DNA of 64,000 bases from Trichosphaerium sp. ATCC 40318. Its lineage: Eukaryota; Protista; Tubulinea. The position numbers and the translations under genes were made by a program. The stretch is from NCBI GenBank assembly GCA_038496445.1, contig JALMLS010000461.1, positions 124,001 through 188,000 of the forward strand, given 5' to 3'. A model generated the notes under the pieces. That model did not search any database. It was given only the letters and a program-made list of their open reading frames with translations, and was not told the DNA's origin. This document shows, piece after piece, positions 1 through 64,000 of this stretch (the first letter of the stretch is position 1; every line of letters starts with the position of its first letter).

Positions 1-70
1 AATAACGCCATACAGAACATACAAAAAGAAACAAACAAGTACAATGAGAGAAGTAGATGACGACTTGTAA
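1..70 (+). CDS. 3' end (cytoplasmic tail) of an upstream copy of the Pmp-like surface protein family, truncated by the window edge
   Basis: Nearly identical to 6705-6774 (..ITPYRTYKKKQTSTMREVDDDL*). The downstream CACGTG/TACGTG pair at 127/138 also matches 6849/6860. Confidence 0.85.
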   Translation, partial: ITPYRTYKKKQTSTMREVDDDL

Positions 71-729
71 AAAAAACCAAAAAAACCGGATGTAATAACG
101 ATCTTAAATACAATCAAAAATTAAGTCACGTGAGTATTACGTGCTCAAATATTGGTGTCTGTTTATAAGTGGTCGCTAACACTGACAAAGGTTGAGCTCT
201 TTTGTTTTATAAGCATAGAAATGGCCGTTTTCAGAAAAAAACATAGTTCACTTGCTGAGCCATTTGAAACCTACAATAAGCAATCTCAAAACAACTTTTG
301 CCTACGTTTCAGTTTTTTGCACAAAAACAAAAATCTTAAAGAGCGGAACTTGTTTTTGTTTCACAAAGGGCTTGCAGAGATTTTACTTTGAAATTAATTA
401 ATATTGTTATGCTTTCACAAACGGAACAAATTTGTTTTTTTGTACACTGGCTACTTGCGAATACAGCACTGCTTGCAAATATGAAATAATAATTGCGTAT
501 TACGTTGGGTTAGTATTTCCCAAAGTGAAGATTCTATTGCCTGTTTTGGAACTTGGAACACATATTTTTTCTGTTGTTGGAAAAACTAATGCTAAGTCAA
601 CGTTCGTCGCACGTGTCATAGTGTAAACAACACATATCAGTGAACTTGCTAACTGTACCGTGTAAGGCCGTCGCCGCATACAATACATACGGCTAAACAG
701 GTATCAAGCTAAATCTTTTCAAGCCCATC

Positions 730-3298
730 ATGCCTGTGGTAAATCCTGTTTGCTAAACACCTTTACAAGTGAGTCAAGCTTGCGATTTCTCGCCCACGTA
801 TTAATTAATCTACACTAGTAACTACTTCAATAGTACATCGCTGCACTAATAACTTAAACTGCTATGCAGACGAGTCAGGTGTGTCAGAAATATTACTAGG
901 TAACTTCGACCACACATTTGGCGCTAATATAGCTGTTGATAAAGATATCACTATCAGATCTAGTACGCTACAGCTGATTTAACTTCCATACTTAGTGTTC
1001 TCGTTTTTAGCTAATACTGAACGTGGAGTTGTCAGGTGTAATGGACAAAGCAGTATATCAACAAACGGTAAAAACTTGATTATTGACACCGTTGAAGTAC
1101 GTAGCTGTCAACTACGAATCGATGGGAATGAAAACGTTACAATTAGGTAACAAATCTGTGAAAAGAATCAAGCTCAAAACTTGTGTTAACGCTAGATTAG
1201 CAACTGTGTTTTTAAAGATTACAGCGGAAATCATGGAATATCCGGTGCCGTTCATATAACCAATTGGTACGGCAGAGAAGGCTCATTAAGTTTCTGTCTA
1301 ATTTGTTTTAGTGTCAATGTAGAAGTAGAACACTCTTTGTTTCATAATAATCAACCGCAAAATCTTCGATCCTATACGACTCAAGGGGGAGCTATGTTGG
1401 CTAAGGGCATTAATGGATCGCTCATTATTCGCCACTGTAACTTCACAAACAATGACATAAGAAACAATGATAGCCCTGACACATTCGACAACAGTTATGG
1501 TATGCCTTGCTTTGCTATTCGCTTATCAAGCAAAATAATACTTTTTAGGTGGAGCACTATACGTTGATGACATTCTCCAACAGGTAGACCTTGTTCCGTA
1601 CCACAGAGTGGCTTAACATCTGTATAGTTTGCGTTGTCTGATTCGTTTTTTCGGAACAATAGGTTGCTATACACTTCAGGCAGCAGTACGCTTTTACACC
1701 CTGTATCAAGCATTCAACTTACACTTTTCCAGCTGCAGTTACTGGTGAAGGAGGTGCTTTGTACATTGGTAAAAATGTACACAATGCCACTATTTCTAGA
1801 TCTTTGTTCAAAAACAATGCAATACACGCTTCTGTGCCTGGAGTTACTGCGAAGGGTTGTAGTGTATATACAGATTCAAGGTTAACCATTGAATACTCTA
1901 TTTTCGATGGTAGTAAATGCGACGGAACAATGAGGTGCACATCATTTTACGTACCAAACTAACCAAATTATAGCTGCAATTTACACATCTGACAACTTAA
2001 TACTAAAGTACGTTCGCTTTATGTTGCATCATATCTCCCCCACCCCTCAGTTACAAATTAACTCTTATCTTCTCATAGGAATACTCTTATTGAATCAAAT
2101 GGTAAACAATCTAAAAAACAAAACGTTTTGGTGTTTTTCTTTTCTTTTTTTGTTTGAAAACTAACTATGACCAGAACAAGACCCTGACAAAGATATCGAA
2201 TGTAACAATTCTGGAAGAACTTTACTATTGGACAACTCAATAATATGCTCCTCACAAATTTCGGTTGTCCACAAATGCAATGTATCAGGAGGTAGAAAAG
2301 ATCAAATAACATCCAATGTTCATCAACTGTTTAGATTCAGTATGTAACAGCTGTATGGGCGGACAACAATGCTGTCTAAAATCCATTTACCACATGCATT
2401 GTTCCTACAATTGCTCCTACAACTCAGGCTACCGAATCACCAACAGTAGCAACACAAGCTCCAATAGCGGTTGCTCCGACGACTGTTCCTACAACAAGTA
2501 TAAGTATGCTATTATTAAAACAGCTTTGTTCTTACTATTTATAGTTTATTGTACCACAACAGGTTGTCTCGATTGTGGTGAAAATCTAACAAGCTGTAAT
2601 TTCACTGGTCACGTGCTTATTGGAGGTGAAATAATTGTATCAGACTCAATCATAATTGATGGTGATTTTATCAATAATGGAGTTACAACTCTTGTCTATG
2701 GTCAGGATAACGCTCTTATAGTCACTGGTACGGGCACAAATCGTTGAGTCCTTTGTTTAAGAAGAGATGCTTATTAGCTATTTGTTTTGAGTACAATCAT
2801 CTAACTTGCGTTTGCTAGGTTGTGTGTCCAATTCAAACGGAACTTTTAGAGTTGACATTTCTGAAGTTAATCCTGAAGAAAGAGATCGCATCACTATCAT
2901 TCAATCAAACTGTATAAACGGTACAATCGAGACTGTAGGAGGTAATACTTGCTTTGATGCATTACAACAACTTCAAGGAGACTCGTAAGTAACTTTTAAA
3001 CTTTTACTTTACTAATCCTATCAACAGGTTGCAAATTGTATTCATCCCAAACAACGCTTGCGAGAATAATAATGCCATTGCCATATCAATCGGAGTAATT
3101 GCTGGGATACTAATCATAGTACGGAATTTTCTCTACCTTTCGTATACAAGGAGTCATGTACTGATACCAATGTAGCTTGCCATTGTGTTTGTGATTGTAG
3201 CCTTAACAGCGCCCAAGTTCCAACAAATAATAATGCCATATAGAAACTACAAAAAGAGACAAGCAAGTATAAGGAGAAAAGTAGATGCCAACTTGTAA
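730..3298 (+). CDS. Pmp-like right-handed beta-helix (GGA[ILMV]/FxxN) type I membrane protein, copy A; 5' end unresolved, possibly degenerate
   Basis: Spliced exons give QGGAML..CNFTNN, YGGALYV, EGGALYIG..LFKNN, a Cys-rich segment, a P/T-rich stalk, a TM segment (IAISIGVIAGILII|LAIVFVIVALT) and a short basic tail. Intron positions are shared with copy B. No in-frame ATG was found for exon 1. Confidence 0.7.
2560..3298 (+). repeat. Near-identical duplicate of 6076-6774 (3' part of the tandem paralogs, introns included)
   Basis: Long identical runs, for example 2860-3065 vs 6350-6555, including the intron gtaagtaac...atcaacag. Confidence 0.9.
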
Positions 3299-4143
3299 AA
3301 AAAATCCAGAAAGACTAAACCTCGCGTTAAGAATACTGCTTGCTTTGTGGGTAGTCGCTAGTATCACGTCTGTGAGATAGTTTGTTTGTAGCTTAACAGG
3401 CAGCGGTAATTCAAGCGCAATTACCTGTAGCAATGGCAGTCAAACATTTTTGGCAAACTTTCAAAAAAAAACCTGTATGTTTCAAATTAGGTGTACACTT
3501 CATTTGAGCATTACTACTTTTAGATGTACTTAATGTAGTCTATGCTGCAGCAATGAGCGAAAGCATGCCGGGAAGATTTTCTCCGGTTGTTTCATCTCAA
3601 ATCACAAAATTTATGTTTGTTCAAAATGCCTTCAAACCTCTACGTAGATGCGTTTTATTGTTTATTGAAAATATGTTAAAACGGAACAACTTTTTTATTG
3701 TGTACCACTGCGTAACCTCACTAGAGAAAATAGTAATGACGCTCACTAGTGCTACCGTAGAGGATAAATGGAGCAGGTAATACTCCGAAAACGCAAAAAG
3801 CTACACCAGTTTTACTTCAAACTCAAAAATAAGATCGGCAACTTTGCACAATACAACCTTCAGAATTCTTCTGAGCACTTGACATATTGTACCGTTGTTT
3901 GGATTCGCTGGTTTTAGGTCAATTAACGAAGCTACAAGAATTTTGTAAATCATGGGTTGAAATTTCGTGAGATCAATGCCGATGATTCTATTACCTGTTT
4001 TAGGTAGCGTGCTAACTTTTTTTCTGAAGTCCGAAAAAAAAAATCTGGTCAAATTTCGTCCCACGTGTCATTGTTTATTAATAAACAAAGTGGTACATAC
4101 ATACCCGCTTTCTATAATTAACTGGCTAAAAATATAACCTATC

Positions 4144-6774
4144 ATGACCATGAGAGATTGTTGCTTGTGCTTTTTATGGCCGACTTTACTTACCCTATTT
4201 GTTTTGAATGTAAATGCCAATACAAGTACGTAAAACTACTCGGTTTTCTAACCCGCGCGTTAATATCTCATAGTAACTACTTCAACCACATCTACTTGCT
4301 CCAATAGATTAGACTGCTACGCAGCAATGCCAGGAGTGTCAGAAATAGTACTAGACAGCTTCGATCATACTTTGACTGCTAGTTTCAGCATTTCTGGTGA
4401 TATCACTATCAGATCACGTGCGATATTAGCTTTAAGTATCTAAACTAAGTTTCCCGGTTCTAGGCACTAGTGAACCCGCTTTGATTAAGTGCGATGGTAG
4501 CGACCTCTACACGATGACAACGAATGGCAACAGTCTGAATTTTGAAAACGTTGTTATTGAGAATTGTAAAATACGAATGGAAGTAAACACCAACGTTTCT
4601 ATCAGGTAAACAACGAAAAATTCTAGCAATAAGTTCTGTTTAACACTGTTAAGATTTTCACAGTTTAAGGATTACGACGGTAACCGTGGAGGTGGTTTTG
4701 GGGCTCTCTATATCAGAACTAGGTGCGCTGTGATACTTTGTTTGGTTAGAAATTAAGTTGGGTTTTTTTGTAGCGGCTATGTGGTAATTGAAAACTCTGT
4801 GTTCTTTAATAATACACCAGAAAATCAACAAGGTTCCTTTACACATGGGGGAGCATTGTTGGTGGATGAATTGCAATCGCTCATTATTCGCAATTGTACC
4901 TTTACAGAAAATGAATTAGTAAACAAGGAGTACAACAGCGAAGATACAATAAATGGCATGTACTTGCTTATAGTGTCGTTCTAACTAATGTGTCTATTTA
5001 GGTGGCGCCTTATACGTTGATAACATAGACCAGGTTGATTTATTTATCGAAACCAAGTAATGTTAACATACCTTAGGCGTTATCTATTTATGACACTATA
5101 TTTTCTTCCAATAGATTGAACTACGCCACGGGGAGTAGTACGTATCTTAGTTCAACCACCTTAGATCTGTGACACTTACGTTATGTTAGATGATATTACT
5201 GGAGAAGGAGGTGCTGTGTACATCGGATCGAATGTAATGAACGCTATTATTGCGAGATCCGTTTTTTTAAGCAACAAAATTTTCGCAAGAACCCCGACGG
5301 TTACTGCGCGAGGTTGCAGTATTTATACTGAGTCAAGCCTAACTATTGAAAATACATTTATCACTGGCAGTGAATGCGAAGATACATACAGGTACTCAGG
5401 GTGATCATTTTTTACAACAAAACTAACAAAATTGTGAAAGGGAAAATGGTGTTGCAATTTACACAATGGAAGACTTAACACTAACGTACGTTGTTGTTTC
5501 TTTGTCTTTCCACATCACGTGATTATTTTGATACATTTAAATAAATACTAAAACAACATTATACTTTACGTAGTAACTAAACACTTTACAGGGATACTGT
5601 TATTGAATCAGAAGGTATTTGTTCAGAACAATTTTTTTAAAGTTTTCTGATACATAAATAAGGGCAAAACGAAGCAGATATTGAGTGCAGTAGTAGTAAA
5701 GAACTGATTACAAACAACGCAATAATTTGCACTACACAAAATTCACCAGTGAATAGCTGCTCTCAGACAAGTACATAGCACGAATAAATTATGATGCTAA
5801 ATCATTTGATAGCAGCGCCTATACTATGTGATGACTGTCAAAATAACGGAGATTGCTGCGGACAATCCATAGCTATGCTACCTTCCAACAAATGTGTAGC
5901 CCCTCCTCCTCCTACAACACCTCCACCAACAGAAACACCCACAATGTCACCAACAGAAGCGCCATTAGCCCCAACTACCAGAACAAGTACGTCAAAGTAG
6001 CAATTTGCCAAATCCTCAACAAGTTTTCAGTTAAGTAGTCGACATCTAATTGCGTTGTATAGTTTTCTGTACTGACACAGGTTGTCTTGCTTGTGGCGAA
6101 AACCTAACGAGTTGTAATTTCACTGGACACGTGCTTATTGGAGGTGAAGTAATTGTATCAGATTCAATCATAATTGATGGTGATTTTATCAATAATGGAG
6201 TTACAACTCTTGTCTATGGTCAAGACAACTCTCTTGTTGTCACTGGTACGCGCATAAATCGTTGAACCCTTTGTTTACAGATGCAATCATCTAACTTGCG
6301 TTCGCTAGGTTGTGTGTCTATTTCAAATGGAACTTTTAAAGTTGACATTTCTGAAGTTAATCCTGAAGAAAGAGATCGCATCACTATCATTCAATCAAAC
6401 TGTATAAACGGTACAATCGAGACTGTAGGAGGTAATACTTGCTTTGATGCATTACAACAACTTCAAGGAGACTCGTAAGTAACTTTTTAACTTTTACTTT
6501 ACTAATCCTATCAACAGGTTGCAAATTGTATTCATCCCAAACAACGCTTGCGAGAATAACAATGCTATTGCCATATCAATTGGAGTAATTGCTGGGATAC
6601 TAATCATAGTACGATAATTTAGTTAGGAGTCACGTACTGATACCAATGTAGCTTGCCATTGTATTTGTGATTGTAGCCTTAACAGTGCCCAAATTCCGAC
6701 AAGTAATAACGCCATACAGAACATACAAAAAGAAACAAACAAGTGCAATGAGAGAAGTAGATGACGAATTGTAA
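4144..6774 (+). CDS. Pmp-like beta-helix type I membrane protein, copy B
   Basis: Signal-peptide-like start MTMRDCCLCFLWPTLLTLFVLNVNA. Contains HGGALLV..CTFTEN, GGALYVD, EGGAVYIG..VFLSN, a PPPPTTPPPTETPT stalk, a TM segment and a tail. Confidence 0.8.
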
Positions 6775-6848
6775 AAACAACAAAACAAAGAATAAGGCAG
6801 CAATCTACTAAAGTAAACTTCGTATGTACAATAAAAAAAAAATTACCT

Positions 6849-6865
6849 CACGTGAGCATCACGTG
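6849..6865. promoter_or_regulatory. Tandem E-box/G-box (CACGTG x2, 11-bp spacing); one example of a window-wide motif
   Basis: ctCACGTGagcatCACGTGc just after a poly-A tract downstream of a stop codon. The equivalent site at 127-143 is conserved. Confidence 0.6.
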
Positions 6866-7416
6866 CGTAAATATTTGTAAACATATTTTTTTGACGAAAG
6901 CAGAAAAGGAATTTTTTATGAACTAGTTCAGTACGAAAAGGTTGTTAGTTAATGGCATGCTTAGATTGAAGTTATCCCGTGATATTACGGGAACTTCTCA
7001 ACGGTTGGCGACCGGGAAAGTTTGGATAGTACCCCTTCTTGCTTATTAACGATATTCACGCGTGTTTATTGCCGACTATGGCTGTGGTATGTCCGATAGC
7101 CCAAATGATGATAAAATCATAGGAAAATTTACGGTTAGCGTTTAAGTAGCACGTGAGTGATTTCTATGAGTTTACAAACCAAGCGGTTGGTAGTACTGCA
7201 AAAAAACGTCAACAGTGTATATTAATGGAACCAACTAATTATTACTACCATAATTATAGACTCAAGGGACGGTTTAGCTTATGTTTTTTGACGAAAGTTG
7301 TGATTTCATTTTCTTCATGAAAAGACAAAACTAAAATCAACAATTTAAAGATTCTTAACTTTGGCTAACAACGGCTCCTGAATTCTTCATAAAACAACAA
7401 AGCAACGATAAATACA

Positions 7417-9459
7417 ATGTCACTAAAGGCTCCAAACCATAGACGCGCCATTGGCGGGTCTTTTGATCACGCTAATTACGAAAAAAACGAAGCACTCATA
7501 AAAGCTAAACAAGAGGCTCGTGCGTCTCCATCGAAATACGGTCATAACCGTAAAGGATCGTTTACAAATGATGGTACTCTTCCTTTTTGCCAAACGGATA
7601 TAAACACATTCTACGACATAAACGAGGTTCTCGGAGAGTACGTACTTACGCCGTTAATTTTAAGCGAAATAAAAATAAAACGTTTTTTTTCCGCTTTGTT
7701 TTTATGTTTGCCCCTTCGATCACGTGACATTATCGCAATGTTACTGTGAAATACTAAAAAAAAAATGTAGAGGTATAACGAGTTGTGTATTCTTTGCTAC
7801 AGAAAAGAAGACAGGCGAGAAAGTTGCTATAAAGACTATACCGGGTGAACTTGTTATTGCTAAAAGAGAACTGCGCAAGGAGGTACGCAAGTAACGCACT
7901 TTTGGTTCTATTTTCGAACATAAAAAAAAGGAGGAACAAAAAGAGTTCACACGTTCTTTAAGGTCGTTATATTGAAGAAACTGAGACATCCTCACATCAT
8001 ACAATTACGTGATGTCTATGTCACACCGACACAACTTCATATTGTCATGGAATTGTACGATACCGCAACAAAACAAAATTACTGCTTTGAGTTTTTAGAC
8101 AAAAAAATTGGTGTTCGCTTTCTTTATAGTATTGACGTCAGATCTTTAGAGCAGAAGGACAGGAGTTGTTCGATGAAATATGTGATAGAAGAGCTTTTAC
8201 AGAAGAAGATGCTAGGAGTGTTGTCAGTAAAATACTTCGCGCTGTAGACTATTTACATAAGAAAGAAATAGCTCACAGGTACAATTTAGTTTTGTTTTTT
8301 CGATAGAGCAGTTATTTCCTCAGTTACTCTGTTTTATTTTCTTTTCATGTTCGTATTAATATGCATCATTTGTGATCGTAAACGTATTTATAACATTGAG
8401 TAATTGATTGTAGGGATATAAAGCCAGAAAACATTTTATTTATTCAAAACGAAGATGGTACTTCGGATTTAAAACTGTACGTGGTTCCCTTGATTTTGTT
8501 GACGCCACGTGACACAAGAATTAATATTTTACGTTTAGAGTAGATTTTGGTTTCGCAAAACCAATGTCAGACAAAACTGCAGCGCCTGCGGGTACACTTG
8601 GGTATAAAGGTAATGAAATCGACGTGTTTATTATCGATTTACTCCGTTGTAGCTCCGGAAGTACTTAAAAATGAGCCATACCAGCTAAAATCAGACATGT
8701 GGAGTATTGGGGTTATCACCTATATCTTGTACGTAGCTTCAAAGTCAGTAATGCGGAGTTTTTACCACTTTATTTTTTCTTCACTTAGAACCATTCTACG
8801 CTCCTCGTTGTGGCTCCTTATACACGTGACCAATTTATATATTGCAAAAGTATTTTTACTTATTTATACCATTTAGATTATGTGGATTTCCTCCTTTCTT
8901 ATCTGATAAAGCTGATGATGATTGCGACACATTAGAAAATTCTCCTTTTTGTACGTTTAGACATGACTTTGATGATTGAAGTGCTGGGTTTTTATTTATT
9001 TATCCTTGGTGTGGATTGACTGTTATTTAGGGGCTTTGTTTAACGAAGAAACAGAAGAGTTCAGAGACGCTGTTATTAGAGGAGAGTTTTCTTTTCCAAG
9101 TCCTTTCTGGGATAAAATATCGGACAGAGCAAAACGGTTTATTAGAAGACTATTACGAGTGAATGTTAACAAACGTTCAAGTGCTGCAGACGCTCTAAAA
9201 CAAGGATGGATAGTGAGACAAGTAAAGGTACGATTAGTTGCAATCAGCGTTATATTATTGAGTATGTTCTGACGGCTGTAATTAGAAAAAGAAGGAAACA
9301 GTCAGCGAGGATAGTGCTCCGCCTCCACAGCTTCCAAGAACATTCTTGAATAAATACAGAACGCTGGCAAAAACAATGAGCTCAAAAAGTATGGTATTAA
9401 AGTTATCGGCTGAAGAGCGGAAAGCAAAGCATAAAAGGATGGTGACAAATATATTGTAA
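7417..9459 (+). CDS. CaMK-group Ser/Thr protein kinase (CaMKI/MLCK-A-like)
   Basis: Spliced motifs: LGEGITS, VAIK, LRHPHIIQL, IAHRDIKPEN, VDFG, GTLGYKAPE, DMWSIGVITYILLCGFPPF, FPSPFWDKISDRAK. Confidence 0.95.
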
Positions 9460-9694
9460 TTCTATAATTCGGAAAAAAAAGAAAAATATGAAAAAAAAAG
9501 GCCACAAAAATAAGCCCTTTTATTGTTTTTACTAGTAAATAAAAAAATATTGTGTAGAGTATATATGTATAAGTTGACAAGGTTTATCGGCGGCACACAT
9601 ATGATACAAATCGCAGAAACAACATATTACTGACTTAACTTGTTTAAGTTTTTTTTTTGGAAGCCAACGTCTGAATTATAATGCTAAACAGCAC

Positions 9695-12600
9695 ATGTCT
9701 ATTTTACAAGCTTTTTTAGTCTGTTTTATAGTATACTACGCTAATGCTACGTCTATTGAAGTAAGTTCTTTTGTAAAGTTCCAGAAAGGCACTAATTCGT
9801 TTAGGCTTATGTAGTTATGCACTCTCATCTTGACCTTGGTTGGATTTACACTCTTGTAGGTGTAATTATGATACGATTTAACACTAATCGTTATCAATAC
9901 CCTAGGAAGAATCTTATACCCAATACGTTAAAGACATTTACACTGGCGTAAGTCACGTGACCAGAAAAAACAAGTCACAGCGGTTTTTTTTCCACATCCT
10001 TTTCGGCTTTTACAAACTTGGCACTGAAGCACATTATAGGTCGTTCAGGAGATTGCTAGAGGATCACCATATAACAATGTCATTAGAAAGTTTATTGCTG
10101 TTGAGCAGTACTATTTTCATAGGTGGTGGACCGAGGAAGCGAATGAGACACTAAAGGTTCGACCAAACTGTTTTTGTCAAATAATTAACAAGTGCAAAAA
10201 GGAAATGGCAAGAAGAGCAATTAGAGAGGGTAAGATTGAGTTCGTTATTGGCGGATGGGGTATGAGCGATGAGTCACAGACGAGCTATAAGTCAATTATA
10301 GATCAGTACACGCTAGGTATGAAGAGTTTTCGGAAATTGATGATACGTACTGTTTTACTAGGTCATACATTCCTTCAAAAAGAGTTTGGTGTTTCACCAC
10401 AATTTGGATGGCAGATTGACCCTTTTGGAGCGAGTCCAGTTGTAGCTACACTACAAGCAATGATGGGATTCAATGGACACATCATTGATAGAATACCAAT
10501 AGAGTAAGTTAGAAAACACTAATATCTTTAACTTATCTTTCCTTTTAAAGTCGTAAACTTCAACGTCTTCAAAATAAAACAGCTGAGGTATTGACTGTGA
10601 AACATGTATCTTTTGAGGTGCTAAATAGAATACTAGTTCGTATGGAAGGGATCTAAAAGTCTTGGTACAGCGTACCCAATGTTCACTCATCTTATGGATA
10701 CATATCAATATTGTACTCCTTTTGCTGATTTGAGTGACTATGGTCCGCCCTTCGAAGAAGGTCAAGGAGGTAACTCAACAGTAATTATTATGAAACACTA
10801 TCTCGTTCATGTACTTATTGTAACTTGAAGCTTTCTATTGGAACGGATATGCTGAATTTCCAAGACCTTCGTACAATCTCTTTCCTCTTCAAGTTTCGGA
10901 CTGTTGTCTCTAATTTCGTTCGCTTAGAAATGATAGCTATGAGTTTATGAGTTTACCTGTAAACTCTTCTAATGTGGAAGTATTTGCGGATTTAATGGTA
11001 AATAACATAATTGAACGAAGTCAAAACTACAAAACCAATGTTGTTCTTTGGTACGCTCTATCTTCAAACACACTTTGCTAACTAATAATGCATTAGGCCT
11101 TGGTACGCTAATCAAAACCTATCATTCTGTTTACGAAAGTTGTATTCAGGGGATGTGATAAGACACATTTCATTCCGTCCTTGCAATTCAGGAACATGGA
11201 CCAAGTGATGAACGAACTCAATATAAACCCGAAGTATGAAAATATAACAGTAAAATATGGAACTTTAAAGGACTACTTCAGAGCCCTATATGATAAAGGC
11301 AAGATACAACACTAACAAACAGTTTAACATACTTTATAGGTGTAACATTCCCAAGTCTTAACAGCACCGACTTCTTCCCTTTAACGTCAGACAACGTCAG
11401 ATACTGGTCAGGATTTTATACTTCAAGACCAGGTCAAAAGGTATTATTGATTGATGTTGAAGTACTTTAACAATATGTTAGAGATTACTCAGGGCTACAG
11501 AAGCTATTCAGCGTGCTGGTGAGCAACTTGTTCTTACAGCAGCGCTAGAAAAAAAACCTGCTTACAATGGCTTTAATGCTGTCGAGTCTTTAAAGCGTGC
11601 AAACGCCATAATGACTCACCATGACGTGAGAACTAATAAAACTACTATCTTCTAACCGTTTTTTCTTGAAGGGTATCACTGGGACGAATACACAACCGGT
11701 CAAAGGTAACACGTGATTATCACGTGACTTTTTTTTTTGAACTTGAAAACACTCAAACACTAATATGTGTACTAAGAGGAGTATGATAAACTGCTGATAA
11801 ATGGTGCTTGGCGTACTTTTGACACTATTGGTGTTGCTATTTCACAATTAATTAATGTGTGATTACTATTAAGTTGTGGCTGCTAATAACGGTTTTTTTA
11901 AGGGCACAGCGGACAGTTTTGATGTAGAAACTACTATCAATAATTTGCCTAAAGGTGACACAATATCTGTTGTTGTTTATAACCAGCTGGGATGGAATAA
12001 CACTCAATGTAAGCGCATTTACATGTGGTTGTTTATAGTAATGTTTGTTTAGTTGTAAGAATTTATACAAACTACACAGACCTTTATGTTGTTGATTATA
12101 CTGGCGAGCCAGTACCTTCTCAAATTCATGAGTGTTATATAGACTGTAGTCAACCATACTTGCTTTATTTCTACACACGTCTTCCTCCTTTGGGATACAG
12201 TACTTTTTTTGTTGAACGTTCGAACTATTCAAAGCTTGAAGCAAAGACCATTGTGGAAACAACAGCGTCAATTTCGAATGGATTTTACAAAATCGATATT
12301 TCAGACAATGGAAGGATGTCCTCTATAACAAATATATTTTACAACAGAACCATAGCTATTGAGAACAACTTTTATGTGTACAAAACGCAGGTACACCGAA
12401 ACTCGTACTTTCTTTGATTAAGTCCTTTTTTTACAAGATGTTCGATTCTAGCCAACGTATTGGGTCTACTAATTATATGTTTTGGCCTGAAGGTCCAGCA
12501 AAGATACTTGTTAATGGAAGTATTATACAAACTACACTTGTTGATGGACCACTTGTGAAAGAAGTCCTTTTTGAGTTTTCTGATAATTATAAGCAAATAA

Positions 12601-13953
12601 TCCGGCTGTTTTCTGTGCCTGGCGCTTCAGTTGCAAGGCTTGTAACAGAGATAATAGAAACTCAATATCAAGTAGGACCGCTGGAAGGAAATACAGAAGT
12701 TATCATGCGTTATGTAACAGACACTGACAGCAGTACGAATCACTTTTTTAGTGTTTTACTTGGAGCTTTCTTAGTTTTTTCTTATGAATTTTAAGCTCCT
12801 TTCAAGACTGATAACAATGGCTTTCAGATGCAAGAAAGAGTTTTTACACCGAAAGAACCTTATTCAATCCAAGCAAACTACTTTCCAGTAACGTATAGAG
12901 CATCTATTGGCGATAGCAAAAGTGATATGAAAATGGTGTTTTTGTTTGATAGAGGACAAGGTGTTGCTTCTCTGGGTACTACTTTTAATCATAAACCTAG
13001 CATGTTATTGATTTTCATATAGAACCTGGATGGTTTGAAGCAATGTTACATCGTCGTTTACTTGGAACAGGCTGGAACTACGACATGAAGCTGGACGATG
13101 TATGATTTTTTTCCGAATTGTTTCCTCCGTCTATTTGACTTAACTAACCTCCATTTTAGATTGAAACTGTATACCCAACACACCATTTAATTTATGGAAG
13201 CGATAGAAGAATTTCAGAGGTATCACATCAACTGACACGAAGGTATCTTAAAACTGTATGATTTTTTTCTCATTTTTTTTGTGCTTAGGTTAAACTTCGC
13301 TCCAATCACTCTCATGTCCAAACCCTTTTCAGAGGACGCTATGTCTGCGCTCAAATCGAAAGATGCCCTCTATTATTCGTACTTATAAATTTATTCGCTT
13401 TTCGCCATGACATTTACCTTAGAGCACTTGCAAGCCCTCTACCATCAGCAATAGAACTTCTTTCGTATCATCAACATGCCATAAAAGAAGATAAATATAA
13501 AGAAATAGAAGCAATGATTAGATTCCATCATATGCATGGATGTGATGAAGATATTGAAGCTTTTGTAGAGTTTGACTTGGACAAGATATTAGGTCGAGAA
13601 TGGAAAACAATCACAGAAACAGGCACTGCCCAACTTCTTTTTTTTCGCTTTTTTTTTACAACCTTTTAACAGGTCTTTCTGGTCTTCCACTAGAGGCAAG
13701 ATGGAGATGGAGAACTGACGGAGAAGAGGAAGATGTTTCAACAAAACTTACAGGTCATACAATCCGCTTGAGTTGTAAACAGATAGTCACTCTAAAGCTG
13801 GAAATGATTCCAGATCAACCTAAAAACGAAGATGAAGCCATTTACATTGCTTTCTTGACAGTCCTTGCTGTTTGTTCTATTCTCATTGCTGTTTGGTTGT
13901 CATATGGAGTATACAGGATTACGAAAAGAACTAAATACGCACCTATCGGTTGA
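9695..13953 (+). CDS. GH38 alpha-mannosidase (MAN2B2-like) with a C-terminal TM anchor
   Basis: Signal peptide, HSHLDLGW, IEFVIGGWGMSDE, GWQIDPFGAS, LWPWGCD, YWSGFYTSRP, THHDGITGT, FKTDNNG, ANYFPV, EAMLHRRL. Ends in a hydrophobic segment plus RITKRTKYAPIG*. Confidence 0.93.
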
Positions 13954-16452
13954 TTTACAATAGTAAGAGCTGTAACAAAGCAAAATAAAAAAAAACTACA
14001 AATAAGTTCAAACTTTTTTACGAAACCTGCCACACTCCTAGATAGTTTAAACAGTATGGTACATACATGAAAATATAGTACGTGTGCCTAATGGGTCGTT
14101 TAAGATACAATAATCTATTATTACGATGGTAAGAAAACAGTTGGAAGATCTTTAAAACAATAGCTCACTTCTTGAGCTGGCAAGTCCATTCGAATCACTG
14201 TAGGCGCTTGAGCGCATGAATCCTTCATTTTTCTACAAGTAGGTACGAGCAAACATCACTATGCATACCTGTCTTAAAGTCGACCGTTGGATACTACGCA
14301 GGTACAACACAGATACAATGAGCGTATTTTTTATGACACCAACATTGTCAAGCAATTGTTCATATCCATTCACATTGTTGATGACGAACGGACCCACGCC
14401 ATAAAAAACACTGGGCTGTGGTGATTGGAAGGCGTTACATATCTTTTTTCAAGTTCCCAAACAATAGTTACCAACTATAACTCCAACTTCTAGCCCATGG
14501 CTTTGTTTATAATTATGACCTCGGAGATGCTTATCTAATTTATTATTATTCACAATAGATTTTTCAAGCATTATTTCCATGACGTAAAGTGGAATACAAT
14601 TTATTTCTATAAATTTTGTTGCAGTAGTTGGAGTGTGTCACAAAACTTGACTTGACGGTAAAGATGACGTACTATGTTAAGATCCTTAAGCTTCTTTTTC
14701 ACATAGTTCCGTTTTCGGTTTGTGCCGTTAATTACCCAATACCTCTTTAAACACCACATATTTATCCTGAACAAGTCTTCTTTCGTTTTTCTTAAGAGCC
14801 GTTAACTTACACAATTTTTTGGGTAAAGTGTTAAGAGAACACCCAGGATTTAAATATGACACATTGTTGGCCATAATTGGTAACCATTTTTATTATCACT
14901 TGTGTATACCCTTGTTGGGTCACGGGGCGACGTCGGGTCTAGGATGACGCAAGCGAAAAGATATGAATAGTTTAGCGAAATATGAAAACTCCCTTAGCGA
15001 AATTTATTGTTTGCGTCAACACTAAAAAAATGTTTTGTGTAAAAAATAAACAAACAAAAACGGCGCCAAAACGTGTTTGCTTAAGAATAGAACAGGGAAC
15101 CTGTTGCAGAATTTCGCGAAAATTAGTGTAGTAATTTGCTAGTAAACCACAGCGCTTAAATCACGTGCCGAGTTTTTCCGCTTGTTCGGAATGCCGTTGT
15201 TAGTCTGAACTAGTTAAGAGCGAAGTGTATAAGACTTCTACCACATTCGTACTTAAACAGTCGTACATCTACTTCACGTAGTTGTCAGCCACGATATATC
15301 CATAAAAAACCGTTTGGTTTTCTTCCGTTTCTCCTTCGTAAATCCTATTAGTAATTTTCAAATAAGAAGTCACTACGATGGCTGCCTACATACTAAAAGG
15401 ATATTTTGAGGTGTTCTAAGGAAAAAAGGCTTTTGAAAAGTTTTAGAAGTAGTCAAATATTTGTTTTTGTGGATATTGTTAACAATGGCTTTATTTGTAA
15501 ATTAAAATATCCGTACGCCATTATATAGTCACTGAACGTATGTCATAATGTCATAAACTTCGCGTGGCTTTTATTCACGAGTTAGTGGGATGTAGAGAGT
15601 TCCCATAATGTATCTTACAAAACAGATGATTCTCACATATATACTTATAAAACCATTTAAAGATAACGGGTATCTAGTTGGGCCGTGCTTTCACAAACAG
15701 TGAATCACTCTTCTGCGTTCTGTAGTTTTTGGAGAAATCAGGAGGTAAAAAATCATGTGGATAAATACATATATAACCACTCCGAAGGTGTTTCCGCACC
15801 CGATTCTAGCAAATGGGTCGAACCGGTGAAATGATAAAGTGGTTTTTTCAGAATTCAGCGATGTACCCAAGAAAATGAATCGACCTAAAACACACCCTAC
15901 TACGCATAAACAACATAAAAACGATACGTCTTAATCGAGAAAAAAGGAAAACTACAAACCTACACCGAAAATTTTTACACGCTTCGGTAACCTATCCAGA
16001 TTGTTTGTCTTACAGTTTACAAGCGAATATAGCTTTTCGCCCGGCTTTCGTAAAATTGAGAATAGCGAGTTTTTACCTGTGACAACTTTGTCTGAGATTT
16101 CACGTGAACGAAACGGTATAGTACGTTTGGGTACGCTAAATATACCCGTCGAAAACCCGTAATCAGCACGTTGGGTATTACCCTCGGGTCCGCGAATGTG
16201 TGTGCACTGATAGTGTCACGTGATTGATAAATCAAATGGCTTTTGTGCCTATCAGACTGTTTGCGTATTTTGCAGATTTTTTGCCTTCTTTGGCTTCCCA
16301 TGTGCTTCAGAAACAATCTAGCCAAAAATAAACTATTTGTACTATTCATACCCAAACGAAAAAATATTCTGAAACCTTTTGTTGTGTGCACTGTTTACGA
16401 AATAAAAGCACTCAAATAACTTCGGGTAGACATCAACTCTCGAAATAAGAAA

Positions 16453-17629
16453 ATGGTACGTACATCAGTCGTAATTCGTCTGTTCTGACATGGAAAACAA
16501 ACAAGTTACAACTCGAGTTTTATAGACCAGAAACAAAAAATCCAAAACTAATTCTCGTTTCAGAAATCTAGTTACGCCATCTTCACTCCTCCGAAACAGA
16601 CTCAACATACAACCATTACGTATGGTAAACGTCTTTGGAATCCGAGAGAGTGGCGTCTTGGATTTGATGGCCTACAACAGGAGATGACTGTTAAAAATGT
16701 ATCCAATCTTATAAAAACAAAAACATTGGCTCAAGTGAGAAGCCACTATCAAAAGGTTAAATTCTCAGGTACATACCTCGGGGCAATTAATCTCTCCTTA
16801 ATTTTTTTTTTCTTTTCTAAAGTATACTAAAACGTTATTAGGAAGGGTAGAATGTAAAAATACAAAGCTTTTAACATCAGAAGAGGAAAGCGAGGTACGA
16901 TTTTTTTTTTCAGTCACGTGATCTTTCAAAAAAAAATGTTTACACAATTTTTAGGAGCAGGATAGTAGACTGTCTTCGATGGATTATTATGGTATACCAC
17001 TACCTTTACAGGAAGGCCTACTATCAGAGCGAGAAATACACATTGCCGTAAGGTCTATTTTCCAATGGGGCCTACGTCAACACAAAATAGCATGGTGTTT
17101 GGGAACAAGGACTTCCAAGTATATCGGCACCATAATACATAAGCTTGAGGTACGACAGCTCACGTGCCGAAGAAAAAAAAAAAGTTGATTATTACCTGAA
17201 ATCATATTTCGTCTCTCTTTCCTCTGTATGCAGCCATTCGATATTAAAAGATATATCTAGGAAATAGCAACGGAAAATGGTTATAGAAACGTAAGAAGAT
17301 CAGCACGTATACAATACAAAGCATGGCCAGCCGAAAAGAAACGGACAGAACAAAGTGAAAAAAAAAGAAAAAGAGTAGACAAGAAGGTCATTATTAAGCA
17401 AGAATTCAAGCCTGATACTATATGTGTTAAGCCCTTGGATATTTCACAAGTCTCGCCTAAAAGACAAAGAAAGTGCCGTGACTACGAGCCAACCAAATGT
17501 CCAGTGTTGAATGTCTTGGATAACATACAATCAGTTGCTTCAGTACTTGACTTTTCAATCAACGAGTCACCACTTCCACAGCTTTTTCCAGAACTTCGAA
17601 CCTTCATAGAGATCCGATACCCTTTCTAA
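16453..17629 (+). CDS. Myb/SANT (SHAQKYF-like) DNA-binding protein
   Basis: WNPREW..KNVSNLIKTKTLAQVRSHYQK, a second degenerate repeat (WG..KIAWCLGTRTS) and a basic NLS-like EKKRKR. Exon 1 is assumed to be the ATG only. Confidence 0.7.
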
Positions 17630-18623
17630 ATGGTCCCAACTAGACACGCGTGTCAAGCGCGTAATTACCATATGTACAACAGTGTAAATAAAATACCTTA
17701 ATCAACATGAAACTTGATGCTAATTCACCACTCATAAGACTTATAAGCAAAAAGATTCGTTCACATGGATGAACTCACTATTTGTGAATATTTCATTATC
17801 TAAAAGACGTTGGCTAAAGAAGTACTCTATAAACTACGCTCACTGAAAATTATCAAAAACGGACCTGTGAGAAAAGTACCAGAACTTCGAAATACAGTTT
17901 ATTTCTTTCATGACTTAAACATAGTCGTAGTAGATATCAGCATGTTTGTAGCAATATTTGTTATCCTCTTCCTTTGCAACAACATAATCAGAGGTTGCAA
18001 TATCACTCCTTAGAGTTGGTAGATGATGTACTCACTGTCATAGTTTCTTCACAAAGTCAAGAATGTATTTACCCTCACTGTTTCTCTTCTCGAATGTTAA
18101 GAGATTCCATGAAACCTTCAAACGTCTTTGCTCGTGAAGCCATTAGACGGTATTGGCGTGCACGTAGTACTACACATTCGCGTACAGTTGTAAGTACAAA
18201 TAGAAAGTTCGCAGACATCTTGGAGTGTAATTTTTGACTGTTTTTCCTAAAAGTACTCATCTGGCTGTATCAGCAAAAAAGTAATTAGTTTCCCGATTAA
18301 AGAAATATATCAACACCGAGTAAGTGCCTGTGGATTTTTGTTTTTCCCAAGTGTGATTCAGCCTAGTTGTAAGCATGTTCATAAAATTACTCGGAAATCG
18401 AAAGTAACAAAAAAAAAGGAAGTTGTCGTACGTGAAATCACTTTGTGTGACACCATCAAGTCAGCAGATTTTTGAGACGCAATGTCATTGACTTGAAGAG
18501 AAGACGAAACGTTTCGAACATTTGATTTGATTGTGACACAAAAAAATCACGTTTCGTTTGTAAGCACTGAAGAGACCTTTCCAACTCGGTCAATGAACTA
18601 AATCACGACAAACACCTTCAAGT

Positions 18624-20354
18624 ATGGCTCAGCAACCAAAGAGAAGCTATGAACGATCTATGAGCGATGTTGAACGTAGTATGGCTGAAAAAAGTCCTAC
18701 GAAGCGGCCATTCCACGTAATAGCAGTACCAGGTACGTTTTATTACCATAATAGAGTATTTTTAGCTTATTTATTTACATCTGTACTGTCTAGGGGTTTT
18801 AACGAACTTTTTGTTGTACCCTCTTGAGTACTTGCGCGTTGCAGCCGTACAAGGGCTATTTTCAGGACCTGATGGATTATCAAACTTTGTATCCACTACA
18901 GTATCGAGCGGAGGCATACTTTCTCTATTTATTGGTGGTGTACCGCATTTCTTGCGAAACTGTATGAAAATACTTCTAAAACCGACGTACGTTACTGATT
19001 TCTCCGTTATTGTCAACGAAAACCACTTAATATTGCTTACAACTGTAATAGCATCACTAAAACTACGCTGTCAATGTGGGATAATATAACTAAAAAATTA
19101 AATGCTGATAACGCTTTCTTAAAGGCACTGTCAATATCTTTAGCGTCTGGAGTACTCCAAAGTGTATGTCAAAGGAGAAGAAAGAAATGCAGCTTCAAAT
19201 AACATTCAGACTAAACCCTTTTTCTAGCTCTTCTCTTGCCCATTGGAGGTAATACGTATGGTTCTTATAAATGACAGAGTGGTACGCTTATGAGAGTGCT
19301 TTATAAGGTTAAAATATTAATTGTAACAGGTGGTACTCACGGAAGTACAAAAAATCCAACTTTAGCATTTCGTTTTATAACTTTTTTTTCTCGCCCTTGG
19401 CGAGCCCTTGGTTGTCTTTAATTTTATGTATGTTTATCTTATAATATAAAGGGATATTATCTTGGAGATGTTAGGGACATATGTCATCATATTTACAGTG
19501 TTGGAGGCGTCACGTGCGATGAATCTTTTCAGAGCTTTTTAGTTTTATGCTTACCTCTTTTGTCTTTTTTAGACACTTCTTCAAAGGTTGGTACCTTCTA
19601 GCCTTAGAAATAAGTATTTTCTCAACTGGAACATACTGGCTATATAATAAACTAAAGAACTATGCTGTAACAGATCGTGTACGTGAACATTTAACAACAG
19701 CAGCGTTTTTTAAAATCATTTTTGGTCTTATTCATTATGTAGAAACGTAAAGAGGTTAATGTTACTAGACATGAGAGTCATATAAATAGAGTTACAAAAA
19801 AGGTACCTGAGGATTTTGTTATCCTTGAACATATCCAACAACGTTCAAATTTCTATTTTCAATTTTTTTTCTTTTTGATCAGAATTAAGTTTGTCGTAGA
19901 GGAATACACAGCTAGTACCAATTGCAGTTAGCTGCTTGGTTTCTGCATGCATAATGTCCCTAATTGACGTACCTATTGGAAATTTAAGAATCAGTTACCA
20001 GGTAACAGACACAACATTGGTTTTTTTGAAGTAGTTCTCGAGAAAACAAATATTTATTACAACTTAGACGGATGTTATTGGAAATACCTTGAGTTTACAA
20101 GATATTATTAAAAACACATACGCAGCTCAAGGGTAAGTATTGGTTAATAAGAAAAGCTACTCGTTATTCAAAAAAACCAAACCTTGTGGTCACATTGAAA
20201 CAAAACTCTACTCGGACTTTGTGTACTTGTTTTTTTTTCGATTAACAAGTGTACTAGGTTTACTGGTTTTTGGAATGGGTTGGTGCCTAAAGCGGTATTC
20301 TCTGGATTAGCTCTTACGATACCTCTTCTTGTCTTGGCTGAAAAAAAGGTATAA
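18624..20354 (+). CDS. Mitochondrial carrier (SLC25) family protein
   Basis: Px[DE]xx[KR] motifs PLEYLR and PLEVIR, a degenerate third motif PIGNLR, and the G-rich motifs GILSLFIGG, HFFKGW and GFTGFWNGLVPK. Confidence 0.85.
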
Positions 20355-20592
20355 CGTCATTCTCAAATTATAAAAACCATCTCTGTGGCGTCGTAAACAT
20401 ATAAACGCGCTGTTAATGTACGAACAAACTGTAAGAAAGCAAATTTAGTTCAGGTTTTGTACGTTATCTACAAAAAACACACTGAGCGCGCTAACACAGT
20501 AGTTGTGAGGCGTAGTAGCTTTCGGATTACGTAAGCTCGCGTTTTTTGGTTAAGTTGCTCTTTTTTGTCTGTTTTGGTTCCGTGTACACACC

Positions 20593-22401
20593 ATGGTAAA
20601 GTACAACGCAAACAATCCACTTAATGTTATCTTCCAATGGAGAGGATCCGTACTTGCTGTAATATGGCCTCAAGTACTCCTTGGTGCTGCAGTAGGTTGT
20701 ATCGCTGGTGCAATCCACGAGTTACTCGATTGGTATTGACAAAAAACAAAATACCGTACAGTTCGTTGTATTTACACTTACTAGGTCTATGCCTAACGTA
20801 ATACACTCATTGGTTGGATGTAAGTGCTTTATAATGCCCTACCAGTTCGCTAAACTCTATAGTCGTGATCGCGTTTCTTCTTGTCTTTAGAACGAATGCA
20901 TCTTATGCAAGGTACACAAGCGCACGAGCGATCAGTTTTCTTATACAATGTGAAGGTTTACACAAGGTCGTGGTTGGATAGACCGCTTTTCTGGTACTTG
21001 TAGACATATACTCTTATACATTACAGCTATTGCTGTATCTACTGGCCCAAAATCCGCTCAAGTGCAGGTAAAACCACAAACTTCTTTTTTTGTTAAGATT
21101 ACGTACAAACACGTTTAACATGTATTAGGCAGCGAAAGAACTCCGTAAGTTGGTTCTGTTGTATTACAGAGTAACAACATATTATTTACGTTCTAAACCT
21201 GGAAAATTACTTCCAAAGCTATCTGTACGCATCTAATAACATCTATAAACACGCGACCCGACATTTTAAACCAAAACAAAAAAAAAAAGAAGGGAAGACA
21301 TCCCGATTCTTCTGAAAGGGTTTTTTTCTTCTATGGCTAACCAACTGCATCTTTAGAAGATAAATGAGCCTGAAGAGATTTGTACTAAACACCAGTACAA
21401 AGTCTTGCAACAAACAAGGCGTAAACCTGATTTTGTGCTTCTATGGATCCGTAAAGCTGTTATTGAAACACGTAATTCAAAAATATTGAACCGTTTTGAA
21501 GTTAAACAACTTGAGAAGGTAAGAAAAAAAACCAAAAGCGATTTGAAGTGACGGCAACTTATTTTCTGAATAGATTATTCTTCAATTCGAAAAGTCTTTC
21601 GTAAATATTGAGAAGCTAGCCAATACACAAATGCCTTTCCCTTACGCTCAAGCTCTTAAGATTATCTTGTATATCTTTACTACAACAGTACGTTAAACAA
21701 AGCATCAACAGTGTGACACAGGCCGGTTACAATCATGTTGCCTCTTTTTCTTTTTTTTTTTGTGAAGCATGACGCAATTATCACTTGGTAGTGGTGAAAC
21801 ACCTACCTTTTTGTTGTCGTCTTGTGTGTGCATGTACATTATTGCTACGTACATAATCTATTGTATACTGCTTTCTGGGGTTTTTTTGCTAGTTGCTGTA
21901 GCCGTTGTGTTGCATGGGCTGTTTTCTTACTTGTTTGTCTTTAGGTAACCTTTACATTCTCTGATGAGCTTGGATGGTACACACCTATTGGTGGTGCTCT
22001 CGTTTCAGCTGTTCTATTCGGTGTAGAGCATATTGGTCTTGAACTTGAGGATCCATTTGGTCTTGATATCAACGTACGCAACACGGTTTTGTTTGGGTTG
22101 GGTTTTTTCGGTAATAAATATTTTAGGATTTGCCGCTTGATCAATTCTATGATCACTTAAGACGTGATGTCTCTGATATTATCAGTATGTATACCACTAT
22201 GATAAGTAGAAGCTAATAAAACTCTAAATAGAATACTGTGGCGATACTGTAGGTCAAGAAGCTGCAGGCATCGACGAAGATGATTTGGTATTGAACGAGA
22301 AGGAGGATGAAGATAGTGAAGATGAAGATAGCGAAGATGAAGACGAAGAAAGTGAGGAAGAAGAAGACGAAGAAGATGAAGAAGATGAAGATAGCAGTTA
22401 G
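20593..22401 (+). CDS. Bestrophin-family (YneE/RFP-TM type) anion channel with an acidic tail
   Basis: WRGSVL, LLVFRTNASYARF.QGR, EKLANTQMPFPY, GVEHIGLELEDPFG.DINDLPL, and a D/E-rich C-terminus. Confidence 0.92.
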
Positions 22402-22769
22402 TTGCGTTATTCACTCTACTCTTTTCTTTGAACAAAAAAAGAAAACAGAGTTTACAACCTTGTAAACAAGGTATTGAAAAAAAAAAACTTTGTTGAGTAA
22501 ATATTTTACCACCTCAAAAAAAACGCCTTACCTCTCAGCATGTTGCCTTAAAAACTATCAAAATATAGAACCTGTGTATGTGAGCATTTCTACAAATTGT
22601 AAGTGTTTGTCTCGTCAGAGCAAGGCAAGAGTTCAATGATCAAAATGATTGGTTTTTTTTTGACTTTTTTATCAAATTTATTTTAACGAAGTCAAAAGGC
22701 TTTACAGATTTCGTTTATCTATTTACAAGTAGTGTGAAAGTTTTTGTTTATATATTACTGTATTTGATT

Positions 22770-24314
22770 TCATAAATCATCTTCATCATAATCAACCACT
22801 GTTGTACCATTATCAGGTAAAGGTTCTCTTTTAGTTGGGTTTGTTATACTTTCTATTATATCTAAACGTAGACCTGATACACCTTTACCATTCTTTGCAG
22901 ATGTTGTTAATACTTCTCTTACACCAAATTTCGTATCTGTAACTTTAAAAAATGTCTTGATTTTATGTTTGCTTGCATGTAACTTAATCTCATTAAGTTT
23001 ATCAATTTTTGTTAAAACTATTTGATAAGGTATTTCGTTTTTCTCCAAAACACCGATTTGATTCAAATCTCTATTTGTCAGACCTGTTTCAGTAATACTG
23101 TTAGTATTTGTAGAGCAATAATTCGAACAAACTTTCTATTTTGGTTGGCAAAGAAAGGAGAAATCAAAGCAAAGTCGTCAAAGATATACTTTTTTTTTGT
23201 TGATTGTAATTCATGTTGTAAAACGTTTTTGAGCAATTCTTCTTTAAGCACGTGCCTACACGTGCATCCAGTAGGAGGTATAATTTTTGTAAGTTCGTAT
23301 TACTATCAAAGAAAGGGTTCCTTGATACAACATAATCTGATAGGAGTGTTAGCGTTTGAGAAAGATTTTTAATAGTGCAATGTGTCAAAAAAAAGATATG
23401 ACATCGAACCTTTTATTGTTTTTTGAAGCTTCTTTCGCACATTTAATGGAGCTCTTGCAAAACCATAACCAGGTAAATCTACCAGGTCGAACTATAGATA
23501 TATATAAGACAAAGGAACAAGGGAAAAGAAAAAATATGCCAAACATTTTTCATCTTTACACGAAGGGAACCCAAGTTGAACAACCACTATAGCTGTACAT
23601 AGAACTTAAAAAACCCCGCATTTTATCTCGTTAATTATATTGAATATATTCACGTGCATGTCACATGAAAAATGACATGTTTGCAATTTGTTATGTATTG
23701 ATTCTTTTCAAAGTTTAAAATAATCATTTGTAGTACCTTGTTACTCACGCGAATGAAGTACGCTAATTGAGTACGTCCTGGCTGTCTACTAACAATCTAA
23801 TTGCGTATAAAGAAGGATACAAGTGGTTAGTACAATAGCGTACTTGTACTTTGCCTGAAGCCAGTAAAGTGTTAATCAAAGATGACTTTCCAGCGTTTGA
23901 GCGTCCTAAAAACGCAATTTCAGGCTTCTAACCGCTTTGTTTAGCAATTAATCATAGATGACGTTTGATTGACATACAGCTGATGGCAGCATCTTCCCTG
24001 CGTGCATTGGAGGACGTTGCTTGTATTTTCTAAAGAATTCTTTGGCTGCAATCTCTTTACTCGTTTCATCAGCGCTTTTCTCCGTATCATCTTGCTTAGA
24101 ATTGTCTACACGCGCGTGAGGAGACGAATGACGCTTTTTTAGCTAAACCTTCTTCTTGTTGAACATTTTCGTTTTCTGTCGCCTTTTCAGTACAAAATAA
24201 GCGTATAGAACGCCGATGCGGTTGTTTTGAGTGATATTGTGTACATCCTGTAATGGAACTATTGCCTACGCGGTTACAGCGTGATACGTGTATCGAGCTA
24301 CGCCACGCCAACAT
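22770..24314 (-). CDS. EngB/YihA/YsxC-family GTPase (GTPBP8-like), likely organellar
   Basis: PEIAFLGRSNAGKSSLIN, PGRTQ, VDLPGYGFA, LLLDAR, IVLTKIDKL, TSAKNGKG. The Arg/Ser-rich N-terminus resembles a mitochondrial presequence. Confidence 0.92.
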
Positions 24315-24405
24315 GAATATCGTTGCTACAACTATTTTTTGACAGTTTGTTGACTTTTTCAACTGAAAGCTTCTTCAGGTGTCAAAACAGCTTTTAGATA
24401 CCACA
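24315..24405. promoter_or_regulatory. Very short bidirectional promoter between EngB and cysteine synthase
   Basis: The divergent ATGs at 24314 (-) and 24406 (+) are only 91 nt apart. Confidence 0.6.
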
Positions 24406-25912
24406 ATGTACTCATCTGCCATTGAGCTCATTGGCAACACGCCCATGGTTAACTTGCAACGCCTTACAAAAGCCTATGGTATAGAATCTGGGCGTCTATG
24501 CGTTAAAATTGAGTTTTTTAACCCTGGCATGTCAAAGAAAGACCGTATTGCAAAGGAAATGATAGAGAAGGCTGAAAAAGATGGTTAACATTCTTTTTGA
24601 GAATAAAAGCACCGTGATCTAACCATTTCTCTTTTCTAGGTACCTTAAAACCAAATCAAACTGTGGTTGAGCTTACTAGTGGTAATACTGGTACTGGTTT
24701 GGCTATAGTATGTGCTGTGAAAGGTTCGTGAAGCGAACAATGTCTTATTTGCTTTTTTTTTTTGTGCTGGGTTTTTTCGGTGTCTCCTGAGTTGTCTCTC
24801 TTAGGTTACCCTTTTATTGCCGTTATGTCAGAAGGAAATAGTTCCGAGCGAGCAAGAATGATGTCCGCGCTTGGTGCAAAGGTGTGAGGAGGATGCTATT
24901 GTCACGTGATTGATTTATTGCTAAAAGTTTCACTACAGGTTGTTCTTGTTCCACAAGCAGCTGGAGCTACAAAGGGAAAAGTCACTGGAGATGATCTTAA
25001 AGTATGTATCATTACCTATTGATAGCGGTGTACCTTACCATTTAAAATAGTTGGTTGAAGATGAGTGTCAGAAAATCACTAATGAGCTTAATGCATTTCG
25101 TGCTGATCAATTTCTTCTAAAAGCCAATTATGAAGCACATTACAAGGGAACTGGTACAGCTTTTTTGTATTTGTTTGAGTGCTAGATGCAAATGCAAAAG
25201 CAACAGAAGTTGCTGTGCAACTGGTTTAATGTTGCTCAATTGTTTTTCTTTTGAACTCAAAAATTAAAAGGTCCCGAAATTTGGAGCCAAACAAAAGGTA
25301 ATATAGATATATTCTGCGATTTTGTAGGAAGCGGTGGTACCTTTGTTGGGACAGCAAAGTATTTGAAGGTACTAGTCTTACCAATACAAAGTTCCCAACC
25401 TAACAAGAAAAAAAGGAGAAAAATTCCAAAGTTAAGTGTCACGTTGTTGAACCAGCACAAGCAAATATATTGGCTACCAATAAAGTTATCAATGGTAATC
25501 ATAAAATTCAAGGTACTACATCACGAAAATAGAATAAACATTAGTCTCACAGTTACTAACAGGTGGTGGATATTCAAAGACTAAAAATGAGCTTCAAATT
25601 CAATATGAACAAGACTTGATTGACGGATATGTGGCTATCACAGATGAAGTACATTGAGTTTAGTCTTAAATTGCTTAATTATCTTAATAGGAAGCCACTG
25701 AGGCATGTAGAAAACTGGCTAAGATAGAGGGTATTTTTGGTACGCTCAATTATTTGTTTGTGCAAAATTATGACATCTGATAAGGAGGCTATTCTGCCGG
25801 TGCAAATGTTGCAGCAGGATTAAAACTACTTAAAGAAAATCCAGGTAAAACTGTTGTTTGCCTCATATGTGATTCTGGCTTAAAGTACTTATCTACTGAT
25901 CTATACACGTGA
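24406..25912 (+). CDS. cysK: Cysteine synthase / O-acetylserine sulfhydrylase-like PLP enzyme
   Basis: [71 protein letters not shown]. Confidence 0.92.
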
Positions 25913-26312
25913 TTTCAGCAAAAAAAAAAGTAAACAATATTGGTGGCACAACTGACTTGTTAGTGTGATCACATGTACAGCATCCATTGTTGCCTAAATA
26001 TGTGTAGCACCTGTCCCTAGGCTTGCAAGTAATTCAGTAGCACTGTACATATATACTGAAAGCTTGATTCTATTAATAGACCACTGCATGGTTACCTTTG
26101 ATTTCCACTATCTCTAAACACTTCGTAGGTCTTTTTTACAAATAACGTAGTACTAACCAAGAAGCGGTTTGAGCTTGTAACGTTGAAGATAGTGGTCGGT
26201 GAACATTGTTAACTTCAACGGACAATAAAAGTGATTTTCTTAAGTTCGCATGAATTAAGGTACAAATGTCACCGTTTCGTCCATCCCGTTAGTCATAACG
26301 CAAGATAACACT

Positions 26313-27876
26313 ATGGAAACCGGTGTAAATACCTCACAGACTCTCTACCTATGTGATTTGCCCTTAGAAGTACTTGACATGGTATTCAGTCAATGTACTT
26401 GTTGTATTTACGCAATAACCATCAACAAGCGCATAAATACGTTGATAAAACACTCCAAGTACTATAAAGTGCGTATTAATGAATGTACTATGTCAACAAC
26501 ACTGAAAGTAGACAATTCTTATTATACATGCTCACTACTACTAGTTTGAGCATGGAATAGCTATTTTTAACGATAACTACAAGCAAGGCGTATCGTTTAT
26601 GGCAGAAAATGGACTTGTACAAGACACTATAAGTGACTGGGCTAGAGTATGCTGGGAAGCGAACAATAGGCTTAATAAGGATCAAATAACAAAATACTTC
26701 ACTGTTTACGAAAACTGTGTATGTTCACGTGCGCACGTGTGCGATTTTTCAGGTTTTTTGAAATTTTTTTTTTGAAATTAGACATTTCATTGATGTCCTT
26801 CCAGCACTTTTTTAATATGCTATTTGAAGCCGGATTTACTCGTTTTACAATAGCTTCGGTGTATAAAAGCCATGCCAAGTCTTTTTTTACATACTCACCA
26901 TGGACGATATGTAGTTAATTTATTGCAAGTAGATACCTTTTGGGTTGGATCTTTGTCAGTTTATTGATCTCAAAGGAGTTCCATTTCTTGATTCTTTAAT
27001 TAGTTTCTTACATTTATTCCACTTACCAGGTGAAGCTGCCCAGACAGAGAGGTTAGTAGTGGATACAATGTCCACATTCGTTAATTTAACGGTTGTATTA
27101 GATGCTTAGATGCTTGGTCACAAGCCTATTATGCTGCAAATGCTGAACTATATCAAGAAGCAAATGCTTGTCTTTGTATTGCCATGTCATTGGTTCGCAA
27201 TTATTTACACTGTTCAATACGTTGACGACCGCTTTTTAGTTAATGTTGCAGATTACTCAAATTTATGATAGCCATGTGTATTCAAAGGAAGACTTTTTTA
27301 ATGTTTGTAGCACTGTACGAAATCCGCTTTTTTGCACTGATACTTCCTTACCTTGTTGTACAGACATCTGCGGACTTGCTGACTAGTATATATGATAGTT
27401 TAATGTCTGGTGATAAATTCTTCGATGTGAGGGTTTTATGGCATGGTATGCTTAAACTAAAAGGTACGGCTTAATACTGAAAACGAAGGAGACGAACTTT
27501 TTGTTTATTGTTTTATTTTTATTCAACTAGGTTTTATGGGTCTTACTGGTACCATGCAAACAGTAGTGGTCAAGAAAGGTATATTTCATATGCACGATAT
27601 GAACAGAAAAAAAGTCCAGTTGTACTTGATAGATGCTAAAATAACTGTTGTAAGTCTTAAGTCATTAAGTCATTCACTTGGTTTTTTTGGTTTTTTTTTG
27701 TTTGGATTAACAACCTTCTGTAGCATAGTAATAAATCGTTCAGTATTAGTGCAAAGTCGACAGAAGATAAAACAGAAAAGAGTTACAAGTTTGTGTCTGA
27801 CACAGTAGAAGATTGCATGGCTTGCTTGGTCGGCATTGAAAATGGGAAAAAACTTCCAAAAAAATTGTACAAATAA
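26313..27876 (+). CDS. F-box + Sec7 (Arf-GEF) + PH-like domain protein
   Basis: F-box-like LCDLPLEVLDMVF. Sec7 features GIAIFNDNYKQGVSFMAENGL, FHLPGEAAQTER, IAMSLLML and LLTSIYDS. PH-like WHGMLKLKG..YKFVSDTVEDCMACL. Confidence 0.8.
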
Positions 27877-28287
27877 ATAACTTTTACTCTGTAGCATGTA
27901 ATAAAGCTACACTATATCCAGGCTTCTAATCAATCACTCCAATAGAGCTATAGACCTTTTTAAGTAACAAAACTGAAATCTTCTGTACGTCACGGTTAAG
28001 GGTTGTACTAAAAAGTGATTTGAAGTTGTGGACTTTCTGCCGTTTAATTCAAGGTTTGGCAAACGAGGTTTTAAGTGAGGCCAATTGATTACCTTTTGTC
28101 AACAATGCCCTCTCGTTTACACATTGAACAACACCTGTCTACTTTATTTATTTTTTCTCAGTTACACAAGGCTTAAAACAAGCAACTGCTGAAAATTGCC
28201 AGAATTCACATAAACGGTCTATATTTTTTCTTTAACTTAATTCGTTTGGAACATCGCTAAATCATACCACTTTATAAACAAACAACA

Positions 28288-29309
28288 ATGGACACTACAT
28301 TGCCTAGAGAGATTATACGCGAAATATGCTATTTTTCAAGCGTAGAAAGCATCATGGCCCTTGGACGCGTGTGTAAGAGCCTAAATAAGTGTATTACAAC
28401 CAAACTACTATGTACGCAATCTTCACGTGGTAGTATACATTCTTACTCCATCTAAAAGGGATTAACGTTTTCAAGAGCTTTAGAAACAATATAGAAATTG
28501 TAGAACCATCGTATTGCTCATATTCATTGAGGACGCTAATGACAACATCACGACAAGAGTCGTTGCTTCAAGCAGTAAGTCAAATACAGTCTGCTTTGAA
28601 AAAAAATGGTAACGCTACTACAGCTTTCAGGCGTTTATTCTACAGAAGAAGAGCCTACCAGAGGCTCTGTAGTGTTATATATTGGAAGTGGAGGACCAGA
28701 TTCGATGTATCCTGTAGGACACGGCGAGATTAAAGCCGTAACAACCGAGGTATGCAATTTGTTAGCAACTGTTGCTAAAAAAAATAGGGTTGGTATGCGG
28801 AAGATAGCTTCAAGCCTTTTGATACAGCGACTTTTAATATACTACCTTACTCAGCCTTGAATTCATTAATGACAATTGATGAACGACGAAAACAAAGGAA
28901 ACAAAGAAAGAATAAAGGAAGAAAACGAACACCAAGAAAAAAAGAAAATTCCCAGAAAGCAAGTGACAGAAAATACGTTTTGGACATCACAGCGGGTGGA
29001 AGAAAAACATGGGTACGCACGTATATAACAACAGACTAAATATTCATGTTTTCTTGCTATAAACTCACACTTTATTCAAAGGCTGAACTGGTTATTCGTG
29101 GAGGGAGTTTTTCTTTCAATTGGAATAGACACAAGTTTCAAAGACGATGGAGTTCTGTAGATGACTTTGAATCAACATACGCGTCAAGTTTAAAGGATCC
29201 AAAACCTGACAATAGACAAGTGTTTAGGCCAGTAGGGAAGGCTCATAAATGTATAAGAAAATTATGGGCCAACAACGAAATGCTTTATAGAATGCACAAT
29301 AATCTGTAG
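28288..29309 (+). CDS. F-box protein with an unrecognised C-terminal region
   Basis: MDTTLPREIIREICYFSSVESIMALGRVCKSL is F-box-like. Canonical introns link the downstream exons, which include a basic KQRKNKGRKR stretch. Confidence 0.65.
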
Positions 29310-29630
29310 ACAAATTCGACACTAGTAATAAATTCTAATTGGATGCATAAACAATATGCTTGCTATGAAAACGAACTGTAAATGTCTTGTATAGTTTATA
29401 GTACTTTGGTTTGTTACGCTTCTATTTTTTTGCTACCTGATGTAAAGCTGTAAGTGGTAGCGCTATGTGATAACATATTTAGTGACAGAGTACAAGTAAA
29501 CTATACAATGGGTGTGGAAAGTTTTTGGTAAACGCTATATTACAGTGTACATACAATTATGTATTTCTTTTTCATCTTTTTTGAGTGAGTGGTGTTTTTC
29601 TTTTACCAAGCTTGAAGTACAGCTTTAAAT

Positions 29631-31309
29631 TCAATTTGCACCAATACGTGCAGCAGCCATTAATAAGCGGTATTCCTGAAATTTCTTAAAAGAATCTCGT
29701 GCAGGCTCTGTATTGAGACCACGTTGTAATGTACGTACAAAAGCGTACAAATCACATACCTGAGAAGAAAAGAACAAATAAGCAATCAAAGAAGAAAGAG
29801 AAAAAGGGTTCAAAAAAATTTCAAAAAACAAAAATGCAGTGACGTACTGAAACGACTCTATCTCTACAACATCTACATATCTTGATTTCAAAATCAAGGA
29901 TATACTTCTTCTTACCACTTATACGAAGATAAAAAGGTTGTTCACCATTTGTTTGGCAAAGAGGACAAGGTGAGTCCTTCGCAGGGTCAACTGCAAGTTC
30001 TATTTCAAGTTTCTGTGATTTTATGCTACGTAGTAGAGGTAGTTTGTTAGATGATGATCTAAGTGTTGGCACTACTTCATTCTTTTCAATTTTCGTCATA
30101 TAACCAGCACGTGGATTAGTAAACGCGAAATTTGTAAGCGGACATCCTAACTTAACAAAATCGAGCCATGCCTTAAACACAAACAATAAGCAAGTCTGTC
30201 ACTGTCTACTCGGTGGTATAAAAGGGCTTTAAATGTATTCTTATACGTACTGCAATGTGGTTTTTAGTAGGACGTAGTAATACTTCAACTTTAAAGTCTA
30301 AACCAACGCAAGACGATCCTTGAAGTGATACCGCACGTCTAGTGCGTTGTGGTAACTCATCGTAGCTTTCAAGCTTTTCATCGAGTTTTAAAAACCCTCC
30401 GAAGCCGCATGAACCACTATCCATTGAATTACCTGTAAGACTTTCTGTTTTAACACCGTTTACAGCATCTTCACTGGAAGGTCCAGTGATTATCGTATTG
30501 AGACTCTGAGGTGGAAGAACCTTAAAACTGGCTAGTCTAACAGATTGGCGACCTCTTGTTGGTAGAAGAGGTGTTGGATTGTCTGTAGACGTCAAATGAA
30601 TATTTTGCCTTCCTTTTCTATTTGCACAAGGAGAAGGTCCAGTAGGCGTTGAAGGAAGTGATTCTAGAGGGATATCTTCTAGATAGTCTTCGTCAGCGCT
30701 AGAATCTACAAAACCCATGTAAGTCAGAGTACGTTCAAATCAATCCCAAGACGCAACACAAGGTAGTTATGCTAAATTGTAGTGCAATTTGGAATGGTTT
30801 TTTTTTTCTTATGTCTACGTGTTGTACCTGTTTCGTTTATTACAAAACCCTGTATGTGAACAGCCTCTTTAAGCTGCTCTAAGTCTTTATTAAGCTTTTT
30901 AATGACATCCTTCTCTTCTGCAAGTTTGGTGGCTTGTTGCGATACTTGAATCTGAAGCTCCTCTTTATCATGCTCAAGGCTCTTAACAAAATACAGTAAA
31001 CACAAAGAGACTGTTAAACGAGAAAAACCAGTACACCATTTTAGTGCTGCCTACCTTCATTTTAACTTCGTCCTCAGCTAGGATAAGCTTAAGGGCATCT
31101 ATTTGAACCTTATGTTCTTCATTAACGGACAAGGCTTCGCGTAAATCTCCAATATTTTTGCGAAGTTTCAACTCAAGATCCTTGTTTCTTGTATACATTA
31201 AATCCCGTAATTCCTTTGGTAAATGGTAAATAACACTGTTCATTCCTTGGCTGTTTTGATTAACGCGTTTTACCTTAAATTGTGCAATCTTTGCGTCGTA
31301 CTCCGCCAT
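29631..31309 (-). CDS. Rabin8/RAB3IP/Sec2-like protein (coiled coil plus C-terminal domain)
   Basis: The C-terminus YMTKIEKNEVVPTL..LLRSIKSQKLEIE..CPLC..ICRCCRDRVVSVCDLYAFVRTLQRGL..LMAAARIG matches my recollection of the Rabin8/Sec2 C-terminal pattern. The N-terminal region is a coiled coil. Confidence 0.7.
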
Positions 31310-31870
31310 TGTAAGCGCTGCGCGTTTCTTCGCCTGTTTTCATCGCGTTAGCTATGTATTAAGAAAAAGGATGAATGGAGTTTTGGTGTGAAATAACGAT
31401 TTAGGCGTAGACAACGCTGTGCCTGAATCTAGTGAACTGCCCAACATGCTAAGTGTAGTGGCAAAATAGAAATAACGCTAAATAACCGTACAGATTCGCA
31501 GGCGAGTCACAGTAACGTAGGAATGTAGCCCTTGCTTTTTTCAACAACATGCAAGTTGTTGGCCGAAAATAATGATAATGTATAAAGTGCCCTTGTAGTA
31601 CGCGAAAGGGTGCATGTAGCGAGTACAGTATTCAATTACATACCTTAATATCCTCATTGCGATCATCACTGCTTCCATTGCTCCCTTTGCGTGCTCGTGG
31701 GTCCCATAGTGCTTGTAGTATGCCAGACATATTTAAAACTCGATTGTTGTTATGTACCAACCCAACACTGGAGAAAGGGCAGGCACTTACGCTGCAATCA
31801 ATGTAAAATACTTGTGGTTACAACAAGCGGACTTACTTAGCAATTTGACAAATAACTTAAATGGTTTATT

Positions 31871-32945
31871 TTAATTTTTTGGTTCAGCTTCTTGAGGCTT
31901 AGTGTATCCAGGAAGGAGCTTTGCCAAGTTTTCATCAGCGACTTGTTTACCACGTGGTGACATGGAGCTGAATTTCTTGCCAAAGGATGGCCTCTGAGTG
32001 TTTGGCCATTTTGTGCCCAAGGTATTGAATATATCCAATGAAAAGTAATGGATGTTGAATAGTGGTTTGGTTGCTTGCTTAGGACGGATACCTAAGAAGA
32101 TGTAAGAGCGTGAAAACGAATTTTAGATAAATCCTTACCCAAAGCGTTAACACCAGAACCTACTGCCTTTTTGCTAAAATTGAGCCAGCCTTGTACACTA
32201 GTAGTTGGACCCTTTGGTGGGGGTGTTTCCTCAGCGACAGGTTCAGGAGTTGTAGCGGAGCCTAAAGTCTGTTAAGAATTCCGCACAATGTAGTTTTTCT
32301 ATGTGATTTACGTACTGAGCACTATAGATCCTGTCTCGAAGGTACTGCCCGTAAAGTACGCGAATATGGATGTTTTCAAAGCAACGAAATGTTGTAAGGC
32401 TTGGCGAGATTCTAAACGAAATAAGAACGATGTAGTACGTTTAGTAGGAATGTACTATCGTCTTTGATTGAGGAAGAATCGATAACGGTAGGAAACGTTT
32501 TATGCCAACCGAAACTATGCTCAACGCTAGCGACTGAATGCGTATAAGTTAGTACTCGGAGTCAAGATACAGTTGTGACGGTTACCAAAAAAAATACTTA
32601 CTGGCTGTTTGATCTTGCTTTAAGCTAGTGATAACGTTTGGAAGGTCTGAAGGGCATTCAACAGTGAAAGTACCTTGATTGTTGTTAGTTTACTGTAGGG
32701 CTTTCTGTCGTACCTTTAGTGACGTCTTCAACCACAGCACCGTAGATAAAACGTTGAGTGACATCTTTACCACCAAAAGCGTTTGTAGCATCTTGAAAAA
32801 CGCGTAAGTTAACTTCAGTATAACGCCACGTACTGTCCTTGAATGCCGTGAGGTACTGGGTAAATTCTACGGTATCTTGCACGTCATTGTGTCCCATAAG
32901 CTCCTTGAGGAACTCGTTGATGTTTTTCTTCTCTGTTGCTGTCAT
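31871..32945 (-). CDS. Hypothetical protein (6 exons)
   Basis: Continuous spliced frame MTATEKKNINEF...KPQEAEPKN* across canonical GT-AG introns. No family recognised. Confidence 0.75.
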
Positions 32946-33186
32946 GTTTGTTGGTTACTGTGTTTTGGAAGCTCCTGATAGCACCATGTTGACTTAATAC
33001 TAAATTGTGTTTGCTTTGAAAAACTGTTGTGTGCTTTCGGGTATAAGCCTAACTGCCTCATTTTTTTAAGATAGAAGTTAGCGATTGTCGTTTAACGGTA
33101 TTTACAGGTCAAACTGTTTTATTTTAATGGTGTCACTCACGTAAGTACTCTTATAACCCTACAGTATACAACCCCAGATAAAGGCA

Positions 33187-33871
33187 ATGAACTCTTACAC
33201 TGGCGTCATTAATCTACCGTTGGAGGTTTCTACGCTCATTTTATCGTTCTTAGATAACTACGATCGATTTGCAGCAACACAGACTTGTTGGTACTTTTCT
33301 AGCATAATACGCGATATTCTTGGCTTCCTACAAGTTAACTGCTATGACTTGGACTGTATATGCTATTAAATTATCACCTGCCGTTTTACAGCATACTGAA
33401 ATTCTAAGTTACGACGATTGCCTCCCAGCTCTGCATCACCTCTCTGAAGCCAAACATATTAACCTGTACGGTTGTGAGACACTAACAGATGATAATCTAA
33501 AACATCTTGGAAACATTAAAAAGATAAACATTGGATATTGTACCAAAATAACTGACAGAGGAATCAAAATGCTCGCCGGTGTGCATACTATAGATTTAAG
33601 TTGGTGCAAGAAAGTGACAGATAAAGGTGTCATGGCACTATCAGGCGTACATACTATCAAATTGAGCTGTACTAGTATTGTAGGTCAGTGCTTTAAATCT
33701 CTTGCTGCTAGTGCACATGATGTTGATATTTCGTACACTAAAATAGCAGACAGGTATATAAAAGATCTTTCGGGCATACACACCATAAATATCACAGGAT
33801 GTAAAGGAATTTCTGTTGCCAGTATTAAAGTTTTAGTGGGCGTTCATAAAGTAATAAAACCTGACACGTGA
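33187..33871 (+). CDS. F-box + LRR (GVHTI-type) protein with a frame break near 33334-33391 (intron or frameshift)
   Basis: The F-box INLPLEVSTLILSFLD..QTC and the LRRs (AGVHTIDLSWCKKVTDKG) lie in different frames. Confidence 0.75.
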
Positions 33872-34077
33872 CAGCAAAATTGTAGCGAACTTGGTGTAGT
33901 CCTTTGGTCGTAGACAGTGTAATATGCATAACGCGCTAGTATAAACAAGGTTGCTCTTGCAGCAGTAATTGTATCCACATTTATAGAAGCTGGATGTCAA
34001 ATAAAGAACAAAAAAAAGCGCCAAGTTTTTTTTAAGTCAACCACTTTACTCATAGCGAATTCAAGGCCGATTTCATA

Positions 34078-34711
34078 ATGACCACTGAACAGCCTACTGA
34101 AGCTCCTGTTAGGAAAGGCCCAAAGCCTGGGTTAATACCTCCGCCTCCTAGTCTCGATGAATTTTTAAAAACAGAGCATCTACGCCTTAAAAATGCGTCA
34201 GGTACGTTAATTTGTAATAATTAGTCTAATGTAACAAATTTAACCTAAACATGTTGTAGGATCATGCTCTGGCGCTGGAAGCGGTGATTTTCATAACTAC
34301 AGGATGGCAAAGCGAAGAGAACGCTACAGAATTAAAAAAATGGAACTAGACGCCAAAGGAGTACGTATATACGCATTAAAATACCGTAGAACTACCATAG
34401 AAACAATTTAAAAAAGGTTGTTAACGTTTTTTTAACAGGAAGAACAAGATAACTCATGGCAAGAAGCAAGACAAAAGCGTTTAGACGAAGTGAAGGCTAA
34501 ATCAGCGAAAAAGTCGAAAAAACGAAAATCAAAGAGAGAACGCCAACGACTCGCCAGATTGGCTAAGAAGCAAAAAACAGAGCATAAACCAGCTGAAGAG
34601 GCAAAAGAGAGTACTAAAGCAGATGCCACAAAAGAATCAACAAAGGAAGGCGAGGAACAAGAGCCAAAAAAAGAAAAAAAGACACTGAAGAGTGAAACGA
34701 AAGGCGATTAA
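34078..34711 (+). CDS. PRKRIP1: PRKR-interacting protein 1 (DUF1168) splicing factor homolog
   Basis: GSCSGAGSGDFHNYRMAKRRERYR followed by K/R-rich KSAKKSKKRK. Confidence 0.88.
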
Positions 34712-35294
34712 AAAAAAACCAACATAGGAAACCTACTTTTTTTCAAGAATAAAAAACACGTGTATACTAGATTTTGGTGACTTTGTTTCGAACTGAATTA
34801 CATATTTTAGTCATGGTTGCGTCGATCAAGTATTGAGGCACTATTTTAAATGACAGCACTTTTTTTATCTTTGGGTTTTGGCAGGATCTTAGTTCATCAC
34901 CTTCAACAAAACCCTTGAAGGGCCCTGTCACTTCACAATGCTGAATAGGGTATTGGTACATCAAAGAAGGCAGCGTTTTGGTAGATTACACTGGAAGACA
35001 AAATGCCAACCCTAAGCAAACACGTTCAAAAGAATTGCGGCAACTTACTGTTCACAGAACGTGAAGACAGGTCAGAGTATTCTTACTCTAGTACCGTTAG
35101 TTACGGACTGTTTTGCCACTTCTGCAAAAGTGTTTGGAATCTATGGTGTACCAGTGCAAGATCTTAAACTTTACAGTTCCAGAATGGAACGCGCATAACC
35201 AAAAGGAAAAAGCGCACATTTAAAACTAGAAACTGTGCGAGCGTTAAGTCACGTGGCACAAAACTACAGTTCACCTGTTTAACTTTGTGTAACA

Positions 35295-38200
35295 ATGGCT
35301 GAGAGGAAAGAAACGACTGTTTGGATAAACGAACTTCATTACGAGGATTTCGTACGAGCGAGAACCAAAAGATTCACTGTGTTTAACGTTAAAAATAAAA
35401 GGGTTGGGATGAAAATGAAGGTGTGGAAGTTGCTGGGCCTGCTGGTACTAATTTGAACGGATGGAAACTTACTTTCTACGATGGAAGCGGTAAACCGTAT
35501 AAAACAACACCATTAAAAGGTAGATTACCTAATCTCCAAGCTGGCATGGGTACGTTACTTTTTTGGATATTTTTAACTTTAATCACGTGACATCGCTTTT
35601 TTAACGTTATTCCAAGGGACACTGTTCTTCTACGCACCTTATATCCATAACGGTATGAGTTTCTTGCCAAAGATTCGTTATGTCGTTAGAAATAAAATCT
35701 TGACAGTTTTTTGCCTTTAGGAAAGTCCGGCGTATGTCTATCAAACAAACAAGGAGATTTGGTTCAATTTCTCTCTTACGAAGGCCAAATAACAGGCGCT
35801 GAAGGTACTAGACTAAGGATTGGGTCTTTTCAGAGCTAATCTCTATGTATAGGTATTGCTGCAGGCGTTAAAAGCGAAAATCTGCCCGTGAAAGAGGTAC
35901 GCTCATCTGGTTTCGAAAAAGTGTCCTTACGTTGTTGTATAGTCAGGGTTCTCTTCCAGGCGTTCATCTCTCCAACTTCAAGGGCAAGGTAATGTTTACG
36001 AAGATTTCGCGTGGACAGGACCTATCGCAAGAAATCCCGGCGGTGTTAACAGTAAACAAAAGTTTGGTACAGTACTTTTGTAGTTTTTTTTACGAACGTT
36101 TTGCTGACCATTACCTTTTTTCGATAGTGAGGAGACCAACTTCAGGACCTTTCTCTATCGAACCTCATCTCGCAAATAACAAGAAGAGGCATCATACTGA
36201 AGAATATGAACTTGACTATCTCGTTGTTCGTAGAGGCTTTGAGTTTACTATTAAAGTATCGTTTCCAGGCACGTGATCAACCTTATATGTTCTTTTTTTA
36301 ACGCTTTGCATTTAGGTGATGATGTTGAACTTATTCTCAAGGACATACCTGACAAAGAGAATGCTGTAACTATACCTGTTACCAAAGAAGCTCCTAAGGA
36401 TAAGAGTAAGCCTTACGCTTACTACACAGAGAAAGCAGAGCACAGCGGAGAAATAAGTCTTTGGTAATTTAAACAAAAATCTAACTTGTTTTGACGTTTT
36501 GAACTGACACAAAATTAGCGTTCCTTCTGATTATCCTATTGGTATCTTCTCATTGAAGGCTACATCAGATGGTCAAAAGACTAAGGAAGGATTTTATGTA
36601 CGATAGCGATAGTTGTCGTCAACTCAAAGCTTATCTAAACCTTTAGATTATCGTAATGTTCAACCCTTGGAATGACCAAGACAGTGTATACATGGAAGAT
36701 GAAAAGCAAAGATATGAATATGTCCTTGAGGATAACGGTCTCATTTGGGTTGGTAGTGCAAATCACAATGGCCCTAGGTATGTCTTAAGAAAGGCCCGAT
36801 GATAAACTCAAGTGACTTGTTTTTTAGAGCTTGGAATTTCGCTCAGTTCTCTGCTAAGAGTGTCCTTGCTTCAATGAGACTATTATGGGCTCTTCCTTAT
36901 GCTAAGAGAAATGATCCTATAATAGTTTGTAGACATATGAGCGCTATGGTGAACTCAAACGACGAGGATGGTGTTCTTGTTGGAAACTGGAGTGGAAAGT
37001 ACGATGATGGCACTTCTCCTTCTCGTACGTTACCAAAAATTAATCATTTCGAAGTACATATCTACTGACACTTGTTATAGAGTGGACAGGTAGCGAGGAT
37101 ATATTAGACGTAAGGATGAAATAGATTGTTACCTTGATAATCAGATACTCACCTTGTTTAGCAATATTATGTAAAAGAGGAATCTGTCAAATATGGCCAA
37201 TGTTGGGTATGTGCTTATTGTTAATCTCTTTTATTAATAGGTTATTAGGTATTTAGCGGTGTGTTGACAACAGTATGCAGGTATGGGAATATGTATATAT
37301 AGGTTATTTAACGTTTATTGTAAGAGCTATTGGTATACCATGCAGATCTGTTACGAACTTTGATAGCGCACACGATACCAATATGAACAGGTAAACATAA
37401 ATTATCTTTTTCTTTCAATGACTTGATTTAACACCTATCTGAAGAACAGTGGATAAGTTCTACGATGCTGATTACAACGCAGATGCGTCAAGAACAAGTG
37501 ATAGTATCTGGTAAGACAAACACGAACTCTAATTGTGATCAACTTTATTAAATTCTGTTTTTTGCAAAAAACAGGAACTTTCACGTGTGGAATGATGTCT
37601 TTATGAAACGTCCTGATATCGGTAACGAATACAATGGTACGCTAACTGAGGTATTGCATTTTGAGTTTACAGTTTGAAATAAATAGGCTGGCAAGCACTA
37701 GACGCTACACCTCAAGAGCGTAGTGAAGGTATTTACAAGACTGGTCCTTGTCCTCTTGTCGGCATCAAAGAAGGTGATAAGAATGTCAAGTATGATAGCG
37801 AGTTTATCTATGCTGAAGTAAACGCTGACATCAAGTACGCAATCGAAAAAATAATAACCCAACAAAAAAAACCAAAGAAAAATGTTTGTTCTGTAATCTC
37901 ATTTTTTTTACAGTCATTACTTGGTTCAAGAAGATGGCTCAACAAAGTTGATTAAGAAAATCACTTCCCATGTTGGTAAACAGTTAAGTACCAAACAAGT
38001 AGGAAGAGATAGGTTGAACGAAATTACAGACCAATACAAGCATACTGAAGGTATTAAAAACTTGCAAAGAAAAAAACCTAATACTCGGTAGGCACAAAAG
38101 AAGAGCGTGCAGCTCATCAAGGTGGTGAAGAAGGTGAAGAAGGTACAGTGGTTTCAAATAGAGGGTATTGCTGAGCGTGGTTTAGGAGAGTTGGATGTCT

Positions 38201-39017
38201 CTATGACGGTTGGAAAAGCTGTTTGTGGTGAAACTGTTTCTTTGTCTGTTACAATTTCAAAAAGAGATGGAGCTAAACCTGAAACTCGCCGTGCAGAGTA
38301 CCTCAATTATTTTCTTTCATATCTTTTTATTTTTAACGTCGATCTGTTAGTGTGAGCGTACATATTTCTGTTGTTTCTTACACTGGAAAAGCGAAGGAGC
38401 AAGTGTTGACCAAGAATGCTAAAATGACAATTTCTGATACTGACACATTTACTGTTAACATTGAAGAAAAAACTTACAGAAAGTTCTTGGACGCACGTGT
38501 GCTTGAGTTATCTTTACCTAAAATTATAAATAGGATGATTGCTACTTCCAAGCATGGGCTGTTGTGAAGTTTGATACTGATGAAATGGATATTGTTACAA
38601 AAGAGTAAGTGCACTTCCTTCATCGAACGGCTGTGAATTAAAAAAATGTTTAGTTTCGATTTTGAGATGCCTGAAGTTGTAGTCACTGCAGATGGAGACT
38701 TCGTTGTTGGAAAGAAAACTGTTATTACTGTTACAGCAACCAACCCACTTGACGTACCTCTGACAGACGTTACAGCGTCAATCGAAGGTAAACTCTAAAA
38801 AATTCTCTTTAAGCAACAGGTCACTAATCTATGAATTTCAGGTGCAAGAATTCTTCATCGTACATTAGTTCTAATGGACAAGATTGCTCCACACTCGACT
38901 GGATCATGCGAGCTATCTATAACACCAACAATGAAAGGGGAAAAGAATATTGCAGTGTCTATTGAATCTAAAGAATTGATTGGCATGAATACCTTCTTAC
39001 ATGTTGATGTTATCTAA
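35295..39017 (+). CDS. Animal-type protein-glutamine gamma-glutamyltransferase with an N-terminal LTD-like domain
   Basis: N-domain [16 protein letters not shown]. Core [23 protein letters not shown] (Cys), WNFHVWND (His), [11 protein letters not shown] (Asp), FIYAEVNAD. Two C-terminal beta-barrels. More than 20 introns. Confidence 0.95.
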
Positions 39018-39456
39018 GCATAGTGTACTATGACATTTGCGCTTTTAGCAACACTTAACTGTTAAGTCATATCTTAAATAAATAAGAATATAGCCCAGTA
39101 CTTAAAGAGCGTGAATACTATATAGGTCTTATGTTTTAGGCAGCTACTATTGTTCATTACAAGATCTAAAAATACCATAGAGAAGTGAGATCCGTCATTT
39201 CAGGTAAAACATGGTTTTTTTTGCTAAAAGTCAGTCTCTAAACTTGAATGAGACAGACAATACTACTGCTTTCGAAACAGTAGCTGACCTGTATGCTATA
39301 CTTCATTTTGTATGTTGCTTTCGGTGGTTAGCGTTATTGTCGGTAAAACTAGTTGAGGAAAAACGAATTTAGTCAACGTCCTGTAAATAAATATTGCGAT
39401 CATCTAACAATAACATAATAACAAACATAGCCACGTTTCGAGCGTATATTAGCAAA

Positions 39457-40504
39457 ATGAATGAAGAAGAGGTTAGCCAGAACATTAGTGACCTTGTCGC
39501 GCTCCCCGTTGAACTAATAGTTCATATTCTCAAACAAGGCACTTTTACACTTCGTTCCGCACAAACTTGCCGCTTCTTGCGGGATATTGTCCATAACCAT
39601 GTCGGATATGATCAAATTATTGTTAAAAGCAGTACCGAGGTGATGATGCTTTCTGGCAGCCCTTTATTGCAGAATACACCCATTCTGTTCTACAGGTATA
39701 GAGATGTAAACGACAATCAGTTGAGGTTACTAGCAGGAGTACATACAATCAAGATGATTAGTTGTGGATCAATAACAGATGAAGGCATTAAAGCATTGGT
39801 TGGTGTACACACCATAAATTTGAAATGCTGTGATGTAACAGATGAAGGCGTTAAAGCATTGGCTGGTGTACACAGATGAAGGCATTAAAGCATTGGCTGG
39901 TGTACACACCATAAATTTGAAATACTGTGATGTAACAGATGAAGGCATTAAAGCATTGGCTGGTGTACACACCATAAATTTGAAATGCTGTGATGTAACA
40001 GATGAAGGCGTTAAAGCATTGGCTGGTGTACACACTATAAATTTGAAACGCTGTGATGTAACAGACGAAGGCATTAAAGCATTGGCAGGAGTACACACCA
40101 TAAATGTGTCATGCTGCACAAAAGTAACAGATGAAGGCGTTAAAGCATTGGCTGGTGTACACACCATAAATTTGGGATACTGTTACATAACAGGCAAAGG
40201 CATTAAAGCATTGGCAGGTGTACACACTATAAATTTGAAACGCTGTGATGTAACAGACGAGGGCATTAAAGCATTGGCAGGAGTACACACTATAAATTTG
40301 AAATGCTGTGATGTAACAGATGAAGGCATTAAAGCATTGGCAGGTGTACATGAGATTGATCTACAAGAGACAAAGGTAACAGATGAAGGATTGAAAGCAT
40401 TGGCAGGTGTACACACTATAACCCTGTATGGTTGCTCCTCAACTTCAAAAGAGGGTGTCCAGGCAGCCGGTGCACAGGTAGTAAGGGCAGATTTCATTAT
40501 TTAA
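39457..40504 (+). pseudogene. F-box + LRR gene frameshifted by a 29-nt deletion in the repeat array
   Basis: F-box LVALPVELIVHIL..QTC. One 72-nt unit at ~39873 lacks accataaat...gtaac, which shifts the frame. Confidence 0.7.
39770..40420 (+). repeat. Near-perfect 72-nt tandem repeat encoding VTDEGIKALAGVHTINLKCCD-type LRRs
   Basis: About nine highly similar copies of acagatgaaggc[a/g]ttaaagcattggc[t/a]gg[t/a]gtacacac. Confidence 0.95.
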
Positions 40505-41734
40505 CACTGTCGCCCAGACTTATCATAGTACACTTTTTATAGCTTTGTATAAACAAACAAACAGAATAAATGAAAACAAAATTAGTCATAATGTTTGTGT
40601 TTCTTGCACGTGCTCCTAAAAAACGAGTCACCAAAATTAATAATATGAGATGGACATCATAAATTATGTTCACAGAAAAGCAGATAGCTATGTTTCATTT
40701 AGTGTTATTAATTAGCCTTCAGTTAATACTGTCAAGAATATTTATTTTGTCATGTGTCACAATTGTCAATGTAATAACGTTTAAAGCAATACAATCACTA
40801 GAAATACTCTCAGTCAGTTGAATTGTTTGCATTATCATCATAAGATCAACAAATATCGGAACCTAAAGTTTGGGTTGTTCGTTTTAAAGTCTTCAATGAT
40901 ACCAATACGATCTTCAATATCCTTGGGTATATGATAACATACTTCGTTACCCGACAACTTCCACCCATCTGAAGCATGTGCTTCTAAATGTGATAGTTGT
41001 CTAAAAAACGAACGAAACAAGTCTCAATTTCTTGTAATTTTCTCAAAACGCAAAGAACCTCCTGATCACTATAAAGGTACAATCAAAAAGCCACTACGAA
41101 AGTAACTGTCATTCGAAAAAGCCCTAAAAATGGAACCTTCTGTAGTTTTTGAGTTTGATTTTTTAGTCGAGATACCTATTCAATGAATGTATCAGCACTA
41201 GATATGAGGAACATATGTCTACAAAAGTTTGAATCAACTGCTTTTGTTAGCTATTAGTTTTTATCATGTGATGCGCCGTGAAATATAGATTGTTAGTTGG
41301 TACATTGACATATGGTAAGACGGGACACAAACAACTTATGGTTGTGCATCTCAAGAGAAGAATGTTTTTGTTCTAAAGACCTTTGTTCATTACAAAAAAA
41401 AAAAGTTGTGTAGGTTGTATGTGAAGTATTAGAAGGAAAATCCTCTCGTTACAGTGCTAGTATTTTGCTAGCATTATAAACGACCCACGAGCTAGAAAGG
41501 TAGTGAGATGTTGTTGCTTCTTGTTTACCACGGCAACAACCAACTCAATCTGTTTTTTTAAGCCCTGAACCAGCATGCGTTATCATTAAACTGATCGTTT
41601 ATTACAAGGGTGTCCACTTGTAATATGTTATAAGTGAAGTATTAATTAAAGTAAAAAAACAAAAAACAATCTAAGTAACTTTATACAACGCAAATCTTAA
41701 ATGAACTTATTGTCTCTTAAACAAATAAACAGTC

Positions 41735-43579
41735 TTAGATGTCATCATCAGGTATTACTAAGTCATCATCTGGTTCAATATGTTCAACCATAAGTGATTT
41801 AAACTCTCCATTTTCACAACAACCATATCTTGATAAAGTGCCATCTTCAAGCCACTCCTTATATTCACCTTTACGTTCACCATCTTCAAAGAAACAATGT
41901 AAACTTAACTGCCCATTAGGATGCCACTCTCTGCATTCACCATGTTGAATACCATTAACATAATTAGAATGCTCATTAAGCTGTCCATTCTCGTACCAAT
42001 CTTTATAAGAATCAACACGTTTATCATCTTCAAAGTAACATACAAGACTTATAACACCATTACCAAACCATTCCATACATTTTCCATTCTTTTTACCATC
42101 AACATAAATAGTATGTTCCTTCAACTGACCGTTCTCATGCCATAGTTTATAATCACCAACATGTTTTCCTTTAGAAAAATTTCCAAGAAAACTTCTTTGT
42201 CCGTTATCAAACCACTCCTCACATTTACCTTCTTGTAATCCGTTAATATTAAAAGTATGTTCTTTAAGCTGCCCATTAGTATGCCACTCATTATAAACGC
42301 CATCAGCTTCACCGTTGATGTAATTTCCCAAAGTAGAAAGTTGACCATTTTCATACCATTCCTTGTACTCTTTTGTGTGTTTACCGTCTTTATAATAACA
42401 TAATAAACTCTGAACACCATTTCTATGCCATTCTTTACATATACCTTGCTTAACACCTTGAACAAAAATAGTACGTTCACGTATTTGACCATTATCATGC
42501 CAAACTTTTTTTTCACTATTTCTTTTTCCTTTATCATAAGTACAATGAACATGAAGTTCTCCATTTGGATGCCACGCTCTCTCTTCTCCATGCATAACAC
42601 CTTCTTTAAAATAACTATGATCCTTCAACTCACCATTATCATACCACTCCTTATAATCGCCGTCTTTTTTGTCATTCTTAAAGAAACAAACTAAACTCAA
42701 CTGTCCGTTTTCATGCCACTCCCTGCTTTCTCCTTCAAATTTATCATCTTTATAGAAACTTAACTCTTTCAATTCGCCATTCTCATACCACTCTTTATAC
42801 TCTCCATCTGATTTACCATCTTTATAATTAACAAGTACAGCTTGTTGTCCGTTATCATGCCACTCTTTATACTCACCAACATGTTTACCATTTTCGAAAA
42901 AGCAAATCAGATTTAACTTCCCGTTCATATGCCACTCTTCACATTTACCATGTTTTTTACCTTCCTTGTAATTATTACGTTCTGATAATTGTTTATTACG
43001 ATACCAATCCCAATAACCATCCACGTGGACGTCATTTTCAAAAAAACAAAGTAAACTCGGAGATCCGTCTTCATACCACTCCTCACACTTTCCGCTTCTT
43101 TTACCATCCTTAAATGACTTTCGTTCACACATTGTACCATCCTCGAACCATTCAATATGTTCTCCATTAGCTTTACCGTTCTTAAACCATAAACTCGCTT
43201 TAAGTACACCAGATTCATACCATTTGTACCACTTTCCTTCCTTATCAAGGTTTTTATTAAAATGTGTTGCGAGAGCAGACGTTTTTGATAGAGAAGGCCA
43301 TGAAGTGAATGATTTTATGTTATATGTACATATAACCTTTTGTATATCAGATGGTAACTGTAATAACGTCCATGGAGGCTTTTCTAGTTTTAAAAATTAA
43401 CGTTTAGATTCTATTGACACCGTTTCGTTATAAAATCGATTAGAAAGGTAATAAAACACCAGGATAAGATGTTTTAGACGGTTTATACCGTTTATTTTTA
43501 GTTAATTCAATTGTTCTAACGAGAAAACAAACTTACGTGTATCGCCGGTGTTCTTGCGTTTTGCTGGAGGCGACTTCAT
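41735..43579 (-). CDS. F-box-like + MORN-variant (YwqK-type) repeat protein
   Basis: Exon 1 MKSPPAKRKNTGDT, one intron (43385-43536), then LLQLPSDIQKVI and ~20 uninterrupted 24-aa G.YKEW.eNGQL repeats. Confidence 0.85.
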
Positions 43580-43986
43580 TTATCGATTTTAATGCGTAGC
43601 TGTTACGAACACATCTAGCGTAAACTCACGAAAAGCCCGGTCAACGCTATTCCAAGAACTCAAGCTTTCCCTAAACTTTATACTACGACCATGCCATAAC
43701 AATGGTGTGACTGATAAGTTTTTTTCAGCCTTGCTCGTGCACCAGCTATCAATATTTTACCGCAACCTGGTCACTCAACTAAACGTGATGTTCCAAACAT
43801 TATATCGCTACATGTAAACGCCTATCAACACGGTAACAAGAATTTACAACCAACAAGGATCGTTTGCTCAGGAGTGATTTTATCAGGCGACTCACGATGA
43901 TTGAATAGCCTCTGACAGCGTCTATTTTGCATTTACATATTGTTACTAAATCACCCGCAAACACAAAAAAAAAACTGGTACTCTTT

Positions 43987-45942
43987 TTAATTTTTCTTTC
44001 TTGGCTCAGCCTTCAGAGATAAATTGTACAAATCGTTATCATCCATCGTAACCTTCCATCCCGTTATGAATGATTTAATCCAAGGGATAGATTTAAATCC
44101 ATAGCAAGGTTTTAAATTGCTGTTAAATCTTCCAACAATCTTGACTAACATTGAATTCTTGTGCAAATTAAAAAATGGTTTCTGTGACGAATTGCCATCT
44201 CTAATAAATGTGAAGTCTGTCATATAAAAACCAATATAAGGCACTTGCGGTAGACCTGTGATAGAGTGATCTCTACAGTAAGTGAGTACAACAGAATACA
44301 ATACAAAAGGTTATGAATGAAATAGAAAAAAAAAACATACAGGCAAAATCTGCGAAGCTTTACGAATGAACCGTTTGAACTTAGCTGTTCTGAAACGCTA
44401 TCATACACTTTCATAGTAGACTTTGATATCTAAGATTAAAATATAAACAACAGAGCGGTGGGCAAAAGGGAAAGTATGAAATCTTTTGGTGTACCTTCGC
44501 CCATGACACTTTCAATCTAAAAACTGGTGTGGTTTTGATGCCACTTATTATGGCCGTAGCATCTAATGTGTTTCCCAAAGATAACAGCTGTTCGGCAAGT
44601 CTGATAAAATATGATATTCTGGAAGCACGGATCTTAGCGCTTTCGCCTGATAAAACAGACTGAGGAACAAGTCCATGATGCTACCCAAAAATTATTTCAG
44701 ACCAAAAAAAAAAAAAAAGTTGCAAGATATTGTTTCCCTGCTGTCTTACCAAGTTAAATTTATTGATTAGTTTTTGCATTGAAGGATTTGTATTATAGGC
44801 AGCATCAATACAAGAACTTTCTCTCATTCTGTATATAAATAGATTAGAACAATTAACTTTTGTTCAAAAAAAGTCAGCCTACTTACAGTTCATGTGACAT
44901 AAGTGTTAACTCAATAGCTATTTCTCTTTCTGGTATCCCCCATAGTATATCAGTCTGCTTAACGTTTTTCTTGCGTTTTAAAAGCTTTGCTTGGGAAACG
45001 GTTGAATAACGGAATCCATGAAAGCAAAATGTTGACAGCGGTAGCTAAAAATAACTATTAAGGTTACCAACTTAAGTACATTGCTCTGAGGTTTTACCTT
45101 ATTTTCAAGCGCCCTTTTACACCTATCAGAGAATGCTTCTGTTAAGATTTTATAGTGTTCTGGTGATAGCACTGCAAGAGAAGATTCAAATTCTGGTGCA
45201 AAATTCTGGGACTTAACAATGTCATCACAAAGTGGCACGTGAGATAAAACATATGCCAAAAACTGAATTATTCTATAACATGTTGTTCTTAGTTTCTAAA
45301 CGTCCAAACTATAGATTAAACGGTACCTGTGAGCATCAATACTTTTGGGTTTTTGTTTGTATGTTGACATTAACTCCTTAATGAGTTGAGGTCCAAAGCC
45401 TTCAGAGAACAGATCTCCAGCTGCTATTGCCAGGAACTCGCCTAAGATGATGGAAATTGATATAATGATATGTTTGTTGTATTACTAGAGAACGTACTTG
45501 AAAGGTCATACTTGACTGTTTTAAGGCATAAGTTTGAAACATCTTCACATCTTACAAACTTTGTGTTGTGACATATCAATTTAACATAACCTTTAATAGT
45601 ACAGGCTCGTATTTGCTCGATTGTGAAAGGTCCTTTGCAATTCTCTGATTTTTGAGTAAATTTAATCTCTTTACATGATCGTATGTCATTGTATAGTAAC
45701 TACAATACAAGATTAATATGAAAAGATATTAACACCTTCTGAACCAAAAAAAAAATTAAAAAAATTTCACGTGTCAACACCCACACCCGACTAGCGTAGA
45801 AGTAGGTGCATTTTTTGTTTTTTTCCATATATAGTATTGCTACGGTTATAGTTGTTCTTTTCCGAAAGTTGATAATGGTCGAAAAAAAAGGAAGTTTGAT
45901 TGAAATTTCTTGATATTTTTGACCTAAAAGGGCGCACTGCAT
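43987..45942 (-). CDS. RasGEF (REM + CDC25 domain); start uncertain
   Basis: IAIELTL, MQKLINKFN, RISYFIRLAE..GN, PVFRLKVSW, PQVPYIGFYMTDFTFIRDGN, LYNLSLKAEPR. Confidence 0.9.
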
Positions 45943-46835
45943 CTATTTGAAGATAATTCAAAAGAAAGCTCTCAGTAGGTTCAATTAGTGCACGTCCAAG
46001 CGAAATCCATGTGACAAGACTAGTTTCGATCATGTTACATGCTAACACGGGATTTAAGTTTTTTCTGTTTACAGAAACGCTGTAGACGCACCCTTTGAAT
46101 AGTCGACGCCGTTTTTAGCTAGCAGAGGCTTTTTCCATGTGTTTGGTAATTGAATTACTTCGCACCAAGCCCTTGAGACCTAAATATGGTTAAACACAAT
46201 ACAATAAGCATGCTGCTAACCCTGGTACAAGCGTTACATAGATATTGTGGAGAAAGGTTTAAAAATACGTGTTGAAGTATCTCGTAGGGCAGAAGATCTA
46301 TTGAACTCATTGTAAAGCGTTCTTATCGTTTTGTTACTGAAGAGGTTTGGTACAATAGTATGCTTTATGGGTTTAAGAGAAACCAGTAAGTGTACAGGCG
46401 TTAAAGGTACTATTTCTGACTATTTTGGTTATTTGGATTCAATGAAAAGTTATTCTTACATCTAACACCTTTTGCGTCAAACTAGTAACTTGATGTCACT
46501 GCTTACCGATACCTCGATGGATGATTGGTATACTCAAGCAGCTGCAAATTGTGAATATAAAGCACTGCTTTATTTTTGGAGCTCAGAAATGAAGCTACTT
46601 AGCCGTCTATTGTGAGCGACAAAAGATTTTATCTGATCGGTTAATCAATTCTAAACAAAGTGGATGGCTAGAAAAAATTATCTCTAGTAGAGAGCATATC
46701 GTTAAGTTCTAGTTTCGGAAATTTGAGTTGTTTTTTATTTTTCATTTCTTTTACAATTACGAGGTATATTACCAGCAAACAAGGGGGGAAAATTATACAA
46801 CAGCACTGGACAATATTATTGTTTAATTTATGCTA

Positions 46836-49800
46836 TTATGAGAACGTAGTAGTGCGGCTGCGAGCCAATAATTCACTAAAGGCTTCCTTGGCACATCGTT
46901 TCAAATCTTTATAACTAAAAAAAACAAAAGAATCAGCAAGTGTTTCCAAGTGGAAAGAAAGAACCTAACAAAAAAAATACACGTGGTAACGATTTGAACA
47001 AATTGAACAAATTGTACAATAATGAGAGCCTCTTGAGATGTTTTTCTGAAAAAAATAAAACTCATTGACTATTAAAAAAATCTGAAAAAAAAATTCAAAA
47101 AGTCTTCCAGGCGTTAAAAAGAAATTGTACAGTGAGTATGGTTTGGTTGAATTAAACTTCAATAGAAATAATACGTACGTTACTACTAACATTGATTTTT
47201 CGTTCCTACTCATTAATAATAACCTTTCATTTGATCCAGTATCCAACTACATTTTGTTGTAAGTAACAAGCAACCCACAAAACAACAAAGAATGTACATA
47301 CCTTATTTAGACATTCTACTACATGAGCAAAATCGATAACTGGATTTCCGTCTTCATACACCTTTTGACGAAACATAAGATACAAAACAGAACGCGCAGT
47401 ACAACAAAAAAAAAACCATCATTGTCATTCCAACAAAACTTACTTGATGAAAGGTGTAGTCTCTGAATAACTTTAACAAGTATCTATCTCCATTCTCAGA
47501 CCAATTAGGAGAGATATCATTCCTAAAGAATAATGATAAATATCAATCCAACCTGGTAAACAACGTACTCTGGTCGCTCGTTAATAAACCCAAGTTTTAC
47601 TAACAAACGGAACAACCGCCCATTCTCAAGTTCCTTAGATAACTCAGACTCTAACATATCTGTATAACTAAACCTTAGAGTTAGTTCTCTTTTTTTTCAT
47701 AGTACTCCAAGTAAGTTGTGACGTACTCCCATTGACGATCAAACTGAGTGACAACTTTATCAGAAATCAAAGTAAATATTTGACCAACTGTTTGATACTG
47801 TCCTTTCTTCCCAAGCAACGTGACAACCAAAGCACGCAAATCTTTACTGTATTTATTACCCATTTGACTAAGTGAAGCTTGTAGGTTCTTCATAGCCATT
47901 TTATTCTTGCATGAAAGCATAACAATCAAACGACCAAGTAGCATTAAATCTTCAGTCTACAAAAAAAATTATGATCAAAAAAAAAATCGAAAAAAAAACA
48001 TACTTGTGCTTGATCGAGGTTACGCCGCGTATCAGGATTTAAAACATCATCCATACCCACACAATTAATGCGTACTCTGAGTAAAGTTAAGTTATTTTTA
48101 CAAGGCAGAGAATAAACACCAAAAATCATGCTGGTTTTTTTGTAACACGTGGATTTTAGTGTACCTGTTTTTGGACGTCTCTATTATCTTTGAAGGATCA
48201 ATTATTCTACATGATAATCCATTACTATGAATCACACGTAAAGCAGAACAGATTTGAATTATTATAGTCCATAAAGTATCTTCCGAAATGTCTTGGGCAG
48301 CATCAATATACTTTGCCTCTAACGTTGTAGCGCCAGGATGATAGTCATAGGAGAAAAACAAACCTAGAAGAAAGCACAATTAGCAATAGAATACACGAGT
48401 ATGTAATATGAGGTGTTAATGAAAACACGTGAGAATCACGTGTAAAACGCTAAACTTAGAACACAGAAAAATGTTATTCTGGAAAACGAGAAAAATAAAG
48501 AGAACGTACAATTAATATTATCAAACGCAGAGCTCATAAAAACATCACGTAAAGTAACAATATTTGGATGTCTCATAGACTTCCACAAGCTTACTATTGA
48601 TTGAGGATACGAAGATGGATTAGTAGGCCTACAAATGCATATATTAGTAATCGTTTCATCGAATGACACTGTACCTGTAATTACTAACTTTTCTTATAAC
48701 GTAAGGTAGCCCATCTGCTTGTGAAATACATTTATATACAGACGAAGGTGATCCAAAGACCTTTGATGGAAAGTCACGGTTCACTTCGAGTGGATACAAG
48801 CTGTGGTAACGGTGAACCACCTTTGGGTACATTTTTGAAATTGGATCTAAAACAAATTGTTAGTAATCATTAATGGCAATAAGATGGCAATAAGAGAGTA
48901 TTTGTAACATACCTTCAGGGTTACTACCTTGAAGAATTAAAGAAGTACGATGATGCAACCGCTCTCGCAACCCCTCGTTAATGAAGAACGACTGAATAGA
49001 TCGCTGAGCAGCCGGAATATTTGAAACATGAGGTAAAGTTGTAGGCAGTGTGCTTGGTACAGGCTGCTGCTGACGCTGGCGGTGCTATGCGTATTAGTTC
49101 AATTCAGACGCAGTGTCAATAAATAAAATAAAAATTAGCTTACCTGAGGCATCATATTTTGGTGGTTGTAACCATTTACTACGAAGTGTAAGAAGATGTT
49201 ATTGTTGTGAAAAAAATATTGAAAAGTAAAGAACTATTCCGCTGTTTTTTGCATACCATGTTGTTGATCTTGACCCCGATAATTATATTGAGGGTATACA
49301 GTTCTTTTAGGAGAGCCTATTAAAGTAATAAGAGGGTTTAATTACGCTAATTAACTTGATGAAATTCCGTTAAAAAAAGAAACACAATTAAATTAAAATT
49401 GTGAAACGCACTTGGTAGAGAACGGAATCCTTCTTTATATCCTTGCCTACTATTCTGTGCACTTGATGGTGATGGTGTAAAACCAGTAGGTTTTGGTGCC
49501 CATGGGTAAGTACGAGGGACAGGCGATGGCGTGCTTTTCGCTAAACAACGATGTAAGTCAAACAAAAAGAGGAAATGATTTTTGAATGAAAAAACAAAAA
49601 AGGAGCGTAATTGCAAGTCTATAAAATTTCTTTCAAACGTTTTTGTTTGTTTCAAATGCGTGGTCAGTAGAGAATATATAAAACGTCTTTCTGAAGAAAA
49701 TTGGTTGAATGGAGAATTTTACAAAATGATGAGAAAATAGCTTTCCGGAGTGCTTTGAGTGCGTTCGTAGCGGCTTGATGAGTTTTCAGTGGCGTTAAAC

Positions 49801-50250
49801 AGAAACGGTTGATGCGCAACTGATACCGAGAAATTCATTGCCTTGCTAATAACCACCTTGTTTGTAGCTGTTTAGCTCACTATAAAGGTGGTGCATAGAC
49901 GTTTAGTGGTTTTTTTTAGTTGTTGAAAATAAATTTGAGTTGTTTTAATGTTCTGGCACGCTCACCTGGTGATAGTTTTGGCTGCTGTGGAGGCGTGCGC
50001 TCTGGTTGCGGTTTAAAAGGTTCTGCATTTGTATTCCAAGCTACAGGCCTGTAGTCTTGCTTCCTTGGCTTAAATGCTGGAGATTGGGAGTTGAGTTGGC
50101 GTTTATTTTGCTGTTGCGAGCCTGGCACAAACTCCTTGCTAATGAATCGGTGAGCATCGCGTATTAGTGATTTGCGTGCATGTCTTGGACGTTAGTACGT
50201 GAGAGTTGAAGCCCAGCGGGCTTTGGCAAATTATTTTTTTCGCTGGACAT
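46836..50250 (-). CDS. PAN3: PAN2-PAN3 deadenylase subunit PAN3 (pseudokinase); exon-1 junction uncertain
   Basis: [84 protein letters not shown]2-like motifs. Confidence 0.95.
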
Positions 50251-50644
50251 AGCGTTGGAGAGCAGTCTTATTCGCCCTACGAATTAAATAAGGACGCACA
50301 AAACAATAATTCACCACAACGGCCCAAAAGAAACTGTAGCGTGTTAAACGCATTGAATTATATCAAATTAACTGAGTTGAGCGCTTTAAAAATGTCTGCA
50401 GCCCAACGACATTCAAAAATATCCAATTATACCTCAACGCTCTATTTCATCCAGAAGGTAGCCAGCGTTACTGATTTAATAGCGAACCGTTTAATTCCAC
50501 ACCCTAGAATTATTGCGGTGAAAACAAGCGTTGACTATTGCCGATAGTACAACCTTTCAGTACCACTCTGTGTGGTGTTTTATGGCTAATTGACGATACC
50601 AAACACTCATAATCAAATATTTCCAGCCCGCCAAATTTGCGAAC

Positions 50645-53600
50645 ATGCGAACTGTGGTACAGGGCGCCCAAAAGCACCGCAGCAAGAAAATTTTCGAGCC
50701 TACATCGTCAACAAACAATGTACAGCTCGAAGGCACTTCTGTGCATTGGACGCGCGGCTGTCGCGTCTATAAGCGCATGTCTATGCCTACACCAATTATA
50801 AGCGCGCTTTTTACCAGTTTTCAAAATGACACCGCAAACGTTGATTTATGCCTCCTTATGGACAGTAAGTACCGCGCCCACGCTATGACATTCAAAATAC
50901 CCATTGTACTTTAGAGCTCATCGTTGTCGCAAGCCATTCTGGACGCATACATCAAATTCCTCTGGATTTTGAAGTAGACAAGATATGGGTTATACCTACT
51001 GGTACGCCGCAAGCAGATTTTTTTTCTACTCTGCTTACACATTCACAAAAGGTATTGTATTGCATCGCGCAGGTGCTACAGATGGTATACCAGCGTTATA
51101 TTCGATGCTAAATCCTTTGGACATAATAAAACCAATAACACTTTCAGAAACAGGGAAAATCGCTCCTTATGATATACAGGCACGACAATCACTTTTCTGG
51201 AGTGGCAGGCTCACCTACCTTTTTTTTTTTGCCGCCGTATTTTGCTGAAAAAATTCTGCACTTGTCCGAAATCACGTGATAAATTGGTCACGTTACTTGT
51301 TGTTAGTTTATTTTTTGTACAACACTTTGTTTTTTTTGAAAGTTTTTTGGATTGTATTTTTTACAGTATTGATAGGTACTACATACAAGCCGTGTGGTCC
51401 CTTACATGATAACAAAAACCTCTTCTGGTCATATGGTATGGCGTTTGAAAAATACCGAAGCAGCTGATGGGTGGCGTACGCCAACTCTATTGTTGGAGCG
51501 AATATGTCAAGTTGAAACAGGAGCGGTTCCTTGCAGCAAGATATTCTATACTTGCACAGATAATTGTTTAACCGTATGGTTCCACTGGAAAGACTCTGTT
51601 ACTACCTCAGGAGTCATAGTTCAAGGTCTAGGTGACTCGGATGGAGACGTACAGGTATTTTTTTTCAATTTACAATCGTTGTGCTGACATTGCTAGAAAC
51701 GCGAATTTACTCTATCTAATGTTCGATGCCCTGTACCTATACACCATCCAGTAAGTCAAACATTTAATCTCAGAGTATCGCTCGGTGACTAACTGTTTGT
51801 GAAAGGGTGATGTTATGTATCTTGATCGTACAAAAGTAACTGACAAAGTTCACGATTCAGAATTGAATAGTGCTAATGATCCTTTACAAAGACTCCCTGG
51901 GCTTGTTTTATTTGCTGGAAAGGAATCTAATCACCTAGACTTATACGTTGGTTCTCAAAAGGTGCTAGAATCTAGAATAGACACCATACCAGTCAACACA
52001 ATAGCAAAAATGGAACAAGACTTTGGTTCTCAATTTTTCATCGAACAAGATAACGGCAAAGGATATACTGCCTTACTGACACGTGTTACGGGTACAGACA
52101 GTCTATTAAATAATATATTCGATGCTCTTAGGGCTACATTACCCACTAAAGACTACTATGACTTATTACATCGCTTCATGTCCTTCACAGAAGCTCCTGC
52201 TCAAAAAACTCAAGGACTGACACATTGGCAACAATTTCATTCGTTTTTGATTAATCTCACGTGTCCTACTGTATCTTTGAAGCCTTTAACAGATGACTAT
52301 ACATTTATAGAAGCTTATCAAGATAAGTATGCTTCTATTTATAAACACTTGAATTTGAACAATCCAAAACGAACAACTGATACAATTCTTTCTTCCTCAA
52401 AAGAAAGAGGTTCAAAGACAGATAACATCAATAACTCAACATTGGTTAAAAGCATACATTTTGCTCTACATATGCTTCTGGAAGCTTCTAAAATCAATAC
52501 TTTCTCGACAAAGTATATTTCTCCTCTTTGTCAGCTTCTAATGGAGGTATCTGTTCTTTGTGGGTGCGTCCTTTTGAGCTTTTTTTTTCGTACTTTTTTC
52601 TTCCGTTTATTTATGTTTTGGTATCAAGGTGGTCAAGTTATCAAGAACATTATTGGAGGGATATGAATGATAGATCTAGAAGTTTAGCTTGTGCTGCTAA
52701 AAGAAATGCAGTTGGTTCTGTCAGAATACAACCTCTTCATGAGGTACCTCCTAATATATTTGATTGGCTTTTGGATATATTAGAAGGTAGATACAAATCT
52801 TTTCCTCTTCCAACTTCAAACAAAGTTTCAGTATTTTCTTCTTTGAGGAAAGTCTGTCGTATATATCTCTTGTTAATGCAGCATACACCTTCTTCTGTGT
52901 TTGGTGGATTACCTACATCTATACCTTTGGTAGAAACAACAGCAGGTACTTGGTTTATTGTACAACAAAGTTTGTTTGTTAACTGTTTTTTATTTTAGCT
53001 TCGAAATATTTTCCTGTTGTTCTCGCTATGGTTGAAGAAGGGATGACGTTGAATGACCTAGATGTTTTACCATTTGGCATTTCTCTTCCTTTACTTGAAG
53101 CTATACATATTGTTGGTAATAATCCACCTGAAGGCGTAGCGTACTCTAAGGAGTTTTATTTCCTTATTCGGAGACATGATATTGGATTACGATATGTTAG
53201 TCCAAAGTACGTATTGTTTCTCTTGCTTTATTAAACCTTCTCGTCTGTTTACATACTCTAGAGAGTGGATGAGTCGTAAGACATCTGTAATGCCAAGAGA
53301 AATAGCTGAGGAAGATGTTGGTGAGGAAACATCAAGGAGTATAGCAACTACTTCTTATCATATTGTAAGTATGTGATGGGTTACGCTTTTTCTAATATGG
53401 AGCTTCTAGGAAGAGACTGTAACAAAGATGAGGTTCTCTCGTGATAAAAGATTAGATGCCGTTGATAGAATGATTGAGGCAACATCTATAATTCCTATTA
53501 AGCTTCCAGAACTTGGGTTATCTGACAATGACTATTTGGAGGTACAGTACTTTAACAAACAAAGGCTTTTTTATTATCATGGCTGTAGTATGCAACTTAT

Positions 53601-56600
53601 ATTTGTGAACACAAATCTTAATGCCAAATTCTATCACTTCATTGTGCTTAACTTGTGCTACTGGTTTTCAGTAGTCGGTTGGGAGGCAGCTTTGAAGATT
53701 GTATTTTCTATTTCAATATTTTTTGCCTAACACGTGCTTTTTCGTTGTTGTTCCAAGACAAGTTGTTTAATAAGTTTTAGGAAGGACAAAACAGATTGTA
53801 CGAACTTTGTAGAGATCGTATGGCCCGTGGTATTGCTAGGGGAATGGTTGTATTTGCAGAAATTGCTGGTGTTGAATCTCTAATCACTGAGTCTCTTGAT
53901 GTTCCACCAATAGGCCTCACAGGAAGAGTAGTTGGAGAAAAAGATAATGTAGGTTCCATGAAGATGGATACTGATAAATTACCTACGGACATTGTACGTT
54001 AAACAAGATGGAGTAATTCTTTTGCCACTTTATGTTATAATGACATTAGATCTAAACTGATCTTTTTACCTCGGTTAGATGGATTGGCCTGAGTTTCATA
54101 ATGGTGCTTCCGTTGGTCTTAAACTTGGTGCTTCGTCTGTACGTTACAATGAGACGAAATGAGTTTTTTCTATGTGTGCTTACTTTGTATCTTAGAGCGA
54201 TGAGCTTACTTCAACGTGGATAGCTTATAATAAACCACAAGATGGCTTATCCTCGTCCCATGCAGGATTCCTTATGGCTTTAGGATTAGCAGGACACTTA
54301 AAATCTCTTGCAATGACAAAGGTAAGGCTTGTTGTCAACAACTAAATGTTCCTCAATTTGGTGACTGACACTTGTTTTAAGGTTTATGATTACTTATCCA
54401 CAGGTCATGCCTTAACAAGTGTTGGTTTGTTACTTGGTATTGGCGCTTGTTGGAGAGGCACAGGAGATGAAGATCATACTAAGCTTCTTGCTGTTCATAT
54501 ACCGCCTCTTCATCCTCCTTCTTCTACCCAGATTGATCTTCCACCACTAGTTCAAACAGCAGCTCTTTTATCACTCGGTCTTGTTCATCAAGAGACTTCG
54601 CATCGAAGATTTACAGAGTTGATGCTATCCCAAATAACGCAAACACCTAATGATGATCCTCAGTTCCTTGTAGAGAGCTACACACTTACTGCAGGAATGG
54701 CTCTGGGTCTTATTAACCTTGGACAAGGTAACTCTGCTAAAGGACTTCAAGATCTCGACTTACATAAGCGTTTATTTAAGTACGGTTTACCTAAGCTCTT
54801 ATTTTGTTTCTTGTTTGATTAACTTCCTTCTAGATGCATTGACAGAGGTGTTAATAATAAAGGTAGTGCCTTGAAGAGTAATCTTGTACTACATGATACT
54901 CAGAACTCTACAAACACGAATGTCATTGCACCAGCTGCGATTTATGCGCTTATGTTGATATACCTTAAAACGAACAATACAGATATTGCTTCTCATATGT
55001 CTCTCCCTGATACCACATTTCTTCTTGATTATATTCGTGCTGATATTTGTCTTATGCGTACTCTTGCAAAGAGTCTCATATTATGGCAAAGTGTTGTACC
55101 AACAGAAGAGTGGGTTAAAGAACAATTACCAAAGTACGTTTTTTTTTTATTTTCAGCTTTGTTTCGTACTTGAATGATGATAATCGTTTAGGGTTATACT
55201 TACGCAAAAGGTTCCTGAAGAGTCTGTATTTGCTGCAAAATACTTTAATATTATCGCTGGAGCTTGCTTGGCTCTTGGTGTTAAGTATTGTGGTCGTTTC
55301 AGTGCAAAAACTAGAGAATTGCTTGAAATGTATTTGGATGATTTTCTTACAATTTATAAACAATCTCCTGGAGCCAAATACAAACTTTTACTTCAAAATG
55401 CTATCATATCTATCCTAATATCATTATCACTTGTAATGGCTGGTACGTCCAAAGTCGTAGTTTATTAATAGAGCAAAGCTTGATTGACATAAACATTTTA
55501 ATAGGAAGCGGTAATCTTGAAGTCTTTATGAGCGTTAGACGTGCAAAAACTATTCTTGGTATGGATGTTTCTTATGGTGTTCACATGGCTGTATCTATGG
55601 CTGTTGGATTTTTGTTCCTTGGAGGTGGAAGGTATGTCTTTATAGCGAGTCCTTAAAGTACTATAAATCTTCTAAATGTTCTTTTCTTAGGTTGACACTT
55701 GCTTCTTCTAATGGTGCTATTGCTGCTCTTTTGATTAGTTTATTCCCTCTATATCCTGCAACACCTACAGATAATCAATACCATTTACAAGCTTTTAGAC
55801 ATTTATATGCTCTTGCTATATCTGGTAGATGTGCTTGTTGTATAGATGTTGATAATATGACTGCTGTTTATGTACCTATACGTGTTACAACATCAAAAGC
55901 TGTTTTCAACTTGATTGCACCTGCAATTTTACCACCTTTTTCGGAGATTGAAAAAATCGATATTATGCCACCACGATACCATAGTCAGGTACCACCTTGT
56001 GCTTATGATTTCCAAGACTAATTTTTTTTGTAGACAATTGATAGAGGTCAATTAAATAGGTTATTAGCGCATACAAATAGCAGTGCTTTGCTTAGAATTT
56101 TGGTTTCTAAAAAAGTTGGGTATAATAACTATTCAACTGATCCTCATGGTATTCGCTCTATAATGACTAGACCTTTACCTAAACTACCTACAGCCGAGGG
56201 TACGTTTTTTAAAATAGATTATTTGTATTCATAAGAGTCTAATTGAACTTCAAAGAGTTGAACGATCCAGAAGCTGCAAAGCGACACCAAGAGTTTGTTA
56301 AGATGTTTTCTTCTGATCCAAATATTTTGGGCTTTGTCAACCACTTTTGCAGCTTAGATAGGGATAGTCGTAAGTCAGAAGACTCTGCTTTCCATACAGC
56401 GCTTTTGTATGAATGCTTGGTTGAAGAAAAGGCTTATATGCTCCCTACATACCTGCGTACGGCAAATTTTGTGTAACTTTTGATTCACATGCTCACTTTT
56501 TGATAGTGCTTTACCAAATCGCCAGGGACCTACCTCAACGTTGTTCTGTTCCTACTATACGTAATTTGCTTATAATATTCTCTTGGTATGCAAAAGCGAC

Positions 56601-57050
56601 TATTGATAATCCACTTATCCGCCAAAACTTCTTGAAACGGATACAACTTGCTTTTGATAAATTTTTTGGTGATAGTGAAATAAGCAAATATATTGAAGAT
56701 GCAGTTTTGAAGTATACAAAAGGCACGTGCTTTAAAACGTGAATTTTTTAGGAAAAAAAAAGATTGCCTATTTCCAACACGTGCTAACACGTGATTATTT
56801 AGGTAAATTCAACTGGATGGAAGAACACACTTGTGTTGATCACGTGGTTGCTTACTTTGTTTATAATCGTATGCCTACTCTTCAAATTCAAGTTAAACCT
56901 CTTGTTGAAAAGAAGAAGAAACGTAGTCATAATAACAAGTCAAGTCTTTTGTCACAAGTAAGATTATTAAATCATTTGGATAAACAGAAACCAGACTTGA
57001 ATGCAAAAGCTTTAGTACAAATGTGCAAAGCGATGAGTAACCAAAAGTAA
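50645..57050 (+). CDS. ANAPC1: Anaphase-promoting complex subunit 1
   Basis: LPFGISLPLLEAI, RFSRDKRL, WPEFHNG, WIAYNKP, HAGFLMALGLAGHL, YGVHMAVSMAVGFLFLGGG, DNQYHLQAFRHLYALA. Confidence 0.96.
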
Positions 57051-57699
57051 GACTTGACTAGCATTGTAATACTTTGTAAATAAAAAATAAACAAATACCT
57101 CATGCTGCTTGATCATCAATGCATGCCAAGGAATGTAACGTAAAGAGAAAAAAAAAAGGCCAACTTCGAAAAACTGGAACAATTTTTATTGCTTGATATT
57201 ACTCTACTTAGTTCGTTTTCCAAAGTACATACTCTACAGCTGATAAACATTCCATGCGCCCATAATACTCCAAGCACCATGTTGTTGGAAGGAAAATACT
57301 GTTCAACAAATTGGCACTGTTTGCTGTCTAATGAGAATAGTGTATCACAACAAGCAAAAATACCTGCTCACAGCCAAGTTGTCCAGTGTTGTAACTTAGT
57401 GTCAAAGTAGTCAAGTGAGTAAGAGCAAAATTTATTACTGCAAGCTGATAATTAGATATCTCTGTGAAAGTAACTTGTAGAGCAATCCACAGAAATCTCG
57501 ATTGTACTGATTAATGCCTCGCCATGTTCTCTTGCTGTTCTAGAACAATAGATAGTGTGTACACCCGCATGAATTTGGAATATTTCAGGATTAATTGATC
57601 TACAAATAAGTGGAAGGACATTATGTATCTTTTGCTGTAGTAGGATTATAAGTAGTCTGAGTGTATTTGGTGATACATGCCTGTAATACTGGAAGTCAT

Positions 57700-58870
57700 C
57701 TAATGTTCTGGTATCTTTCTAAGAGTTTTTTTTACATAATTATAAGGGAAATATCCGTAGTTTTCATTGTGTCTACCAAACCACCAATCCTAATTACAAG
57801 TTATTTACCAATTAAAAAAACTGGTGTGTACATCTGCATCGTCAAGAACAAGAATTTCATCCCTCTTGGAGAAACCCAGATCGTCTTCTTCTTGAGGTTT
57901 GAACGTGTACCTGGCAATAACCCAAAATTTCGGAGGTGCTATTTCTGAATACAGGTAAGTAACATTTTTCAAGTTTTACTGAAAAAGAAAGTTGTAGTTG
58001 TGATTAACTTCATCAAACACTTTACCTTTGATACCTCTTTCTGAAATATTCTCACATCCAATAAGTTTAACACTATGAGCACCAGCAAGGACTTTTATCC
58101 CTTTATCTGTTACAGAGGTAAATGAAAGATCAATAGTGTGAACTCCAGCAAGTTCTTTTATTCCATCATCTGTTACTCTGGTTACTTGAAGATTAATAGT
58201 ATGGACACCTTTGAGTGCTTTGATACCCTCATCTGTTACTTTAACACAAGAAAGATCAATGGTGTGTACACCTTTAAGTGCCTTGACACCTTCATCTGTT
58301 ACATTTATGGTATATGAAAGATTAATTGAATGAACACCTTTTAGTGCTTTGATACCCTCATCTGTTACTTTAGTACGAGAAAGATCGATGGTGTGAACAC
58401 CTTTGAGCGCCTTGACACCTCCATCTGTTACATTTGAATTCCTGAGGATAATGGTGTGCACCCCAGTAAGTGCAATAGCACTGAAATCTGTAATGTACTC
58501 ACACCAAGTAATACCAATTAGTTCATTTTTAGCACGTTTCATGATATTTTCAGTTGGTATAGATACGTAGATTTTTGTGTGCCTTAGAACACCACTATGC
58601 TTTGCTGCTGATTTGGCCTGATTTTCTGTTGTAAGTGTTATTTTATCATACCCAATAATGTTATGAATGATAGAAGCTATGTAACAACATGTCTGGCATG
58701 CTGCAAATCGCGCTTTTGCTGTTTTAGATAAAATATAAGCTAAAATCTCTGTAGGCAGGTCAACTAATGTTGCCTCAGTACTACAACATTGTTTAGATGA
58801 GTGAGAAGATATTTATTGCACATCAGCACTAGTACCTTCGATAAACGGCTTCTGAATTGGTATTACTCAT
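57700..58870 (-). CDS. F-box + LRR + SH3 protein
   Basis: LVDLPTEILAYIL..QTC and GVHTIDLS repeats. After introns 57945-58025 and 57790-57831 the frame reads WVIARYTFKPQEEDDLGFSKRDEILVLDDAD|DWWFGRHNENYGYFPYNYV. Confidence 0.85.
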
Positions 58871-59032
58871 GTCTAGTTCAGCATTTGATTGTATTACGTG
58901 TGCCAATAGTATGATGCAGATTCTGACCTGAAAGAGGTACGAAAACATGGCTATTTAGTCAAACAAGTTCAGCACGGCTAGTTTTTTTGCTAAGTCATGT
59001 GTGGCCAGGTAGATGTAGCTGCACTGGTTTAA

Positions 59033-59934
59033 ATGAATGCTATTCTTAAAGAAGCCCACCTACAGAGGGTAGCAAGGAAAGCTAAGACTCTGAACACTTC
59101 TCAAGTCTATATTGCGGGTAGAGTTGTTTCTTTAAGCCAACAACCATCACAATCCATTGCGCATCAATGTTGGCCATCAGTACGAACTTTATAACAATAA
59201 AAAACCCTCAAAGCTATTTCTAACGCTGAAAACTATAGTGTTACACGCTGTGCAAGTATTTTGAAGCGAACAGAGGCCTTTTGACAAACAAACGGATTAT
59301 TGAGCTTGGTACGCGTACAATACGCTGTGTAGACATAACAGAGGGCCAATACCGCTGTTTAACATTACTAATACTTGTATTTTGTACAGGCGCCGGCGTA
59401 GGGTTGCTGGGAATAACGGCTTGTATTCTAGACGCATCAAAGGTTGTTGTGACAGGTAAGACGATCACAATCATTGAAACGTTTTTAAACAAAAGCTTAC
59501 TGATTTAGATGTTGAGCAAGCTCTTGGTTTACTTAGTATAAATATTACCCAAAACGGCGTAGATGATAAGTGTACGGTCTCTCTATTGCGTTGGGGTAAT
59601 ACTGAGGATATCAAAGCGATAAGAGATGAGCATGGCTTGTTTGATGTCATTTTTTGTAGTGAACTTTTGTACCAACCACAGTTTATTGACTCATTAATGG
59701 AAACACTTGACGCTTTGATTGCTCTTCAACCAAGTGCCATAATATACGTAGCTCACAGGGAACGTTTGGATGATAAGGAAACTGTAGATCGGTTACTGGA
59801 GCATTTCAATCATAAAAAAGTACGTAAATAGTGCAACAATCTCAAATTAAGTTTGTAGCTATCTCTAGATTGTGTTGCACCAAAGTATGTTGGATCAAAG
59901 ATGGTATTATACAAGATGTCTGCAAAGAATATAA
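59033..59934 (+). CDS. METTL21/Methyltransf_16-family protein-lysine methyltransferase
   Basis: CWPS..LCKYF, RIIELGAGVGLLG, VVVTD, LRWG, FDVIFCSELLY. Confidence 0.88.
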
Positions 59935-60122
59935 GGCACTAGTAATAGATTTTATAGTAAATGTAGTACCACAAGCCAAGAGCCAATTTCTAACTAATGG
60001 TGATAGCAATAAATAAATCAAAGGCTGAAGTTATCAAGTTTTTTAAACAATTGAATTTTACAATAGCACCCTTTTTTTTGTTTGATTGATTTTAATGAGT
60101 TTAAACCAAGTATATTACCACT

Positions 60123-61110
60123 TCACCAAACCGCTGCATTAAGGTCTAGTTTAACAACCACAATTTCTTCTTCTTCAGGTCTGTGAACGCTCATGAAATC
60201 ACCAAACCTGTACCTAAGCACAAAAAAAATTAAGCTGAAAAGCCAAATATTTGAACAGTCAATATGGCAACGTACCATGAAAAGCTTGCATTCAACAATA
60301 TCCCTGGCGCCCATGAACGGCATTCAGATATCCAAAATCTTTCTGTGCTTCCTTTCATCCATGGCCCCATAAAGTTTTTTAACATTTCTAGCCTTTAAAA
60401 AAACTCAATCATTTTCAAAGTAGTAGTGAACAGCAGTACGCTAGGCAATGTTGCCGAATATCACCCGGGTAAGGATAGTTATCAGTGTGAAAACTATCAA
60501 ACTTGGTTTTCCGCCCAAGGTGAACAAAATTGTAGAACAAGAATGGGTTAAAATCACCTGAGATATTTGGTGATATTCCAGCATAATCATACTCTAATTT
60601 TTCCCTACCTCTTTCAGTTTTTGTTCAAAAATCTCTGGGACATCTTTAACCTCAGGAAGAAATCCATATGGATAAAGAGTGCTGGTCTCTTTTTGTAAGA
60701 AAGCATGACAAAAACGAGAAAATTTTACTGTAATTGAACCTAACATCTTACTTATAAGCTATTGAGGTAATATTATGCTACGTCACCTAACCTAGACTTT
60801 TTGTCCCTATTCTAACCAAGTCATCTAATCCTAGCACCAAGTTCTTTTCATTTAATGTAGAACATATGAATGCTTTGAATTGTTAATTGGATAAGGATAA
60901 AAAAAAAAGAGAATATTTGATATCGCATACCAAGATCATGAATTAAGTTTCCTTTATCCACCATTCCTCTAGGTAGCTTGAAAAACCATTAGTTAATTTT
61001 GTAGTGTACATCCACTGCTTACTGATATCTTCATACGGGAGACAGATGCACGTCTGAGGCGGTCTTCGCGTAAATCTCGTGGTGGTTCACGTGATATTTC
61101 TGAAGCATCT
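60123..61110 (-). CDS. Hypothetical multi-exon protein; 5' end unresolved
   Basis: Spliceable exons ..GDFNPFLFYNFVH..YPYPGDIRQHCLALEMLKNFMGPW..WYRFGDFMSVHRP..AAVW*. No family recognised. Confidence 0.5.
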
Positions 61111-61986
61111 ATATAAACTTATCATACGCTGGCAGCAACCCGTGGGCGCCTAGTAAACAACAGTTACAATCACAAGAAACAAGCAACTGGAATTAAGAGC
61201 CATGTTCTTGTAAACAAAAAAATAAAATGATAAAATAATAGGTATTATTTTATCAAGGAACTACAGGCCGTTTAGTTTTTGGAATTAAAAGCAACAAAGA
61301 AATCAGAGTAATTATTATGCGTTGAATAGAGCTAAGTGCTCCGATTGCATGACATATCTTGCAAGCAAAAAAAACAAATTAAAAAAAAAACTATCACGAT
61401 CTAACTATTACTTGTGGAACGCAAAGTACAAAACTGATTTTGCGCTTCCTTACAAAGCAGTAAACAAATACGACGTACTTGAAGAGCATGAAAAACAAAC
61501 GTTGGGTAAACCAAACTCTGAGTTGGCTTAATTTCTATAAGTTAGCTTATAGACGTGTACCACGTCTCGTTGATACGTCGCAAACAAACAAGCAAATATT
61601 TGAAAGCAGATGATGCAATCGTCATCCTACAGTAAGGTCAAAAACGCGTCTAAACGGTTTTAAAATGGTTTGAAGAGAAAATCATAATTTGTTAACTCTC
61701 ATTGCTGAAACAACGCTTGGTGCGTCCAATAGTTCCATTATATGAAGCAGAGCGTCGGCATTTAGGGTTGCAAGTATTTGAGAGGTATTTGCTTCGGTTG
61801 GCTCCTACAACGGCTTAGCAACGGTTTCTTGGTTAAATATGTAGATATGTGTTGGACAATCGTGAAAATTGGGGCTAAGCACGTGCTTAGCTCAAGAAGT
61901 ACGTTGACGGTGCTAGTTTAACCCAGCACGCAGTCTACACATGCATACGGGTATGACATAACGTCTGAGAATAAAAGTTCTCGCGT

Positions 61987-63248
61987 ATGGCGTTGGTTTC
62001 ACTTGATGAGCTTCAATTATCGTGTGACGCCAGGAACACATTGAGAGAGTATGTAAGAGAACATGGCTACGCTATTGTGTCAGTTCCAACCGAAATGGTT
62101 TGTACGGTCCTGAAAATGTGTTCTAATACGCGCCTTATAGGCCCAGATCTTCCGGCAAACTACTGACAGGTACATTTGCAACATTTCAAATCAAACATGA
62201 TAGAACTGCAACTGAAACGCTACATACTCCTCCATATCGTTATGTCATCAACTTACGACTATATTAGCGCTGCTTCGTTTTTTGGCTATACAGAAGAGGT
62301 GAAACGTGCTACACAGCAACTATTCTACGAAGTACCTCCCCACAAGGTATGTTTACAGGCTATTAGCTCGTTTTGCTCGTTGACACATGACATGTTACAA
62401 TGCCATACTAATCTTAAAGCAAAAGGGTTTACTCGGTTACAATAGGCCTTCAGAAGCCAAAGAAGTACGGATTACCGCATACAGTAACCTTTAATCAATG
62501 TAAGGTGTTTAGAATACGCAGAGGAGCTTACACAAAATGGCCTCAGGGTGACTTTAAGCAACAAGTTCTGAAATCTTTCGATTGTCTTGAGAAAATTGTA
62601 GAATTGACAATGATTGCTTTACTGGGTTACCATAATATTTTTAGCACCCTTAAAACTAATGAGTGTATAGAACCCTTTGATTTTGACTATGATACACTCT
62701 TAAAAGACACGTGTGACGACGTGGAACATCTTGATAAGGAAAATTTTTCGAGTTCTCCTTTTGATATTTTTCATTATTTCAATGTTGAGGAAGACACAAC
62801 AGAACCAAAGAATTGTAGTATCCATGTCGATCCAGGTACTCACTTAATATAGAAGTTTAAGTTAACTGTTGTAGGATATCTAACGGTTGTGCCTTGTTGT
62901 CAAGTACCAGGATTGGTTCTAAGAAGCAGAAGAGAGAAAGATTGGATACAAGCTGAAGTAGACCAACCACGTGCGTTAGCTGCAAAAGAGTTTTAATGTT
63001 AATTCCCACAAAGCGTTTGAGCAAGTATGCATATTCCCAGCTGCTGGTCTTCAAGTAGTATCAAGGAACTATTATGAAGGTAAAACGGTTATTTATTGCA
63101 TTCTTTATTTACATCAAGTGTATTTATAGGCACTGTCCATTATGTCAGTAAGAATCCTGAAATGGCACCGAGATTATCGTTAGTTTATGAACTACGCCCA
63201 AAGGCGTCCTATAATGTAACTACGTTTGTGAAAAAACTGAGTAATTAA
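61987..63248 (+). CDS. 2-oxoglutarate/Fe(II)-dependent oxygenase (IPNS-like fold)
   Basis: N-terminal REHGYAIV, HVDPGYLTV (HxD), PGL, GTVHYV (distal His), RLSLVYELRP (RxS). Confidence 0.85.
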
Positions 63249-63294
63249 ATAAATGAATAAAACGTGATAGATGATTTATTTACTGTAAGCTTCT

Positions 63295-64000
63295 TCAAGA
63301 CATGTAGGGTCCCCAGAATCCTCCATATAACCTTGCAAATAAGCAAGCCCGTTCGCTTGGATCGTCGTATGTTACGTTGAAAACAGTTAGACCAATCTCC
63401 TTTGAGCGCGTCATCAATTGTGCATGTACAAGAGGCATAGATTGCGATAGTTCTTCGTATTCATTGGGATCTTTAATAATATTGTAGAGGCACCCTGAAG
63501 TACAGTCTTGTGTTATTCTGGCAGTTAAGTAAACATTGGTAGCGTTAGGATACTGAGGACCGGTCCAACCTACGAAAAGAAGGCTAAGTTCCTTGTTTTC
63601 GGCAAGTTAAGTGATAGTCACACCTGCGTACTGTTCTTCACCAACCAACAGTTTGTATTGTCCTGAAATAAGATTTACATATCCATCTTGTTCTCCAGTC
63701 ATACCAGAGTAACTAGATAATGGAATTTCGTTCCTTGGTGACGTTGTAGTCGCACCAGTTAGCAAACTTAACAAAAGAGTTAGATGGTGTTTCAAAACCA
63801 TAATTAGTAGTCAACTCACGGCCACATGTTCAAGCTGTCAATAGGCATTAAACCTGCTTTTTCAGCTTCATGATCTTTTGGATCAACCCCAGCGAGATAG
63901 CAAAACGTTGCATACCTAGTTTTGGAAACAAAACATGTTAGATGCGAGATTGCAACTAAATCACGTGACGTACCAATCACATATGTGTATGTATCCACTT
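63295..64000 (-). CDS. 3' part of an arylsulfatase B/I/J-like sulfatase, truncated by the window edge
   Basis: YATFCYLAG, IDSLNMWPLLTG..SPRNEI, GQYKLLVG, GCLYNIIKDPNE..LS..P, GFWGPY. Confidence 0.82.

What the first reader, a model, noticed from the sequence alone, without database searches (positions are those of the whole stretch)
35295..39017. Animal-type transglutaminase fused to a bacterial lamin-tail-like (LTD) domain
Seen: six spliced exons (35295-36066) give [128 protein letters not shown], in frame with a complete four-domain TGase that has an intact C-H-D triad. Known, from my recollection: the 'INE.HYDN..E.VE.AGPAGT.L.GW..QFLSYEG..SLQL.G.G..DF.W' module is the LTD-type domain at the N-terminus of bacterial secreted nucleases, and metazoan-type TGases do not normally carry it. 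Inference: a horizontally acquired and now intron-laden domain was recruited to target or regulate a protein cross-linker (cyst wall, wound repair or cytoskeleton). No signal peptide is apparent.
Basis: partly seen in the sequence, partly recalled or inferred. Interest (0 to 1): 0.8.

Follow-up and report, generated by a model that had tools for sequence, protein, structure and literature searches.

The report
Amoeba cross-linking enzyme with bacterial domain
An amoeba gene makes a single messenger RNA for a protein-cross-linking enzyme of the animal type. At its front end it carries a binding domain otherwise typical of secreted bacterial DNA-cutting enzymes, a real and conserved fusion that I found described nowhere and whose role is untested.

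Summary
A 25-exon gene (35295-39017, + strand) encodes 819 aa. Spliced transcript contigs from three studies join the six N-terminal exons to the transglutaminase (TGase) exons in one molecule.

Residues 6-165 align end to end with a ~160-aa bacterial module at 120-148 bits, median 43% and at most 50% identity. In the bacterial proteins that module scores as Pfam LTD (PF00932). It sits in secreted endonuclease I, EEP and HYR proteins of many phyla.

The rest is a collinear animal-type TGase with Cys420, His479 and Asp502. There is no signal peptide and no membrane segment.

The LTD part matches the host gene in codon use and intron density. An intron lies exactly on the domain border. All 23 coding differences between strains are synonymous.

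- **Supported:** bacterial origin of the domain, followed by domestication.
- **Inferred only:** its role as a targeting or binding head for a Ca2+-dependent cross-linker.
- **Not done:** the spliced protein has no reference, so I could not search it whole. How widespread the fusion is, including the 855-aa Physarum TGase, stays open.

The scan noted the same fusion three more times on other DNA of this genome (s1-390605, s1-409567, s1-404421); none was followed up. I found no paper describing it. Verdict: a new variant of a known kind, of moderate interest.

The parts
35295..39017 (+). Whole coding region: 25 exons, 819 aa, LTD-TGase fusion protein
   Evidence: Model. Spliced contigs of 2535 and 2573 nt cover it end to end. 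All 23 coding differences between runs are synonymous.
35280..35282 (+). In-frame TAA, 15 nt upstream of the ATG and inside the transcript
   Evidence: The X2 contig starts about 17 nt upstream of the ATG. This rules out an upstream extension or signal peptide in this exon.
35295..35351 (+). Exon 1, residues 1-19; the LTD starts at about residue 6 ([10 protein letters not shown])
   Evidence: Aligns with the bacterial FINE(I/L)HYDN start of the module.
35402..35549 (+). Exon 2, LTD residues 20-68
   Evidence: This exon alone gives 848 hits at E<=1e-3 among 1.84 billion representatives. The atlas lead is LTD clusters.
35617..35652 (+). Exon 3, LTD residues 69-80
   Evidence: The contig length fits. 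It aligns with the bacterial module.
35721..35804 (+). Exon 4, LTD residues 81-108 (QFLSYEG motif)
35853..35896 (+). Exon 5, LTD residues 109-123
35943..36066 (+). Exon 6, LTD residues 124-165 ([21 protein letters not shown]); end of the module
36067..36127 (+). Intron 6 (61 nt, phase 1), exactly at the LTD/TGase domain border
   Evidence: Joint seen in X1, X2 and X5. The border lies at codon 165, and the bacterial module ends at the aligned Q.F.
36128..36597 (+). Exons 7-9: TGase N-terminal beta-sandwich
   Evidence: Exon 7 matches Pfam Transglut_N at 1.8e-10, 41.6 bits, above the cut-off of 27.
36269..36315 (+). Intron 7, GC-AG, 47 nt
   Evidence: Joint that skips 47 nt in four runs; sequence.
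36647..38050 (+). Exons 10-19: TGase catalytic core
   Evidence: Exons 10, 11, 17 and 18 align collinearly with TG3, TG2, factor XIII and protein 4.2.
37201..37203 (+). Codon of catalytic Cys420 (YGQCW)
   Evidence: canonical GQCW active-site motif read directly from the sequence.
37582..37584 (+). Codon of catalytic His479 (NFHVWN)
   Evidence: Aligns with NFHVWNE of TG3, residues 328-346 (weak on its own, E 0.39).
37701..37703 (+). Codon of catalytic Asp502 ([10 protein letters not shown])
   Evidence: Aligns with TG2 354-401, WQALDPTPQE, at E 1.3e-15.
38092..39017 (+). Exons 20-25: acidic linker and the two C-terminal beta-barrels
   Evidence: Exon 25 matches Transglut_C at E 0.013, model positions 59-104 of 106, below the cut-off. 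Exon 24 matches factor XIII 629-663 at E 0.22. Joints.
38493..38533 (+). Intron 22, GC-AG, 41 nt
   Evidence: Joint 38492>38534 with ends GC..AG in four runs.

Best explanation
The gene encodes a cytosolic 91-kDa transglutaminase of the animal (papain-like Cys-His-Asp) type; it may leave the cell by an unconventional route. Its usual four domains are preceded by a fifth domain, a ~160-aa beta-sandwich of the bacterial lamin-tail-domain (LTD) kind.

Shown: (i) one mRNA and one ORF; (ii) the head domain is a full-length, well-conserved copy of the module that bacteria place in secreted endonuclease I, EEP-nuclease, HYR and T9SS-sorted proteins; (iii) it is fully domesticated, with six introns, host codon use, a domain-border intron and only synonymous variation between strains; (iv) the TGase part keeps its catalytic triad.

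Inferred: an ancestor of this amoeba took the module from a bacterium, probably as part of a nuclease gene, since the scan notes an intron-bearing endonuclease I-LTD gene in the same genome. The module was then joined to the 5' end of a TGase gene at an intron. It now works as a non-catalytic binding head that holds the cross-linker on a particular scaffold, such as the cell envelope or cortex, or a polymer such as DNA or glycan. On Ca2+ entry, isopeptide cross-links would then form at that place, for example to plug a wound or build the cell covering.
For: One transcript. LTD identity: the spliced N-terminus (residues 6-165) scores 120-148 bits per domain against 489 full-length bacterial modules, median identity 43%, maximum 50.6%. 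Those modules carry Pfam LTD above the 34.3-bit cut-off in most proteins tested, for example P0046 45.8, P0019 69.8 and P0062 92.4 bits (also the precomputed PF00932). They are named endonuclease or HYR proteins of Flavobacteriaceae, Xanthomonadales and Chloroflexota. Of 53 columns nearly invariant in bacteria, 46 are kept. Bacterial breadth: 848 hits with exon 2 alone, and relatives at 173 stretches in bacterial and archaeal genomes, the 80 loci listed coming from many bacterial phyla. Fold of a 50%-identical proxy: AF2 pLDDT 94, all-beta, lamin B1 Ig-like domain Z 6.3 over residues 1-99, DUF4876 protein Z 8.1 over 144 residues. Domestication: GC3 0.36 against 0.33, codon-use r=0.77, intron 6 at codon 165. 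Selection: 23 synonymous and 0 non-synonymous differences. TGase. No signal peptide or TM segment. The function of bacterial LTD is open: deleting the LTD of ExeM slows DNA degradation in vitro but barely in vivo, and envelope targeting has been proposed (PMC6085458).
Against: No experiment or structure bears on what the LTD binds, in bacteria or here. The direct Pfam scan of the single LTD exons gave nothing because they are too short, so LTD membership rests on transitive homology. The amoeba LTD sits on a long branch (1.0 against a median of 0.21), and 7 near-invariant residues are changed (D16E, N45D, Q78H, D82S, A85C, A105G, G119P), so its ligand may differ from the bacterial one. The tree had only one eukaryotic sequence and a biased bacterial sample, so donor and timing are not resolved. 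Ca2+ dependence is assumed from the family, not tested.
Confidence: 0.6

Rival explanations
1. The LTD is a regulatory pro-domain. It masks the TGase, as the activation peptide of factor XIII-A does, and must be cut off or displaced for activity.
For: It occupies the same N-terminal position as the factor XIII activation peptide, in front of the beta-sandwich. A short basic stretch, KQKFVRRP, sits at the border.
Against: A 160-aa folded domain that keeps 46 of 53 invariant positions of a bacterial binding-type module is far more than a masking peptide needs. From the title of Mottahedeh and Marsh 1998 (reference list seen), the active Physarum enzyme is 101 kDa, that is full size. That this enzyme carries the same domain is my assumption.
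Confidence: 0.15
2. The domain is not a bacterial import. It is an old eukaryotic LTD, of the same stock as lamin tails, inherited vertically and merely similar to the bacterial ones.
For: LTD-like domains without coiled coils occur in several eukaryotes (Koreny and Field 2016, PMC5630835). The amoeba sequence is on a long branch. Codon use and introns show no sign of recent arrival.
Against: It matches bacterial modules over all 160 residues at 43-50% identity, including the C-terminal ~60 residues that lie beyond the stretch matched by the Pfam LTD model and by the lamin Ig fold. Lamin Ig domains match the proxy model only at Z 6.3 and 16% identity. The module is very widespread in bacteria.
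Confidence: 0.1
3. Artefact: a mis-assembly or bacterial contamination joined to a eukaryotic gene, or two adjacent genes wrongly read as one.
For: Top hits of the N-terminus are all bacterial.
Against: The LTD part holds five spliceosomal introns of the same size and GTA-rich donor type as the TGase part. Independent transcript contigs from three studies span the junction. None of the 80 bacterial loci holds a TGase part.
Confidence: 0.01

Closest known systems
Physarum polycephalum transglutaminase (Wada et al. 2002, Eur J Biochem 269:3451; Mottahedeh and Marsh 1998)
   Same: It is an animal-type TGase in an amoebozoan. By my recollection of the abstract it has 855 residues from an mRNA of about 2.6 kb, about 165 residues longer than vertebrate TGases. 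That matches the 819 aa and the 2.5-kb transcript here. It is reported to act on cell damage, with LAV1-2 as substrate (PMC2837032).
   Different: I could not obtain its sequence, so whether its extra N-terminal part is this LTD is untested. No paper I could search calls it an LTD. An earlier agent's note names the present organism as the marine amoeba Trichosphaerium. That fits the published GC content and intron size, and it is a different amoebozoan lineage.
Vertebrate TG2, TG3 and factor XIII-A (PDB 1kv3, 1l9m, 1f13)
   Same: The domain order is collinear: beta-sandwich, catalytic core with the Cys-His-Asp triad, then two beta-barrels. Exon 18 is about 65% identical to TG2 354-401.
   Different: They have no LTD. 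Their N-terminus is the beta-sandwich itself, or a short activation peptide in factor XIII.
Bacterial secreted nucleases with LTD (Shewanella ExeM; endonuclease I-LTD proteins such as P0006 and P0156)
   Same: The same ~160-aa LTD module at 43-50% identity, with 46 of 53 invariant positions kept.
   Different: The bacterial proteins have a signal peptide and a nuclease domain (PF04231, PF03372 or PF01223), and often several LTD copies and a T9SS tail. Here there is one copy, no signal peptide, no nuclease and a TGase partner.
Lamin tail Ig-fold (lamin A/C 1ifr, lamin B1 7dtg)
   Same: Same Pfam family (PF00932) and beta-sandwich fold for the first ~100 residues of the proxy model (Z 6.3, rmsd 2.4 over 86 residues).
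   Different: Only about 16% identity. It lacks the C-terminal ~60-residue extension, and it is attached to a coiled-coil rod in the nucleus.

Membership tests
Animal-type transglutaminase (Transglut_N / Transglut_core / Transglut_C) | N-terminal beta-sandwich domain (PF00868) | tested here: met
   Exon 7: E 1.8e-10, 41.6 bits against a cut-off of 27.
Animal-type transglutaminase (Transglut_N / Transglut_core / Transglut_C) | Catalytic core with Cys-His-Asp in the GQCW, HxW and LDxTPQE motifs | tested here: met
   Cys420, His479 and Asp502. Exon 18 against TG2 at E 1.3e-15. Exons 10 and 11 against TG3, factor XIII and TG2 at E 1e-8 to 4e-11. Exon 17 alone is weak.
Animal-type transglutaminase (Transglut_N / Transglut_core / Transglut_C) | Two C-terminal beta-barrel domains (PF00927) | tested here: inconclusive
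   Exon 25: Transglut_C E 0.013, 16 bits, below the cut-off. Exon 24 against factor XIII 629-663: E 0.22. Exon 22: no hit. Length and collinearity fit, but single exons are too short for a clean test.
Animal-type transglutaminase (Transglut_N / Transglut_core / Transglut_C) | Ca2+-dependent transamidase activity | not testable with these tools
   Needs an enzyme assay.
Lamin tail domain, Pfam PF00932 (bacterial subtype) | Sequence match to the family model above its threshold | tested here: inconclusive
   Direct scan of exons 2, 4 and 6 gave no hit because they are 27-49 aa. The whole spliced domain has no reference and was not submitted.
Lamin tail domain, Pfam PF00932 (bacterial subtype) | Full-length homology to domains that are themselves PF00932 members | tested here: met
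   120-148 bits over residues 6-165 against modules of P0046, P0098, P0115 and others. These score 40-92 bits on PF00932.
Lamin tail domain, Pfam PF00932 (bacterial subtype) | Ig-like beta-sandwich fold like the lamin tail | tested here: inconclusive
   Only a 50%-identical bacterial proxy was folded (pLDDT 94). Lamin B1 gives Z 6.3, Foldseek lamin hits have E about 0.1, and the best match is a DUF4876 protein at Z 8.1.
Bacterial extracellular nuclease (endonuclease I, ExeM type) | A nuclease catalytic domain (PF04231, PF03372 or PF01223) | tested here: not met
   Everything after residue 165 is TGase. It is not a member; only the LTD is shared.
Bacterial extracellular nuclease (endonuclease I, ExeM type) | N-terminal signal peptide | tested here: not met
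   The ORF starts 5 residues before the domain, the first 30 aa are hydrophilic, and there is an upstream in-frame stop.

The most novel reading that the evidence does not exclude
The LTD-TGase fusion is an old and widespread amoebozoan invention that includes the biochemically studied Physarum enzyme. The bacterial nuclease-type LTD would give the cross-linker affinity for a polymer outside or at the edge of the cell, such as extracellular DNA, slime or the fibrous cell covering. Amoebae would then 'glue' wounds or build their coat on a DNA or glycan scaffold. That would also give the first functional handle on what bacterial LTDs bind.
Probability: 0.2. Interest if true: 0.7.

Novelty: new variant of a known kind. 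Interest (0 to 1): 0.45.

Why it matters
Animal-type transglutaminases are rare outside animals, and how they are aimed at their substrates is a central question for the family. Here a eukaryote has attached a bacterial domain of unknown function to one and kept it under strong purifying selection, apparently in several gene copies.

This matters in two ways. First, it is a clean, expressed example of a bacterial domain, rather than a whole gene, being built into a eukaryotic enzyme at an intron border. Second, the LTD is here separated from any nuclease. That argues it is a general targeting or binding module rather than part of DNA cleavage, and it offers a tractable protein for finding its ligand.

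Tried and rejected
1. An automatic splice-path search that maximised ORF length gave wrong introns. I replaced it with a hand model, corrected by the RNA joints.
2. My first model had a 19-nt intron, a GT intron 7 and a 35-nt intron 22. The RNA rejected these in favour of 43 nt, GC-AG and GC-AG.
3. Pfam and NCBIfam on single LTD exons gave no hits.
4. The atlas search gave only a weak lead to LTD for exon 2 (0.81), was uninformative for exon 6 and gave nothing for exon 11.
5. I looked for LTD-TGase relatives in five ways.
   - The best 150 of the 848 exon-2 hits hold no TGase part.
   - A region search from the closest bacterial module listed only bacterial multi-LTD proteins.
   - The exon-11 word search found nothing in its length range.
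   - The metagenome scan found six marine animal TGase genes with long introns and no LTD match within the fetched contigs.
   - Viral contigs gave nothing for the LTD or the TGase.
6. No solved structure matched the bacterial module by sequence.
7. Left out because the spliced protein, or its first 165 aa, has no reference and must not be typed: Pfam, HHpred and AlphaFold on the amoeba domain itself, and any whole-protein database search, cluster look-up or contig look-up.
Full report
**Gene model and transcript**

The region 35295-39017 (+) lies in an AT-rich (36-37% GC) eukaryotic window with very short introns. I built a splice model by hand and corrected it with public transcript assemblies.

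The final gene has 25 exons and 24 introns of 41-79 nt. Twenty-two introns are GT-AG, mostly with GTA donors, and two are GC-AG (36269-36315 and 38493-38533). The ORF has 819 codons and predicts 91.4 kDa with pI 5.2.

Two contigs, 2535 nt in run X1 and 2573 nt in run X2, cover the mRNA from exon 1 to about 80 nt past the stop. A third, in X5, starts in exon 6. The joint between the last exon of the N-terminal module and the first TGase exon (36065>36127, skips 61 nt, GT..AG) is present in X1, X2 and X5, which belong to three studies. In the contigs the stretch between exons 2 and 6 is 163 nt, exactly exons 3, 4 and 5 of the model.

These are Logan contigs, guessed to be RNA. That they lack all the introns is itself the sign that they are. 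An in-frame TAA 15 nt before the ATG lies within the X2 contig, so the protein starts at 35295.

**The N-terminal module**

Single exons are too short for Pfam or NCBIfam. The spliced domain has no reference, so I did not submit it to any remote tool.

Instead I searched exon 2 (49 aa, by reference) against 1.84 billion representative proteins. There were 848 hits at E<=0.001 and 130 at <=1e-10, with 41-63% identity. Nearly all were long proteins holding two to seven copies of the matching stretch.

I then compared the spliced 170-aa N-terminus locally with the proteins that search had fetched. It aligns from residue 6 to 165 with a repeated ~160-aa module at 120-148 bits per copy. Over 489 full-length copies in 240 proteins the median identity is 43% and the maximum 50.6%. 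Every one of the six exons takes part in the alignment, which independently confirms the splice model.

Pfam calls the first ~100 residues of that module LTD (PF00932), above the gathering score in most proteins tested. The same proteins carry Endonuclease_1, Calx-beta, dockerin and T9SS sorting domains. Named members are endonuclease, EEP-family or HYR proteins of Flavobacteriaceae, Xanthomonadales and Chloroflexota. A search seeded with the closest module returned 803 proteins, the best 120 mostly endonuclease I/PKD/LTD proteins.

A scan of one genome per bacterial and archaeal species with exon 2 found relatives at 173 stretches. The 80 loci listed come from Binatia, Chloroflexota, Bacteroidota, Planctomycetota, Acidobacteriota, Actinomycetota, Pseudomonadota, Myxococcota and others, at 45-65% identity. 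None has a TGase part nearby.

Of 53 alignment columns that are at least 90% invariant in bacteria, the amoeba keeps 46.

An AlphaFold model of the closest bacterial copy (50% identical, pLDDT 94) is an all-beta domain.
- Residues 1-99 superpose on the lamin B1 Ig-like domain (Z 6.3, rmsd 2.4 over 86 residues).
- The whole module is most like a Bacteroides DUF4876 protein (Z 8.1 over 144 residues).
- Foldseek gives only weak lamin hits.

**The TGase part**

- Exon 7 is Transglut_N (E 1.8e-10).
- Exons 10 and 11 match protein 4.2, TG3, factor XIII and TG2.
- Exon 18 is about 65% identical to TG2 354-401 and includes the catalytic Asp.
- Exon 17 carries NFHVWN, as in TG3.
- Exon 13 carries YGQCW.
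- The last two exons match the second barrel weakly.

The matches are collinear, with a constant offset of about 145-158 residues, which is the length of the LTD. There is no hydrophobic segment.

**Signs of domestication and constraint**

GC3 is 0.36 in the LTD part and 0.33 in the TGase part, and synonymous codon choice correlates at r=0.77. Intron density is similar in the two parts. Intron 6 (phase 1) falls exactly where the bacterial module ends.

On a quick tree the amoeba domain sits on a long branch next to one bacterial module (support 0.88). The sample is biased and holds only one eukaryote, so it says little about the donor.

The four runs differ from the window at 23 coding positions, two of them in the LTD. 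All 23 changes are synonymous, which is strong evidence of purifying selection on the whole ORF.

**Context**

An earlier agent's note calls this genome the marine amoeba Trichosphaerium. The published draft genome has 37.7% GC, 8.7 introns per gene and a mean intron of 75 nt (PMC10521059), which fits the window. I did not verify the identity by sequence. That paper and its held supplements do not mention transglutaminase or lamin.

First-stage notes of this scan list three more LTD-TGase loci on other pieces of the genome, an intron-rich endonuclease I-LTD gene and a tandem-LTD gene. None has been followed up and I could not read those pieces. If the notes hold, the genome has a small LTD family and at least four LTD-TGase copies. 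The nuclease-LTD gene would then be a plausible source of the domain.

**Literature**

No paper in the library links the lamin tail domain with a transglutaminase architecture. Koreny and Field note LTD-like domains in bacterial enzymes and in a few eukaryotic non-lamins (PMC5630835).

For the Shewanella nuclease ExeM, deletion of the LTD slows DNA degradation in vitro but hardly in vivo. The authors call the domain's role unresolved, with envelope targeting as one idea (PMC6085458).

Physarum has a well-known animal-type TGase that acts on cell damage. From my memory of the 2002 abstract it has 855 residues, about 165 more than vertebrate enzymes, so it may well carry the same head. I could not fetch the paper or the sequence.

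**Interpretation**

- **Shown:** a real, expressed, conserved fusion of a bacterial-type LTD to a catalytically intact animal-type TGase without a signal peptide.
- **Inferred:** the bacterial origin of the domain, from its very wide bacterial spread and its full-length similarity, including the part beyond the lamin-like core.
- **Inferred:** its joining at an intron.
- **Inferred:** its use as a binding head that places the cross-linker.

The pro-domain and vertical-descent alternatives are less likely but not excluded. Assembly artefact is excluded.

**Limits**

All remote searches used single exons or bacterial proxies.

Noticed in passing
window 41735-43132 (-): A 465-aa ORF with no introns, full of MORN_2 repeats (Pfam E 1.2e-44), lies 2.7 kb downstream of the gene in an otherwise intron-rich region. 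It coincides with a strong GC-skew dip (-0.33 at 42001-44000). The MORN_2 variant is, by my recollection, mostly bacterial, so this may be another and more recent import.
   Followed up: partly
window 33320-33871 (+), 39842-40504 (+), 57976-58542 (-): Three long open exons carry LRR_6 (ribonuclease-inhibitor-type) leucine-rich repeats and flank the TGase gene on both sides. They may belong to a local LRR gene cluster.
   Followed up: partly
window 36269-36315 and 38493-38533: Two of the gene's 24 introns are GC-AG, and both begin GCACGT. The RNA contigs of four runs confirm them.
   Followed up: yes
window 35283-35462: One low-depth contig of run X6 is colinear with the genome through intron 1. 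It has a 6-nt insertion (AACCAC after 35362) and an A>C at 35361, so it is either an unspliced or genomic read of another strain or allele.
   Followed up: no
L001-L006 (metagenome contigs): The six metagenome loci found with exon 11 are TGase genes with introns of 0.2-1.2 kb in marine and other samples. They look like animal genes. Within the fetched contigs, tblastn matched only the catalytic core, with no match to the LTD part.
   Followed up: partly
bacterial module, e.g. P0098:431-592: The Pfam LTD model covers only the first ~100 residues of the ~160-residue conserved bacterial module. The whole module is structurally closest to a DUF4876 protein (4q1z, Z 8.1). PF00932 and DUF4876 may therefore describe overlapping parts of one larger domain type.
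   Followed up: partly
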